Part shown: positions 1 through 64,000 of the stretch, one piece after another
Layout: the number at the start of each line of letters is the position of its first letter
How positions within the stretch are numbered: the stretch's first letter is position 1
Source of the DNA: Oopsacas minuta
Taxonomy: Eukaryota > Animalia > Porifera
Direction of reading: 5' to 3'
Length of the DNA stretch: 64,000 bases
Assembly: GCA_024704765.1 (NCBI GenBank)
Contig: JAKMXF010000365.1
Coordinates: forward strand, 806,001 to 870,000
Translations under genes and position numbers: made by a program
The notes under the pieces: generated by a model
The model's input: only the letters and a program-made list of their open reading frames with translations
What the model was told of the DNA's origin: nothing
Databases searched by the model: none

Positions 1-84
1 CACATTTGTATTATCTCTTATTTCGATATATCTGTATTCGATATAACTGGTGTTTACCTGTATTTACTACTTATTTATTCATAG

Positions 85-537
85 ATAATGACTCCACATA
101 AACCAGAAGATGAGTCTGAAAAAGCTAGGATCGAGAAGGCAGGGGGAGTAGTAGTGTATCTAGGGGCTTGGAGGGTTAATGGAGTTCTTTCAGTAGCTCG
201 TGCTATCGGAGATATACAACAAAAGCCGAGCATAACCGCTGAACCTGACATTAACACGATTGATTTAAACGGAGAAGAGGATTATCTTGTAATGGCTTGT
301 GATGGGCTATGGGATGCTATTGATCCTGACAAAATCCCTACTTTAATTGACGAGCATTTCAAGAACGGAGGCTTACAGGAGGCTACTGCGGAATTTCTTG
401 TAAAAAAGGCTCTCAAACACGGCTCTATGGATAACATTACTATTATTGTGTTATTTTTCCCAACCTACAAACCTCCCAAGAAACAATTGTCACAGCCAAA
501 TAAGGAAATGAGCCTTGCAGATTATTTCAATAAGTAG
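85..537 (+). CDS. PPM1E/F: Last coding exon of a PP2C-family Mg/Mn-dependent protein phosphatase, PPM1E/PPM1F-like (5' part lies outside the window)
   Basis: Exon follows a polypyrimidine tract and AG at 83-84. Translation has the PP2C motifs HKPEDESEKARIEKAGG, GAWRVNGVLSVARAIGD, DYLVMACDGLWD and GSMDNITIIVLF; the GAWRVNG segment is characteristic of PPM1E/F. Confidence 0.9.
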   Translation: MMTPHKPEDESEKARIEKAGGVVVYLGAWRVNGVLSVARAIGDIQQKPSITAEPDINTIDLNGEEDYLVMACDGLWDAIDPDKIPTLIDEHFKNGGLQEATAEFLVKKALKHGSMDNITIIVLFFPTYKPPKKQLSQPNKEMSLADYFNK

Positions 538-1208
538 TATATTTTCCTATTTATTGTACTGTAGATATCATTAATTTCTGTTTGTATTATAGTCTACAGC
601 TGTGATTTTGCGATTATTGTAGTATGCTAGTTTTTTATTCTCTCGATTATACTTTGATCATTGATTATATTAATGGTATATCCTATATATGCTAATTGGA
701 GAGATTGTTGTTTTGCTGAATTTTTAGGATTAATTATTTAATTTAAAGTAATTGTTATTATTTGTTAGTTAACAAACGTAGGAACCTTTCAAGACCTCGA
801 TTGGGTATCGAGTATAGGGATTGAGATTCTTACAAATTTGTGTCTCTTTGTAAAATGCGATTAGAATCTGATTAGCGATTGCTAGTAAATGTGCTTCTAA
901 AAGATGTACAATCGCCAGGACTTGGATGATTTTCTAAATTACGAATCATCTTAGATAAATTTTGTTAATCATTTCATCATAATATATATTTTAATATATT
1001 TTCCTTTATCTGCAAATCAGTCCTATTATCATCACTAAAATTGATATTTAAATATTGAATTATAGTTTGCTATTGGAAAGAGACAGATATGAAAAATCCT
1101 GTGTCATACATATCTTAAATTATGATATAATGAAACTCTCGTTAATATAACATATATATACTCTATTTACGCATTATCAGTTCTGCTCAATGCTTTGGAA
1201 AAATACAA

Positions 1209-1272
1209 TTATTACTACTAACCCTATTACTATTACTATTACTATTACTATTACTATTACTATTATTACTAT
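1209..1272 (+). repeat. (ATTACT)n microsatellite
   Basis: About 8-10 tandem, partly imperfect ATTACT units read directly; they explain the ITITIT ORF at 1190-1384. Confidence 0.85.
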
Positions 1273-1523
1273 ACTTGATTACTTTACTAGAAATGAAAAG
1301 GAAATTGACGGCCAAATAAATATGGTTTATTTATCAAATCATAGCTATTTCAAAAATTACTTACAATGCATTACAACACACTGAATTACAAAGCAATGAT
1401 TTTTCCAAACTTGAGATAGCGCCGGATTCATTCTCTTTCTAAGCGAAATACACACAAATCATTATTTACAGGGACAGATAAATACTTGTATAGAATGAAT
1501 GGAATCTACATAGTTTTCAAATA

Positions 1524-2648
1524 ATGTTTGTATCGTGGATTATAACGTCAATTTCAGTTGGCTTAGCATATATTGTCTTCCTAGTTGCATTCATATTCTG
1601 GTTTCTGTATCTGCTACATGACGTCATCAAGAGGAGAACTTGTTACAAATCTGCCTTGAGAAGTATCCAAGAATATACTGATCAGTATCAACAACAAGTT
1701 GTGTACCGAGCACAAACAGAATATGTTAAGAGTATATTCTTATCATCTATTAATATTGTGGAATGGATAGCTATAACATCAGGTGGAGCTGCAATGATAT
1801 ATTATTGCTTGAAAAATGAATTTATTTGTAGCAGAAAATTCGATGAATCAGTAAATTCTAGTAATCCATTGGACCATTTCACTAATGTCAGTGATTGTTT
1901 TAAAATTTTGTCCATTACTGATATACTGAATTCCCACATTTTCTCAGAACTACTCCTTACGGGATATAATTTCTTTCTATTGAGTATAACGTTAGTTGGA
2001 TGTCTTTCCAATTACCTCACAGCAAGATATGCAAGAAAGAGTTGGATCACAAATAGCAAGGTTCCCTATTTCATTGCACTCGCTTTTGTATTTATGTTGA
2101 TAACTCAAATCTCAACTCTATTTTGCTCCTTAACCTTGATTATAAGATGTGTACACTGTGTAGTATCGGTGGTAGCGTTAGTATTCGCAATACAACAGTC
2201 TTGGAGACTTAGGATGGTAATTAATTGGACAGTTGTTGATCTAGAGATCAGTCAGAATAATAAGAGGTCGCTGATTAAATTCAAAAAAATGAGTAAACGG
2301 TTGAGCAATCTATTCTATCTTCTATGGATAGGTTGTTTCTTGGCTCTGATAACAGTATTTATGGAGAATATAAAGCTTGTTATTGAATTAATTCTACAAT
2401 TTATCTCTGAGGATAATCATGATTATTCTCTCTGTACTTTACATAACCAATATCTATCAACTTCTATTGCAGCAATATTCGATGTGTTCAATGGTATATT
2501 ATCTATAACAGGAATACTTCTCATTTATTTCCCTTATATTTTGAGCGGATATATTAGAATGTCAGTTATAATATGGCTTCGTATCAGAGGTAGAACTGGT
2601 TACAGGACACATTTCCCTAACCCTCTCAGGAAACCTCTTATATCATAG
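1524..2648 (+). CDS. Intronless orphan multi-pass membrane protein (about 7 hydrophobic segments), 374 aa
   Basis: Uninterrupted 1125-nt ORF with about seven ~20-25 aa hydrophobic stretches. No DRY/NPxxY or other family motif recognised. Confidence 0.75.
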   Translation: MFVSWIITSISVGLAYIVFLVAFIFWFLYLLHDVIKRRTCYKSALRSIQEYTDQYQQQVVYRAQTEYVKSIFLSSINIVEWIAITSGGAAMIYYCLKNEFICSRKFDESVNSSNPLDHFTNVSDCFKILSITDILNSHIFSELLLTGYNFFLLSITLVGCLSNYLTARYARKSWITNSKVPYFIALAFVFMLITQISTLFCSLTLIIRCVHCVVSVVALVFAIQQSWRLRMVINWTVVDLEISQNNKRSLIKFKKMSKRLSNLFYLLWIGCFLALITVFMENIKLVIELILQFISEDNHDYSLCTLHNQYLSTSIAAIFDVFNGILSITGILLIYFPYILSGYIRMSVIIWLRIRGRTGYRTHFPNPLRKPLIS

Positions 2649-3312
2649 ACTTCTTACATTCCATTTATGAAACGTAGTATCTGTATCTGTTATTGTAACT
2701 GTAATGGTTGAAAGTATCTTTCTTACTATTTGGTATTTGGGAATAAATTTGTCTATTTGAAAGGTGTATATTTTATAATTAAAGGACTTTTCTAGCCAGC
2801 AACCTAAGTTGTTACATACAACTCCCCCATAGCCATAGGATGCTGGCTAGTAACCCCATATAATGAACTTTACTTATTTGTTATAAGACTTGTAATCAAA
2901 TGAGTTTTTTCCAAATCCAAATTGAATACCGATATCACATCTAATCCATGTACAATCCATGTAATCCAAACACATTATGGATCTGATGGATTCCTCCAAG
3001 CTGCTGGTCTGCATAAAAGGAAATAAAAAACTAATGCTAATGTGTCTACTCGTGAACTACTTAGTTCAAGGTCCGTCATATAATGTCAATACGTATATAT
3101 ATTTCCCGATAAAAAACAACCTTTCGCCCCGTTATACATTCTTCATTCATGTTTACACGTATATATCTTCTTTCAATTATAGGCTGTGAGACCAGCTAAT
3201 GGCTTGGAACTAGTGTACTCTGAATCATCTCTACTATTTGTATGTATTCTATGACAATAATATGATATTATATATGATGTATTGTGTATAGCTGCAATTT
3301 TGAAACGCTCTT

Positions 3313-4566
3313 ATGATTCAGAGTATATTTCTGATAAGTCCGTTAGGAGATGTATTCCTAGAACGTCACTGGAGGAAGATCCTATCTCGTAACGTCCTTG
3401 ACATATTTTATGAGGCTCAATCAAAAGCTACATCTCCTGATGATATATCTCCTGTCCTGTCTGGTGGTTCATTCTATATTATACACATCTACAAACATAG
3501 TATATACTTTGTAGCTGTTATACAAGGAGAAATACCTCCTCTATTCGTTATAGAATTCTTACACAGAATGACTAGCATATTCACAGAATATCTACACGAG
3601 TGTACTGAACAGAAGATTAGAGACAAAATAGTATTGATATACGAGATTCTTGAGGAAATGATGGATAACGGATTTCCATTGGCAACTGAGCCTAATCTAC
3701 TGAAGGAACTCATTCAGCCTACCAACATTGTGAGTGACGTAATCCATAATATAACTGGTAAGGACACAATGGCTTCTCGTCTTCCCGCTTCTCAAATCTC
3801 CAACATGCCATGGAGACGTTCTGGCGTAAAGTACGTGAATAATGAATTCTATATGGACATAACAGAGGAGATTGATTGTATAATCGATAAGACTGGAGCA
3901 GTAATTTCCTGTGACATCATCGGATATGTAGACTGTGTGTGTAAGCTCTCAGGAATGCCTGACCTTACTCTTACATTCATGAACCCAAGAATTATAGATG
4001 ACGTCAGCTTCCATCCATGTGCACGTCTCAGACGCTGGGAATCAGAAAGACTTATTTCGTTTGTTCCTCCAGACGGTTCATTCCGTCTCATGACGTTTCA
4101 AGCTAGTGCACAGAGTTGTACCACTCTCTGTCTTCCTATTTACGTGACACCTGTATTCACCCTCAAAGAAGCTAGTGGTCGTATGGAAATACGTGTTGGT
4201 ACCAAGAATACTCTAGGAAAGAATTTGGATGATGTAGAAATAATCTGTCCTATGCCTAAAGAAGTAGTTAACGTTTCACTAGTGTCTACAGTTGGTATGT
4301 TTACATTTGATCCTGTTACTAAGGTGATACGTTGGAAAATAGGTAAGCTGATGTCAGGGAAGATAGCTAACCTAGCTGGATCTGTAAGTATTCAGCCAGG
4401 AACATCTGTCAGAGCTCGTCCTGAAGTGAGTGTACATTTCAGCTTACCTCTACATGCTGCATCAGGACTGAAGGTTAACAGACTTGAAATGTACACTGAG
4501 GACTTCAAACCGTACAAAGGTGTAAAGTATATTACAAAATCAGGAACTTTCCAAGTCCGATCCTAA
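3313..4566 (+). CDS. AP3M1: AP-3 complex subunit mu, single exon, 417 aa
   Basis: MIQSIFLIS..GDVFLERHW N-terminus, EEMMDNGFPLATEPNLLKELI, PWRRSGVKYVNNEFYMD, VSFHPC..RRWESERLISFVPPDG and C-terminal ASGLKVNRLEMY..KPYKGVKYITKSGTFQVR. Confidence 0.96.
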   Translation: MIQSIFLISPLGDVFLERHWRKILSRNVLDIFYEAQSKATSPDDISPVLSGGSFYIIHIYKHSIYFVAVIQGEIPPLFVIEFLHRMTSIFTEYLHECTEQKIRDKIVLIYEILEEMMDNGFPLATEPNLLKELIQPTNIVSDVIHNITGKDTMASRLPASQISNMPWRRSGVKYVNNEFYMDITEEIDCIIDKTGAVISCDIIGYVDCVCKLSGMPDLTLTFMNPRIIDDVSFHPCARLRRWESERLISFVPPDGSFRLMTFQASAQSCTTLCLPIYVTPVFTLKEASGRMEIRVGTKNTLGKNLDDVEIICPMPKEVVNVSLVSTVGMFTFDPVTKVIRWKIGKLMSGKIANLAGSVSIQPGTSVRARPEVSVHFSLPLHAASGLKVNRLEMYTEDFKPYKGVKYITKSGTFQVRS

Positions 4567-4900
4567 TCTCCACTTCTACCAAATAGGCCTATAATATATC
4601 TATATATGGAGTTACTGTTGTTTGTGTAATTCGTATAATTGAATCTAAATCTATAGAGCAATAATTGAACTATTATGTGATATAAACTATAATGAATGAT
4701 ATGTACCTATTTATTGGAGGCATAGCACACTTCTCAACTGCCCCGATTTTGGCGGGATGTTCCGCCTTTTCGAACAAGGCTATACAAAGTAACCATTGGC
4801 ATATGTACTATACTCCTCATCCTAAATATATATTAACCAAAGTTAACCAATTGGAATGTACTTCTTTAATGTGTAATTTAATGGGTAACCTGTATATAGT

Positions 4901-5714
4901 ATGATAGAGGCAATATACAGAACACAGGGTAATGACTCAGATAATCTGGATAGAGAGAGATTAGAAGAGGTGGAAGAAGTGAGTGGACTTCCTGATGCTC
5001 TATCGACAGGAGGTAACAGCAATGAAGTTGTCAGTAGAGTCAGGAAGAAGCAACAGGAGAAACATGAACGAGCTAGAGAAGAATTCAGAGATAAACTCTC
5101 TGAGCTGAGTACCGAATACGAAAAGAAGATAGCAGAAGCTTCCTATAGTCTTAAGGAGCATATGGATGACATCACAGAACATATTAATGAGGTTATTATT
5201 AGATTACTATCTTACGGTATTTATTGTATTTGATATAACTAATTTTGTAGCTCACTGAACCACTGTCAGACAGAGAAACACTCCTCTTACAGAGTTATTC
5301 ACAGCTAGAGAGTGTGTGGAGTCAAACTCTAACATTCAGCATTCTACATCAGTCTAGTATTGATACGTTTAGTGATACTCTGTCAGAGATGGAGCGGAAG
5401 AAGAGCTCTGCTCTGAATGTAACATTCTCTCAGTTCTCAGAGAGATTCACTCGTGTAGGATATCTCACATCTCCTCAATGTGTATCTCTATTGGAAGAAG
5501 AGGCATGGAAAATGAACTACACCCTTATAGAGAATCAAAGGAGCTGTAACCAACTACTGTTTCGACTCAGAGCATCCTACATAGGTTATACAATAGATTA
5601 CATTAATACTGTGTATTATTCAGGTGCCCAGCGATTATTTGGAGGAGAATCAGAAGATTATTATTATTTAGCACCCTGGGGTACAAATTAATCACATGCT
5701 ACATACCACTATTC

Positions 5715-5749
<35 letters not shown>

Positions 5750-8700
5750 CAGTCAACTCTCGTTGAATTGAAGCTCAAGCGATTACATCGATATTAACGG
5801 AGTTCGATATAACCATTTTTAACCTGAAATTTATATTACTTTGACGGTTTGCGACCATATTTGTATAATTTCAAACTTCGATATTAGCGGGTATTCCGGT
5901 ATTCCCATGTTCGATATAACGGTAGTTGACTGTATTTATTTCTATAATATTCTTTCTTAGCCCATGAGAAGAAGTATCGGGAGAACTGGCTATCCCTGGT
6001 TGAGCTATGGAGAGAACTCAGAATTGAGAAAGCAGTGAGAGAGTTTACCATCTTCATGTCAGAACCAGCTGTACAACACCCACCTCAATTCACCAATCTC
6101 CTCCGGGAGTTGTCTAAAGAACAGAGTATCATAAACACTAAAAGAATAGACTTAATATTCACAATATCTGACTTAACACCTCCTATAGTATGTAGTAAAT
6201 CAGTTCAAGATTGGGAGAAGATGATTAAAGATAAGCACGATAAGCTGGAATCCCTCAATACTCGTTATCTTGTAATGCTTAATGACTGCCTATCTCGTGT
6301 ACATGAGTACTGCTTGGAAGAGGCTGGAGCTGTTAAGAACAGGCTAGTCAGTAATAAGGTCAGTACTGATAATAATAATAACAAAATGAATATTTATGAA
6401 TAGTAACTTTTCAAAAGGTTAATTAAGTGACATTTTCAGCTGTTAACATTGCTTAAATTGTATAACTTCCTGTTTCTGGAATTTTACAAACCTTGATTAT
6501 ATCATTTTGCTCATCTTACTCTACGTATACATAGGTATGTGCGGAAGATTATGTCTTTCAAGTAATGAACGACAGACTACTCCCACCAGTAGAGGATCTA
6601 CAGGCTTGTACTGAAGAGATGCTACACTCTATTGAGCAGTCATTAGACTCTCTTCTCATCGCGCAGCGTAATCAATTGGGTGATATTGCTGACTATGTAG
6701 GAGATGGAATGTGTTTATGGCAACAACATGAAAATGGATTGAATAACAAAGAAAGACAGATACAGGAAGAATTAGACGTCACACGAACTGAACACGATAC
6801 CAAGACTCAAAAGTTGGAATCTTCTCTTGATTTATGGCTAGATAAGCTGAGGCAAGCTGCTTGCAAAACTGACTTACAATACCAGTTTGATCAGGTTGTA
6901 AATTTATAGCATTATATTACAATCTGCATCAGATTATCTGAATATATTATAGGCTAAGAAGTATCTGGGGATAATATCTGAAGGATATACTGAGTTCCAA
7001 CAACAAATGAGTTCTATCATAGAAGACTATCCTCAACAGATAGTAGCACTTGTAAGTATTAGGAGATATAGCTCTGCCGTGCGTACATACAGTCGCATTT
7101 GTCGATAACCGTGATATTATGTTCACTATTCAGAAGTGTTCATTGTATCATCGTAGGAATTTTTAGGCATTTACAGTCACATTTTCACTTTTCAACACCT
7201 CCAGTTAGAATTCTCATTTTTGCTGTTACAACATTTACTGATTATACAATGTAACTAAATTTACATCTTCTAACAGTTATCTTTATATGAGGAGTCTGTA
7301 ATGAAAGGCCTATCTATCACAAAGATGCTTCCTAGAGCACCTCGTAAGATAAAACCAGAATGTCTTATTCCTAGCGGTAGGATTACCAGAGCATCATCTA
7401 GTGGGAGTATAATAGTAAAGCCGCCTTTGATTATACATGAACCAATCAAAACTGATGGAGGTATTACGTATTACTGGATGCTTCGTTCTGATACAACTGC
7501 TGAGTCTAGTGAGCATGTCTTCATTACACAGGTGCGTTAGTTTACAATATTTCTGGAAATATTTATAATATATAATTTCACCTGTTAGGCTACGAGCAGG
7601 TATAACATGCTTCTAGATTTAGCTGTAGAGAGTGTCAAGCTCCCTGACAATATGATATTCAAATTTAAGAAGAGTTTAGTTCATTCTTATCTGAACCATC
7701 TAGAGACTTGGAAGAAGGAGGGTGTGGAGAGAGCTAAAGGCGTAGTGAGTGCTAAGAACGAAGAATTGTCCTCAGAACTTGAGTTAAGATTACATTTACA
7801 TGAACCTAGAGAAAATAATATTAACCAGGACATACGTATAGCTAGAGAGGATGAACTGAAAGATCATGAAGGTGATTTTGAGGAACAAGCAAACCTAATT
7901 AACACTGCACTGGACAAACAGAAGAGTATACTAACTAGTGAATTAATTCCAACTATTGAGAAGATGACAACAGGATTCCGTGAAAAGTTGAAAGATATAG
8001 AATGTCATATAAGCGGTTTGAATAGACACACACAATTACAAGATGTTATAGAGGTTGCTGCTGCAGCTAAATCAGTTCATATCCGTGCTCTAAAGAATTT
8101 AATTAAGAAATTCAGAGTTAGTGTAGATGATACATTATACTGTGTTAAGGAATCTAGTGTTATTTATAGCCAGGAGCTGCTAACAGTCTCAGAAGGGAAG
8201 AACTTTGCTCCTGAAGAGATTGAGAACTTTACTCGTAGGCTTGACTCTGTTATGAAGAATGTTGATGTATTTGAGACTTCTATCAAGGCTGATATCGATA
8301 CTCTACAGAGTCATAACTACCAAGTGGCTTTAGACATATTCGGGAAATTGTCTGAAAAATTTGATCACAATCTTGTTGATATAAATTTCATGGAAAGAAT
8401 CACCGCAAAGTTCAATGAAATACAACTACAGATCCGTATAGAAATAGCTGCCAGCAATTCTCAAGCTGAGGACATACAACACCACGTACTGCTACTCACA
8501 GAATTAGTGAATTCTCTACAACAAAAGTATGAAGAAATAGAATCTCCAGATTATGAGTTGATTAGGTGTGCTACTGATGAGCTATACAAGAAAACACAGA
8601 CACGAATAGACTACCTATTCTGCTACTGTTCTCCTTCTGATAAGAACCAAGCTTCTACTTTTATCAAATTCCAGAAGGTTACTTCTGATGTGATTTCAGC

Positions 8701-9958
8701 TATGGGAGTTACTCGCTCAATTGTACAGGCACCCACTAGGAGGGACACAATAACGCCATCTACGGATCAATCGGCTACCCCTTCACTTGCTGTCATAGAC
8801 ATGGAGAGAGCTCCATCTTCTAACAGGAGTATTCCTAGATCTAGAACACATACGCCAACTCTTACTGGAGAAAAATCATACATGAGTCAGAGGAGAAAGG
8901 GATTGAGTAGATATCAGCTGTTGAAGAACCCTAGTTTTGGTATGGAGGGTGGTAATGATACAAACAATCCTACATCTTTACTACCTAAGATTAGGAAACT
9001 TCTCTATTCAAAGAATGATGAATTTTTTCAAATGAGTGATAGTTTCTACAGATCTCGTAGCTCCAAGTCAATTCTACGCATAGATTCTTTACCTGAAACC
9101 TCAGAGATGTGTATGCTTAATGTTAACAAGAGACTACACTCGTATCGCACTCAGATAGAAGAATATCGTATACAGTGTATACAAGAGCTGAGAGGACAAC
9201 TGGAGAAGTTGTATGCAACTATGTCTAACATGCCTCTTGCTGTTTTTACTGGTATTCTGTATCAAATTACTTTAGTATTACATTCTGAGAAGAAAGAGGT
9301 TGTCAAAACCTTCTCTGAAAAGTTTACAAACTTTGAGGAGATAAAGAAAATGAATCGAGCTCAACTGAGACCAAATCTAGGACATATTGCTAACAGAGAT
9401 ATTCTTGATAAATTATGTCAATGTGAAATAGGCAGACACAATTCCGTTATTCAGGCTTTCGAGAAATGTAACAATACAAAAATGGAGCAGCTGACTCTAA
9501 GTGGAGAAAGTTTTACTTCTCAGCTTGAGGATAGAGTAACCTTTCTGAGTGATTTATTTCAGAAAGTAACTCTTCCAAGTACCATAATTAAACTAGCTGA
9601 TAAACATGACAAACAAATAATATCTTCTGTAAAGCGTCTAAATCCTTTACCAGAGAATGAGCTTGATTCAGAACCAAACTCACAGATGTATATAGATATT
9701 CCTAAGCGATGGTTTAATAAGGAAGTAGAATATCTAGAGAAGTTATCTCTCATTCCCTCCCTTCCTGTTCCAAACATTTCTGATTTATACTCCATTCTAT
9801 TCGAGAGCAGAGACTCTATCTTCATGGCATTCTTTAAAGATTTTGTCTCTGAGCTTAGAGAGAACACTGATGATAATGTTACAAGAATAACTCGGGAGAA
9901 TGTTGCTTTTGAAGTTTGGGAAAAATCTGTAACGGATATCAAATCTTTATTCATGTAG
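4901..9958 (+). CDS. CCDC180: Coiled-coil domain-containing protein 180-like (CFAP76-like), multi-exon; approximate exons 4901-5216, 5251-5582, 5961-6360, 6535-6894, 6953-7051, 7277-7530, 7589-9958
   Basis: Chain of in-frame helical/coiled-coil ORFs joined by GT-AG introns. ELRLHLHEPR and LRPNLGH motifs and the overall size resemble CCDC180. Start codon uncertain; an AG lies immediately upstream of the ATG. Confidence 0.72.
5719..5747. repeat. (TA)n microsatellite abutting a MITE
   Basis: Run of TA dinucleotides read directly in a CCDC180 intron. Confidence 0.9.
5750..5932. mobile_element. pogo/Tigger-type (CAGT-ended) MITE in a CCDC180 intron
   Basis: Imperfect TIRs cagtcaactctcgtt / aacggtagttgactg flanked by TA on both sides. 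Confidence 0.75.
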
Positions 9959-11200
9959 CACCCAACAGAGAACGAATAACTATCTTATCTATGTGTATTA
10001 TTATTCTAGTATTGCAACTCTTCACTCTTGTAACCATCAAGATCATATCTATTCCATACAAGGTAAGAATTGTAATTACAATAATTATTACATATTATGA
10101 CTGCAGTTACATGTTATCGTGTACCTTAATTATTAGATACTTTGACCAAACTATGTATTAATTGTATAGTAATATTACTCATGTACAGCTAAGGTTAAAA
10201 ATGATATACTGCCATCCTCTTGCTAGTTTGTCATTACGTTAATACAACACATATGTAATGCATTCCACAATATTCATTGTTCAGATACGTACCAAATTTA
10301 TGCATCATGTTACCTGGTACCTAATACGTTGATTTGTTAATTTAAAATTGTACATTAAATCATCACACCTGCAGGCTAGTTTACTGTGTATCAATAATTT
10401 CAATGATTATCGGTCCGAGATTACATACAGGCTTAACTCATACTAATCTCAGTTTAGCTAGCATGATGGACAATCATTTAAATAATATTGCAATTTGCGG
10501 ATAATCTTCTTCATTCCAAATTGTTCTCTTTGATTTTAACAGTCAGTAAAATAATATAAAACGTCAAAATTGCGAAATTAGCACATTTATGGGAAAATAT
10601 TGTACATTTCTAAGAACTTAACAATCAACATATTTTGTTTATTAACAATTTGAATGTGTAATATTTGCTTTTGTTATCAATAGATTCAATTACTGATAAT
10701 CAATCTGAAGATAATACATATTTCAGTATTGGCCGTCATAGCATACCGCATGTATGTAACAAATTAATTCTCAATAAATTATTATTATTATACTCCATTT
10801 ACACGCAGCAAGATGTTGTAGGCAAAATATATTCTAATAATTATGTTTCCCTATTTGTCTTCAAAGGACCTGTAACTGGAATATTGTGAATTTATTAAAG
10901 GAACGATTTTTTTACAACTTTTCTAACCAACATCCTATTTGGTGATAACAACGATGGGGTTGCTGATATCTTGTAATATTACATAGCAACTTAGCTGCTG
11001 GAAGATAGCTAGCAACCAAGTTTCTCGAAAATGACAATAATAATATTTATCCTTAATAAACCTCAACAAGTAAGAGCCTCATTCATATGTTATAGCTATA
11101 ACATGCAAAACAAATTATACGTATACTTGGATATTAAAGTTGGGTTTTCTAAGACACCGTAAGTAGTATTAATGGGTTAACATGGGATAGAATTTGACAA

Positions 11201-14200
11201 TTATTTAATTATAATTTCATGAATATACTTGTAAATCTTTTGACCTGATCTCGCACAACAGAGATACACACCTGCATCGCTATCCTCAACTTGAGTAATT
11301 ACAAGATCATTATCAACAGAAGTAGGTGCGGATATTGTCTCCAAATTCTTACTCCATTTTCTGTTTGCAATAAGAGACGAGTTACAAGCAAGGTTTACCT
11401 GCTCCCCCTCAAATACTTCACGTATCTCACCATCATCATATGTATTTGGTAGCTGTATTGGAATAATATACGTGTAGCTTATTCTACCATTGACGTTAAC
11501 CGCATCACACTTGTACCTTCCTCCATAGTTAATATCAGGATCATGAATTGTGATCTCCTTCCTGCCTCTAGCTGACGCAATGTTCGTACTCTTTTTAAAA
11601 TTTATCCATGTATCGTTATGATACCAAGTGTAAGTTGGCTTTGGTTTACCTCGCACCGGGCAAGTTAGTGTAAATTGGTTGTGGCAATTAGGAGTGACTG
11701 TTCCCGGATGTGTTATTTGATTGTTAACTACTCTGATTTCTTCATTTTGTCTTGCTTCGACGGTTAATAGTTGCGTCCTCTCTGAAGTACCACAGGTAGT
11801 GTTTATCCGACAAGTAATTGGTCCTGTATCTTCTACTCTTGTCGATATCATCAGCTGTGCACTATTCACTCCCATCATGTCAAAGCTGAATCTTTTCGGT
11901 AAATCTGCTACAGCTGTTCGCTCTGTTCCCACTAAAAACTCTATTGAATTTGCTTGTATTACGTTACTCAAAGAACACTCTAATGTTATCCTTTCTTTTT
12001 CTTCTACAACCTGATCTCCTGTCATTTGTATACTCATCGGCTCACATATGGTTACTTCAAACATAGCTTCAGTATATCCGTACAGATTACTACCTGTACA
12101 ATTATAATTTCCCGTGTTAGAAACTACAGCATTATTGATTGTAATCTCATCTTCTTTGACGACAAGGTTATCTCCAGAACTCAGCTCAGCTCCCTCCAGC
12201 ATCCATACGTATATAGGCTCTGGGACTCCAAATATAGGACACCTCAGAATAACTTCAGAATTAACTCTGTGTATTTGTTCTTTTACGAATGGAATCTTCC
12301 AGGGCGGTGAAACCACAATTACTATGTGGTGCTGTGTGATTAATCTGTAGTCATTAAAAGAAATACACTGATATAGTCCTGTACTGTCCATGTCTATTTC
12401 CAGCGTGATACCATCTCCATTCAGTCGTGGATCACTGCTATCTATTTCAGTTAACACATTATTTGTTCCTAATGTTATTTCTTTCCAGATTGTTATCACT
12501 GAGCATTCGAATACATTTGGTTTTATTGGACAATCTAAAGTGAGAATGTTTCCTTCTACTTCTGTATGGTTAAGCCTGACTGCTTCGTATTGGAGTTCTC
12601 CACATGTCCTGACGCTTAAGAAACCTTCTGCATACGTATAGCCTATTAGATTTCTAAGTGTGCATCTGTAAGTTCCCTGATCACTACCTACAACACCTAA
12701 AATACATAGTGTGTAATCTTCATTAATGCTCATTCTTCCTTCATCTGTTAATTCTACGCCTTCTTTTGTCCATATTACTGCAGGTGTAGGATAACCCTGT
12801 AATAAGGAACAAACTAAACAAGCTGTCGATCCTACTTCTACATTCTGGCCAATTCGAGTGGTGTCTAGTCTTGGTGGTTGATATACAGTCAATTGAATTG
12901 AGAGATAATCACTTCCCAATCTATTAGTAGCTCTACACTCATAATTTCCATTATGTATATCTCTCTGTACGTTATTTATCAATAAATCTGGTAGTTCGTT
13001 AAATGAGATATATTCATCTTCACTCACTTGTTCATCTTGATAATACCAGCTGACTGACGGAGTAGGTGAGCCTGTAACGTCACAGAACAGTCTCACATTT
13101 CGACTCTCTGTTACTTTGTACTCTGCTCGTGTTGTTGTAATTGAGGGTATAGTATCTTGATTCTGGTACGAAGCAATACCGAAGTTTTTCCTACTTGACC
13201 CGACACAATTCGTTACTCTACACCAATATAGTCCTAAGTCCTGAGGTGAAAAGTTTGAAATACACAATTGCCATTCATTATTCTGTTCGTATTTAGCAGA
13301 GTTGCTTAGTAAAGTATTTTGTTTGTACCATTTATATGTGTAATCAAGATTAGTTACCAGAGGTTGACAGCTCAAACAGAAATCCTCATTCAGTATCGGT
13401 AAGGGGAGACTTGCGTCACTAAATGTAGGTAGATTTGTTTCTTGGAAGAAAGCTCTGAAACTATATGATTCCCATGAGAAAGGATTTGATGCATTACATG
13501 TATAGTCTCCTGTCTTGTCAATTGGAGCATCAATGACAATCAGGCTATTTTGAGAGTCTATTTCGAATCCATCTTCACCACTGAGTATTATCACGTCATT
13601 GAAATACCAGTTAATCTCAGGTATTGGGTACCCTGTTGCTTCACACGGAAAACTGACTGTATTTCCACTACAGAAGTCTTCTTTATCAGGAATAACTGTT
13701 ATTACAACCTCCTGTTTAACTCTAAGTTGATGTCTCTGTATCAACACTTCTCCACAACTAGCCACAATACACGTGTACTCACCATCATGTCCTGTAGTGA
13801 CACTTGTGAACGAGAGAATGGATCGGATTATCTGTCCTGATATTGTTGTTGTTACGTCATCACGTGGAACAGCTAGATTATCATCCTTATACCAACTGAC
13901 TGTAGCTCCCAGACCTCCTGTAACCCTACAGTATATATTAGCACTTCTTCCTACTGTAACAATAATGTCCTGTGGAATAGATGTAAAACTCGGCACAGTG
14001 CTAGCCGTCACAGTACAACTTTTAAACTTTGATCCGTATCTATTCCTTGCTTCACAATAGTATACACCAATGTCATTTGAGTTAGGATTCAGTATATCTA
14101 ATCTGCCACTAGAATATTTGTTATATTTTGATGACGTAGTTAATAGAGCTCCTAACTCTGTGTACCAGTAGTATGTCAGTGTAGACTCACTTTCTGCTTC

Positions 14201-15562
14201 ACAATCTAATCTTAAATTACTTCCGTAACATATGTTAGCATCACAATTTGTTGTTATTATTTCAGGTTCTGTCCCCATTTCGAGTGTGTATAACAATCTC
14301 TTGATTACATCTTCTTGTGTTACCAAACATGTTATTGTATTTCCATTATCAGTCTCATCTAATGGTCCTATCCTCATTGTGTTATCAATAAGTAAGTTGT
14401 ATTTATTCGAATTAGCCGTATCTATCTCAATATTGTTCTGCCACCAAGTTACTACAGGTTTTGGGAAACCAATATAAGCACAAGGTAGCTCTTTTATATC
14501 TCCCGCTATGTAGGGAGTTGTTCCACTCACTTGTGGTGTTGTAATATCAGCGTATACGTTAATACAAAAGCTAGCAGAATGTTGTTCTCCCCATTCACTT
14601 TCTACTTGTATGACATAATCTCCTGCGTGTTCCGCTCTTAACTGAACGATATCCATCCTCATATTGTTACTGTAGAAATACACTCCGTTTTCAGGCTGTA
14701 TTTTTATCAAAGAACTCCCATCGACTCTGAACCAACTCACACTCACTTCGTAGCTGAATTGTCGACTGAGTGTCACTCTTAGAGATACAGCACTTCTGAG
14801 ACTATAGTAACCGCATGTTGGATGGTTTACTATTCTAAGTGGGCTACCGAGCCGCACTTCCACAACACTTACATTCGTTTGAACACCATTATTTCCAGTA
14901 CACTGGTAATAGCCTTCATCATTTTGGTATGAGATAGTTGTCCTATAGGTACTCCCACCTGACTGAACCAAATCTCCGTTCCTATACCAGGTTATATAAT
15001 AATCTGGAATACTAATAACCATGCAATGCAGTAACAGTGTACTTCCTCTTTCAACATACACCACTGGTTTGAAATTGTTATCATAGTAAGATGGTTCTCT
15101 CACACTGAGTATCGTCTCTATGTTATTGTCTACAGGAGGAGGTTGAGTGGTTCTTGTTCCTTTTATATTTACCTCTGCCGTAGTTTGATATGAAGGTCTT
15201 ACTGTTGTTGTTGTTGTTATTCGTTCAATAGTTACAGTAATGGTTTCTGTAGCAGAACCCTCACTGTTAACAGCTTCACACATGTACTCTCCCGTATCGC
15301 TTAAGGTGGCGCTTGTTATAGTATATGATGAAAAGAACTCATTTCTAGCGATCCTAATTATAACCCCATTCTTCTTCCAAGATATAGTTGGTTGGGGTAT
15401 GCCGCTATAAGTACACTGTAAAGTAATTCTGCTGCCTTCCAAGAATATCCCTCCCTCCCTCGCGCCCCCTCCTACTAGCTTGGGCGGCCTGAGATTATTT
15501 CCAGCCCAGCTTCCCTGCAAAGTAAATACCAAAAGAATTGTACAAATAGCTAGTAAGTACAT
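11201..15562 (-). CDS. Secreted multi-immunoglobulin (about 15 Ig/I-set domains) hemicentin-like protein, single exon, 1453 aa
   Basis: Signal peptide MYLLAICTILLVFTLQGSWA; repeated C..W..Y.C Ig cores (e.g. CTYSGIPQPTISW..YMCEAVN, CDVTGSPTPSVSW..YECRATN); Thr-rich linker after Ig1; no transmembrane segment. TATA-like TATATAAA about 50 nt upstream. Confidence 0.9.
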   Translation of the reverse strand: MYLLAICTILLVFTLQGSWAGNNLRPPKLVGGGAREGGIFLEGSRITLQCTYSGIPQPTISWKKNGVIIRIARNEFFSSYTITSATLSDTGEYMCEAVNSEGSATETITVTIERITTTTTVRPSYQTTAEVNIKGTRTTQPPPVDNNIETILSVREPSYYDNNFKPVVYVERGSTLLLHCMVISIPDYYITWYRNGDLVQSGGSTYRTTISYQNDEGYYQCTGNNGVQTNVSVVEVRLGSPLRIVNHPTCGYYSLRSAVSLRVTLSRQFSYEVSVSWFRVDGSSLIKIQPENGVYFYSNNMRMDIVQLRAEHAGDYVIQVESEWGEQHSASFCINVYADITTPQVSGTTPYIAGDIKELPCAYIGFPKPVVTWWQNNIEIDTANSNKYNLLIDNTMRIGPLDETDNGNTITCLVTQEDVIKRLLYTLEMGTEPEIITTNCDANICYGSNLRLDCEAESESTLTYYWYTELGALLTTSSKYNKYSSGRLDILNPNSNDIGVYYCEARNRYGSKFKSCTVTASTVPSFTSIPQDIIVTVGRSANIYCRVTGGLGATVSWYKDDNLAVPRDDVTTTISGQIIRSILSFTSVTTGHDGEYTCIVASCGEVLIQRHQLRVKQEVVITVIPDKEDFCSGNTVSFPCEATGYPIPEINWYFNDVIILSGEDGFEIDSQNSLIVIDAPIDKTGDYTCNASNPFSWESYSFRAFFQETNLPTFSDASLPLPILNEDFCLSCQPLVTNLDYTYKWYKQNTLLSNSAKYEQNNEWQLCISNFSPQDLGLYWCRVTNCVGSSRKNFGIASYQNQDTIPSITTTRAEYKVTESRNVRLFCDVTGSPTPSVSWYYQDEQVSEDEYISFNELPDLLINNVQRDIHNGNYECRATNRLGSDYLSIQLTVYQPPRLDTTRIGQNVEVGSTACLVCSLLQGYPTPAVIWTKEGVELTDEGRMSINEDYTLCILGVVGSDQGTYRCTLRNLIGYTYAEGFLSVRTCGELQYEAVRLNHTEVEGNILTLDCPIKPNVFECSVITIWKEITLGTNNVLTEIDSSDPRLNGDGITLEIDMDSTGLYQCISFNDYRLITQHHIVIVVSPPWKIPFVKEQIHRVNSEVILRCPIFGVPEPIYVWMLEGAELSSGDNLVVKEDEITINNAVVSNTGNYNCTGSNLYGYTEAMFEVTICEPMSIQMTGDQVVEEKERITLECSLSNVIQANSIEFLVGTERTAVADLPKRFSFDMMGVNSAQLMISTRVEDTGPITCRINTTCGTSERTQLLTVEARQNEEIRVVNNQITHPGTVTPNCHNQFTLTCPVRGKPKPTYTWYHNDTWINFKKSTNIASARGRKEITIHDPDINYGGRYKCDAVNVNGRISYTYIIPIQLPNTYDDGEIREVFEGEQVNLACNSSLIANRKWSKNLETISAPTSVDNDLVITQVEDSDAGVYLCCARSGQKIYKYIHEIIIK

Positions 15563-16088
15563 GCTCCCACTGTTTCTCGTAGTATATACAGGAGTTGTTT
15601 AGTATACTGCTTTATATAGTGGAAGCGTATGTAGAAAACTGGCTTACAAAAGATGGATCGAATTACTTTTCTACATAATTGCATAATGTATTTGGTGTGG
15701 TAGGAAGTTTTGCTGCCAAATTATTGCATATTTCTTCCATACATAACCGATGTTATGGTAATCTGCAGCTTGAATGGATTCTAGTGAAAACACCTAACAA
15801 ATTACTGTGTATAATATATATGGCAATCCCACTATCAGATTTAAAATCACTCTTTATGGAAGTACTATTTTAATATGTTAGATTAACTCAATACTCACTT
15901 CCTTGATGTTCTTGCATTTATGCTATATGGGAATTAATTAATTAATTAATTCGAAATCATATAGTCACACACCTGGAATACAATTTGTCTGATTAATGTA
16001 AGTACGTAGTTACAGTTATATTTACGCAAATGCAATTATTAGAATATTCCTTTATACCTTTAATTGACCGTAGCTCCTTGTTGGAACA
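15563..16088. promoter_or_regulatory. Probable bidirectional promoter between the Ig gene (-) and receptor PTP 1 (+)
   Basis: 526 bp between divergent ATGs; TATATAAA on the minus strand at 15618-15611. Confidence 0.45.
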
Positions 16089-19000
16089 ATGCTGGCTTCC
16101 CAGTACATCTTCAACCTATGTTGTAACATAGAATTATTGATGATATTCATCGCAATTGGAACTATCATAGGAGTACAGGGGCTGAATAACACAGTACTCA
16201 CGCTTATGGTTCCGCCAGAAGCATATCCAGGTGGAACCATAGATTTATATTGTGAATCTTCTACCACGGGCCTATTGTACAGATGGGTGGATGTAGATTC
16301 TACAGAAATTATATCAGAAGATCAACAATACTCTCTTACCATTGCTGAAAGTACTGAAGTAATTTCTAGAACAGTCGAATGTCAAGCATATATCAGTAGT
16401 ATGGTTGTTGCGAAAGAATCTGCAACGTTTACAATTGTATTTGTGAGCAGAGTTACATTTGATATCAGAGAGCAGGATAGTATTAACCCACGAGAAGTTG
16501 TTATCCAGTGCTTCGCTTCTGCAACTGTTTCGAGAGCTCCTAAAATCTCCTGGTTTTACACTTCACTGACAGAAATAATTCAGATAAGTGTTTCTACCAC
16601 TGGTTACCAGCAAATAGGAAATGTGTTAACTATATTAAGTACAGATCCTGCAAGTTCAGGAGTATATGAATGTAGTGCTACCCTTGATGACGTAGCTTCT
16701 ACTACAAAGAATATGTCTACTACAGTACAGATATATTCTCCTCCTGTGGTCTCTCTACAGCAACCTTCTAATAGAGATGTGTTCTCTCCCATACAGTACT
16801 CTAGCTTCGAGATTACCTGTGACGTCACAGGACTTGATACACCGATGATTGAGTGGCTTGTGAATGGTCTCCCTCCTGACCCAACAGCTGTGACTTCTAA
16901 TATGCTAGTTATCACAGAACCTGGTATGTCAATAATTATTTACTACAATACATCCTCGATGATCCAAACAGCACACTACCAAATGTGAAGGAAACCCCGC
17001 TAAGTGGATTAAGTTCTGTTCGGATTAGCGATGGAATACTGTGTATTTACATAACTAATTGTTCACCTAACAACCTGTTATTTAGATGCTAACTCATTAG
17101 ATGTGATTACTGATGTTTCCTATATACAGTATTCTCTTACTATTTCAAGTGTACAGCTTGACTTAACTTCTGTATCGTGTCTTGCTTCTAACCACCTCGG
17201 TTCAGCACAAGTAGATGCTCAGATCCGTGTAGAGAGGCTAGGGAGACCGTGTGCTCCTCTTAATTTTATTCTGATTGGACACAATTCTTATTGGGTTGAG
17301 TTGAAGTGGAATATCAATACAAATTGTGAAGAAAAGTACTTTGCTTCTAGCTACATTTTGGAGTACACCTCGAGAGGTGTGGCTCTTAAAATAGAGTACT
17401 TCTTAACCCAAGGGGACGTTAGAAACATAGAATACACTTACATATTATATCATCTTTCACCATACACAGCTTATCAGGTTATATATGCACTTATTATAAT
17501 TATTTGAAGTGGATGCTTTAGATAGCTCATTTTAAATTTAGCTATTGCTTCATTCCTGCAGCTGATAATAACCATGGATATTTATGGTGTCTAATTAATG
17601 TCTAAACGTAGTAATTATTGTTTATTTATTTCAGATTCGTGTATCAGCAAGGAATGAGTATGGAACATCAGAGTACACAGAGTATATCACTGTAGTGACG
17701 TCACCAATAGACAAAAAGGTAATATTCTATTATGGTATTGAGAATGGAGACAGTGAGATGGAGCACGGTTACTATACACAGTCTATAGCTCTAAGAGCTA
17801 CTACTTCTATACCTGTGGGGAATCGTAGGATAGAATCTGTATATGTGTCTCCTTTCGGTGCATTCTCTCTAGACAGGAGGAGCTACTCCTGGTATCCACA
17901 GAGATTTGTACCTTACGGTTACATTCAACGTAAGTCTAGTGCTAAAAATTTACAAAAATTACCTAATACATTGTTATACAGTTTTATTCATTCTTTTATT
18001 TTGGGAGAGAATTTCAATTCTTTTAAGAAGTTAAATACACACCTCCATACTTAACTTTCATTAGAGTTTGCTATGGTCCTATCATCTTCTTGACTTTTCT
18101 ATCTTGATTAATTTGTGCTCCTTTTGATATTCCGTATGACTCTAGAACTTTGGAGGAGTTGAACAAATATTTGACACATCTAGATCGATTAGATGTGGGT
18201 TTTCAAGGTAGAGATTGTTACGGTTTACCCTTACTCTCTTTTGGTAGTCTTTTTGTGCTTGTATAATCTTCCTACGTATCAATGGAACATCTTCAAAGTT
18301 GAGCGTTTGAGAAGGGTTTTTCTGCATTTCTCTATTTCAGCTAGACTGACACAAGCTAATCTTGCTAATGGTTTTACTTCCAGTTTTGTGGGTTGATCTT
18401 TCCTTGATTTGGTGAAATTCTGCCTCTGTGTTTCACAAGACTATCCTTCTTCTCTCTACTTACCTCATCTCTCTTATTGTTATGGAACGGTACTTTTAAC
18501 TTAATCTTCTTCTCCATGTCAGGTTTTGTTTTCTCTTCTGGCAGACGACAGATAGGTTGACAGTACGGACTATCTCCGGTTTTATAGTTGAAACGGTTAT
18601 TTGCGAGTTGAATAGGCAGCTTTTTCTCTGTCAGACCTATTACTCTAGCTCCTGCAGCATAGTGTGCTACCACATGTGGATACTTACGCTCTTTCTTATG
18701 ATAGTACCATTCTATCATAGAGGAGAGCGCAGTCTTACGCATGAATTTAGTGAGAGCAGAGAATAGGAGAGATTGACTGTTTTTGTTTTTGCTGTCATCA
18801 CGACTTTCTAGGAACTTTTCTGTTGACGTCATGAGATGTAAAAATTCATAGAAATCTATTTTTCCATTTCCATCATCATCTATTACTACCAGTATATCAA
18901 TTATCTCTTCTTGTGTTAACTTAATGTCAACTGAACATAGAGCTTTCTCCAGTTCATCTGCATCAATTGTCCCTCCTCCATTCAGGTCGAACAGATTGAA

Positions 19001-22000
19001 TACTTCTTTGAAAGCTTCTACTTGCTTCTTTGTAATTCACATATTTTCTCTTGTGTTGCTTTCACGTCACCTATTTGCATAGGTTTGACAGAATTTACAG
19101 AAATGTTATCCATCTCTGTTTGACACTTTAGTGCGATAGCTTTCCTACGATTAGGAACAGAGACTCTGCGACCATCTTTCAACTCTTCTTCCTGTGTTTC
19201 TATTTTGTTATTAGTTTTTACTACCTTATTATTATCACACTTAACTTCTATAGAAGACAGATCTGTTAGAACCTCTTCCTCACTTTTACTTAGATCCGAT
19301 ATTCTCCACCTTTCTATATCTCCGTATTCTCTCTTCACTTCTATTGTTTTATCAATGTGTTCTGACATTTAATTTAATATAATTATATACATGTGTGATT
19401 CCTGCGGATTTTATTCTATTTTATACAGAGTTATATTCTGCATATTTCACTTGTTAGAATGATTGATTTTGATTCGTCCACACTAACGAAGTATGGTGCC
19501 TCTCAAACTCAAGTAAATAATTTTCAGTTGTTACTCAATACATTTCTTATATCAATTATCAACATCTCATTTGTCTTTTGAATTCATCCGCTATTGTTTG
19601 ATCACCTAGATCTCTACCTGCTGGCCCCGTTCTGGTCAGACATAGACTATAGTGAAGAAGGTAGTATATCATACAGAGTGTATCAGTCTGGAAATGATGC
19701 AGTCCATGATTCAGTGATAGAGGAGGCTACACAGCTGTCTATTTCACACGCTAATGCTGATACTAACTTCAAAGCTCTTGCTGTTATTGTAGCTACGTGG
19801 TCAGAAGTAGTACCCTGGGGGTATAAGACTGGAGATATGGAAAGAAATACATTCCAAGCTGCCATGGTTACAAATTATGAACAAACATATACTCTATACG
19901 GTTACAACTGTGGAGACATGTCATGGTCAGGCAGTCCTGCATACCCAACTTCCCCTGTAATAGGATTCAATGCAGGAGGAGTCCTTAACGCTAATCACCG
20001 CTTTTCTTATCAACCTAATTCACATGAGATTGCTTGTCGATTATCCATGAATTGTAAGACAATTTATCAATTAATTATACGATACAACTTAACTTGATAT
20101 CTCTTGTAGTTACCCTTACGATAGTGGGTTACAGGATCTCATTGAACTTAGACGAAATCAATCCAGCAGAATTAGCTTGTATAAGATGGTTTAGTAATGA
20201 TTTGACTATCAACAGTCATCTCCCTGTTACCGCTGCCTCAGCATTTCCCTGTCCTTGTAACTTTTTCCAAGCTATAGTTGATGCTCGTTACAGATATGAT
20301 TTCGTTGCTAGATCAACGGGTATATACAATTTCAATGTGGACTGTTTTGTGTCAAGATTTTCTGTTTCTGGAAATTTTCAAAGGTATTATCTACTTAATT
20401 ATAGGTTATTATTAAAATTGGTAATTATTACAGCAATTATTTCTCTTATGTAGATGTTGTTATGATTTTAGTTCAGATTCAAATTCTGCTTCCTTCCTCT
20501 CTTCTCTCGAACTTACCCCTGTAATAAACTCGGGTAATCAGAGAGGCTCCATCCTCTCAAGTAACCCCGTATTCTACCCCAGTGAGAGCTATCAGGAATA
20601 CAAAGAGAGAGATGAAGAAGGGTATGTACAGTGTTGTTCGTTGTCTAACAAATGTGATCTATTTTATCGGAGGAGACCTAGTCAGAATTGTGATCGTTAT
20701 GTATTCAGACCTTTCACTTGGGGGTTTGGTGATCCGCATGTTATTTCAATGGATGGATTTATGTATACATTTAATGGAATCGGTGAGTTATCTATATTAT
20801 TAAATCTCAAATTGTGTGTGTCTGTCACGTTCCCATATAGAAAAGATATAAGTTCAGTTCATAAAGTCCAGCACCAAATATTACACAACATAACAACATT
20901 GTACTGGGGTAATCGAGTATGCTGAGTCCGAATATGGTATTGTAAACAACATATTGTGAATATTTTAAGTAAGCAAATCTCAAATTCGTAGTAGATTCAT
21001 ACTTTCAACGACTATACTGGGTAATCGAGTATGCTGATTCCAAAAAATATTGTAAACAACATTTCATAAATATTTGTTCACTTTGATGACATAAAGGAAG
21101 CAGATTAAATATTATGGCAGTATCATGTTTGCTACGGTTAATATTATGAGTTTATGTACTCGAGGGCCGTAGGCCCGAGTGAGGCACGAAGTGTTCGCAA
21201 CCGCGTAGCGCGAACAAGCCCGCTATTATGTTTGAAATTTCTTGTTATTTTAATTTCATTCAATTAATATATTTACTCAATACTTTGTATAGGAGAGTAC
21301 TGGTATTTGTTCCCAGTGGAACAATGTGACTTCCAAGTACAAACTCGTACACAACCAATCAGAGATACAGAAGCAACTGTATTCACTTCTATAGCAGTTA
21401 GAATCAATAACTGTTCTACTGTGTTTGTGTCTCTGTTGGGCAGAGATGATCTGTCTCTATTTGTAGACCAACAGAATCGGACAGATGATATTCATTCAAG
21501 TAAGGAAATCATGGATGATTGTGTTAATATTGAGTACTTCCCACCAAATGGAACAGATGTGTGTGATAAGTTTCATTTTCATCTCATAATATGTATTTGG
21601 TATATTCTTAAAATTTGTAATACTATTTCTTTTTATTTTGAGATTTATATTGATTCTTTATTTCCTTTGATAGAAACCAGAGATTAAAATAGTTTATAAA
21701 AATGGAGCATTTCTAAACGTAAGAGCTAACACAGACCTGATCAGTATGAACTTCTCTCTCCCTGACAGCTGTAGAGACAGAACTAGTGGACTTATAGGTC
21801 AGTGGGATGGAGACATAAGTAATGACCTGTTGATGAGGAATGGTACTCTCCTGTCTCAGAATGTGACTGATAGAGAGAAAGAAGAGTTTGCTGATTCTTG
21901 GAGGATAACACAAGATGAGAGCTTTATGGTGTATGAGATGGAAACCTACGCAACAAACAAGTAATTATTCCGAATATGCTTCTTAATTTCATAACATTAA

Positions 22001-25000
22001 TGTTCAGATTCTCAAACTCTGGTGTTGCTTTGCCACATCCTATTATCACCGCACCGGCGCACTCGAGTTGACGCATTTTATCAGGTTTGGAAATAATTGG
22101 CCGCGTTTGGTCAGAATGGCCATATAAATTCAACTTGACCAAAATGACGTAAATATCTCTGTTGCATGATTTAATACATAATACTTGTATGTATGGTAAA
22201 CTCCCCGTTATAGCGAAGAGTTCTTTATCCCCTATAGGTTGAAAGTAATTGGTTTACTCCGCTTACAATGAAATGAAACGAGGCTCCCGAGCACTTCGTT
22301 ATAACGAGAATTCAACGTAAGAACTTTGGGATTATTCTTACGCTTAATATATTTCTAGCCCAAATACAGCACCTTTCATCTACTTAGATGAGTTTATTGA
22401 AGATGCTAATATAACTACAGAAATACAAGCATTGTGTAATGGCAATCAAATCTGTCTCTTTGACGCTGTCGTGACTAATGACACTTCTGTTGCCATGGGA
22501 ACCATATTCATATCTGAAGAATCTGAGGAGACAGTGAGAGTAGGTAACAACATCCCTCCTCTCATTCAGACACCTCTCCTACTGTTCCTATCTCTGGACA
22601 ACCTGACCACTTTTGAATTTAACGTGACTGATGAAGACGAATTCTCAGTTAACTACGCTCTCTCTCCTCAGTCTGTGTTTACTGATATTCTGCTACACAA
22701 CCTGACACAGTCTGTGTTTGAGTTACAGCTGAGATTGATTCATATACCTGACTCTATGAATATGACAATAATTGCAAATGATTCTATCGGAGTGAGTCTA
22801 GTTAGTGTGTATGTGGTTGTGTGCCATTGTGAGAATGGAGGTTACTGTTCAGATAATCCATCTGGTACAGATAGTGTAGGAGACAGCGGTTATATCAGAT
22901 CATCTTGTCAGTGTCCTCTAGGCTATGAGGGTGTGTATTGTTCTGATATTATTCTAGATCCATGTTTGCAATCAGTTTGTGAAGTTGAAACTTGTCCAGC
23001 TGGTACTGAGAAGAATGACAATTCGTTGAGATGTGAAGGTGAGTGTTTGAATAACATTTACAAATCCATTACATTATGTGTAAATAATGTAATTACGACT
23101 GTAGATTTTGATGAATGTGAGACAGAGTGTTTGGAATCAACCAGGATATGTCAGAACACTTATGGCAGTTATATATGTACTTGTGCCCTTGGATACGAAG
23201 AAGCAGGAGAGGAATGTATTGATGTAAATGAATGTAGCTTTATATTATCTCCTTGTCAACAGCAATGCAATAATATTATTGGTAAGTCAATACTAATGAT
23301 AATTATCTCAAAAGTGTTATAAGGAGATACCTTAAGGTCGGAATTAAGTACGTATCGTATTTTCACACTTTGGTTATATCTCACAATGATCCTAGAGATG
23401 AGGTTTCAACTGCTAATTAGGGGCAATGGTTTCCTGTGGAGTTTTTGCCCCGAACTATAACTGTGCTACATTTCTGTCGATTTTTTAAGATATTTGTATT
23501 TTTCAGCTACTTGTACAACTTATTCTATACTTTCCTATAGGCTCATTCGTGTGTGATTGTGATACAGGGTATGCACTACAACCAGATGGTTCAACATGTA
23601 AAGCAGTTTCCAATACATTCCTTTGTCCAGCTGGTTACTCGTGTCAGGATAACGAGTGTACTTCATTAGCAGATAATTTAGTGTGTAGTTACTGTGAGAG
23701 CGGTACCCAGCTGAGCAGTGAAGGGACATACTGTGTAGATTTAGATGAATGTACTCTACAGGCTGGTATATGTCCTTATCCTAGTTCTACTTGTGTAAAC
23801 GCACAGCCCTTGTATTTTTGTCAATGCAACCAGGGATACGATGCAGATTCACAGGTAGTCGAATATTGGATGGTGGAATATTTGCTCGCCCATTTTTTTA
23901 GAAACAAATAATTACTCACTTTCAAATTTTTTTCTTAATTACAGTGGAACCACGTTAATTCCCAGATATGACGGACAAATATTTACACAAAATCAGGATC
24001 CTACAATGGTTATTCAAATGGTATATCCCGGATAAAGCGAAAGCATTTTGACCGTCCGTTTCTGTTCGAATTAACAAAGTTCCATTATATTTCTTAAATT
24101 CATTTTCTTGTGCTTATTTATCTGTAGGGCGTGTGTGTGGATATTAATGAGTGTATCAGCGCTTCTCCAGTTTGTGGAGAGTTGGAGCTGTGTATTAATA
24201 ATCCAGGATCTTACATGTGTGTTTCAAACTGTTATCGCAATGGTATGGTTGTTATGAATGGAGATATTTGTAAAGGTGAGTATTTATTCTCGTTGTTCTT
24301 GTATATAAGACCTATTCCAAGTATTAGGACTGAAATATATCCAAACAAACAATAATCTTGTAGCGATAAATTTGGAGTGACACTGCTGAAGCAATTTTCT
24401 TATTCTGGCCTATGATAAAGTAGCAAGGGTTATGGGAAGATCTGGAATAGGTCCTGTTAATGTTACATTGTCAGCGTTCCCATCCATATTTGAATGGTTA
24501 GCTATAAATTCTTTCCTGAAAAAATATCCTAATTATGCTTATAATTAAATATCCTTTAATTCGTTTTCCCAAAATTGGATTTTTATTTTTTATCACATGT
24601 AGTCATGTACAATAAAAAACTGTTATTTAAGTGTGGGATAATTTTCTTTCTATGGTTGTTACTGATAAATGGATTCTGCTATATAAAATATTTATTAAGT
24701 ATTTTTACTATTTAATATTATCCAAGAATCACTATATATTGCCCCACATAAAGATAGGAGTAATTTATCTAATCGATTGCTGATTTCAAGGCACGCGTAT
24801 CCACCACATGGTTATTTAGTGGTTCATAAGATATCCAAAATATTTACGAATTTATAGATATTACTCCAATCGATAATACTACTACTCCCAGAGTACCTGT
24901 AAATGAAGAAGTAATCGCTATTACTTTTAACCTATCACTATCAGCACTGACATCTATACTCAAAGATAATAACAGCTCACTAACTGACATGTACTCTGCT

Positions 25001-26855
25001 CTAGCGGCCTTACTGGAAACTCCGCTTATGAAAATAGATATAGTAGAAACTGTAGGTTCTGAAGGTATGCTAGTACTTCTTCTGATGTCTACTAACTTTC
25101 AAGTGGAACCTCGCTTCACAGTTGGATTGCTACAGAGTTCTATGAATCAGCATTGGAAGCCTTTCTATGTATTCGTTACTAATGTTACTATTAGTGAGGG
25201 TAAGTGTACAGTAATTCAGTTGAATACATTTAATATCGATAATTAAGGACTGCACATTTTTGGTGCATGAACAAAACATATTCCTCCGCAGCTATCGAAT
25301 ATCCTGATTCCGAAAATATATTAAGACCTGATGGAGAGAACACGAATACGAAATTTCAAGCCTATTTGTATTGACTGTTGCTACTTATACTTGTATTTAT
25401 CAATCTTTAGTTAACATCACATTAAGAGGGAACTTTAACGTGAAGTCTATCCTCATTATAGGGATATGTACCAGTATATCTCTAACTTTATTACTGTTAT
25501 GTCTTGCTTCTTTATGGATACTCTACAATACCATGGGTATAAGACAAACAACACATTCAGCTCCAGAACCTTCTGTTACCAGACCTAAATTGTGAGTTTT
25601 GTTATATATATTTAATTTATAATATATCAAACATATTATTGTTTAAGGAGTGTACTGCATGGAACTAGAGCTGTAATACAAGCTGGCTTACGAACCTCCT
25701 CACCAGATAGTTTGTCAAATATGGTTATACAGTCTAACAATATAACTTTATCTAAACTGTCCTCTTACACATGTCCAAACATGGAATATGAGAGTAATTC
25801 TGAATTTGATTTGCTATCAAATACTCTACACACATGTAAGTAGTAATAGAGTTAATGTATCATTTATTGTTCGAATATGTATATACGTAATCTTATTTGT
25901 AGTTGAAGATATTCCTCCTGCTTGTGAGCTGAAAAATCGTTTCACGAATATCTTACCTCCTCCCCACTCCAGGGTACCTCTCTTCCTCAAGTATGGACTT
26001 CCTAACTCTGACTACATTAACGCTAACTTTATTCGGGGCTACAACAAAGTACCTAGAGTGTATATCGCTACACAGGCACCTATGTTCTCTACAGAGCAGG
26101 ACTTCTGGAGAATGGTGTGGTGAGTGTGTGTATGGGAATTTCCCTATTAATTGAAACTACTGTATAATGCCGTATACGATAATTGGAGGTATTGCTATAT
26201 TATATTTAATGCATTGTTAATAGGGAGCAAAATGTAGGAACAATCATAATGTTAACAGAGATCATTGAACAGGGAAGAGAGCAGTGTTTTCCATACTGGC
26301 CTGATTACGACACTATTAATTCATTGGTGTCTGGAGAAATAGTGATATTAGCTAGAAGTAAATTGGTGAAGGAGGATTATCAGATCTGTACTTTTATACT
26401 TAGACATAGAGGGGTAAGCTAATGTGAAAATAATGTGTAATAATTCTATTATTTTTATTTATAACCTAAATTCTAAATTGCTACTAATTTAGATCGATGA
26501 AGTTCACGAGGTGTCTCACTACTGGTACAGGAAGTGGCCTGAATACGGGGTCCCTGACAATCCCAACTCACTCGTTACCTTGTTACTAGAGACACGTACA
26601 GAGCCTCGTACCAGTAGTCACCCTGTGTTGGTACACTGTGCATCTGGTACCGGTAGGACAGGCGTGGTGCTGGCAGTGGACATTGGAATGCATGAATTGG
26701 AGGAGAAACGATCTGTAGATATTCTCCGTAATGTGAGTCTACTGAGACAAGACAGAGGGGGACTAATACAGACACGAGAACAGTATCACTTTCTTTACAA
26801 AACTATCTGTGCATATGCTAGATATCTCAATAAGCGAGGAGAGGAAATGAATTAA
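16089..26855 (+). CDS. Receptor-type protein tyrosine phosphatase, paralog 1: SP-Ig x3-FN3-NIDO-AMOP-VWD-cadherin-like-EGF/cbEGF xn-juxtamembrane domain-TM-single PTP domain (~18 exons)
   Basis: Phase-compatible GT-AG exons traced by hand (e.g. 16089-16923, 17086-17477, 17635-17929, 19610-20053, 20110-20383, 20454-20782, 21293-21558, 21674-21960, 22359-23038, 23105-23281, 23541-23854, 24128-24275, 24858-25199, TM exon from 25411, PTP exons to 26855). Motifs: [60 protein letters not shown], cb[67 protein letters not shown]. Confidence 0.88.
18070..19368 (-). pseudogene. Intronless EF-hand protein gene (EFCAB3/SPATA21-like) with frameshifts, nested antisense in RPTP1 intron 17930-19609
   Basis: Frame continuous with ORF 18374-18832 encodes [57 protein letters not shown] (two EF-hands), then [18 protein letters not shown]. 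It is out of frame with upstream ORF 19018-19368 (break near 19033) and with downstream fragments (breaks near 18395 and 18310). Confidence 0.7.
21788..21938 (+). repeat. 151-bp segment nearly identical (149/151) to the reverse complement of 54672-54822
   Basis: Direct base-by-base comparison; both copies encode the C-terminal part of the VWD domain in the two RPTP paralogs. Confidence 0.95.
22194..22317. mobile_element. Degenerate pogo-type MITE, same family as 42567-42697 (partial copy also at ~32391-32459)
   Basis: Shares ctccgctt..aatgaaa..gagg..ccagcacttcgttataacgag with the other copies; degenerate TIRs and TA flanks. Confidence 0.6.
23942..24087. mobile_element. Degenerate CAGT-type MITE in an RPTP1 intron
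   Basis: TA-cagtggaaccacgttaatt at the left end; aattaacaaagttccatta at the right end. Confidence 0.5.
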
Positions 26856-26984
26856 ATTTTATATTTTTAACAATTTTATTTATCAGATTGGTATAATACT
26901 TAGTTTTATTTGTTTATTATACTAAATTATAATCAAAATTTACAAATACATATAATAAGAATGAAAATTCAAATACCTTATAGA

Positions 26985-27138
26985 TATAGCTCAGCTATAC
27001 TATAGTACAGTTTTTGTGTATTAGCTTTTCTGTCTTCGAGGAAAGATCATTTTTTCGGATTAATAAAAGTCACCTTTTCGAATGAGGGTATGGGCTTTTG
27101 TATTGCAAAAAACTGTACTATACAATAGCTCAGCTATA
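26985..27138. mobile_element. Small inverted-repeat element (MITE-like) with palindromic termini
   Basis: Perfect 15-bp inverted repeat tatagtacagttttt / aaaaactgtactata, each flanked externally by the near-palindrome (t)atagctcagctata. Confidence 0.6.
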
Positions 27139-27611
27139 TATAGTGAACCTCATGAAAATTATATAGAAATATGTGTGTGGAGAGGTTTAGATGAGAATAG
27201 CTCATACAAGCATTGCTTTAAACGAAGGTGCATTGTGCATGTTTCAGATTAAACTTATCCTTGACTATATAATAATCTATATTATTAAATCTCGATTGTT
27301 GTTTGTTTGTTTGTTCGTCCGTCATCACTCAGTCCCAACATTATGATATATTTCACTGGACGATTAGTTATCTGCTGGTATATCGAGTTTAGATAATATA
27401 ATCATTCAAACTGCACTGTTTTTATCTAATTGATTGCTAGAGCATCACACAAACATATAATAACATCTTTCCAAGATCAATAAAAATATGTTAGCAAAAT
27501 GATTATATATATACGTGTCGGTGTGTGTGTGTGTTTTCTGCTCTTGGATTCTAAAGTATTGTGTTATGTTAGTAGTGTTAGCTCATGTGTAAAAAGCTAG
27601 AGAATATTTCA

Positions 27612-30211
27612 CTAGCAACTCAATATCTTGAAAATTCTATTTTTCGTTCTAGTGGAGTCAGTGGAATCTGCTTCACTCTGACATCCTCGACACGTGTCCA
27701 TTGCTTCATCATAGATTTCTACTTGTAGCGTACATTGATCTATGTCGTATTTTATTTTAGCTAGCTGGCATGCTTTCTTAAGAATTTCTTGAGAGTCGTA
27801 TTGTGGCTCTAAAATAGCATGTGTCATTAATGAAAGTAATAAATTAATGTCTATCTATTAGCTTACTTATGACAATGTGTCCTGCTAATGCGGTTCTTGT
27901 TGAGCTAATTGACCAGATGTTGAGAGTGTGTGCTTGTTCAACACCTTCTATTGCAGTCAGATTTTTCTTAACAGCTAAGTAATTGATGTTTTTTGGTGTA
28001 CCTAATCAGTAAAGAAGTTTTCTCAATTTGAGTATCTCATTAGTCATTCCTAACCCCTTTTACAAATTTATCGGGTTTTATTGCCGAATCCCCGTATTTT
28101 TTAATATTTTCCCAGGATAAGAAGTGAAATTCCCGGAGGGTTGGTGAATATGGTACACGTATGCCTTTTGTATTGTTAGAATGTCTTATAATCCGAATTT
28201 ACACTATACTTGTACAGAGGAATAGCCTTACCTTCCATCAAAACGTGTAATGCATCCTTCATAATATTTAGTGTGGTGAATAGAACAAGTATTGAGAATA
28301 TGAATGTGCAGATTGGGTCAACTATTTTCCATTCAGGCTAAATATAATAAGAATTATTCAATACTTTCATAAATAGAATTTATGAGTGACAAATATGTAA
28401 TTTACGTTCTTAACTACGTGAGGTTGTTATTCGCATCTGTTACAATTGTCATAATATTGTAAGGGACTATGTGTACGTATATTATTACATAGATAACATC
28501 AATAGATATATATTTATAGCTTTAATTACTTAACCTGTATTCTTATGATAAAGTCACGTTACTTAGCGTGCTGTAAATTAATTAAAATATATTTTCCAGA
28601 ATATTCGAATTCCTAAGAGCCTAGATAGTTTGGTATTATAAGATAATTACCGGGCATTTACCTTGAATCGTATGATATAAGCCGCGATAATGACCCCAAT
28701 GCTCTGTACAATATCTCCTATACAATGTATTAGTGCTGCTCGTAAGTTAATGTTTTCATTGTGATCGTGTGAGTGTGAGTGTTTGAGTTTAGATTTTGTC
28801 CATTTCATAGCTTGCTTTATTTTTAATTTCTTTCCTTTCTGCACCTGTACTTCTGTCAAATTTTCTGTATCACAATTGATGCCATTTTCAATGTTATGAT
28901 CGTGTTCATGGTCCTGTTCGTTTATATGTTCATGCTCATGGGCGTGTCCAAGCTCCTCTTCGTCGTGTGTGTGGTGCTTGTGTAGTCCCTCCATATGATG
29001 TACATGTGTTTGTAAAATAAGCGCCATGCTATGAACACAAAATAATTATATTTATATGTTTCTTAATTAAATATGGAAATTTATTACTTACAAAACATTC
29101 ACATAAAGTCCTACTGTTGATATGATAAGCATGATATCCGCCTCTATCTCAAAATCCTGGTGGATAACCCTTTGTATTCCTTCGTATACCAATATTCCAG
29201 TTACTAGCCAAATTATTAGCACTGAGATTACAGCACCCATCACCTCTGCAAGAAAATAGATTATTAAGCAATCTAACTTTTATAAATTGTATAACCTACC
29301 TGCCCTATGGAATCCAAATGACATTGACTTAGTAGCTCTCTTACGAGATATCCAAAGGGAGAGCAGACTTACTAAGATGCCCGAGAAATCTGATAACATG
29401 TGTGCTGCATCAGACAGCACTGCAAGACTGGAGGAGAGGTAACCACCTGTATAATATTACTGATAATTATTGTTATTGTTATTGTTATTGTGCAGTTAAT
29501 ATTAATTAAAAGTTCGTTTGTCTGCAAATTAATAATTACATGTGTTTATTTTAAAGTACACGTGACATACCTACTGCTTCTGCAATCGCAAAAGATAGAG
29601 CCAAAAGTGCTGCTATTACTAGCTTTGTTTGAGCTTCTTTATTTTTGTAGTTTTTTCCTTTCTTTTCTGGAACATGACACTCACAATGCTGCAAGCTATC
29701 AGCACGTCGTCTAGAAATGAAATATTTGATAACTACAAAGCCTTACACTCTCTATTTTTAAATATACATACATATATACATTAGTATTTTATAGCAAACG
29801 GTATCTTTAGAACCGAATACAACATTTTGTAGACCAAGAAAACGCATATAAACAGTTTGGGGATTGTTTTAACTATGTCCGGGAAAAAACCTGATTCAAC
29901 ACTATACAAATAGACAGTCTACGTAAGATTATTCTTACAGAAAAGATCTTACCTTTTTACATAGCTCAGTATTTTACCCATTTAAATGACAAATATTAAT
30001 ACGTATCTTGGTATATATTATTTATCTATGTGCATATAGTATCATTCATGATTTATACTATTTTTGTCCGAATTAATTGGTTGTTTTTCAAATAATGTAA
30101 TATAATATTATCAGAATATTAACATTACCGTGCTGTCCGTAAGGGAGAATATTTTTGTATATGGGTTGACTCCTCGTTCAATAGAGGGGAAATTTCTCTA
30201 ACTTCTGCCAT
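27612..30211 (-). CDS. SLC30A2: Cation diffusion facilitator zinc transporter, ZnT2/3/8 (SLC30A) type, 7 exons
   Basis: Hand-joined exons: [11 protein letters not shown]..(ATG 30211), [44 protein letters not shown], His-rich loop with [60 protein letters not shown], and the last exon to 27612. The subfamily is clear; the exact vertebrate ortholog is not. Confidence 0.9.
29806..29935 (+). repeat. Dispersed ~130-bp repeat, second copy at ~56089-56235
   Basis: Both copies contain agaacc.aatacaacattttgtagacc.agaaaac..atat.aacagtttggggattgtttt(t)aactatgtccgggaaa; short gtagac/gtctac inverted ends. Confidence 0.8.
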
Positions 30212-33200
30212 TCAACTATATAACTCTGCTAATGTATCGAATCAATTCCAGATTGAATGTTTTAATGATATAGATTTACATACACTGTCAGCACAATGAA
30301 ACTAGATAGCTAATACGATTAAATTTCAATTTCTTTGCTCTGGTATTAAATGGCGGTTATATTTAAGCATATAATGAGTGAATATTATTTATGTAAATGG
30401 TAATATCATCGAAATGATCTTTCACTGATTTGCTAACATCCGTGAATTTCAAATCAAATTTAAGAGCTCTATAAACTACCGTATTTCCCTCAATAATCTC
30501 TGGGGGATAGAATAATGCTCCAAGACTTCTGAATAAATTATCGCCACCCCGTAGAATATTTTTTCGTTGAAAATTGACGCCACATTTTGAAAACTAATAA
30601 TAAGGCTCTAACTTTACATAAGTTATCTATCTTCGTGTTTGATGTGTATTAATACACCATTTACACTATTATACCCTTTCATAATTGTGTATGCACATAA
30701 ACCCTATTTAGTTCAATTATTTTCTTTATGAGAGTGAAGTTATATAAATATTACAAACGTTGATAAATATACATCGCATAGGGCTATTGATATTATAAAA
30801 ATTATCATTCAATTCACAATTCATATGCCATGTTGTCACTTTACCATATTTACATATAGTATAAATTTTGTAAATAGATAATGTCTGGCGAGGGCTAATG
30901 AATCTGATGATAACATATAGAATATGGAATAATGTCGGAAAAAGATAACTTCAGGATTTAGAACAAGAAATATGCTAATTTGAATGAATGTTTCGCCAAC
31001 ATTAAAGTATATTATGAATATGATATTACTATTATACAATATTTCCTGTTTAACTGTACCAGAATAGGTTAAATTTGGCTGCTTCTATTCCAGTATTATT
31101 GTCGAATCTTTATATGTGCGATTTTGATATTCACTTAATTCCTAGTCTAAGCTTAACTGTATACCAAATATTTGATGTATAGTTGCAGAAATCCATAGGA
31201 AATTCTGAAATTAACTGAGTGAACATATAACTATAAAGATTTTATCCAAGCGTTCCTTTAGTTGTTTAGAAGTATAGGTTATGGGAACGAAATACTCGTT
31301 GCTCTCTCTTTATATTGTAACATTTCCTAATTTAGGCCTATGGGAATATTATCTGAGGAGTATTAGTATCATATTGCCAGCAACCTGTATTACGTTATAG
31401 AATATGCACAATATGCTACGTCCATGCAATATATAATTGCATATAGTTTATTGTAAATGCTCTACCTCCACCTTATATAATACTATGGCAATTTCATAAT
31501 GGCATTATGCATACTGTCTAGACCATGTTAATAATACTGTAATCAGAACAAGTTAGATGTCACCAATAAGAAAAAATTCATTAGACAAGCAACTGAAGGA
31601 AGAGGAATAAATTGCAAATGGCGGTGATTACCGTTGATGATAAGTTACTGGCAGGTAATGGTAGATATGCATAGTAACTTGTGAGATTGTGTTTGCCACA
31701 CTAAAAACTTTACTACAGCTCATATTGGGAGGTATCTAGAGCCCTCTTCGAGTTGTGATGTCCATCCGTTTGTAGTTCGCGTGATCACATGATCTACTAC
31801 AGTGAGGTTCACTTATTAGAAATTCGTCTAGTAAAATCCGTCTATTAGCAACCATTTTCATAGACACGATAGAGTGCATTTTAGTATGGAAATTGCTCCT
31901 GTAGGAAATTCGCATATTACTTGCAAGGAAATTCGATTTGCAAACTCCAAGATAGTAAATACCTACTGAATTAAAATTGACATATACTTACATTTTGGAT
32001 AATTATTCGTATTTGGGGAGTAGCTTTCAGGATTTGTTTTAACCTAAATTTTAACTAATATTTAATATAGTATCACTTTTCGCGATTACTCAAAAAAATT
32101 TAACACATAATATCCGAGTACGTATACGTCTCATCCGAGTTCTACTGTACTTACAATATTATTATATTTTCGCTTTCGGCTAGATTCGATAATTCAAAAC
32201 TATCCTCGAGATTAGATTCAATGTTTATTCTGGGTTGTTGGGTGGGAACTTATACTGCCTGTTAGTCGTCAGAAATTCTTATTGTTATAATAAAAATTCA
32301 GAACGAATATAAAAATAGTTAATGTCACTACTGCTATGTGGCCATGGTCACACTAGTACTTCAATTGAGAGACGCACAATATCATGGTAGTACAACGAAA
32401 CTCCGCTTTACCTAAATGAAACCGAGGTCCCAGCACTTCGTTATAACGAGAGTTTACTATATTTCAACGAAAATTCAGAAATGTTCTAATCAGACAAAAT
32501 GTGTATGTATGCATGTTGTTGGACATAACAGGAATAACATTTACATAAGAGGGCTTCGTAGTTCGTACCCTCTGGACTTTTCCCTTACAAGTAACACCCC
32601 AGTCATTGCATTTTAATAGGAGAAGTACTAATAATATACGTATAAGACTCACTGTTTTAGCTTGAAGAATCTTGTCAGCTTGTTCTTAAAGAGCACACTC
32701 CAAGGTCTCAAATCTTCTATTGGGCCCTCCATTTGACACAATATGGGCCCTCCATTGATTGTCACAATGGATAGTTCTTGCATTAATGGGGATGAGACAA
32801 GCACATCATCTAAACAATCAAATTCAACACTATTCTCATCAGCCATTCAATATTTTATTATTTTGTGAAGATAGTAATACGAGTATTACAGCTGCTCATA
32901 TTCTTATATTTGATCCGAGAGGAATTGCGCGTTGAATTCAACGAATATCCTGGATCTTTCAAGGATTCCAATTGGCATATAATGAAAAGAACTTACTAAT
33001 GTTCATACCATTTTAGACTGAAGGACCATGTTGCTAACGATTATGTCATTGCCTCTTAGCTTTGTATTATCTGAAAAATTTTTGCTCGGTTTATGTGACA
33101 AATTGATTGAAATATACTTAGACTATTGAGTAGTCCATATATGAATCAGACTATGTGCTAAAGAGAAGCTCAAGAAATTTGAATTTAAATAGAAGTCACA

Positions 33201-34145
33201 ATTTAGTATCAAAGTGGAAGGAATGAATGCAGCTTCTATACAATAGATTGTTAACCATGAGAATTCGGAGACGCAAATATGATTCTGTAGGATATATCTC
33301 ATCTCATAACTACGTTGTTCCGTCATTCGCTTCGAATTAATTACTTAATTAATTCGCTCTTAAATGCTTCATATTAAAATTTCTCTAGGAGACTTCAAAT
33401 TATGTAGGAATTCAGTTAGTTGAGTGAGTGTCTCAGGCTATGTGCTAGCGTTTCTTATGTGTTCGAGTGAGGTTTTACTTGCACGAAAGGTGCAGGACAA
33501 TACGAAATTTTGTGTAGTTTGAATGATCATTTTGTGTTGAACAAATTCTCTGGTAGTAATTCCAATTTCCTTCATCAGAAACATTCTAAGTCAAATTCCT
33601 GCACAATAAATAATAATCCCGTAAATGTAGACAACTGTGGAAGCTATTATATGTGATGAACTATTGGGCTTGTTTGTTTATCAATACGACGGTGTCTCGT
33701 ATTGATAAAACAAACAAACAAATAGACATTATGTTGAAATTTGTAGAAATGTATAACAATACCCACAATATATTAATTGATGAGCTCTTTTTTTGTTACT
33801 AATTACTTCAGCGTATTGAGGCCTAATATCACAATCTAGCAGCTATAGTGTGATCACATTGAATGGCCTCTCGACCTACATGATTTGTAGAGATAGTGAG
33901 GGAGTTCAATTCCTCTCGCTATCTCTACAATTTCTACACTAGTCGGATAATGTATTGCTACCAGTTTTATTCCCTCACTGAAATATATCCATTTCTATTA
34001 TCCATCAAATTGAGTGGTAATTTGATAGAAATACAAATCCGTATATAGCTATATAGAATCGGGAATGATATATTAATTGATATTTGTACAAATTATTTTG
34101 TCACTAACATTATAAACTATGTAATACAAAAATAAAATAGAAATA

Positions 34146-34613
34146 TCAAAATTCGTTAATTCCAAAGAATCTTACTAAATGAAATTGTGGAAGTTTGGGT
34201 AGTACCCCAACTAAGAGAGCAATCATATTTACTATTGAATGGTTGATGGCATATTCTGTGTAGAAGCTTGCAAGTATAAATAATATTACAGGTACAACAA
34301 TTAGCATCTTCTTTGTCCAGGTCATCTGTTTGCCTTTGTCAATCTGTTCCCAGTGAGTGCGGAATTTCATCGCACCCTCGTCTACCGATTCAGTGTCAAA
34401 AGGCGCTCCTTTCACAAAGTGGAAAGCTAAATATGAAGAAAATGAGTGTAACGCATTTGTGAGTGTCCATGCTACCGCAGTAGAGAAGAAAGGAATACTC
34501 ATTAGAGAGAAATGGAGAATAGCTATTATCGTGAAGTATGTCAGCCAGAATCCACTGTGATTGATCCAGTAGGCGTTTGGGTTCTTCTGTGAGTGAAGTG
34601 AGCCAATTTGCAT
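34146..34613 (-). CDS. ORMDL: ORM1-like protein (serine palmitoyltransferase regulator), single exon, 155 aa
   Basis: NPNAYWINHSGFWLTY, AWTLTNALH, FHFVKGAPF, THWEQIDKGKQMTWTKKMLIVVPVILFILASFYT, PKLPQFHLVRFFGIN: the full ORMDL signature. Confidence 0.97.
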   Translation of the reverse strand: MQIGSLHSQKNPNAYWINHSGFWLTYFTIIAILHFSLMSIPFFSTAVAWTLTNALHSFSSYLAFHFVKGAPFDTESVDEGAMKFRTHWEQIDKGKQMTWTKKMLIVVPVILFILASFYTEYAINHSIVNMIALLVGVLPKLPQFHLVRFFGINEF

Positions 34614-36432
34614 ATTATGTCAAATAATGCTAAATTGTAAATTAATGAATAAAAATGTTACATAGCTCAAAGTCAGGGTTTATAATTAATTGTATATTAA
34701 AAGGTCATTATCCCTGTACAAGTACATCATTTGAGAGCCAAACCCCTTCATATTCCTCTACTAACAGCACACTATGTCTGAAATATTTCTTGTATAGCAA
34801 TATAGAGTAGAACATTAGTTACACGAACACTATATTCCAAGTAATTCTTACTAATGAGTACATATTTATATACTTTAGCAGTCCCCTTCAATGCTTTTTC
34901 AATTAATTTGATTTTACGTAGGACAATAATACTCGAGTTAAGCAGATAAAGAGTAGAAAATATGATAGTCCACTGTTGTAGTATAACGAGAGTGTCTCTA
35001 CATATTAAACTATTAAACTAGAACAGTGCAAATACACGAGCACTACCCTAAAGGCCTAGACTAATGTTCCATTATACAAAATACATTAATTTATATTTGT
35101 AGCTGTTTGAAATTATATAAACTTTGTAGTGAAATTAGATAGAATTGCTTGTTCAGCAATTTAATATTCGGTACAATTCTTTCATATGAATATGAACAGC
35201 CTAATCAGAAAGATCATTTTATGACGTTCAAGCTGATTTTCTGGTGTAATTATCTTGTAACTAGATACTGTAGGTAGTCACAATGTTGTATTACATTATT
35301 GACGTAAATAGGATCAATTCATTAACACGACTTTCACTAGCTAGAATCCACAACCTGTACATTATTATCTTGCAGTATTACGTTATTAATTACATGTTAG
35401 TTAATATACATCATTGTGATACGTCATATCTCTAATTGTGTCAGTCATTGTATTCCTCGATAACGTTTTCTAATTATTGTGAGTTTATAAAGCACATTAT
35501 TTAAACAGGAAAGTGGCTGCGTTAATATCAGCTATATGTAAGCAAAATAAATAAAAATTGCTTGTATAGTAGCCTCGGCGATTAATAATTCAGCACCCCT
35601 AGGTGAGAGAGGAAATACGACTATTACTGTAAGGTGTACCAGTAGATTATTAACTACTCATAGAATGGGTTATTCAGTGTAGGCGATTATTTGTTATGCA
35701 CAAACACCTATATCTGCTATATTATGCGGAACTTACAAATTGAAATTTTGTAGACAAGTGTGATATATAGGCAAAATTGCGCCCTTATATGGGCTTTCCT
35801 AATTCGCTTGTCTACAAGATTCGAACATAACGGACCATTCTGATACCCTATTCACGGAACGGAACGGACAACTTTTTCTTGATGAAAGTTCGAAAATCAC
35901 AGAATATTGTAGAACAACAATTGTCAAACATTTGTTATGACATTTCACGTCAATGGCAATCAATATGTAAAATTTGCATCCGATATCCACAATATTTGAG
36001 GAATTCCGCCTAGAAACATTCCCTCTCTAGTTTTAGATCTCATTTCCTTTGGGAGGGAGGTAGTTATCCTGCCCGAAAGGTGGTTCATATAATATTCGCG
36101 ATTAGAATGATGAAAAGCTGTTCATGCGGTATTACTAGATATTTTATAGATTTCGCTACGAAATTACAAATTTAATTAATCAATGGATTGACACCAGCAG
36201 ACATGAATGAATTTTAAACTGAACTATTTTCTATTGCTATAATTATTAACAATATGGGTAAATATTGGTGGTTAAAACACGTATTATGACTCAATAGCCA
36301 CCATTGATTACGCTATTAATAGTTCTATTTTAGATGTTACGCATCTATGACTATGACTATGAACATTACAGATTTACGCTATAAATAAATGAGCGCACTG
36401 AATTTGCAAATATTTTACAAAGTTTTCTAACG

Positions 36433-38712
36433 ATGGAGATATCAGAATCTAACTTATATTCAGTCGAAAAAGTGAACTTGGAAGAATCAGGATTGCAAGC
36501 GAAATATCCTTCAGAACCTGTGATGATATTCGAATCAACAAATCCGCTAGATCTTGGTCAGATGTCTGCACTCGCATTTATTGAATGGGTAATTGAGAAT
36601 CCGAAAGGAGTAATCTCTCTGCCAACCGGCAAAACTCCTGAATTCATGATTCGCTGGCTGAGTCACTATAAACGGTATGGATATCCTGGTCATGATAGTA
36701 AGCTGTGTGCATTCCCCAATACTTCTGAGCTTACATTTGTGCAGATGGATGACTTTTTCCCAGAATCTCACAACAGCTTCTATAGGTACATAAAGCAATT
36801 CTATCAACCGCTACTTGAGATTCCTGACGAGAGAATTATGACTATTCCTACTGAGGAATACTCGCATCTCTTCGCTTCAAGTCAGGAATCGTTTCTTAGC
36901 TTAAGGGAAAAATCAGCTGATACTCTAACAGCACTACAGCAGCAGTTGAAATCTGCCTTAGAGGAAATGGATGATAAATGTCACCAGTACGAAGAGAGGA
37001 TCAAATCTCTAGGTGGGATAGGATGTGCCTTCTATGGGATTGGCCCTGACGGACATATTGCATTTAATATGCAGGATTGTAAATGTAATGTTACTCACAT
37101 AACAGAGCTGAATTATCCCAGTGCTGCTACTGCAGCATGCGATTTGGGAGGCATTCAAAATGCTCGCAATAAGTTAGCATGGACTATAGGTACAGACACG
37201 ATAAGTTATGCACTCAAAACAAATCCTAAATCTAGAGCATTCCTCTGTGCAGCTGGACAGAAGAAAGCTGACGTCATAGCTCATACACTGTCCAGTCATG
37301 TGTCTTCCCACTACCCAGCTAGTTGTCTGCATGGATTACCAGGAGCAAGGTACTATCTTACACACAGTGCTGCTACTCAGATAGAATCAAGGAAGGCAGT
37401 ACGTCTGTTAGCTTATGAGAAAGGCATGTTACCTGATAGTGTTATCGATGAGATAGTGTGTCATATAGCCTTACAACACCACACGGAAATACTCAATATT
37501 ACGTCAGAACAGTTGAACTCTACACTAAGTGGTAGTGCTCTCCTGAAGAGAATAGCTAATCCACTAACTACAGTATTAACTTCAGTACACAATAGAATCC
37601 TATCCAAACTATCACTACCTCCCTCTGGTAAAGTTATAGAGGAGAATGGTCCGCATCATGATGACATCATGCTATCTCATGGTACTCTATTAAAGGAGAT
37701 GAGAAACATGGATAATACGTATCACGTGTCCTATGGTACTAGTGGATTCACTGCAGTCAGTAATGAGTATTTGTTTTCTCTGTTAGAAACCGTAGATATG
37801 AAGTTTATAGAAGAATCAGCTGATAGGATATTCGCAGAATCTAAGTATCCTCTTATGGATGTATTCAAGCAAGCATTCATTAACAAACAAGCCGATGAGA
37901 TGGCTCGTATTGAGAAAGAATTAATGCTATTTTCCCTGAAGAAAGTATACAATTTGACATCAATTAAAGAAGTGTTTGAACAGTTACAAATCGTATCAGA
38001 CTATCTACATGCTGCTCCCCCTGGAGCTAAGGATAATGAAGAAGTACAGCTGTTCAAAGGTACCATCAGGGAGTTGGAAGCAGAACGTATGTGGCATCTA
38101 CGAGGTGTACCATTAGAGCATATACAGCACATGAGGCTATCCTTCTACAAAGGTGATTTATTTAATCCACAGCCCTCTGAAACAGATATATTAGCGTTTG
38201 GAGACCACATAGATAATATCCGACCAGATATTCTCACTGTTACATTTGATCCCGAGGGCTCCGGACCTGACACACACTTCAAGAATCTACAAGCTTTTAC
38301 AGAGGGTATTCGTATGTACTCAGAACGTTGGCTAGAAGAGGGATACAACCCAACCATTTGGTGCTATAGGAATGTATGGTTCAAATTCACAGCAGCTGAG
38401 ACTTCTCTCATCATGCCAACAACACGTAGTGACATGCTAGAGAACCATGAAATATTCATGAAGTGTTTCTCAAGCCAAGCACGTGCTGAGTTTCCTGATC
38501 CTGATCATGACGGACCATTCACAGAGAAGTGTATTATCCTACAAGAGCAACAACTACAAGATATAAAGACCTTACTCGGTGCTTCTGTTATAGAAGAACA
38601 TACTAGTGTGAAGTTCCGCAATGCATCAGGACTAGTGTATATTCAACAGCACTCCTTAGAAGAGTATTTAGCTACTGTCGGAGCTACTATCAAGACCAGG
38701 ATAGTACAGTAA
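36433..38712 (+). CDS. Glucosamine-6-phosphate deaminase (NagB) fused to a PIG-L/LmbE-family deacetylase domain, bacterial-type architecture, single exon, 759 aa
   Basis: NagB motifs ISLPTGKTPE, FVQMDDFFP and GIGPDGHIAFN in the N-terminal half; PIG-L-type PHHDDIMLS and DPEGSGPDTHFK, then WCYRNVWFKF, in the C-terminal half. TATAAA at 36380-36385. Confidence 0.88.
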   Translation: MEISESNLYSVEKVNLEESGLQAKYPSEPVMIFESTNPLDLGQMSALAFIEWVIENPKGVISLPTGKTPEFMIRWLSHYKRYGYPGHDSKLCAFPNTSELTFVQMDDFFPESHNSFYRYIKQFYQPLLEIPDERIMTIPTEEYSHLFASSQESFLSLREKSADTLTALQQQLKSALEEMDDKCHQYEERIKSLGGIGCAFYGIGPDGHIAFNMQDCKCNVTHITELNYPSAATAACDLGGIQNARNKLAWTIGTDTISYALKTNPKSRAFLCAAGQKKADVIAHTLSSHVSSHYPASCLHGLPGARYYLTHSAATQIESRKAVRLLAYEKGMLPDSVIDEIVCHIALQHHTEILNITSEQLNSTLSGSALLKRIANPLTTVLTSVHNRILSKLSLPPSGKVIEENGPHHDDIMLSHGTLLKEMRNMDNTYHVSYGTSGFTAVSNEYLFSLLETVDMKFIEESADRIFAESKYPLMDVFKQAFINKQADEMARIEKELMLFSLKKVYNLTSIKEVFEQLQIVSDYLHAAPPGAKDNEEVQLFKGTIRELEAERMWHLRGVPLEHIQHMRLSFYKGDLFNPQPSETDILAFGDHIDNIRPDILTVTFDPEGSGPDTHFKNLQAFTEGIRMYSERWLEEGYNPTIWCYRNVWFKFTAAETSLIMPTTRSDMLENHEIFMKCFSSQARAEFPDPDHDGPFTEKCIILQEQQLQDIKTLLGASVIEEHTSVKFRNASGLVYIQQHSLEEYLATVGATIKTRIVQ

Positions 38713-38897
38713 TAAGCTTAATTATAAGATAGTAGATAAGTATTATAGTTTGTTAATCACCAAAAATGGATAATTACTCTGTATTCTGGTATATATGACT
38801 TTACTCATACAAATAAGATAATTTGATATATTTAAATATTACATAATGAATCAACATAGGTTGTAAGCTGACTGGGTTACCATATCTATAGTACTTC

Positions 38898-41800
38898 TCA
38901 AGGAGATGCTGTCAAATCTTCTAAGATATCTTCATCTTCAATCTGACTCTGTTGCGGAGACAATTGAGGCTCTGCTGATGCTTCAACAGATAAGCCTAGA
39001 GCCTTAGTGATACTCTCCATAGTCTTCTTACTGATATAGTAAGTTAGGATTACTGAAGTATTTCTACTCTTTAGTTCCTCAATTAATGTGTAAGCTTGTT
39101 GATGGTCTCCTATTTGATAGCACATGGTATGTAGAATTGTAGATGCTTAACATCTGGTTCAGTAACGACAATATAAGGTGCAAGTTCAAAAACGGTTAAT
39201 CAACTTAAATGTATTAGCTGATAGAATTCGAACTAACTCAATATGATATGGGTACATATTTTATGGAACTTCATCCTAATAGTTCAGGAAATTACAAAAA
39301 TCTTGTCCCAAATTAATGATTAGATTGGAGAGGATCCATCATAGTAAGAACTAAGAAACACATGTATATTTAATGCAATTTTCGAAAACTACATCTACGT
39401 ATCCTTAGGTTACAGTTATATATTTATTTTTCTAAGATTGAACTGTTATGAATATCCATATACGTACGTAATCCCAATACACAAATTACTTACCTGAAGC
39501 TACATAGTACTCCACCAATAGACCATACACATCTCCTACTTTTATAGCAACATCTATCCTAGGATTTTCTAATAAATCTTTACAACAAGAGACAGCTGCT
39601 TGTTGGTCTGTTTGGAATAATACTCTAGCTTCTAGAAACTTTTCTATCAATGCTATCCTCTCCTTGTATAGAGACACCCTTCCCTCTTGCTCCTGAGGGC
39701 TCATATCCTTAGCCTTGGTGATATACTTTAGAGCCTCGCTAAGGGCTCCTACTGCCTTTTCGTAATTCTGGTAATCATCTATCTCTACCTAAATACACCA
39801 GGATATGTTGTATAGTCATTTGTTTAGATTAGTTGTTACTCACAATACCTACGAAATATGTAAACACATATTCTATAGTAAACCGAAATTTGAAATATCC
39901 ATTAACAAATGTCAATAATTCACTAGTCACATCTACTACATATGATACTTCAATTTTATGCCCGTAACAAAGTATAGAAATACTTCTCAATACGATATAC
40001 ATTCAGTGAAACCTGTTACGAAAGTGTTAGTACACTAAATATAATGGAAATTAGATTCCAGCATTGTATTCAGGCTGATACTATCAGTCATGCTATATAT
40101 AGATTGTCAGTTAATACATAGTTTTAATTAATTTCTGTAATATTATCTAATGAATTCAAATATCCTTACCCTACAGGATGTACGATAAACTGAAATTATC
40201 AAATACCTGTGCACAGTGCTCATAGAACATAGCCAAACTATCAAAAGATTTTCCTTTAGTGTAGAACAGTATTATATGCTTCATAATATTAGCATCTTGT
40301 TTCCAGTCAAGAGACTGCAGATAATTAGCTGCCATAACGTAGATCTCTTTCTGACGACTGACATTTGCGAAGAATATAATCTTATCCATGTCACCAGATT
40401 TGAGAAGAGCTTTCATAGCGTTTCTCTTCTGTCCAGCTTGCGTATACTTCTTAGCAGCTAGATGATAAGACTGCTGTCTCATACAGCTGTCTGCTACACT
40501 CTCTAGTATCTTATTTCTGTTAACAGTTGTATTCGTGTCATTTTGATCAGATTTCTCTAGGGTCATTCTCTCAGCTAACTCCTCTGTGATATACACATTC
40601 TGTTTTAAACACAGCTCCAAAGCTTCTAGGTACTTCCCTCCCATTAGCATCAGATCTACTGCTTTATCGCACCTGCATTACACCAATATTACTACAGATT
40701 AATGTTATTATTGCATTACTTACTGTCCAAATTCAATGAAGAACTCAGCACATCTGTTTATGAGAGTAGGATTAGTATTCTGATCTAAATCTTCTACCAT
40801 CTGTCTGAGGGCCTCGAATTGTTGAGTTTTGAAACATAACTCTATTGCGTGACCCAGATTACCACCCTTGTGGTATAGGATAGCTGCTTTTTCGTGATAG
40901 CCTCGTGACTCAAAGTATCTATAATTAAGCGTGTACAATTATACTATCCTAGATTAACTGACAGGATGTCTGCTTCATGTATGTGATATATATGGTGAAT
41001 CGATTGGGGTAAATAATGAATTAATAATTGAGCTAATACTAAATAGTGTTCCTACATACCGAGCTACCCCGAGCATATCAGCTGGTCTAGCGAGCAGGGC
41101 TAGCGTCATGAGCTCAGCCTCTAATCCTGCATCTTTAGCAATTGCAATAGCATTCCTATAGCTCTTAGCTTTAGTGTAGAAATGCATAGCAAGTTGTGCA
41201 TCTTTAGGTTCATATAACTGAGAAGCGAGATGATAGCATGCTGCCTTGTCTCCACATCTCTCAGCATAAGATCTAGCCTTCTCAAACTGTCCGAAATAGC
41301 AGTACATACGAACCAGGGACACGTGGTCTTGAGCAGCCTCGTAGAATTGCATTGCACTATCCATCTCACCTAAAAACAACCTTTATTTTGTATTTATCCT
41401 CTATTATCAATATATCTAACTTCGATTTAACGAGACTTAATTCGTATACATATTAACGCGTTATAACCTAAACTCTCCAGATACTCTCCCCACCACTTCC
41501 TGAGCGGCCTATCCTTAGAATTGAGAATATAATCAGCCAGTTTATCTTGATCTTCAAATAACATCCTCGGTACTTCATTGTGATGAGTATCTGACTTCTC
41601 GTACTCACTGATAGCACCATTTGTATCTCCAATTGATTCTAAGAATTGAGCATTCTTGAAGTGAGTTCTCTTCAAGTGCATTCTACACATGAACAGAGGT
41701 ATTTACAATTACACATAAGATGGAACAAATAAACATAATTCAGTCATCTAGACGAAATATTCCGAGAACCTAGAGATAATATTTTAAATAAGCACCAACC

Positions 41801-44800
41801 GCCTAAGGGACACATTTGTATTTTCATTTGGAGATAATATTTCAGTTCTGTCTTAGTGGAACCATGATTTTACCTACCTGTCCTGACTCTCTCCTACTTG
41901 TATAGCTTTCTCCCATTGCCCTGTAGCTTGGTATAGTTTGTTTAGCAGATCATAACGTCCAGAAGAGGCGTACAACTCCTCGGCTTCATCATACATACCC
42001 AACTGTATTGCTAACATCGCAACTCTTGCTTCAATCTAAATGAGTTGTTTTTACGTAGATATTTGTCTAATAATCAAATATTTTAATCGATAAATTAAAT
42101 TGAAACTACTACGTATGCTAATCTTTAATCTGAATGGTTTTATTGTAAATTGTATAATTCATCCTTTTTGTAGTAATAAAATCTTGGATCTGACGGTGAT
42201 CATCTTTATGAATTATAACATTTTACTAATTACCCTGAGATGAACGAATTAGAGTTGAAATATTATAGTTAAAACAAGTAATTTTCTATATTTGTATTTT
42301 TCTATTGAATATCTACAACATCATTAGTCATTCTTCCTAGAGATTATTTATCAAAAATATTTACAGAACATTCCTTCCTAATTTATGCAATAGATTGTAA
42401 AGCAGGATTAGAATTAATTAATTAACTGATTGCGTTTATAAGTCGTATTTTTGTGTGAAGTTTTGCCTTGATGGAACATATTGGCAATGTGTTCATAGCT
42501 AGGTTTAACCCTTTTTTTTCTCTCGAATTTATTCGCAGAGAATCGACAAGCTATTTATACCTGTTACAGTAATCTCTCGTTAAAACGAAGTGCTCGAGAC
42601 CACAGTTATATCTCGTTATAAGCGGAGTAAAATCAATGACTTTCAAGCTAGTATAGAGGGTAGTACCGTATCGCTTCGTTATAACGTGAGTTTACTGTAC
42701 TATTTTCGTAATCCTACCTCTGGTTCATTTCTTGATTCTCTAAGAGCTCTTGCACCTCTCACATGCTTCATATTACCCAAACAAACAGCTGCTACATCTA
42801 GTCGTCTACTCTTTACACACATCCTTGCCATGTTCTCCCACACAGCCTGACTCTTTATTAGTTTAATGGAGCGGAACGCTGCATCCATGTCTCCAATAGT
42901 TGAGTAGAAACTGTAATCCGACATAGCTTGTATAGACTCTCTATCATTCTCCTGTCAGATTATAATAATCATAAATACGCTTATTTAAGCTTAATTTGTT
43001 CGTGTTAAAAATTGTAAACGAAGTAATAACCAAACTAGCTCACCTCCATTCCGATGAAATCTTTAAGAGGTCTACGTGCTATATCATCCTGTGACGTAAC
43101 AGATTCTCCTCCCTCACCATTATCTCTCCCTCCCCCATGCTTCTGAGTCAGAATATAGTTCGGAACATCACAGCCTATTAATCCTGTAGGATCATACGAT
43201 TATGTCTGTACTGTACGTATTCAAAATAGGTATAAATACTGTATACCAGTACCTAAGTCATTTGGTTGCATTGAGTGGAGGTCGTGTATTACTATGTTAC
43301 TATCTGATGTTACAAACATTGAAATCAACAGTTTTGTATGCATTTTGGCATAGTTTCCTGCTCTCCTTCCCTTTAACTTTCCTTTTTTAGCAAGATTGCT
43401 AAGAGTGTGACTCTCACAGATTAGCAATCTCGGATCTCTAGAATCCCAGAAGTGAGAAATCGGAGCGAGATCTCTCAGCTTGGATATGTGTTCCAGCTAA
43501 TTATAAATATATTGAATTAACCATACATAAATACAATTATTAAAACAGGTATACCTGATCCCTAAACACAGACTCATTGTGTTTAGCGCATCGTTCTGAA
43601 TCGTTTCTCTCACGAGACTCTACATTTGGTGAGTGTATAGCTCCGTTAGATAAGTCTATATGTGCTAAGGTGTCATTCTCTAAGTTCCAGATTAAAAGTT
43701 TGCTATCAGGATACCCTTCCTATTACATTGTGAAACAAAAATTAGTATATACACACTAACTGAGGTATGTCTTATCTGAATATTCTTCTTATGCAATTAG
43801 AATAGATAATCCGTTTTGGAGAAAAGTGTACTAACCTAGAGTACGTCTTCCGAGTACTTCTTAATTACCGAATTATCCGTACTATATTATATTAACAGAA
43901 TTTGGCAAATTACTGCAACCTGACTAACACACTAATTATGTATTGTCAAAGACGCAATTCTGTAAACTAGTTGCTCAATTAACCCTACCAGCTGATTAGC
44001 AATTAAAATATGCTATCACAAACCTTTGTTTGCATAATGATGCTAATTTTGTTGCCTGGAGTATTACACTTTATTGAATGAATTTGTTCAATAGATGGAA
44101 ATATATCAGATAATTTCTTATTGTGTATCAGCTTAGCTTCTCTTCTTGACACATTCCATATACGCAGCCAGTTCTTACTAGTAGCGGCCAGTAAGAATCC
44201 TTTCTCTACGAACATAGCTATGTACTCCCCGTCCCCCTCTGATAACTTGAGGTTTTGTTTCACAGTACCTTGTAGAGTCGTGATCTAATTACAAATGTTA
44301 ATGTATTACATTCGCCATACGTGTACATATAAGGTAATACGCGTAGTAGTATGTTCTAAATATATATTTAAACACACGTATTACATCACTGATAATTGTA
44401 ATATATCTAGTTTCAAGATTTACCTGTAACACATCGGGGAGCATTATAAACACACTCTGATCTAAAAGCATTATATTACTAGACTTGGAAGAGAAAGTAC
44501 CAGCTGGTCTGATGTGTGACTTTCCATGAATTATTTCAAAAACGAGCACTTTATCACCGTCCCAAACTGCTAGATGCTCCCGCGTCACGAATACTCCTTT
44601 TATTTGGATATCTGACCGCATCTTTAAACTGTTGCCTACATAAGGTGAGTTGTTTGTATCAGATCATAATTCACGTAGTTGTAATTATACATTGTAATCA
44701 GATTCAGTAATTATCGCAATCAACACAGGAAAAATTATAGCTTATTATTTAAAATTTTTGAGGTAAATCTATGTAAATTAATTTATACTAAAAATTCTTA

Positions 44801-47800
44801 TTCTTAAAATATATTACAGTTCTAATCAGGTCTTGTCCCATTTCCTAACATGGTGCTTTTCGGACAATCTAATCTACAAAACCTATGTTTTTTGTTACAA
44901 TAATTAATTCCCAAATGGATACGTTTTATCCGAGTTCTACTGTATTTGTTATCCTAAGCTAGCATAAACATAGAAATTTCATGCAACAAGGCAACATACA
45001 TGTACAACAATGTGGAATGAAAAAATATTTCATGCAACATTGTTGCTAGAAAATAGAAGAAAATCACATCATCTACCTGTTAGATGACTAGATATAGAAA
45101 GCTCATGTGCTGATACTTGGACTACTGCCATCTCCTGATTGTAATGAGTACTCATTACGTGTTGCTTCAAAATATACACAGAAGTTGAGTTGTTAGCAGA
45201 GAGAATATCTCTCTTCTTGCAGAAAGCAACCTCGCTTATACATCCAGTCAGTTGTATGGTAGTAAGTGGTTCCCATGCATCTACATGTAATTGATATGTA
45301 ACAATGATAATATACTGTAGTAACGGTATCCTGAGATTACACCCCACACAGCAGCACAGGCTATTACTAGTTAATTTAATTTACTACCTAAAAAATGTAT
45401 TCACTCAACTATTTAAGTAAGAATTGATGTTATCAATTAGAATAAATAACAAAGGTTATAAAACACGTAAGAGACTGTGGGTGGAATTAGCTCAGAGTAC
45501 AAATAATATATTAGTCAGTTTATCATATTGGGTATGGAAATTATACACCAACTTATTTGTAATATTGTATCTTATCTAATATCGAATAATAAAATTCTGA
45601 GGACTTAGCCACAAACTGAAAGTAGGTACAAATGTGCCAAATTTATTATTAGTACTCATTGATCGTATTTCAATGATTTCACCCGATTGGAGATGTATAA
45701 ATTGAAATTAACTCAGTAAAATTGTAAAACCAAATATAAGTCAAAGTAATGGAAGAATCCGCAAAGACGAAGAACTCTGCAGATTCAGATTCTAGTTTCA
45801 GAAGTCGGTTGAATAAATCAGTTTCCTTCAGCAAAGTATTGCCATCACATGAAAGTGTTGTTCCCAATTCAAAGAGGCAGGGGAGACTACGAGCCGCTAC
45901 AATAAGCGATAAGGAGGATTATTGCTTCAGAGACAACTTACACTCTATACGGAGTTATATCAAAAATAAATTTCAAATACTGAAAGGTAGAATCTCTGAA
46001 TTGGAAGATAAAATGCTAGATTCCCTTGCAGAGATAGAGGGAAAATATTCACAGAAACTTCTGGAGAACAAGGAAGCCATGAATAAAATACAAAATCTCA
46101 AAATTATGATTGACGATGTTCTACAGGATAACAGTCTTCAGATAGGAATCAATAATCTCATCAATGATAAGCTAAAACCTAAATCAAGTCCTTCAGAAAT
46201 ATGTGTTACTCTGCAATGGCCAAGAGGGATGGATACTTTTCTCAACCAGCTTGACGACGCTCTCAAAATAACAAAGCACGATGAAGATACGTCACCTCTT
46301 GATTCACCAAGCCCTGTAGAAGTTGTGAGGGTGCAATCTCTCCAGTCCTTCGGTAGGTTGGGACAGGGTATAGAGGACATGGTATCGCCACGCGCTGTTA
46401 CGATTAGCACGGAGGGGTTAGTCTACTGTAGTGATTGGGAGAACAACACGATTATGTGTTTCTCACCTTCCGGAATGTTAAAGTATTCTTTCACTAATGT
46501 AAAGCATCCATATAGTTTATGCGCACACAATAACAGACTGTATGTAACTGAAGCAAATAACTCTTTCCTTAAGGTTGGGAGGGTAGGAAATCATGCTTGT
46601 GTAAAATCGCTAGATCTGAAAGGTAACCTGTTGAATAAGGTAGGGAAGTATGGGTCAAGTAACGGTCATTTCAAGAGTCCTTCTGGCATAACTGTGTATC
46701 AGCTAGTAGATGGGGAGGATAAAGTGTTTGTGTGTGATACTGATAACAACCGATTACAAATATTCAACTCTGATCTGCAATTCGCTAGATTGTTTCTAGC
46801 TGGAAAAGTAAAACAACCAGATGATGTTAAGGTACAGGAAATGAAGGTATATGTGATGGATAAGAGGAACCCTTGCTTACATATATTCACCTTCCAAGAA
46901 GAGGCTCTAGCTAGTATCATTTCTCAAGGACCAGGCAGAGATTTGGAGTCTAGTTACTTCTTCACGCTAGATAAAAGTGGATGTATTGTGTTAGGAGATC
47001 ATGAAAAACATTGCCTCAAGGTATTCACTCCCAATGGCAAGTTAGCTAGGATAATAGGAAGTCCAAATGCCAAGACAGGAGAGTTCTACTTACCTCTGGG
47101 GATAGCACAGTCTAAAGATGATGATCAGATGGCTGTTGTATCGCTGAGGCAAACTGGGTGTGTACAGCTCTTCAACATAAATCTGAGTTTGTTCTCCTTC
47201 TAACTAAATAGTCTTGTACCCAGCGTTATCTCTCTCTATCTCTTTCTCTCCTCAAGCCCCCGATTGTAATAATTGTATATATTACAATTTTATTATTTTT
47301 TGTTTACATTAACTATATTAGTTAACAAGACTTATTTGTTATTATAATGCTATTATCACGCGCTGTCTTATACAATTATTGGATTTTGGGAGAGATGTGC
47401 TGTATAACCATAAAAATGATGCATCACAATCAGAATACCAATTCTTGTAAGCTATCATACGTATTGGCATAACAAACATATCATAACAGAATGATAATTA
47501 TTAACAAGAGTTGTCTTATTTCATTAATTTCTTTTGTATAATTTTGTTTGTTATAATGACCACAATTATAGATTGCTGGGAAAATTGTATGTAGCCAGTT
47601 ATTAGCAACCTAGGGTAGTGGGTAGAAATCCTTTCTTAAATGCACTATATTAATCATAATAAATTCAGTGGCATGGATTTAGCTACCCTAGGGGTCCGAA
47701 TAAACCGGGGCTACCGCTGATTAATTTCTAGATTTCCTGCACCCCCGCGCTTATTCAACCCCCCCCCCCACCCGTTTATTCGGATCCCTAGAGTAGAGAT

Positions 47801-50059
47801 ATAATGTAAAATGCTGTAACAGGGCGAGTTTGTAATTAAATTTTAAGGTTAGTTAATACAGTCTGGGTTGCTTATTGAGAACACTCATGGGACCAAAATA
47901 TTGTCCGTAACTACATATTAAGCAAAGGAAATTTAATTCAAATCCTATATCTTACCTTGAGGCTCTGTACCAGCATAAACATATTTCCATAGTACAATCT
48001 TTTGATTATTTGTCCCTGCTGCTAACAAAGATTTAATTGGATTATAAGCAACACAAGTAGCTACGTCATCTGGGGATAAGTTGAAGCTATTCAGCTCTAG
48101 CATGTAGTTACTGTTCTGGATCAGATCCCAGATACGAACTCCGTAATCTGCACTTGTCATCGCTAACAATCCCATTCCTATCCACTCGAACTTAGCCATA
48201 TCTGGTCTCCCACTCAGCTTCACACTCGTGGAGTCTGAGATTGAAGGACCTTACAAGTATAAGCGATTAGTATAATTGGCGATAATATTGTTTTCATAAA
48301 TGTGTGAGCTAAAAAAAGGATAATATGTAGGTTCTTAGAGGTAGATAATTTTCAATAATTTATTTACGAATAGAGTTGAATTGACTTACATATTCTTTAC
48401 CAATTCCACTCATTTCACAGACCCACAGTCTAGATTTTTAAAAATCACTGTTAAATATACACAATTGCATTATATTTTTCAGTTTGTATTTGTATCAATA
48501 TCTCTTGCATAAACTTACCATCTCCTAACTCATGAACAGATAAGAATAGCCGCTGAGTAATTGTTATTAGCTCGGAAGCATTATCAGATAGAAACATTTT
48601 CAGTAGAGTATCTTCTTCCTTGACTAGTATAACACAATTATCTCCTTTCTCTTCTCCAAACACTACACTGCCATCCCTAGTACACAGATAGTACTCTACA
48701 TATTCTCTAGCAGAACTCTATGAAAAATAGTCATAATATGATAGAGTTCCAAACTTCCAATAAGATTGTGTTTATTTAAAATGTTTATCATGGGTCTACC
48801 TTAGATGGTTCATTCTGTAGAGTGTTAAAATCAAAATCTATAAATATAATTAGTTGAGAATATATAAAGAAACATATGATTAGAACTGTTGTATGACTAT
48901 TGACTTACAAGGTAGCATCACAGTCATACAACAGTTCGGTTGTTAAATAAATAGAAACATGATGCTTACTACAACTAATCACTAGATTACTAGCTAGCAA
49001 GTTATAAGTAGGGGTTAAGTGCATATAGGTACACAAATGTTGTACAAGCCGAAAGGGACAAATATAGTGCCATATGTGAATGTAGTATTCCTATGTATTT
49101 GTAATAAGTCTTGTAATTACAAGAAGTAAGGATTAACCGTCAGCGCGTTTTATAACTAATGTTCTATGAAACCTCAAATAATATATATTAGGTGAGTATT
49201 CTGATACCTGAATTTGTATCCAGAGTAAAATCAGGAGAATGTAGCAAGCAATGAGTTAAAGCTGAATTCCTTTCTACCACTTTGATTGGCGTGTTGATAA
49301 GATGTCCGTGTTGAGTTACGTTCCATATAGACAACATTCCATTTTGATCTCCTGTAACTAACCTACTCCCTCCAGATGACCACCTTACAAACAACAAATA
49401 TATTCAACATCACCAAAGTTGATATTTACACAAATAACTCACTCTAACACTGTTATAGAAGCCTTGTGAGCATTTGTATTCTCAAAGAATGCGTGTTCAG
49501 GTTCATTGAATAAACACAGCTCTCCATTCTCCCAACCAACTGCTATTACCTATATACGCGTAGCCGCGTACCATCAAATTATTAATATCAATTGTGTTAA
49601 GTTTGATGTTTGTACTAAAGACAATACGTAATGTTCTGTCCAATTTTAGTGACGTAGCTACGTAGTTGTATAAATATCCCTCAGAGTATATTAATCGAAT
49701 ATATTTTGTTCTAATTTGAATTGCTTAATTATCCAGCGTGTACTATCAACTGGATATAGATTCAGAAATTGTCTATTATTCATAGTCCTGGATAACAATA
49801 ATTATTATACCTTAAGAGCAGGATGCCACTTCATTAAGGAAGCCATACACGGTCTCTGCATGTTAGCATCCTCAATTAGCTCTCCCTCGTCTAGGAACAC
49901 ATTCACAACTCCAGCACTGACTAATCCACTCGGCTGGATGTACTCTGATTTGGAAGAGACAGCCAAAAGCGCGTATATGTTATGCCAAGCTGTTTGTTCG
50001 TGACTAGAGATCTGTTGATGGGAAGATGGCTTAATTTCAAAGTCAAAATAAACAGACAT
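38898..50059 (-). CDS. IFT140: Intraflagellar transport protein 140 (WD40 + TPR), about 20 exons
   Basis: N-terminus [30 protein letters not shown]; [15 protein letters not shown]; [58 protein letters not shown]; [55 protein letters not shown]; [18 protein letters not shown]; acidic C-terminus. Confidence 0.96.
42567..42697. mobile_element. pogo/Tigger-type MITE in an IFT140 intron
   Basis: 24-bp imperfect TIRs cagtaatctctcgttaaaacgaag / cttcgttataacgtgagtttactg with TA target duplication. Confidence 0.8.
45749..47203 (+). CDS. Intronless coiled-coil + NHL-repeat protein (TRIM-NHL-like, no RING/B-box), 484 aa, nested antisense in IFT140 intron 45281-47955
   Basis: Coiled-coil ([21 protein letters not shown]), then NHL repeats [56 protein letters not shown]. 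Flanking IFT140 exons join in phase 1 (Q-G|AT-AW). Confidence 0.88.
   Translation: MEESAKTKNSADSDSSFRSRLNKSVSFSKVLPSHESVVPNSKRQGRLRAATISDKEDYCFRDNLHSIRSYIKNKFQILKGRISELEDKMLDSLAEIEGKYSQKLLENKEAMNKIQNLKIMIDDVLQDNSLQIGINNLINDKLKPKSSPSEICVTLQWPRGMDTFLNQLDDALKITKHDEDTSPLDSPSPVEVVRVQSLQSFGRLGQGIEDMVSPRAVTISTEGLVYCSDWENNTIMCFSPSGMLKYSFTNVKHPYSLCAHNNRLYVTEANNSFLKVGRVGNHACVKSLDLKGNLLNKVGKYGSSNGHFKSPSGITVYQLVDGEDKVFVCDTDNNRLQIFNSDLQFARLFLAGKVKQPDDVKVQEMKVYVMDKRNPCLHIFTFQEEALASIISQGPGRDLESSYFFTLDKSGCIVLGDHEKHCLKVFTPNGKLARIIGSPNAKTGEFYLPLGIAQSKDDDQMAVVSLRQTGCVQLFNINLSLFSF
47686..47793. mobile_element. Short TA-flanked MITE
   Basis: Imperfect TIRs ccctaggggtccgaataaac / gtttattcggatccctagag, with TA at both ends. 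Confidence 0.7.
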
Positions 50060-50210
50060 TTCTTGAATACACAGAGCTGAGTGCTAGTGAGTTAGAGAGT
50101 TAATATAATCATAATTATATTTAATATTAATAATATAAATATAAATAATATAATATAGAATAAACATATGTTTGTTACATAAAAATTAAATTGTTTATAT
50201 TGTTAAGTGT

Positions 50211-53200
50211 TCAATCTGGTTGTTGTGCTTTCTTCAAGAAATCAGAATAAGCTAGTAATGTTTTGTAAATAAGAAAGTATTGGTCTTTAGTCTGTACCAT
50301 ACCTCCTCTATCTTGACGTAATATTGATATGATTTTGAGGAGATCAGCTCTTCCTTTCTTCTCCAATTCATGCATACCTACATCTATAGCTATGAACACT
50401 CCAGTACGTCCAATTCCTATTAGGATACAAATAACAACGATTATCAGTAAGTATTCCCTCTCTTATAACTTACCTGAAGAACAATGCACAAGAACAGGAC
50501 TTTGACTATTCCTCGCATAAGTCCTACTGTCAAGCAGAAGCGTTATTATAGGTATTCCAGTCTCAGGAATACCATAGTCAGGCCACTGTTTGAACCAGAA
50601 GTGGATAACCTCACGGACCTCCTTGTTCTAACGAATAATATTAATAATAATAATAGAAAAATTGGTGTCGAAATATAATAGGCGAGTAAATTGTTCATTC
50701 CAGGAAGGCCGGAGAAAGTATGTGTCAATTAACGAGCCTGAAAATCGAGAAATTCGCATCATACCGAAATAGTATTTCATATTTACATTGTGGCCTCAAC
50801 TACATTTTCTAATTAATTATGCCGGCTGTAACTCAACATGATTATAAACATTTCTAATTACGTGCTTCTATATCTGTCCGTTGTTTGATTTTTAATCTAG
50901 ACAGGATGTAACAAGACTTATACTCCTTCTCCACAGGTGTCACCTCCAGGTCTCCAAATATAGCATTTGCAGAAACGTCTTTGTCAGGCCAGTAGAGGGC
51001 ACATTTGTGTCTACCATGTTCTATCAATTCTGTTAACATCAGGATTACCTCACAACGTTGCTCCCTATTAAGTAAATGTAATATTGTACTAAAATTGTAT
51101 CAAAATTCATTATTATACATTTATCAAAAGTAAGTAGCATTACATATGAAATAAAATCATAATAACACAGAGCATCAGTCCGGCAGTAATTGATATATGT
51201 CAGATCATAGTCTATTAATATTTATGTCCATTGAAACAGATTCGTAATTGGAAAACTATGATTACTTCTCTCTAATTAATTCTACAGTAACAAATGAATA
51301 TTATTAAATTATAATGAGAATAGCTGAATTGGCTTTTCATTACAATTAATTCACTACATACTGTATCTCACCATATCATTCTCCAGAATTCCTCCATTGT
51401 ATTGTACATGGGTCCCTGAGTCGCTATATATGCTCTACTCATCATATTGTAGCCCCTGATAAAGCTAGCGTTAATATAGTCAGACGTAGGTAGGTTGTAC
51501 TTGAGGAAGAGAGGGACTCTACTGTGTGGGGGAGGTAGCACGTTTGGATATCTATTTTTAGCCTCAGTACCAGGTGGCATTTCATCCACTGAGAAATAGG
51601 TAATAAATAAATAAATAAATCTACAATGGAGATTCTTGTTTCTACAACTCACTGGATACAAAGTTCATAGGCAGAGCATTGAACTCTAGATGTATTGTGT
51701 ATGGTGGAGACTCCAGTAACAGATCATTTATCTGTTCTGGGGATAGAGGACGAGACATTATACGAGCTCTAGGCTTGAATAGTGGAATCTCACTCACACT
51801 ACTCTTTCCAATGTAACTTACTGTTTCACTCTTTAAACTGACAGCACGCTCTGTAGAGCTAAGTTCAGCTACAGCAACACTATTGTATGATAAATTAATG
51901 TATGAAAACATCAAACTATATATTTCAGTTTAATTATGGCCAACAATGGACTGTCTTAAAGTGACTGTTATGTACAGGTGATAGTTATAGGATAATTGAA
52001 GTAAAGTGCTCGCTATTATGCGCTGTGCAAGTGACGTCACACTCATTTTTACTGTAGTACGTATATAAGTTATTTCGGATAAATACCTTTTACGAGGGAT
52101 ACTCTCCCCTGCAGCTGGTCTTGTTATTCTAGTTCTCTTCTCAAATATACTCGAGGTTACTTTATCCATTAATTCAGAGTTATTATCTTTTTCACTATTT
52201 TCATCTAACGAAATATTATTCGTAGTCATTCCCATTAGAATCTCAAATTGAGCATGAGTACATAGCAATAACATTATGAGGGAAATAGTTGTAGCAATGG
52301 CTACATAGTAAAATAAGCTAGTAGCTAGTCCACTTGATGTTGCGTAAAGATCTGTATATTCTAAATATAGGAAGATATATTCAAAATCTTAGTACAGTTA
52401 TTTTCTCCCAGTTTAAGTATTCTATGAATATTCTTACCAGTTAGCTGTACTTCATCCAGATAAGATATTAAATTAAATCTAGAGTGAACTAAAATTTCTT
52501 TTATACGAAGCGGATCGATTATCTTCCTATCTATCTCAAAGCTAACTTCTACTCTACCATCCACGCTAAATAGCGTACCAATAGGAACTTTATTGTCTAA
52601 TGCCTTCACTATAGCAGATCGGAACCCTTGTATATCTCCGTTTCTTTGTGCAAATAATGAGAGATAGTCGAGAGAGAATTTGAGAGTCGCTATTAACAGT
52701 GAAGGAGTTGGGGAAGTAGTGACAGTATTGCTTGTATATGTGGATGTGGTAGCTGTAGTGTTTGCTGTCTGAGTAGTAGGCTGTGTAGGAGGCGATACTA
52801 TACAGGGGTAGAGTATTGGTAAATACAAACTTAGTTAATCAGCATTTCTATGAATTATATAATCTTATCTCTATAGTCTATACTATGGCTGTATTCATAC
52901 ATATTTTAAATTTCATTTACCAATGTTTACCAAATGGTTAAATTGCTAAAATCAGTTTGATTAGAAAATGAGTTATACAGTATTTACCAGTTCGACAAAT
53001 TAATAGAGTAGCATCTGATAACAAATCTTGAGCCATTTGAGTAGGTTCTATTAGCAGATAATTCACGTCATCTTTTCCTGTTGTAATTGCATTTAGCTCT
53101 ACAATATTATGATTATTTCCAAAACCGATAACAACAATTCTAACACCTAACTCCATCTCCAACTGATCACTAAGCCTTGTTAATTCACCAGTATCTGCCA

Positions 53201-56200
53201 CCTGTGTGTTACTACCAGCTGTAAGGAATATTATTGTCTTTTGTACTATACTTTTCTCAGTGAAAATGTCCATTAATATGAAGTCTAACGGTGCAGTTAA
53301 GTTTGCGGTTCCCCCAGGAAATGCAGTAGATTTCAGTTCAGTTATAATCGAATTAAAATCTCTGCTGACATTAGCATAACTAACAACATTGTCTGAGAAC
53401 ACAAGAAACCCAACTCTGTTATCAATCTTACCAACAGGATAATTAAATCGATCTATCAATTCAAGAGTAAAGTCTATCTCTTCGGCAAATAGAGTTTGAC
53501 CTAAGTTACTGGTCCCGTCAAGCACAAATAACATATCAATCTGAATGAGACATTCTGGGCCTATAAATACGATCATAATCAGACAATTTATTCATTTCTT
53601 TGTTAGAATTATAATTTTGAGGGAAATTAGTAACTCACTGATTATACAGATATGTCCGTTTGTGATCCTGAAGCCCTTTTCACATCCACAACTCAGGTTA
53701 TAGTATGTCTGCTGTACAGATTGTTGCAGCAGAGAGAAAGAACATTGAGTCAGGAGTGAACAGGTACACAACAATATGGTAGGAGAAAATACACTGGTAA
53801 GTCCTGTTGTGACGTCACTAACAGATATACTTATACCAAATTCTCCAATCTCCTGGTTCAGTACTCCATCCAGTGTGTATAGGTCATCAGAGTATGACAG
53901 CATGATATCTCTAATGGGAGAATATATAGATAACATGGGAGGATGGGATTGTGGGTTAACAGCTGTCAGAGAGTAAGAGAAGGCTTCTATCGTGCTGATA
54001 ACGAGGATATGATTTCCAGTGATATAGGGTGTTGATGTTTCTAAAAGTTAATAATTCAATAAACATTTTCCGCTCGTATGTATGAGAATAAATGGAGCTC
54101 CTGAAGACAAAATTGCTCAAAATAGTGGTCGTGGTATTTCTCAAACTATGTTTGGAATGCAGATTGGTTACTATTTTGCAATTAAGTAACGTGTATATTG
54201 TTTTTACAGTAAAACTCGGATAAGACATACCCCCTCGGGAAACAAAGATAGTAAGTCTTATCCGATTAGGAATTGCAATTGCATAAAATGAATTATATGC
54301 AATGAATTTTTGGGATATAAGAAATAGTAAGTCTTATCCGAGTTCTACTTTATATCAAAGTCTAGTCGTGACATATATTATTATTATTATTTCTCACCTA
54401 AATCAATTCTTGCATCAATACTAATCAAAGTAAGATCTCTACTGGAGTTAGCTATCCCCTTCTCTCCAGTAATCAGCTGATCGAATATACAAGCTTTCTT
54501 GCTCTTACATTGCGTTAATATCTCAGAGGAAACTCCCATAGAGAGTGTCTCGTCTATGAATTTTATAATTTCAACATTAGATGGACTAGAGAAACAATAT
54601 ATAAGAATACACACTTTGTATCTGATAATATAATTATTATATAACTTACTTGTAAGTAGAATAGTTTCCTGTCTCATACACCATAAAGCTCTCATCTTGT
54701 GTTATCCTCCAAGAATCAGCAAACTCTTCCTTCTCTCTATCAGTCACATTCTGAGACAGGAGAGTACCATTCCTCATCAACAGGTCATTACTCATGTCTC
54801 CATCCCACTGACCTATAAGTCCGTTAGTCTTGTTAAAGCAACTATCTACAGGTTGTGATATTTGAAAGTTTAAAAGATTGTTTAGCGCCCAAACATTGAT
54901 AGAGAATCCAGAAGAGAATCGTATTTTGATGGTAGCTACCTATTCAAACATAATATTATTAATTCCTGAATTAAATTCTCAATTTATAATAAACTCACAT
55001 CAATCATATAAGAAATTATTATACAACTTAAAGCTATTTCTCGACTCATTAATAGCTTATCAGTACCGTTGATATATACCACTATATCTGTCTTATCAGA
55101 AGATAAACTAACAAATACTCTTGAACTACACTCATTCTCTCTAAGGGAAATAGCAGTAAATGATGTTATGTTAAGTTCTTCAGCAATTTCTGTACGGACT
55201 TGTAGCTGTATAGGACAATTAGGAGTACTCTTTAGCAACCAATACTCTCCTAAGGAATGATATTTGTCATTACGTATTTTTACATTTCTCAGAATAATTA
55301 TTTTTATCAAAATTAATTTACGGCTCTGATAGCCAATACGAATTAATTATTTAGAAATTCTGTTTTTTGGCCGAATAATGAAATAGTGTATCTAACTATT
55401 GTATTCCAAGGACATAGGGTTCCGGAAGCGGGGCGGCTAGAACGGGACGGCCTTGGCCGCCCCATTTTCCATGGGCTTCAGACTGCCCTGGCATTATACA
55501 GTGTAGTGAATTTCATATACTATCATACTTATCATACCTACTCCATTAATTCTGTACTTATTGCTATCAGCTGTTATAACATGAGCTAAACCAAACCCCC
55601 ATGCTAATCCAGGAGGTTCATAACCACTACAGTTGCTAGTAGCTCTGTTGGAAAAATACACGTCACAGAAGTCTGAGTACTTACAGCAGTTCTCATAAGC
55701 TGTATAATCTCCGAATAGATATATGTCACTGTTTGTTGCTGGATTATTTAGCAGAGAACTTCCACGAAATTTTCCCTCTGTTATTAGAGTTAATCTGTCT
55801 GAGTAGCAGCACCTAACAACTGGATATTTTAACTTTACCTTCCTGCGTTACTAAATAATATATTACATGTATTATTACTAGATTAATAATATTTTCTATT
55901 TGAATTAATTGTCCTTCAATTCTTCTTTTCCATCTCATTTTAAATAATCTATTATAACTACCTTGCTTAGCGACCAGTTCTTGGATAATTATATTGAAAT
56001 ACTAAAGTTTTGCTTTTCTGAATAATTATTAGTAATCATTTTATTTAATACCTGAGCTATCTTATATGTAGACAGTATATAATTTCCCATAGAACCTAAT
56101 ACAACATTTTGTAGACCGAGAAAACCAATATCAACAGTTTGGGGATTGTTTTAACTATGTCCGGGAAACTGAGCCAACACTATCAAATGGAAGGTCTACA

Positions 56201-59200
56201 ACTACACGTATACGTACATATAAGATTACTCTTTATTCTTTATTAAATATTTGCTCCTAATTCAGATAAAATCTGTTTATCAGAAGTACCTTTGACTTGG
56301 TCCAGGTATCCCAAACAATGAGATATAACAGTCTATTTCATAAATTCGAGGAGATATAGTATCAAGTCTGAACCTCTCATCTATAACAACTTGTAGGAGG
56401 GTACAGGGACATACAGGTGTGTTAATCTCAAGCCTACTGTTGTTCTGTCTCCATATATCACACTGTTGTTGTGCGGATATAATATCATTATGGGTATAAC
56501 TTATGTTAAAACCTATTATAGTCAGCTGACTACCACCTGTAATTACAAAAAGTTAATATTTAAGTGCAAACTTTTTAACCTAAATGCACTCACTAATTAA
56601 ATCAATTTTATGAGCATTAGGTGTTCCAGAGAGAGGGTGTGTTTCAGAGAGAATAGAAGCAGCAGAGAATCCGATTATAGGGGAGGTACCCATAACTGTA
56701 GACCAACTCATGTCTCCACGCTTATACCCATACAAGACATAAGTATTCCTGTAGTCTGTGACTAGTCCAAGTTGAAATGAATTCTCTTGGAATGTTTGTG
56801 TACTATCATATGAGGTGGGTATCACACGAGACCAAGTAGCAACCAGTACAGAAGCTGCAAGAAAACTGATAGGTGCATTAGCATACTGTATAGCTAGCTT
56901 TGTAGCATTATTCCTTATCTCTGTATTATTAGTATAGAGTTGGTAGAAGAGAGTTCCTTGAGAAGAGTAGTCAACATTTGACCAGAAGGGAGCGAGGATA
57001 TAGAGATCTAAAGTTTATCGTCTATTAAATACGTATATATGTGTATTTATGTGAATAAGGACTGAGTTTTCGCAATTTCGTTTGCACAAAATAAGTGCAC
57101 CGGTATTGACTGAATTAAATCTCAAACCTTGTAAAGTTCCAGCCCCGAACTCTTGTACGTCCCAGTAATGAAAGGGTGTATCAAATGAGAGTACACCAAG
57201 AGGAGAAAGATACATAACTAAGGTAAGATGATTTCCAACAGGTAAAGCTTGTTGTAGCACAATAGCAGGAGATTGAGCGTAGTCACTATGAGGTACTTGT
57301 GAGTCTCCAGGTAAAAACCCAAATGGAAACATTATCCTATTAGCTTCAGGTGGAGCTAGTGTATGTATACTAATAGAACTGAAATTACTAGATCCATACA
57401 TATTCTCTCCTGATATCTTCACCTAGGGTATATAAATAGCAAATGTAAAAACTACAGGCCTACTGGCCTTGAAATAAGGGATAAATAAGGGAAATGAGTA
57501 TATTTTGATTTAAAATTGGACAATAATTTGCTTTGGATATTTTTCTTGGGAAACCATGCTCAGAAACTGAGAATACATTTATTTGTATAATTACATGTTA
57601 GTAACCTCGTAAAATGAATCTGAATTCAGATCAGTTATATTGTAGGTGTATACAGACTTTGTAACGGTGACAAGTAAATTGAGTTGTGACATTGTATGAT
57701 CATCCAAGGCTGTAATATTTATAATGAAGTTTCGTACAGTTTGAAGTCCAGTAAAACAGCTATCTCCATTCTTCCATTTAACAACACTCCATTTCTCTCC
57801 TAATTCAAATACTAACACATTTTCAGGTTGACATGGTGCAGCTAGCAATCCTATTTTAATAGATATATACCTCTGACCTACTAAGTTGTTACCAACACAA
57901 GTCAGATTCTGTATAGGTTTTTGTATGTTTTTAATGTGTAGAGATACAGTCACTTCTCCTGTCTCTGTTGCGAATCCGTTTATGATATCTAGAATGTATA
58001 AATTTGTAATAATACTTATATTTGCTATCATTGCTATGGAATAAGATTATTATTTACCTGGGTTACGTATAGGGCTTATTTCCACTATAGCAATATCAGG
58101 AGGAGAATTCACAATAGCTTTTCCGTCATTTTGCCATGTTAGTAACTGTATTGGATGACCAGAACCTAAGCAATACAATGGCAAATCTGTACCTATCTCT
58201 ACCCTGTATTGCGTACCTACAGGGCTAGAGGGAGAGCGTGGGTCTTGAAGTTGCAGACTAATTGGTACATATTGCTGTACTATTTGAGAAGCATTTCGCG
58301 TAGTTCTAGTATGTCCTGTGAGATAGGAACTGCAGATGTAATTTCCTGAAAGATTTATATCTGATCCTATTATTTTTAATGTCTTACCGTCAGAACTCAG
58401 GCTATACGAACTTGTCTATAGAAATACAGTTAACATCGGTAACTCGAAGGAAATCAAATCTGTTCAAGATAACGAATGTTCGAGTTACCAGATGTTAATA
58501 AGTATCATTATAGCAATTATTTACCATTATCTTTATACGTGTATACATGTATGCAGTTTATAGTCACATGAGGCCGTAATTAATCGCATGGGTTATGCGG
58601 CTATAGTATAAGTAAGAACTACTATTTTAGTTTCATATAAAAATACCTGTGAGTTTATGCTTTCTAAAATGTTAGAACGTCCTTCATACTCCCAATAATA
58701 ACTAATATCTGAATGAAGATTATTGTTGCTAGACTTAGCACTGCAATAGAGAGAATTCGGGATATTTTGAGATTGTACAGTGTATGTTATATCAACAGAA
58801 CAGACGAACAGTACTAATGGAGCTGATAGGCACGAGTGATTGGAAACTCCGTAGAATGTGTTATTCACCTCACAACAGTAGAAATCTCCATTATTGTTAC
58901 GTAACGTAGTGATGAACTGACCTACACTTGCTACGATCTCACCGTTCAATAGCCAAATGAATGTTAAGTTTTCACTTGGTTGTACTGAACAGTTGAACAT
59001 AACTTCTTCTCCATCATAAACAATACTTGGTATTTCTATGCTTACATTGAGAGAAATTGTTGGTGGAGTAGGTGAGGGCAAAATATAAGTTGATGAGGTT
59101 ACCATACTTGTTTGACTTGTAAAGCTTGTGCTGCTAATTGGAATAGAAGTTGATGATATAGAAACTAGTGTTGTCATTTGAGTCTGAGTCTGTAAAGTGA

Positions 59201-59324
59201 ATCTACTTCTTGCACTCTGTTTTATAATGTTAGATATACTCTGTCCGTGAATACATAGCAGAGTATGTATGATGAGTAGAAGGACTAGTAAGACAGTATT
59301 CTCATGTATTTTGTTAGCACACAT
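50211..59324 (-). CDS. Receptor-type protein tyrosine phosphatase, paralog 2: SP-Ser/Thr-rich-Ig x3-FN3-NIDO-AMOP-VWD-cadherin-like-EGF-like-VWA-Thr-rich-juxtamembrane-TM-single PTP domain
   Basis: ATG 59324 with signal peptide; NIDO YILAPFWSNVD..NSFQLGLVTDY; AMOP PVCPCTLLQVVIDERF..CCYSD..ENCCKYSDFCDVY; VWD WGFGLAHV; VWA exon 52988-53560 (IDMLFVLDGT); TM LFYYVAIATTISLIMLLLC; PTP KNRYPNVLP, DYINASFIRG, YIATQGP, KQWPDYGIP, VHCSSG|IGRTG, MVQTKDQY. Confidence 0.87.
54207..54350. mobile_element. CAGT-type MITE in an RPTP2 intron (end fragments also at ~32128-32148 and ~44924-44944)
   Basis: TIRs cagtaaaactcggataagac / gtcttatccgagttctactt, TA flanks. Confidence 0.75.
54672..54822 (-). repeat. Inverted partner of 21788-21938 (149/151 identical)
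   Basis: Direct comparison; differences are acatGagt vs acatAagt and agaaGgaag vs agaaAgaag. Confidence 0.95.
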
Positions 59325-60094
59325 AATCTTCAAATCTTATATTATGTACAATTCATAATCAATCTAAGTATAATACTTATAGTAGTACAATTACATACAA
59401 TTACATATAATACAAATAATACATAACTCTTAATTTATTAATTTGGGAAATTCATCCAATTTTATATTCAAATGTATTTTTAGTTAATTACTCAACATAA
59501 TGATTATAAACTGTTTGAATATTATTAAAACCCTCCTAGAGACGCTAATATACTATAAAACAATCGTCCCTAGCACCCATCAGGTCCAAGAGTAGGGGTC
59601 TAGCCCCCCCATCCCTCAATTCATTCATTAAATAAACCAATGTAAAGCAATTAGAGATGCCAACTTTCACGAGATATCCGTAAGCCCCACAGACTCTCGT
59701 GCCTCTAGCAGTAAATATCACGGGGTTTTGGCTCACTAACTGTACATGTTGATGCAGAGATGTTAATCTCACGGATTGATGTTAGCATCAATGAGCAATA
59801 TCCACATGGAATTTTTCCCAAATGCTGTGAAGTAATCAATTTTATTTGTTGAGTGTTTTACATTCAATTAACACTAGAAGTAAATAATAAATACCTAAAA
59901 CCGTAATATTATCGAGAGTTGATCTTTTCTCATAGAACAGACTCTGCTATAATTATACATATTATAAGGAGGCACAATGTAACAAAATTTATACTTTCAG
60001 TATTGTTTCATGTCTACTAGAAATGCAACCTTAATCATATTAACCATTACTATTCACCAGTCTAACCACTCCAAGTTATTCTAGATAATACAAA

Positions 60095-60682
60095 ATGATT
60101 CGCATACCAAATAGTGCTGTAATATTCGCGCTTCTACTTCTTAGCTACGCAGTGCTGGTACATACTGCTCTAAGTTGTACATCAGCTGTTGACTGCACTA
60201 ATGAAGTTATATCTAATCAGAGTAAGTATGTCAGCTGTGTGGATGGATCTTGTGTTTGTGATTTATGTTTCACTGCTGATGTAACAGGAATGTGTACGAT
60301 AGCCAATTGTTATTCATACAATTATTTCACTGATGAATGCACCAATACAGCGCCAAGATGGCTTGCAGCACTTATAATGAGCATATTAATTGGAGGAACA
60401 GGTGCTGCTAATTTCTACATAAGTAGATATAAAATCGCAATATCCCAGCTGATGTTATTCTGTATAATACTGACTCTACCATGTATCATTTGCTGTGTTT
60501 ACTGCTGTACTGGTTGTGACTGTGGAGATGTATGCAGAGTATGTGGTCTTGTTATCAACCTTATATTAGCTATTTTATTGCTGGTGGTTAATCTTTGTCT
60601 GGCAAGCTGGTGGATTGCAGATCTTGTTATCTTCTCTCTCAACGATAGGAAGGATGGAAACGGATGTTCTCTAGTTATGTAA
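60095..60682 (+). CDS. TM2-domain-containing protein, single exon, 195 aa (signal peptide, Cys-rich ectodomain, TM2 domain)
   Basis: Signal peptide; Cys-rich CVDGSCVCDLCF..CTIANC; TM2 motif RWLAALIMSILIGGTGAANFYISRY; C-terminal WWIADLVIF..DGNGC typical of TM2D-family proteins. Confidence 0.8.
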   Translation: MIRIPNSAVIFALLLLSYAVLVHTALSCTSAVDCTNEVISNQSKYVSCVDGSCVCDLCFTADVTGMCTIANCYSYNYFTDECTNTAPRWLAALIMSILIGGTGAANFYISRYKIAISQLMLFCIILTLPCIICCVYCCTGCDCGDVCRVCGLVINLILAILLLVVNLCLASWWIADLVIFSLNDRKDGNGCSLVM

Positions 60683-60764
60683 CTAACATGGAAGTTTGAT
60701 ATAATTATTGATCTGTGTTTCTATAATTATGCTATGTAAACTGTATTTCTTTAATTGTAATGTA

Positions 60765-62099
60765 CAGGGTGTTTCACAATTGATGTCGTATTTTCTAAAT
60801 TTGTTTATTATGCACCCATGCAATAATATCTGTGTATTTAAACTTGCAATCGTAATTAATCTTACAGGGTTCTATTGAGTAATTATTTCATTCATCAATC
60901 GAAACATTTTATAGCTTCTATTTCCATATCCAAATTGGGCTAATTATTTGCATAATATAATGGTGAAAGAATACAGTATCATGATTCGCTCACAGGCTGT
61001 TGGCATGCTACAAGCTGGCTCTTCTCAGAAGTTTGTGTCTCTTAAACTTGGAGTTAATATCCGTACAGTTCAGCGTTGGTGGCGACTTTTCAAGAATGAT
61101 TTGACATTAGAAAACAAAGGGGGACGTGGCCGTAAATCGTCCATATCGAAAGTTGCCAAGATTGTAATTACTAAATCAATTGGCAAAAAACGACAGTCTG
61201 TACGTGGTCTATCCAAGAAATTAAAGTTGAAAGGTCATTCCGTATCTCAGAGTACAGTGTACCGTTATTTGACAAAAGAAAAGGGCGTAAAATCTTACAA
61301 ACGCCAGCGGCAGCCGTTAATAACAGAGAAAAACATGGCTGCTAGGTTAAAATTTTGTAAAGAACGTGCAATTGGACAGCAAATGATTGGAAAAACATAT
61401 TATTTACAGATGAATCACCGTTTGAGTTAAATCATCCCCCAAACAGGAAAAATGATTGTGTTTGGGCGAGAAACGCATTGGATGTCGAGCCCGTTCAGAT
61501 GGTGAAATTTCCAAAGAAAATTCAAGTATAGGGTATGATGTCACATCGTGCACTGTCGGAGTTACATTTCATTCCCGTTGGACAAACTGTATCTGCAGAG
61601 TACTATGTTAGTGAGATACTGGGTAAAACTTTAATGTCTACAATGAACAGAAAGCGAGAAAGAGGCACAGTTGTTGAGAGGAAAATGTTAAAAAATATGT
61701 CCCGTGCGATATTTCAACAAGATGGCGCTCCAGCTCACACGGCAAACATGACACAAAATTGGTTGAGAAGTAACCTAAAGAGTTTTTGGGCGAAAGGTAC
61801 CTGGCCAGCCAACTCTCCAGACTTGAGTCCCATTGAGAACATATGGTCGATTTTGAAAGATGATCTAGATTCAATAGGTGAGATAAAAGACATAAAAATG
61901 TTGGAAAATCGACTGAAAACAGCATGGTCCAATATTTCACCAGAGGTTTTGGACAAATTGATGGATGGAATGCCAAAACGAATCCATAAGTGTATTGAAC
62001 TTAGTGGTGGATATATTGGCAAATAATTGTAGTAATATATCTAGTATTCTATTAGTTATGTAATATTGTATAACACGACATCAATTGTGAAACACCCTG
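60765..62099 (+). mobile_element. Full-length Tc1/mariner-superfamily DNA transposon (DD37E type), 1335 bp, transposase inactivated
   Basis: Perfect 25-bp TIRs cagggtgtttcacaattgatgtcgt and TA duplication (60763-64, 62100-01). HTH region, FTDES, FQQDGA and WPANSPDLSPIENIW present, with 37 residues between the second D and E. One-base deletion near 61370 and TAG at 61529-61531 (Q-V-*-G). Confidence 0.95.
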
Positions 62100-62561
62100 T
62101 ATACAAGAAAGCAAAAATAAAGTGTCTAGTAGATGATAAGTAAAGAATTAATTATAAATTGGCGAGCTACGAATTCAATTTTAGAATTCTATGTAATTCA
62201 TAAAACGTACATAATACCTGTTACTGTAATTCAAATTCTGAAAAATTGATACAATTATGATATTGAAAGCACAGTTAAATCAACGCAATACAGTGTTAGT
62301 AACAGTTAAGAAGTACTTGTAAATTACTATCTTCATTTATGTTATCAGCAATTATCATACATTACATAGTGAATGTAATCTATGGGTGTTATTTGTTTTC
62401 TGTATTGGTAATATGGTATAGTGGTTCAGTATTGAAATTGTTTTAATATTGTGTTAATTTTTTAATATGTCATTGATATTATTGAAAGTATAAACATATA
62501 AACTTGGTTTAATATGATTAGCCAGCTGTTGAATCTTTGAAATTATATACTTTTGTAGTTA

Positions 62562-62827
62562 AAGTCGAACCTCCGAGATCCGGCACCATTTATTTCAAAA
62601 GGTTTGAATTTAAATAGACAATTTTCATTTAACTTTCCTTATAATAGAGTTATCTTTAGTTGTACTTCATGACTAACCCGTAACTAGAAACCGTTAAACC
62701 TTCTTGATTCGGTAATTCAAATGCATCTCGATATTTTATCTCATATGCTAATTGGAACTCCAATAGATTTAATTAGTTCTGAGATCCGTGCACCCTCGGA
62801 CGAGACTGGATCTCAGAGGTTCTACCG
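62562..62827. mobile_element. CAGT-type MITE, degenerate
   Basis: Imperfect TIRs aagtcgaacctccgagatcc / ggatctcagaggttctaccg with TA flanks. Confidence 0.65.
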
Positions 62828-64000
62828 TATAGTGTATATAGATCTATGAAAATACTGCGGAAGAAGCTTTTAACAGCGCTGAATTATGCAAATGTCAAAC
62901 AATAGAAACATTTGTACATTCAGACAAAAGTTATGCATAAATATATTTTCTGATTGTTGACATCTTTCCCTATCTATCTACCATTATGCCCTTCTTATTT
63001 GTATTGGCACAAATATATACTCTTAGCTATGATACGACATTTACAAGTCTAATGGAGAATAATTACATTAAATATTCTACTACTGAACCCTTTCAAGTAT
63101 AATAAAATATTTTTTCTCCGTAAAGTCGATTGATATGAACAGAGCACTTTGTCATATCATATTGAGTTATATGAATTTACCCAGCAATCATTTTATAATT
63201 TATTTAACCGACCTTCGCCTTTCCACAATCTTCCTTAACACAAGAAATCGAGTTTATTGCAGAGCAAACAAAATGTGAATTTCAGCTTTCCCTGATATAT
63301 GAATACGAATAAAAAGATGTCTATACAACACTCAACTGAACATATGTACAGTAGTACACACTCTTAACTTCAAAATTAACATTCAAGTACTCCTTATGTA
63401 TAGTAACGAAATAAACGGCCAAGCAAATTTGTATTCCCTTCACCAAACTCAGCAAAGGTACTCGCATGTACCTTTGGCGATACAATTCCGATATAACAAT
63501 AATATACATAAATCGTAGTACTGCTTATTAATGTCATTTGTGATTTATTTCGTTTGTTGTGTTACTTGTTAGAAATAATATATATTCGTTAGTTATATTT
63601 GGATTAACCAAAATATGTCTAATATTATATAGTGTTCATTTGGTATTGAAATATTGAACCACAAGCTTGAATCAAACCACAGTAATGTTGGGCTGTTTAT
63701 AATATTCGATTGTATAACATTCCTCTTAAATCGCTAATAATCTATAATACTGTCATATAAGTATATTCTCGAATGTTTTAATTACAATAATTACTAATTT
63801 TTAACTTCCATATATCAAATCCAAATTTTTGAACAGTAAAGATAACAGAATATGCTCATTGTCGTATGTACGTATAGGGATATCATATGCAGCTGTCTAT
63901 GGCTTCTGGAGCATAAATTTCAATTTTTGAATTAAAAAGATTTAAGGACACATATTTTCATCTAGAGGGTGGCGATAAATTTTATTGACGATTCTTGGAT

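Follow-up and report, generated by a model that had tools for sequence, protein, structure and literature searches.

Canonical NagB and the animal enzymes GNPDA1/2 are single-domain proteins of 240-290 aa, and the LmbE/PIG-L proteins BshB, MshB, BC1534 and the archaeal Dac carry a His-x-Asp-Asp motif with a distal Asp/His. A NagB-like N-domain and an LmbE-like C-domain are joined in one polypeptide in the PRK02122 / NF002557 family (~650 aa, common in Bacteroidota), which scored over its cut-off in 22 of 61 Bacteroidota genomes sampled. The same is true of a bacterial family of ~785 aa, whose members carry the homology-based labels 'glucosamine-6-phosphate deaminase' or '6-phosphogluconolactonase' (for instance in Bacteroidota, Ignavibacteriales and Planctomycetota MAGs). 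Our literature text search on NagB/deaminase-LmbE fusions found no paper describing this second family. Anaerobic APM ciliates are reported to carry fusions of nagB and PIGL that were transferred from prokaryotes, and these are proposed to feed cell-wall amino sugars into glycolysis (PMC13198582). The recipients there are protists, not animals; as in the present case, a fusion of prokaryotic origin is found in a bacterivorous eukaryote, and the ciliate genes may belong to the same subfamily or stem from an independent event.

We describe here a gene of this general kind within a 64,000-nt window of the genome of the glass sponge Oopsacas minuta (contig JAKMXF010000365.1, positions 806,001 to 870,000). 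Neither 'horizontal' nor 'glucosamine' occurs in the text of the paper on the O. minuta genome (PMC10280926), and the A. vastus paper is likewise without 'horizontal gene', 'lateral gene' or 'glucosamine'. The ~785-aa bacterial family is collinear with the sponge protein over 97-99% of its length, is 33-41% identical to it, and has in common with it the two domains, the linker, a helical insertion and the invariant columns. The sponge proteins differ from that family in several short deletions and in their eukaryotic genomic context, and they have no counterpart to the hydrophobic segment seen at the N-terminus in the nearest bacterial subgroup. An earlier note on this DNA had proposed a fusion of the type characteristic of bacteria such as Bacteroidota; its bacterial character holds, whereas membership in PRK02122 does not, since the sponge protein scored 159.5 bits against a cut-off of 384 and bona fide members scored 912-1102 bits. 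PRK02122 proteins are also about 110-130 aa shorter than the sponge protein and lie about 6 substitutions per site away in the tree.

Layout of the locus and its host setting

The features to which we refer are as follows.

34146..34613, minus strand: upstream neighbour ORMDL, intronless, 155 aa (PF04061, E 9e-48)
36380..36387, plus strand: TATA-like element TATAAATA, read directly, 46-53 nt before the ATG
36433..38712, plus strand: fusion coding sequence from the ORF list, intronless, 759 aa, ATG start, stop TAA at 38710-38712
36520..37404, plus strand: N-terminal NagB/GNPDA-fold domain, residues about 30-324 (structure comparison, profile search)
37405..37626, plus strand: family-specific helical linker, residues about 325-398 (secondary structure, pLDDT 89-98)
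37627..38676, plus strand: C-terminal LmbE/PIG-L-fold de-N-acetylase-like domain, residues about 399-748 (structure comparison)
37765-38112, plus strand: helical insertion in the C-domain, residues about 445-560
38864..38876, strand not assigned: conserved block TAAGCTGAYTGGG in the 3' intergenic spacer, present in 4 of 4 sponge loci
38898..39125, minus strand: putative last exon of IFT140 (position and equivalent ORFs beside the orthologs)
39489..41690, minus strand: IFT140 C-terminal TPR exons (PF24760, E 1e-17; PF24762, E 9e-56, 6e-36 and 2e-26)

The gene is single-copy in the 61.46-Mb, 365-contig assembly and lies on a contig of 1.06 Mb. Each motif that the earlier note had quoted from its 759-aa intronless ORF could be located in the translation: LPTGKTP at residues 63-69, MDD at 105-107, GHIAFN at 207-212, PHHDD at 407-411 and GPDTH at 611-615. 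The placement between ORMDL and IFT140, likewise proposed there, agrees with the Pfam matches of the neighbours. The 185 bp reported between the two convergent stops was also recovered, measured from the fusion TAA to the stop of the ORF at 38898-39125; this ORF gave no Pfam match of its own, so that its label as the terminal IFT140 exon rests on position and on ORFs at the orthologous loci. The TATA-like element that the note placed ~50 nt upstream is present, and TATAAAT followed by G(A/G)GCGC also occurs upstream of all 3 orthologous genes, although in an AT-rich genome such an element is weak evidence. The TAAGCTGAYTGGG block may mark the 3' end of either the fusion gene or its convergent neighbour. 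The 185-bp spacer of the window contains no AATAAA polyadenylation signal; AATAAA occurs in two of the orthologous loci. As the note had cautioned in regard to the lack of introns, AP3M, with a full-length Adap_comp_sub match in its 417 aa, is likewise encoded by a single ORF, and so is ORMDL.

A protein of bacterial type encoded without introns could in principle derive from bacterial contamination or from a chimeric assembly join. We regard this explanation as having a negligible probability, for the following observations stand against it. Orthologs 81-84% identical to the O. minuta protein were found in three separate ENA glass-sponge assemblies (L002, L006 and L007), and in all 3 the arrangement ORMDL(-)/gene(+)/IFT140(-) was seen again, on contigs of 0.45-1.28 Mb. 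Four independent assemblies, with coverage of 75-289x, thus have the same animal flanks, within 1.8 kb on one side and 185 bp on the other. From a second genus, a Trinity transcript of Vazella pourtalesii (EukProt) falls in the 90% cluster of one of the sponge proteins (P0002). Divergence among the orthologs keeps step with the host lineages, with dN/dS of 0.03-0.08 and dS from 0.6 to saturation. Codon use is host-like: GC3 is 0.355, and the RSCU correlation of the fusion gene with host genes (r 0.77) lies within the range for host genes themselves (0.46-0.83) and above that for bacterial homologs (0.17-0.66). We conclude that the fusion is a genuine gene of the glass-sponge host and of expressed type, the transcript evidence being from Vazella, and that the earlier description of it as domesticated was sound.

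Domains, active-site residues and proposed reactions

The AlphaFold model of the 759-aa protein has a pLDDT of 86.9. Comparison of this predicted model by VIA-align placed the N-domain close to B. subtilis NagB (2bkv; Z 26.7, rmsd 1.9 A, 235 of 242 residues) and human GNPDA (1ne7; Z 25.9), and the same assignment was obtained by Foldseek (E 3e-11) and by a profile search against the PDB (E 1e-29). In the same predicted model the C-domain is most similar to BshB (6p2t; Z 20.2, 203 of 232 residues), BC1534 (2ixd; Z 19.6) and diacetylchitobiose deacetylase (8bgo; Z 19.2), then MshB (1q74; Z 15.4); Foldseek matched it to 5bmo (E 6.5e-5). A sequence search of the PDB with the C-domain gave nothing better than E 0.73 (PH0499), and the fold of this domain was therefore settled by structure comparison only. 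Relative to known LmbE/PIG-L proteins the fusion has the additional helical insertion of ~115 residues, which divides its PF02585 match, and its second motif is GPDTH rather than HxDH. Among solved chains, only a few have aligned ranges that begin inside the linker, these being diacetylchitobiose deacetylases of Pyrococcus. Both Pfam scores are under gathering (PF01182, 24.1 vs 27 bits; PF02585, 19.5 vs 28.2), so the domain calls rest on motifs and structure, which support them strongly and bear out the original reading as NagB plus PIG-L. TIGR00502 scored 66.6 bits vs a cut-off of 236.9.

We aligned 32 family members, 5 from sponges and 27 from bacteria, and observed about 130 invariant columns, all kept in the sponges. 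These include the stretches LPTG.TPE, GIGPDGHIA.N, PHHDD and DPE..GPDTH, and in the C-domain the residues H408, D410, D411, D613 and H615. By motif, the His-x-Asp-Asp and the distal His would be equivalent to the zinc ligands of MshB. For the N-domain we used as reference the E. coli NagB residues that we take to be catalytic or phosphate-binding: Asp72, Asp141, His143, Glu148, Arg172 and Lys208. The equivalents of Asp72, Asp141, His143 and Lys208 are kept (D106, D206, H208 and K278), as is the LPTGxTP loop. The Glu148 and Arg172 equivalents, in contrast, are replaced in every aligned member, the former by Met in sponges and Val/Ile in bacteria and the latter by Cys in sponges and Thr/Ser in bacteria; deaminase chemistry or phosphate binding may consequently differ.

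The fusion would be a cytosolic two-domain enzyme, and a signal peptide is absent. We envisage that host NAGK makes GlcNAc-6-phosphate, that the C-domain, as a metal-dependent de-N-acetylase of LmbE/PIG-L type, would deacetylate it to GlcN-6-phosphate, and that the N-domain, as an aldose-ketose isomerase/deaminase of NagB type, would then deaminate and isomerise the product to fructose-6-phosphate and ammonia. The protein would thereby stand in for both AMDHD2 (NagA) and GNPDA. A NAGK gene (E 6e-65 to human NAGK) is present in the host genome, along with two genes of family GH20 and four or more of GH18. In the same genome the nagA model, our search for NagA/AMDHD2, gave no match better than E 0.03, and the nagB model, our search for a canonical GNPDA, matched the fusion ORF alone; with a BUSCO completeness of 91-93%, gaps in the assembly could account for genes that were not found. 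Apart from the fusion, PF01182 is represented only by a 6-phosphogluconolactonase gene. Among bacterial carriers, with same-strand close neighbours alone counted, a ROK sugar kinase was the commonest adjacent gene (17 of 67) and a canonical NagB was adjacent in 4 of 67. Taken together, the ROK neighbours, the host NAGK, GH20 and GH18 genes, and the failure to find NagA or GNPDA suggest that the fusion plausibly carries out both GlcNAc-6P steps, that is, that its sequence encodes a coupled deacetylase-deaminase leading from GlcNAc-6P through GlcN-6P to Fru-6P.

It should be noted that a protein of the same bacterial origin might instead act on another substrate, such as free GlcNAc, chitobiose, MurNAc derivatives or a thiol/inositol glycoside as with BshB/MshB, or might use its NagB-like domain as a binding or regulatory module. 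The family-wide replacement of the Glu148 and Arg172 equivalents favors this, as do scores far under the curated nagB and PRK02122 cut-offs and the fact that GlcNAc-6P is not a substrate of BshB, BC1534 or diacetylchitobiose deacetylase, to which the C-domain is structurally most similar. Hydrophobic segments are present at the N-terminus of many of the nearest bacterial proteins, a poor fit to a cytosolic sugar-phosphate substrate in those bacteria, and five fusion-bearing bacterial genomes included two with NagA and three with canonical NagB-like genes, so that there the fusion is not simply a substitute, although this picture is mixed and comes from a very small sample. Against these points must be set the four invariant NagB residues together with the invariant loop, the prominence of ROK sugar kinases as operon partners, which points to a phosphorylated sugar, and the fact that the two steps apparently missing in the host are exactly those that the two domains would supply. 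On balance we think another role unlikely, though by no means far-fetched. Any tie of the GlcNAc-6P reactions to bacterivory is speculation.

Bacterial relatives and probable direction of transfer

In a word search, identity to the O. minuta protein fell from 81% for sponge sequences to 40% for the next matches, and an exhaustive phmmer search of 1.84 billion representative proteins gave as the next match beyond sponges P0006, at 41% identity. The three nearest relatives with contigs that we inspected (P0006, P0007 and P0008) lie in dense bacterial gene contexts. Members of the ~785-aa family were found in no fewer than 12 bacterial phyla and in thousands of 90% clusters, the phyla including Bacteroidota, Ignavibacteriota, Planctomycetota, Verrucomicrobiota, Spirochaetota, Latescibacterota, Calditrichota and Omnitrophota; query coverage was 95-99% for all of the listed matches but one, with E from 1e-130 to 1e-166. 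In the collections searched, which included EukProt and in which most metagenomic matches carry no taxon label, no other eukaryote with the fusion was found. The bacterial affinity that the earlier note proposed is thus borne out, and the broad opisthokont distribution that it had named as evidence to the contrary was not seen: among labelled eukaryotes the fusion appeared only in glass sponges.

Some short matches of higher identity (P0207, P0208, P0273 and others) were considered as nearer kin. Most of them are closer to other metagenomic sequences than to the sponges and were set aside; P0207, on a 902-bp contig, is equally near to the sponges and to P0008.

A maximum-likelihood tree placed the sponges in one clade (100/100) on the subgroup-A side of a 100/100 split, as sister to P0006 plus P0008 (90/92). 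The sponge stem, at 1.4-1.6 substitutions per site, is long, and both the sister group and the donor are uncertain as a result. The nearest bacterial subgroup includes one named genome only, a Verrucomicrobia MAG, and the P0008 contig encodes a TypA 86% identical to that of a Candidatus Margulisiibacteriota MAG. Uncultured bacteria are the source of the nearest sequences, and one of these bacteria is Margulisbacteria-like; with sister support of 90/92 and identity of 40%, this is only a hint as to the donor. When the tree was rooted with PRK02122, the sponges were nested among bacteria. Grouping all bacterial members together, against sponges plus outgroup, cost 0.08 log-likelihood units (p-AU 0.485); the outgroup branch is very long, and the test therefore cannot separate a nested from a basal position. 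We accordingly make no use of rooted nesting as an argument.

A root on the sponge stem, then, is compatible with the AU test, and this, along with the length of that stem and a bacterial identity of about 40% at most, is what could be said for an ancient eukaryotic or opisthokont gene lost nearly everywhere else, or for transfer from sponge to bacteria. We consider either quite improbable. Vertical descent demands many independent losses, with glass sponges left as the sole eukaryotic carriers in the collections searched, and the reverse transfer demands spread over most bacterial phyla, among which the family already numbers its thousands of clusters. Moreover, certain sequence characters and indels are common to the sponges and one bacterial subgroup only. 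An old transfer from bacterium to sponge is by far the best reading, on the basis of distribution and not of rooting, and it took place before the lineages of Oopsacas and Vazella separated. Distribution and host integration thus support the original proposal of a horizontal transfer candidate. The data show directly that the gene is intact, conserved and under selection, what fold its product has, that it is linked to host genes and that its relatives are of bacterial affinity. Which way it was transferred we infer from distribution, and its substrates and its taking the place of the canonical enzymes are likewise inferred. With origin and function considered as a whole, it is probable that glass sponges acquired a bacterial gene whose product has a role in conversion of GlcNAc-6P to Fru-6P.

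Possible pathway displacement in glass sponges

Well-supported gene transfers from bacteria to animals are few and often disputed. Strict criteria ask for linkage in multiple assemblies, for a transcript, and for signs of selection and amelioration, and each of these was found for the fusion. The recipient belongs to a non-bilaterian lineage, and its genome, a compact one, is noted for lacking core metazoan genes. As a tentative and somewhat doubtful extension, we suggest that glass sponges lost both AMDHD2 and GNPDA, and that one bacterial fusion has run the route from GlcNAc-6P to fructose-6P since before the Oopsacas/Vazella split. This would, if true, be a two-for-one xenologous displacement of a segment of a core metazoan pathway, and the fusion may belong to a broader group of glycan-salvage genes of bacterial descent in the lineage. 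Our results also draw notice to a large, widespread and uncharacterised bacterial family that is labelled deaminase by homology only and is without two canonical NagB residues. Should the fusion indeed replace AMDHD2 and GNPDA, it would provide a clean and testable case of pathway displacement, and would show that a central step of animal housekeeping can pass to a gene acquired from outside.

Position of the fusion gene and evidence that it belongs to the host

The earlier note described a 759-aa ORF with NagB and PIG-L motifs, and each motif that it quoted is present in the translation: LPTGKTP (residues 63-69), MDD (105-107), GHIAFN (207-212), PHHDD (407-411) and GPDTH (611-615). Its placement of this fusion ORF between ORMDL and IFT140 was likewise confirmed, as listed here.

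Features around the fusion ORF (window coordinates)
34146-34613, minus strand: ORMDL, the 5' neighbour, full-length and intronless (PF04061, E 9e-48)
36433-38712, plus strand: fusion ORF, 759 aa, ATG start, TAA stop
38898-39125, minus strand: last minus-strand ORF, putative IFT140 exon, assigned from its location and from corresponding ORFs next to the orthologs
39489-41690, minus strand: IFT140 TPR exons, 3' of the fusion (PF24760 and PF24762)
45749-47203, plus strand: NHL-repeat/SGL-like gene, 484 aa, within the span of the minus-strand IFT140 exons

The putative terminal exon, for which the Pfam scan found no match of its own, ends 185 bp from the fusion stop, the stop-to-stop distance previously claimed. 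A TATA-like element, TATAAATA, was also where it had been reported (about 50 nt upstream), at 46-53 nt 5' of the fusion ATG; all three orthologs have TATAAAT followed by G(A/G)GCGC upstream, despite saturated synonymous sites between the window and those loci.

Two further observations concern the orthologous loci of three other glass-sponge assemblies (L002, L006 and L007). A 13-nt block, TAAGCTGAYTGGG (38864-38876 in the window), is kept in all four spacers that separate the fusion from the convergently transcribed IFT140, the rest of the spacer having diverged; AATAAA precedes it in two orthologous spacers and is missing from that of the window. The NHL-repeat gene occupies an equivalent place inside IFT140 in all three loci, where it shares its strand with the IFT140 exons; in the window it lies on the strand opposite to them.

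The O. minuta assembly comprises 61.46 Mb in 365 contigs, with GC of 29-38% along the window; its genome paper gives 365 scaffolds, ~61 Mb, 36% GC, 1.59 introns per gene and BUSCO values of 91-93% (PMC10280926). The fusion occurs once in this assembly. Its orthologs, 81-84% identical, lie on contigs of 0.45-1.28 Mb in three separate ENA assemblies that all show the order ORMDL(-), fusion(+), IFT140(-), and a 759-aa EukProt Trinity transcript from the glass sponge Vazella pourtalesii, in the 90% cluster of the sponge protein P0002, indicates transcription in a second genus. Pairwise Nei-Gojobori comparison of the four genomic orthologs gave dN/dS of 0.025-0.076, with dS from 0.6 to saturation. 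Codon use is host-like: GC3 is 0.355, and RSCU correlates with pooled host ORFs at r 0.77 (host range 0.46-0.83), against 0.17, 0.23 and 0.66 for three bacterial homologs. Single copy, shared synteny, transcript, purifying selection and codon use together rule out a contaminant or chimeric join; the fusion is a retained host gene, and the linkage to animal genes and domestication proposed earlier are upheld.

Domains and active sites

Sequence models detect both domains weakly: PF01182 scored 24.1 bits (cut-off 27), PF02585 19.5 (28.2), TIGR00502 66.6 (236.9) and NF002557/PRK02122 159.5 (384). Domain identity is settled decisively by the predicted structure, an AlphaFold2 model built from 32 family members (mean pLDDT 86.9, pTM 0.85). 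In this model residues 30-324 superpose on B. subtilis NagB with Z 26.7 and rmsd 1.9 A over 235/242 residues (Z 26.0 to E. coli NagB, 25.9 to human GNPDA), and residues ~399-748 match BshB (Z 20.2), BC1534 (19.6), Pyrococcus diacetylchitobiose deacetylase (19.2), LnmX (19.0), TT1542 (18.0) and MshB (15.4). The predicted folds are thus NagB for the N-domain and LmbE/PIG-L de-N-acetylase for the C-domain; a helical linker (~325-398) and a ~115-residue helical insertion in the C-domain are family-specific.

We take residue roles at both sites to be those of E. coli NagB and MshB. In a profile comparison with E. coli NagB and in an alignment of 32 family members (A1), the LPTGxTP loop never varies, nor do the counterparts of Asp72 (D106), Asp141 (D206), His143 (H208) and Lys208 (K278). 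Two other NagB positions have changed: sponges have Met at the Glu148 position, where bacterial members have Val, Met or Ile, and Cys at the Arg172 position, where bacterial members have Thr, Ser or Gly. Since these changes are family-wide, they are no sign of decay in the sponge gene. The C-domain keeps H408, D410 and D411 (His-x-Asp-Asp motif) as well as D613 and H615 in every aligned member, a pattern that fits an intact metal site, although the second motif reads GPDTH rather than the usual HxDH of LmbE/PIG-L enzymes.

The statement that animal GNPDA1/2 are single-domain proteins of ~270-290 aa holds (human GNPDA1 has 289 residues in 1ne7), in contrast to the two-domain sponge protein. The description of a bacterial-type NagB-PIG-L fusion stands with regard to its two domains and bacterial relatives, but the protein is not one of the Bacteroidota PRK02122 fusions, its PRK02122 score falling well below the cut-off; PRK02122 fusions form a separate, shorter family than the ~785-aa family of the sponge protein.

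Bacterial relatives and probable direction of transfer

By word search, identity drops to 40% beyond sponges, and ~4,000 clusters of ~785-aa proteins match the fusion, every named one bacterial. Exhaustive phmmer against 1.84 billion 50%-identity representatives gave 1,073 matches at E <= 0.001; the top non-self match, P0006 (41% identity), and two other near relatives, P0007 and P0008, are surrounded by densely packed prokaryotic genes. In a GTDB scan of one genome per species, at least 566 stretches were confirmed among the 600 matches listed, the best 80 of which, at 32-35% identity throughout, come from 12 phyla or more.

Ten short or multi-segment matches of locally higher identity came from ENA, Logan or JGI metagenomes without labels, none from EukProt, and all except P0207 were nearer other metagenomic sequences than sponges. 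P0207 (216 aa, 902-bp ENA contig) matches sponge proteins at ~50% identity and P0008 at 49%, and has GDLFNPQP in common with the former; its source may be a bacterium of the donor lineage or a eukaryote not yet sampled. The family member of L079, titled Limnohabitans (Pseudomonadota), hardly differs from Cyclobacteriaceae sequences (branch 0.014), and its contig is probably mis-binned. ORFs of 805-876 aa directly 5' of family members on the same strand, in Planctomycetota (L071:77-2704) and Stygiobacter (L084:478-2892) MAGs, may be tandem paralogs.

Trees from FastTree (197 rows) and IQ-TREE (49 rows, LG+C20+F+G4 PMSF) agree. Six sponge sequences form a single clade (100/100) whose stem measures 1.4-1.6 substitutions per site. 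A 100/100 split divides subgroup A from the main bacterial group; the sponges fall with subgroup A and are sister to P0006 plus P0008 (UFBoot 90, SH-aLRT 92). AFNMQ, LNYPSAA and the lack of a 9-residue insert are common to sponges and subgroup A. When the tree is rooted on six genuine PRK02122 proteins, the sponges stay nested (SH-aLRT 95), but forcing the bacterial members together, apart from sponges and outgroup, lowers the log-likelihood by only 0.08 units (AU test, p 0.485), so the tree does not fix the root. Direction from bacterium to sponge is read instead from how the family is distributed, with thousands of clusters in most bacterial phyla versus a single sponge class. The horizontal-transfer proposal is backed by bacterial relatives, distribution and host linkage, and an old bacterium-to-glass-sponge transfer of a two-domain amino-sugar enzyme is well supported. 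TypA on the P0008 contig is 86% identical to that of a Candidatus Margulisiibacteriota MAG, a weak hint that the donor neighbourhood may lie near that group.

The literature searched held no report of a NagB-PIG-L-type transfer in sponges or any other animal. NagB-PIGL fusions are reported among prokaryote-to-ciliate transfers in a 2026 paper, which proposes that they help to digest cell-wall amino sugars (PMC13198582); the sponge fusion is a further case of a known type of event, bacterium-to-eukaryote gene transfer.

Possible role in amino-sugar catabolism

We scanned against Pfam the 67 nearest same-strand ORFs within ~200 bp of bacterial family members. ROK-family sugar kinases were by far the commonest (17/67, best E 2e-70), followed by canonical Glucosamine_iso (4/67), with one hexokinase and one acetate-kinase gene; a canonical NagB lies 6 kb from the family member in one spirochaete genome. 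These neighbours suggest that the substrate is a phosphorylated (amino) sugar. In a Latescibacterota MAG an acetate kinase gene (L044:1854-2996) overlaps the family-member start by 8 bp, a single case that fits acetate release by a deacetylase.

The O. minuta assembly encodes a NAGK that is clearly orthologous to the human enzyme (E 6e-65), two GH20 hexosaminidases, several GH18 genes and canonical PIG-L. Searches of it found neither NagA/AMDHD2 (best E 0.03 with the nagA model) nor canonical GNPDA (the nagB model matches the fusion ORF only); its sole other PF01182 gene is 6-phosphogluconolactonase (PGLS). The two seemingly missing steps are those that the fusion domains would supply, which favours conversion of GlcNAc-6P to GlcN-6P and then to Fru-6P on one polypeptide.

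This route carries substantial caveats, namely the changed Glu148 and Arg172 positions and the hydrophobic N-terminal stretch, a signal peptide or anchor, of many of the closest bacterial relatives (P0007, P0009, P0011, P0012, P0015 and P0017; A1 columns 1-70), a feature that is odd for a sugar-phosphate enzyme and that neither the sponge proteins nor members of the main bacterial group have. Further caveats are mixed co-occurrence in five fusion-bearing bacterial genomes (NagA in 2/5, NagB-like genes in 3/5) and the 91-93% completeness of the sponge assembly. Our reasoned hypothesis is that the fusion would carry GlcNAc-6P through to Fru-6P in the glass sponge and may have displaced AMDHD2 and GNPDA, the canonical animal enzymes for these two steps.
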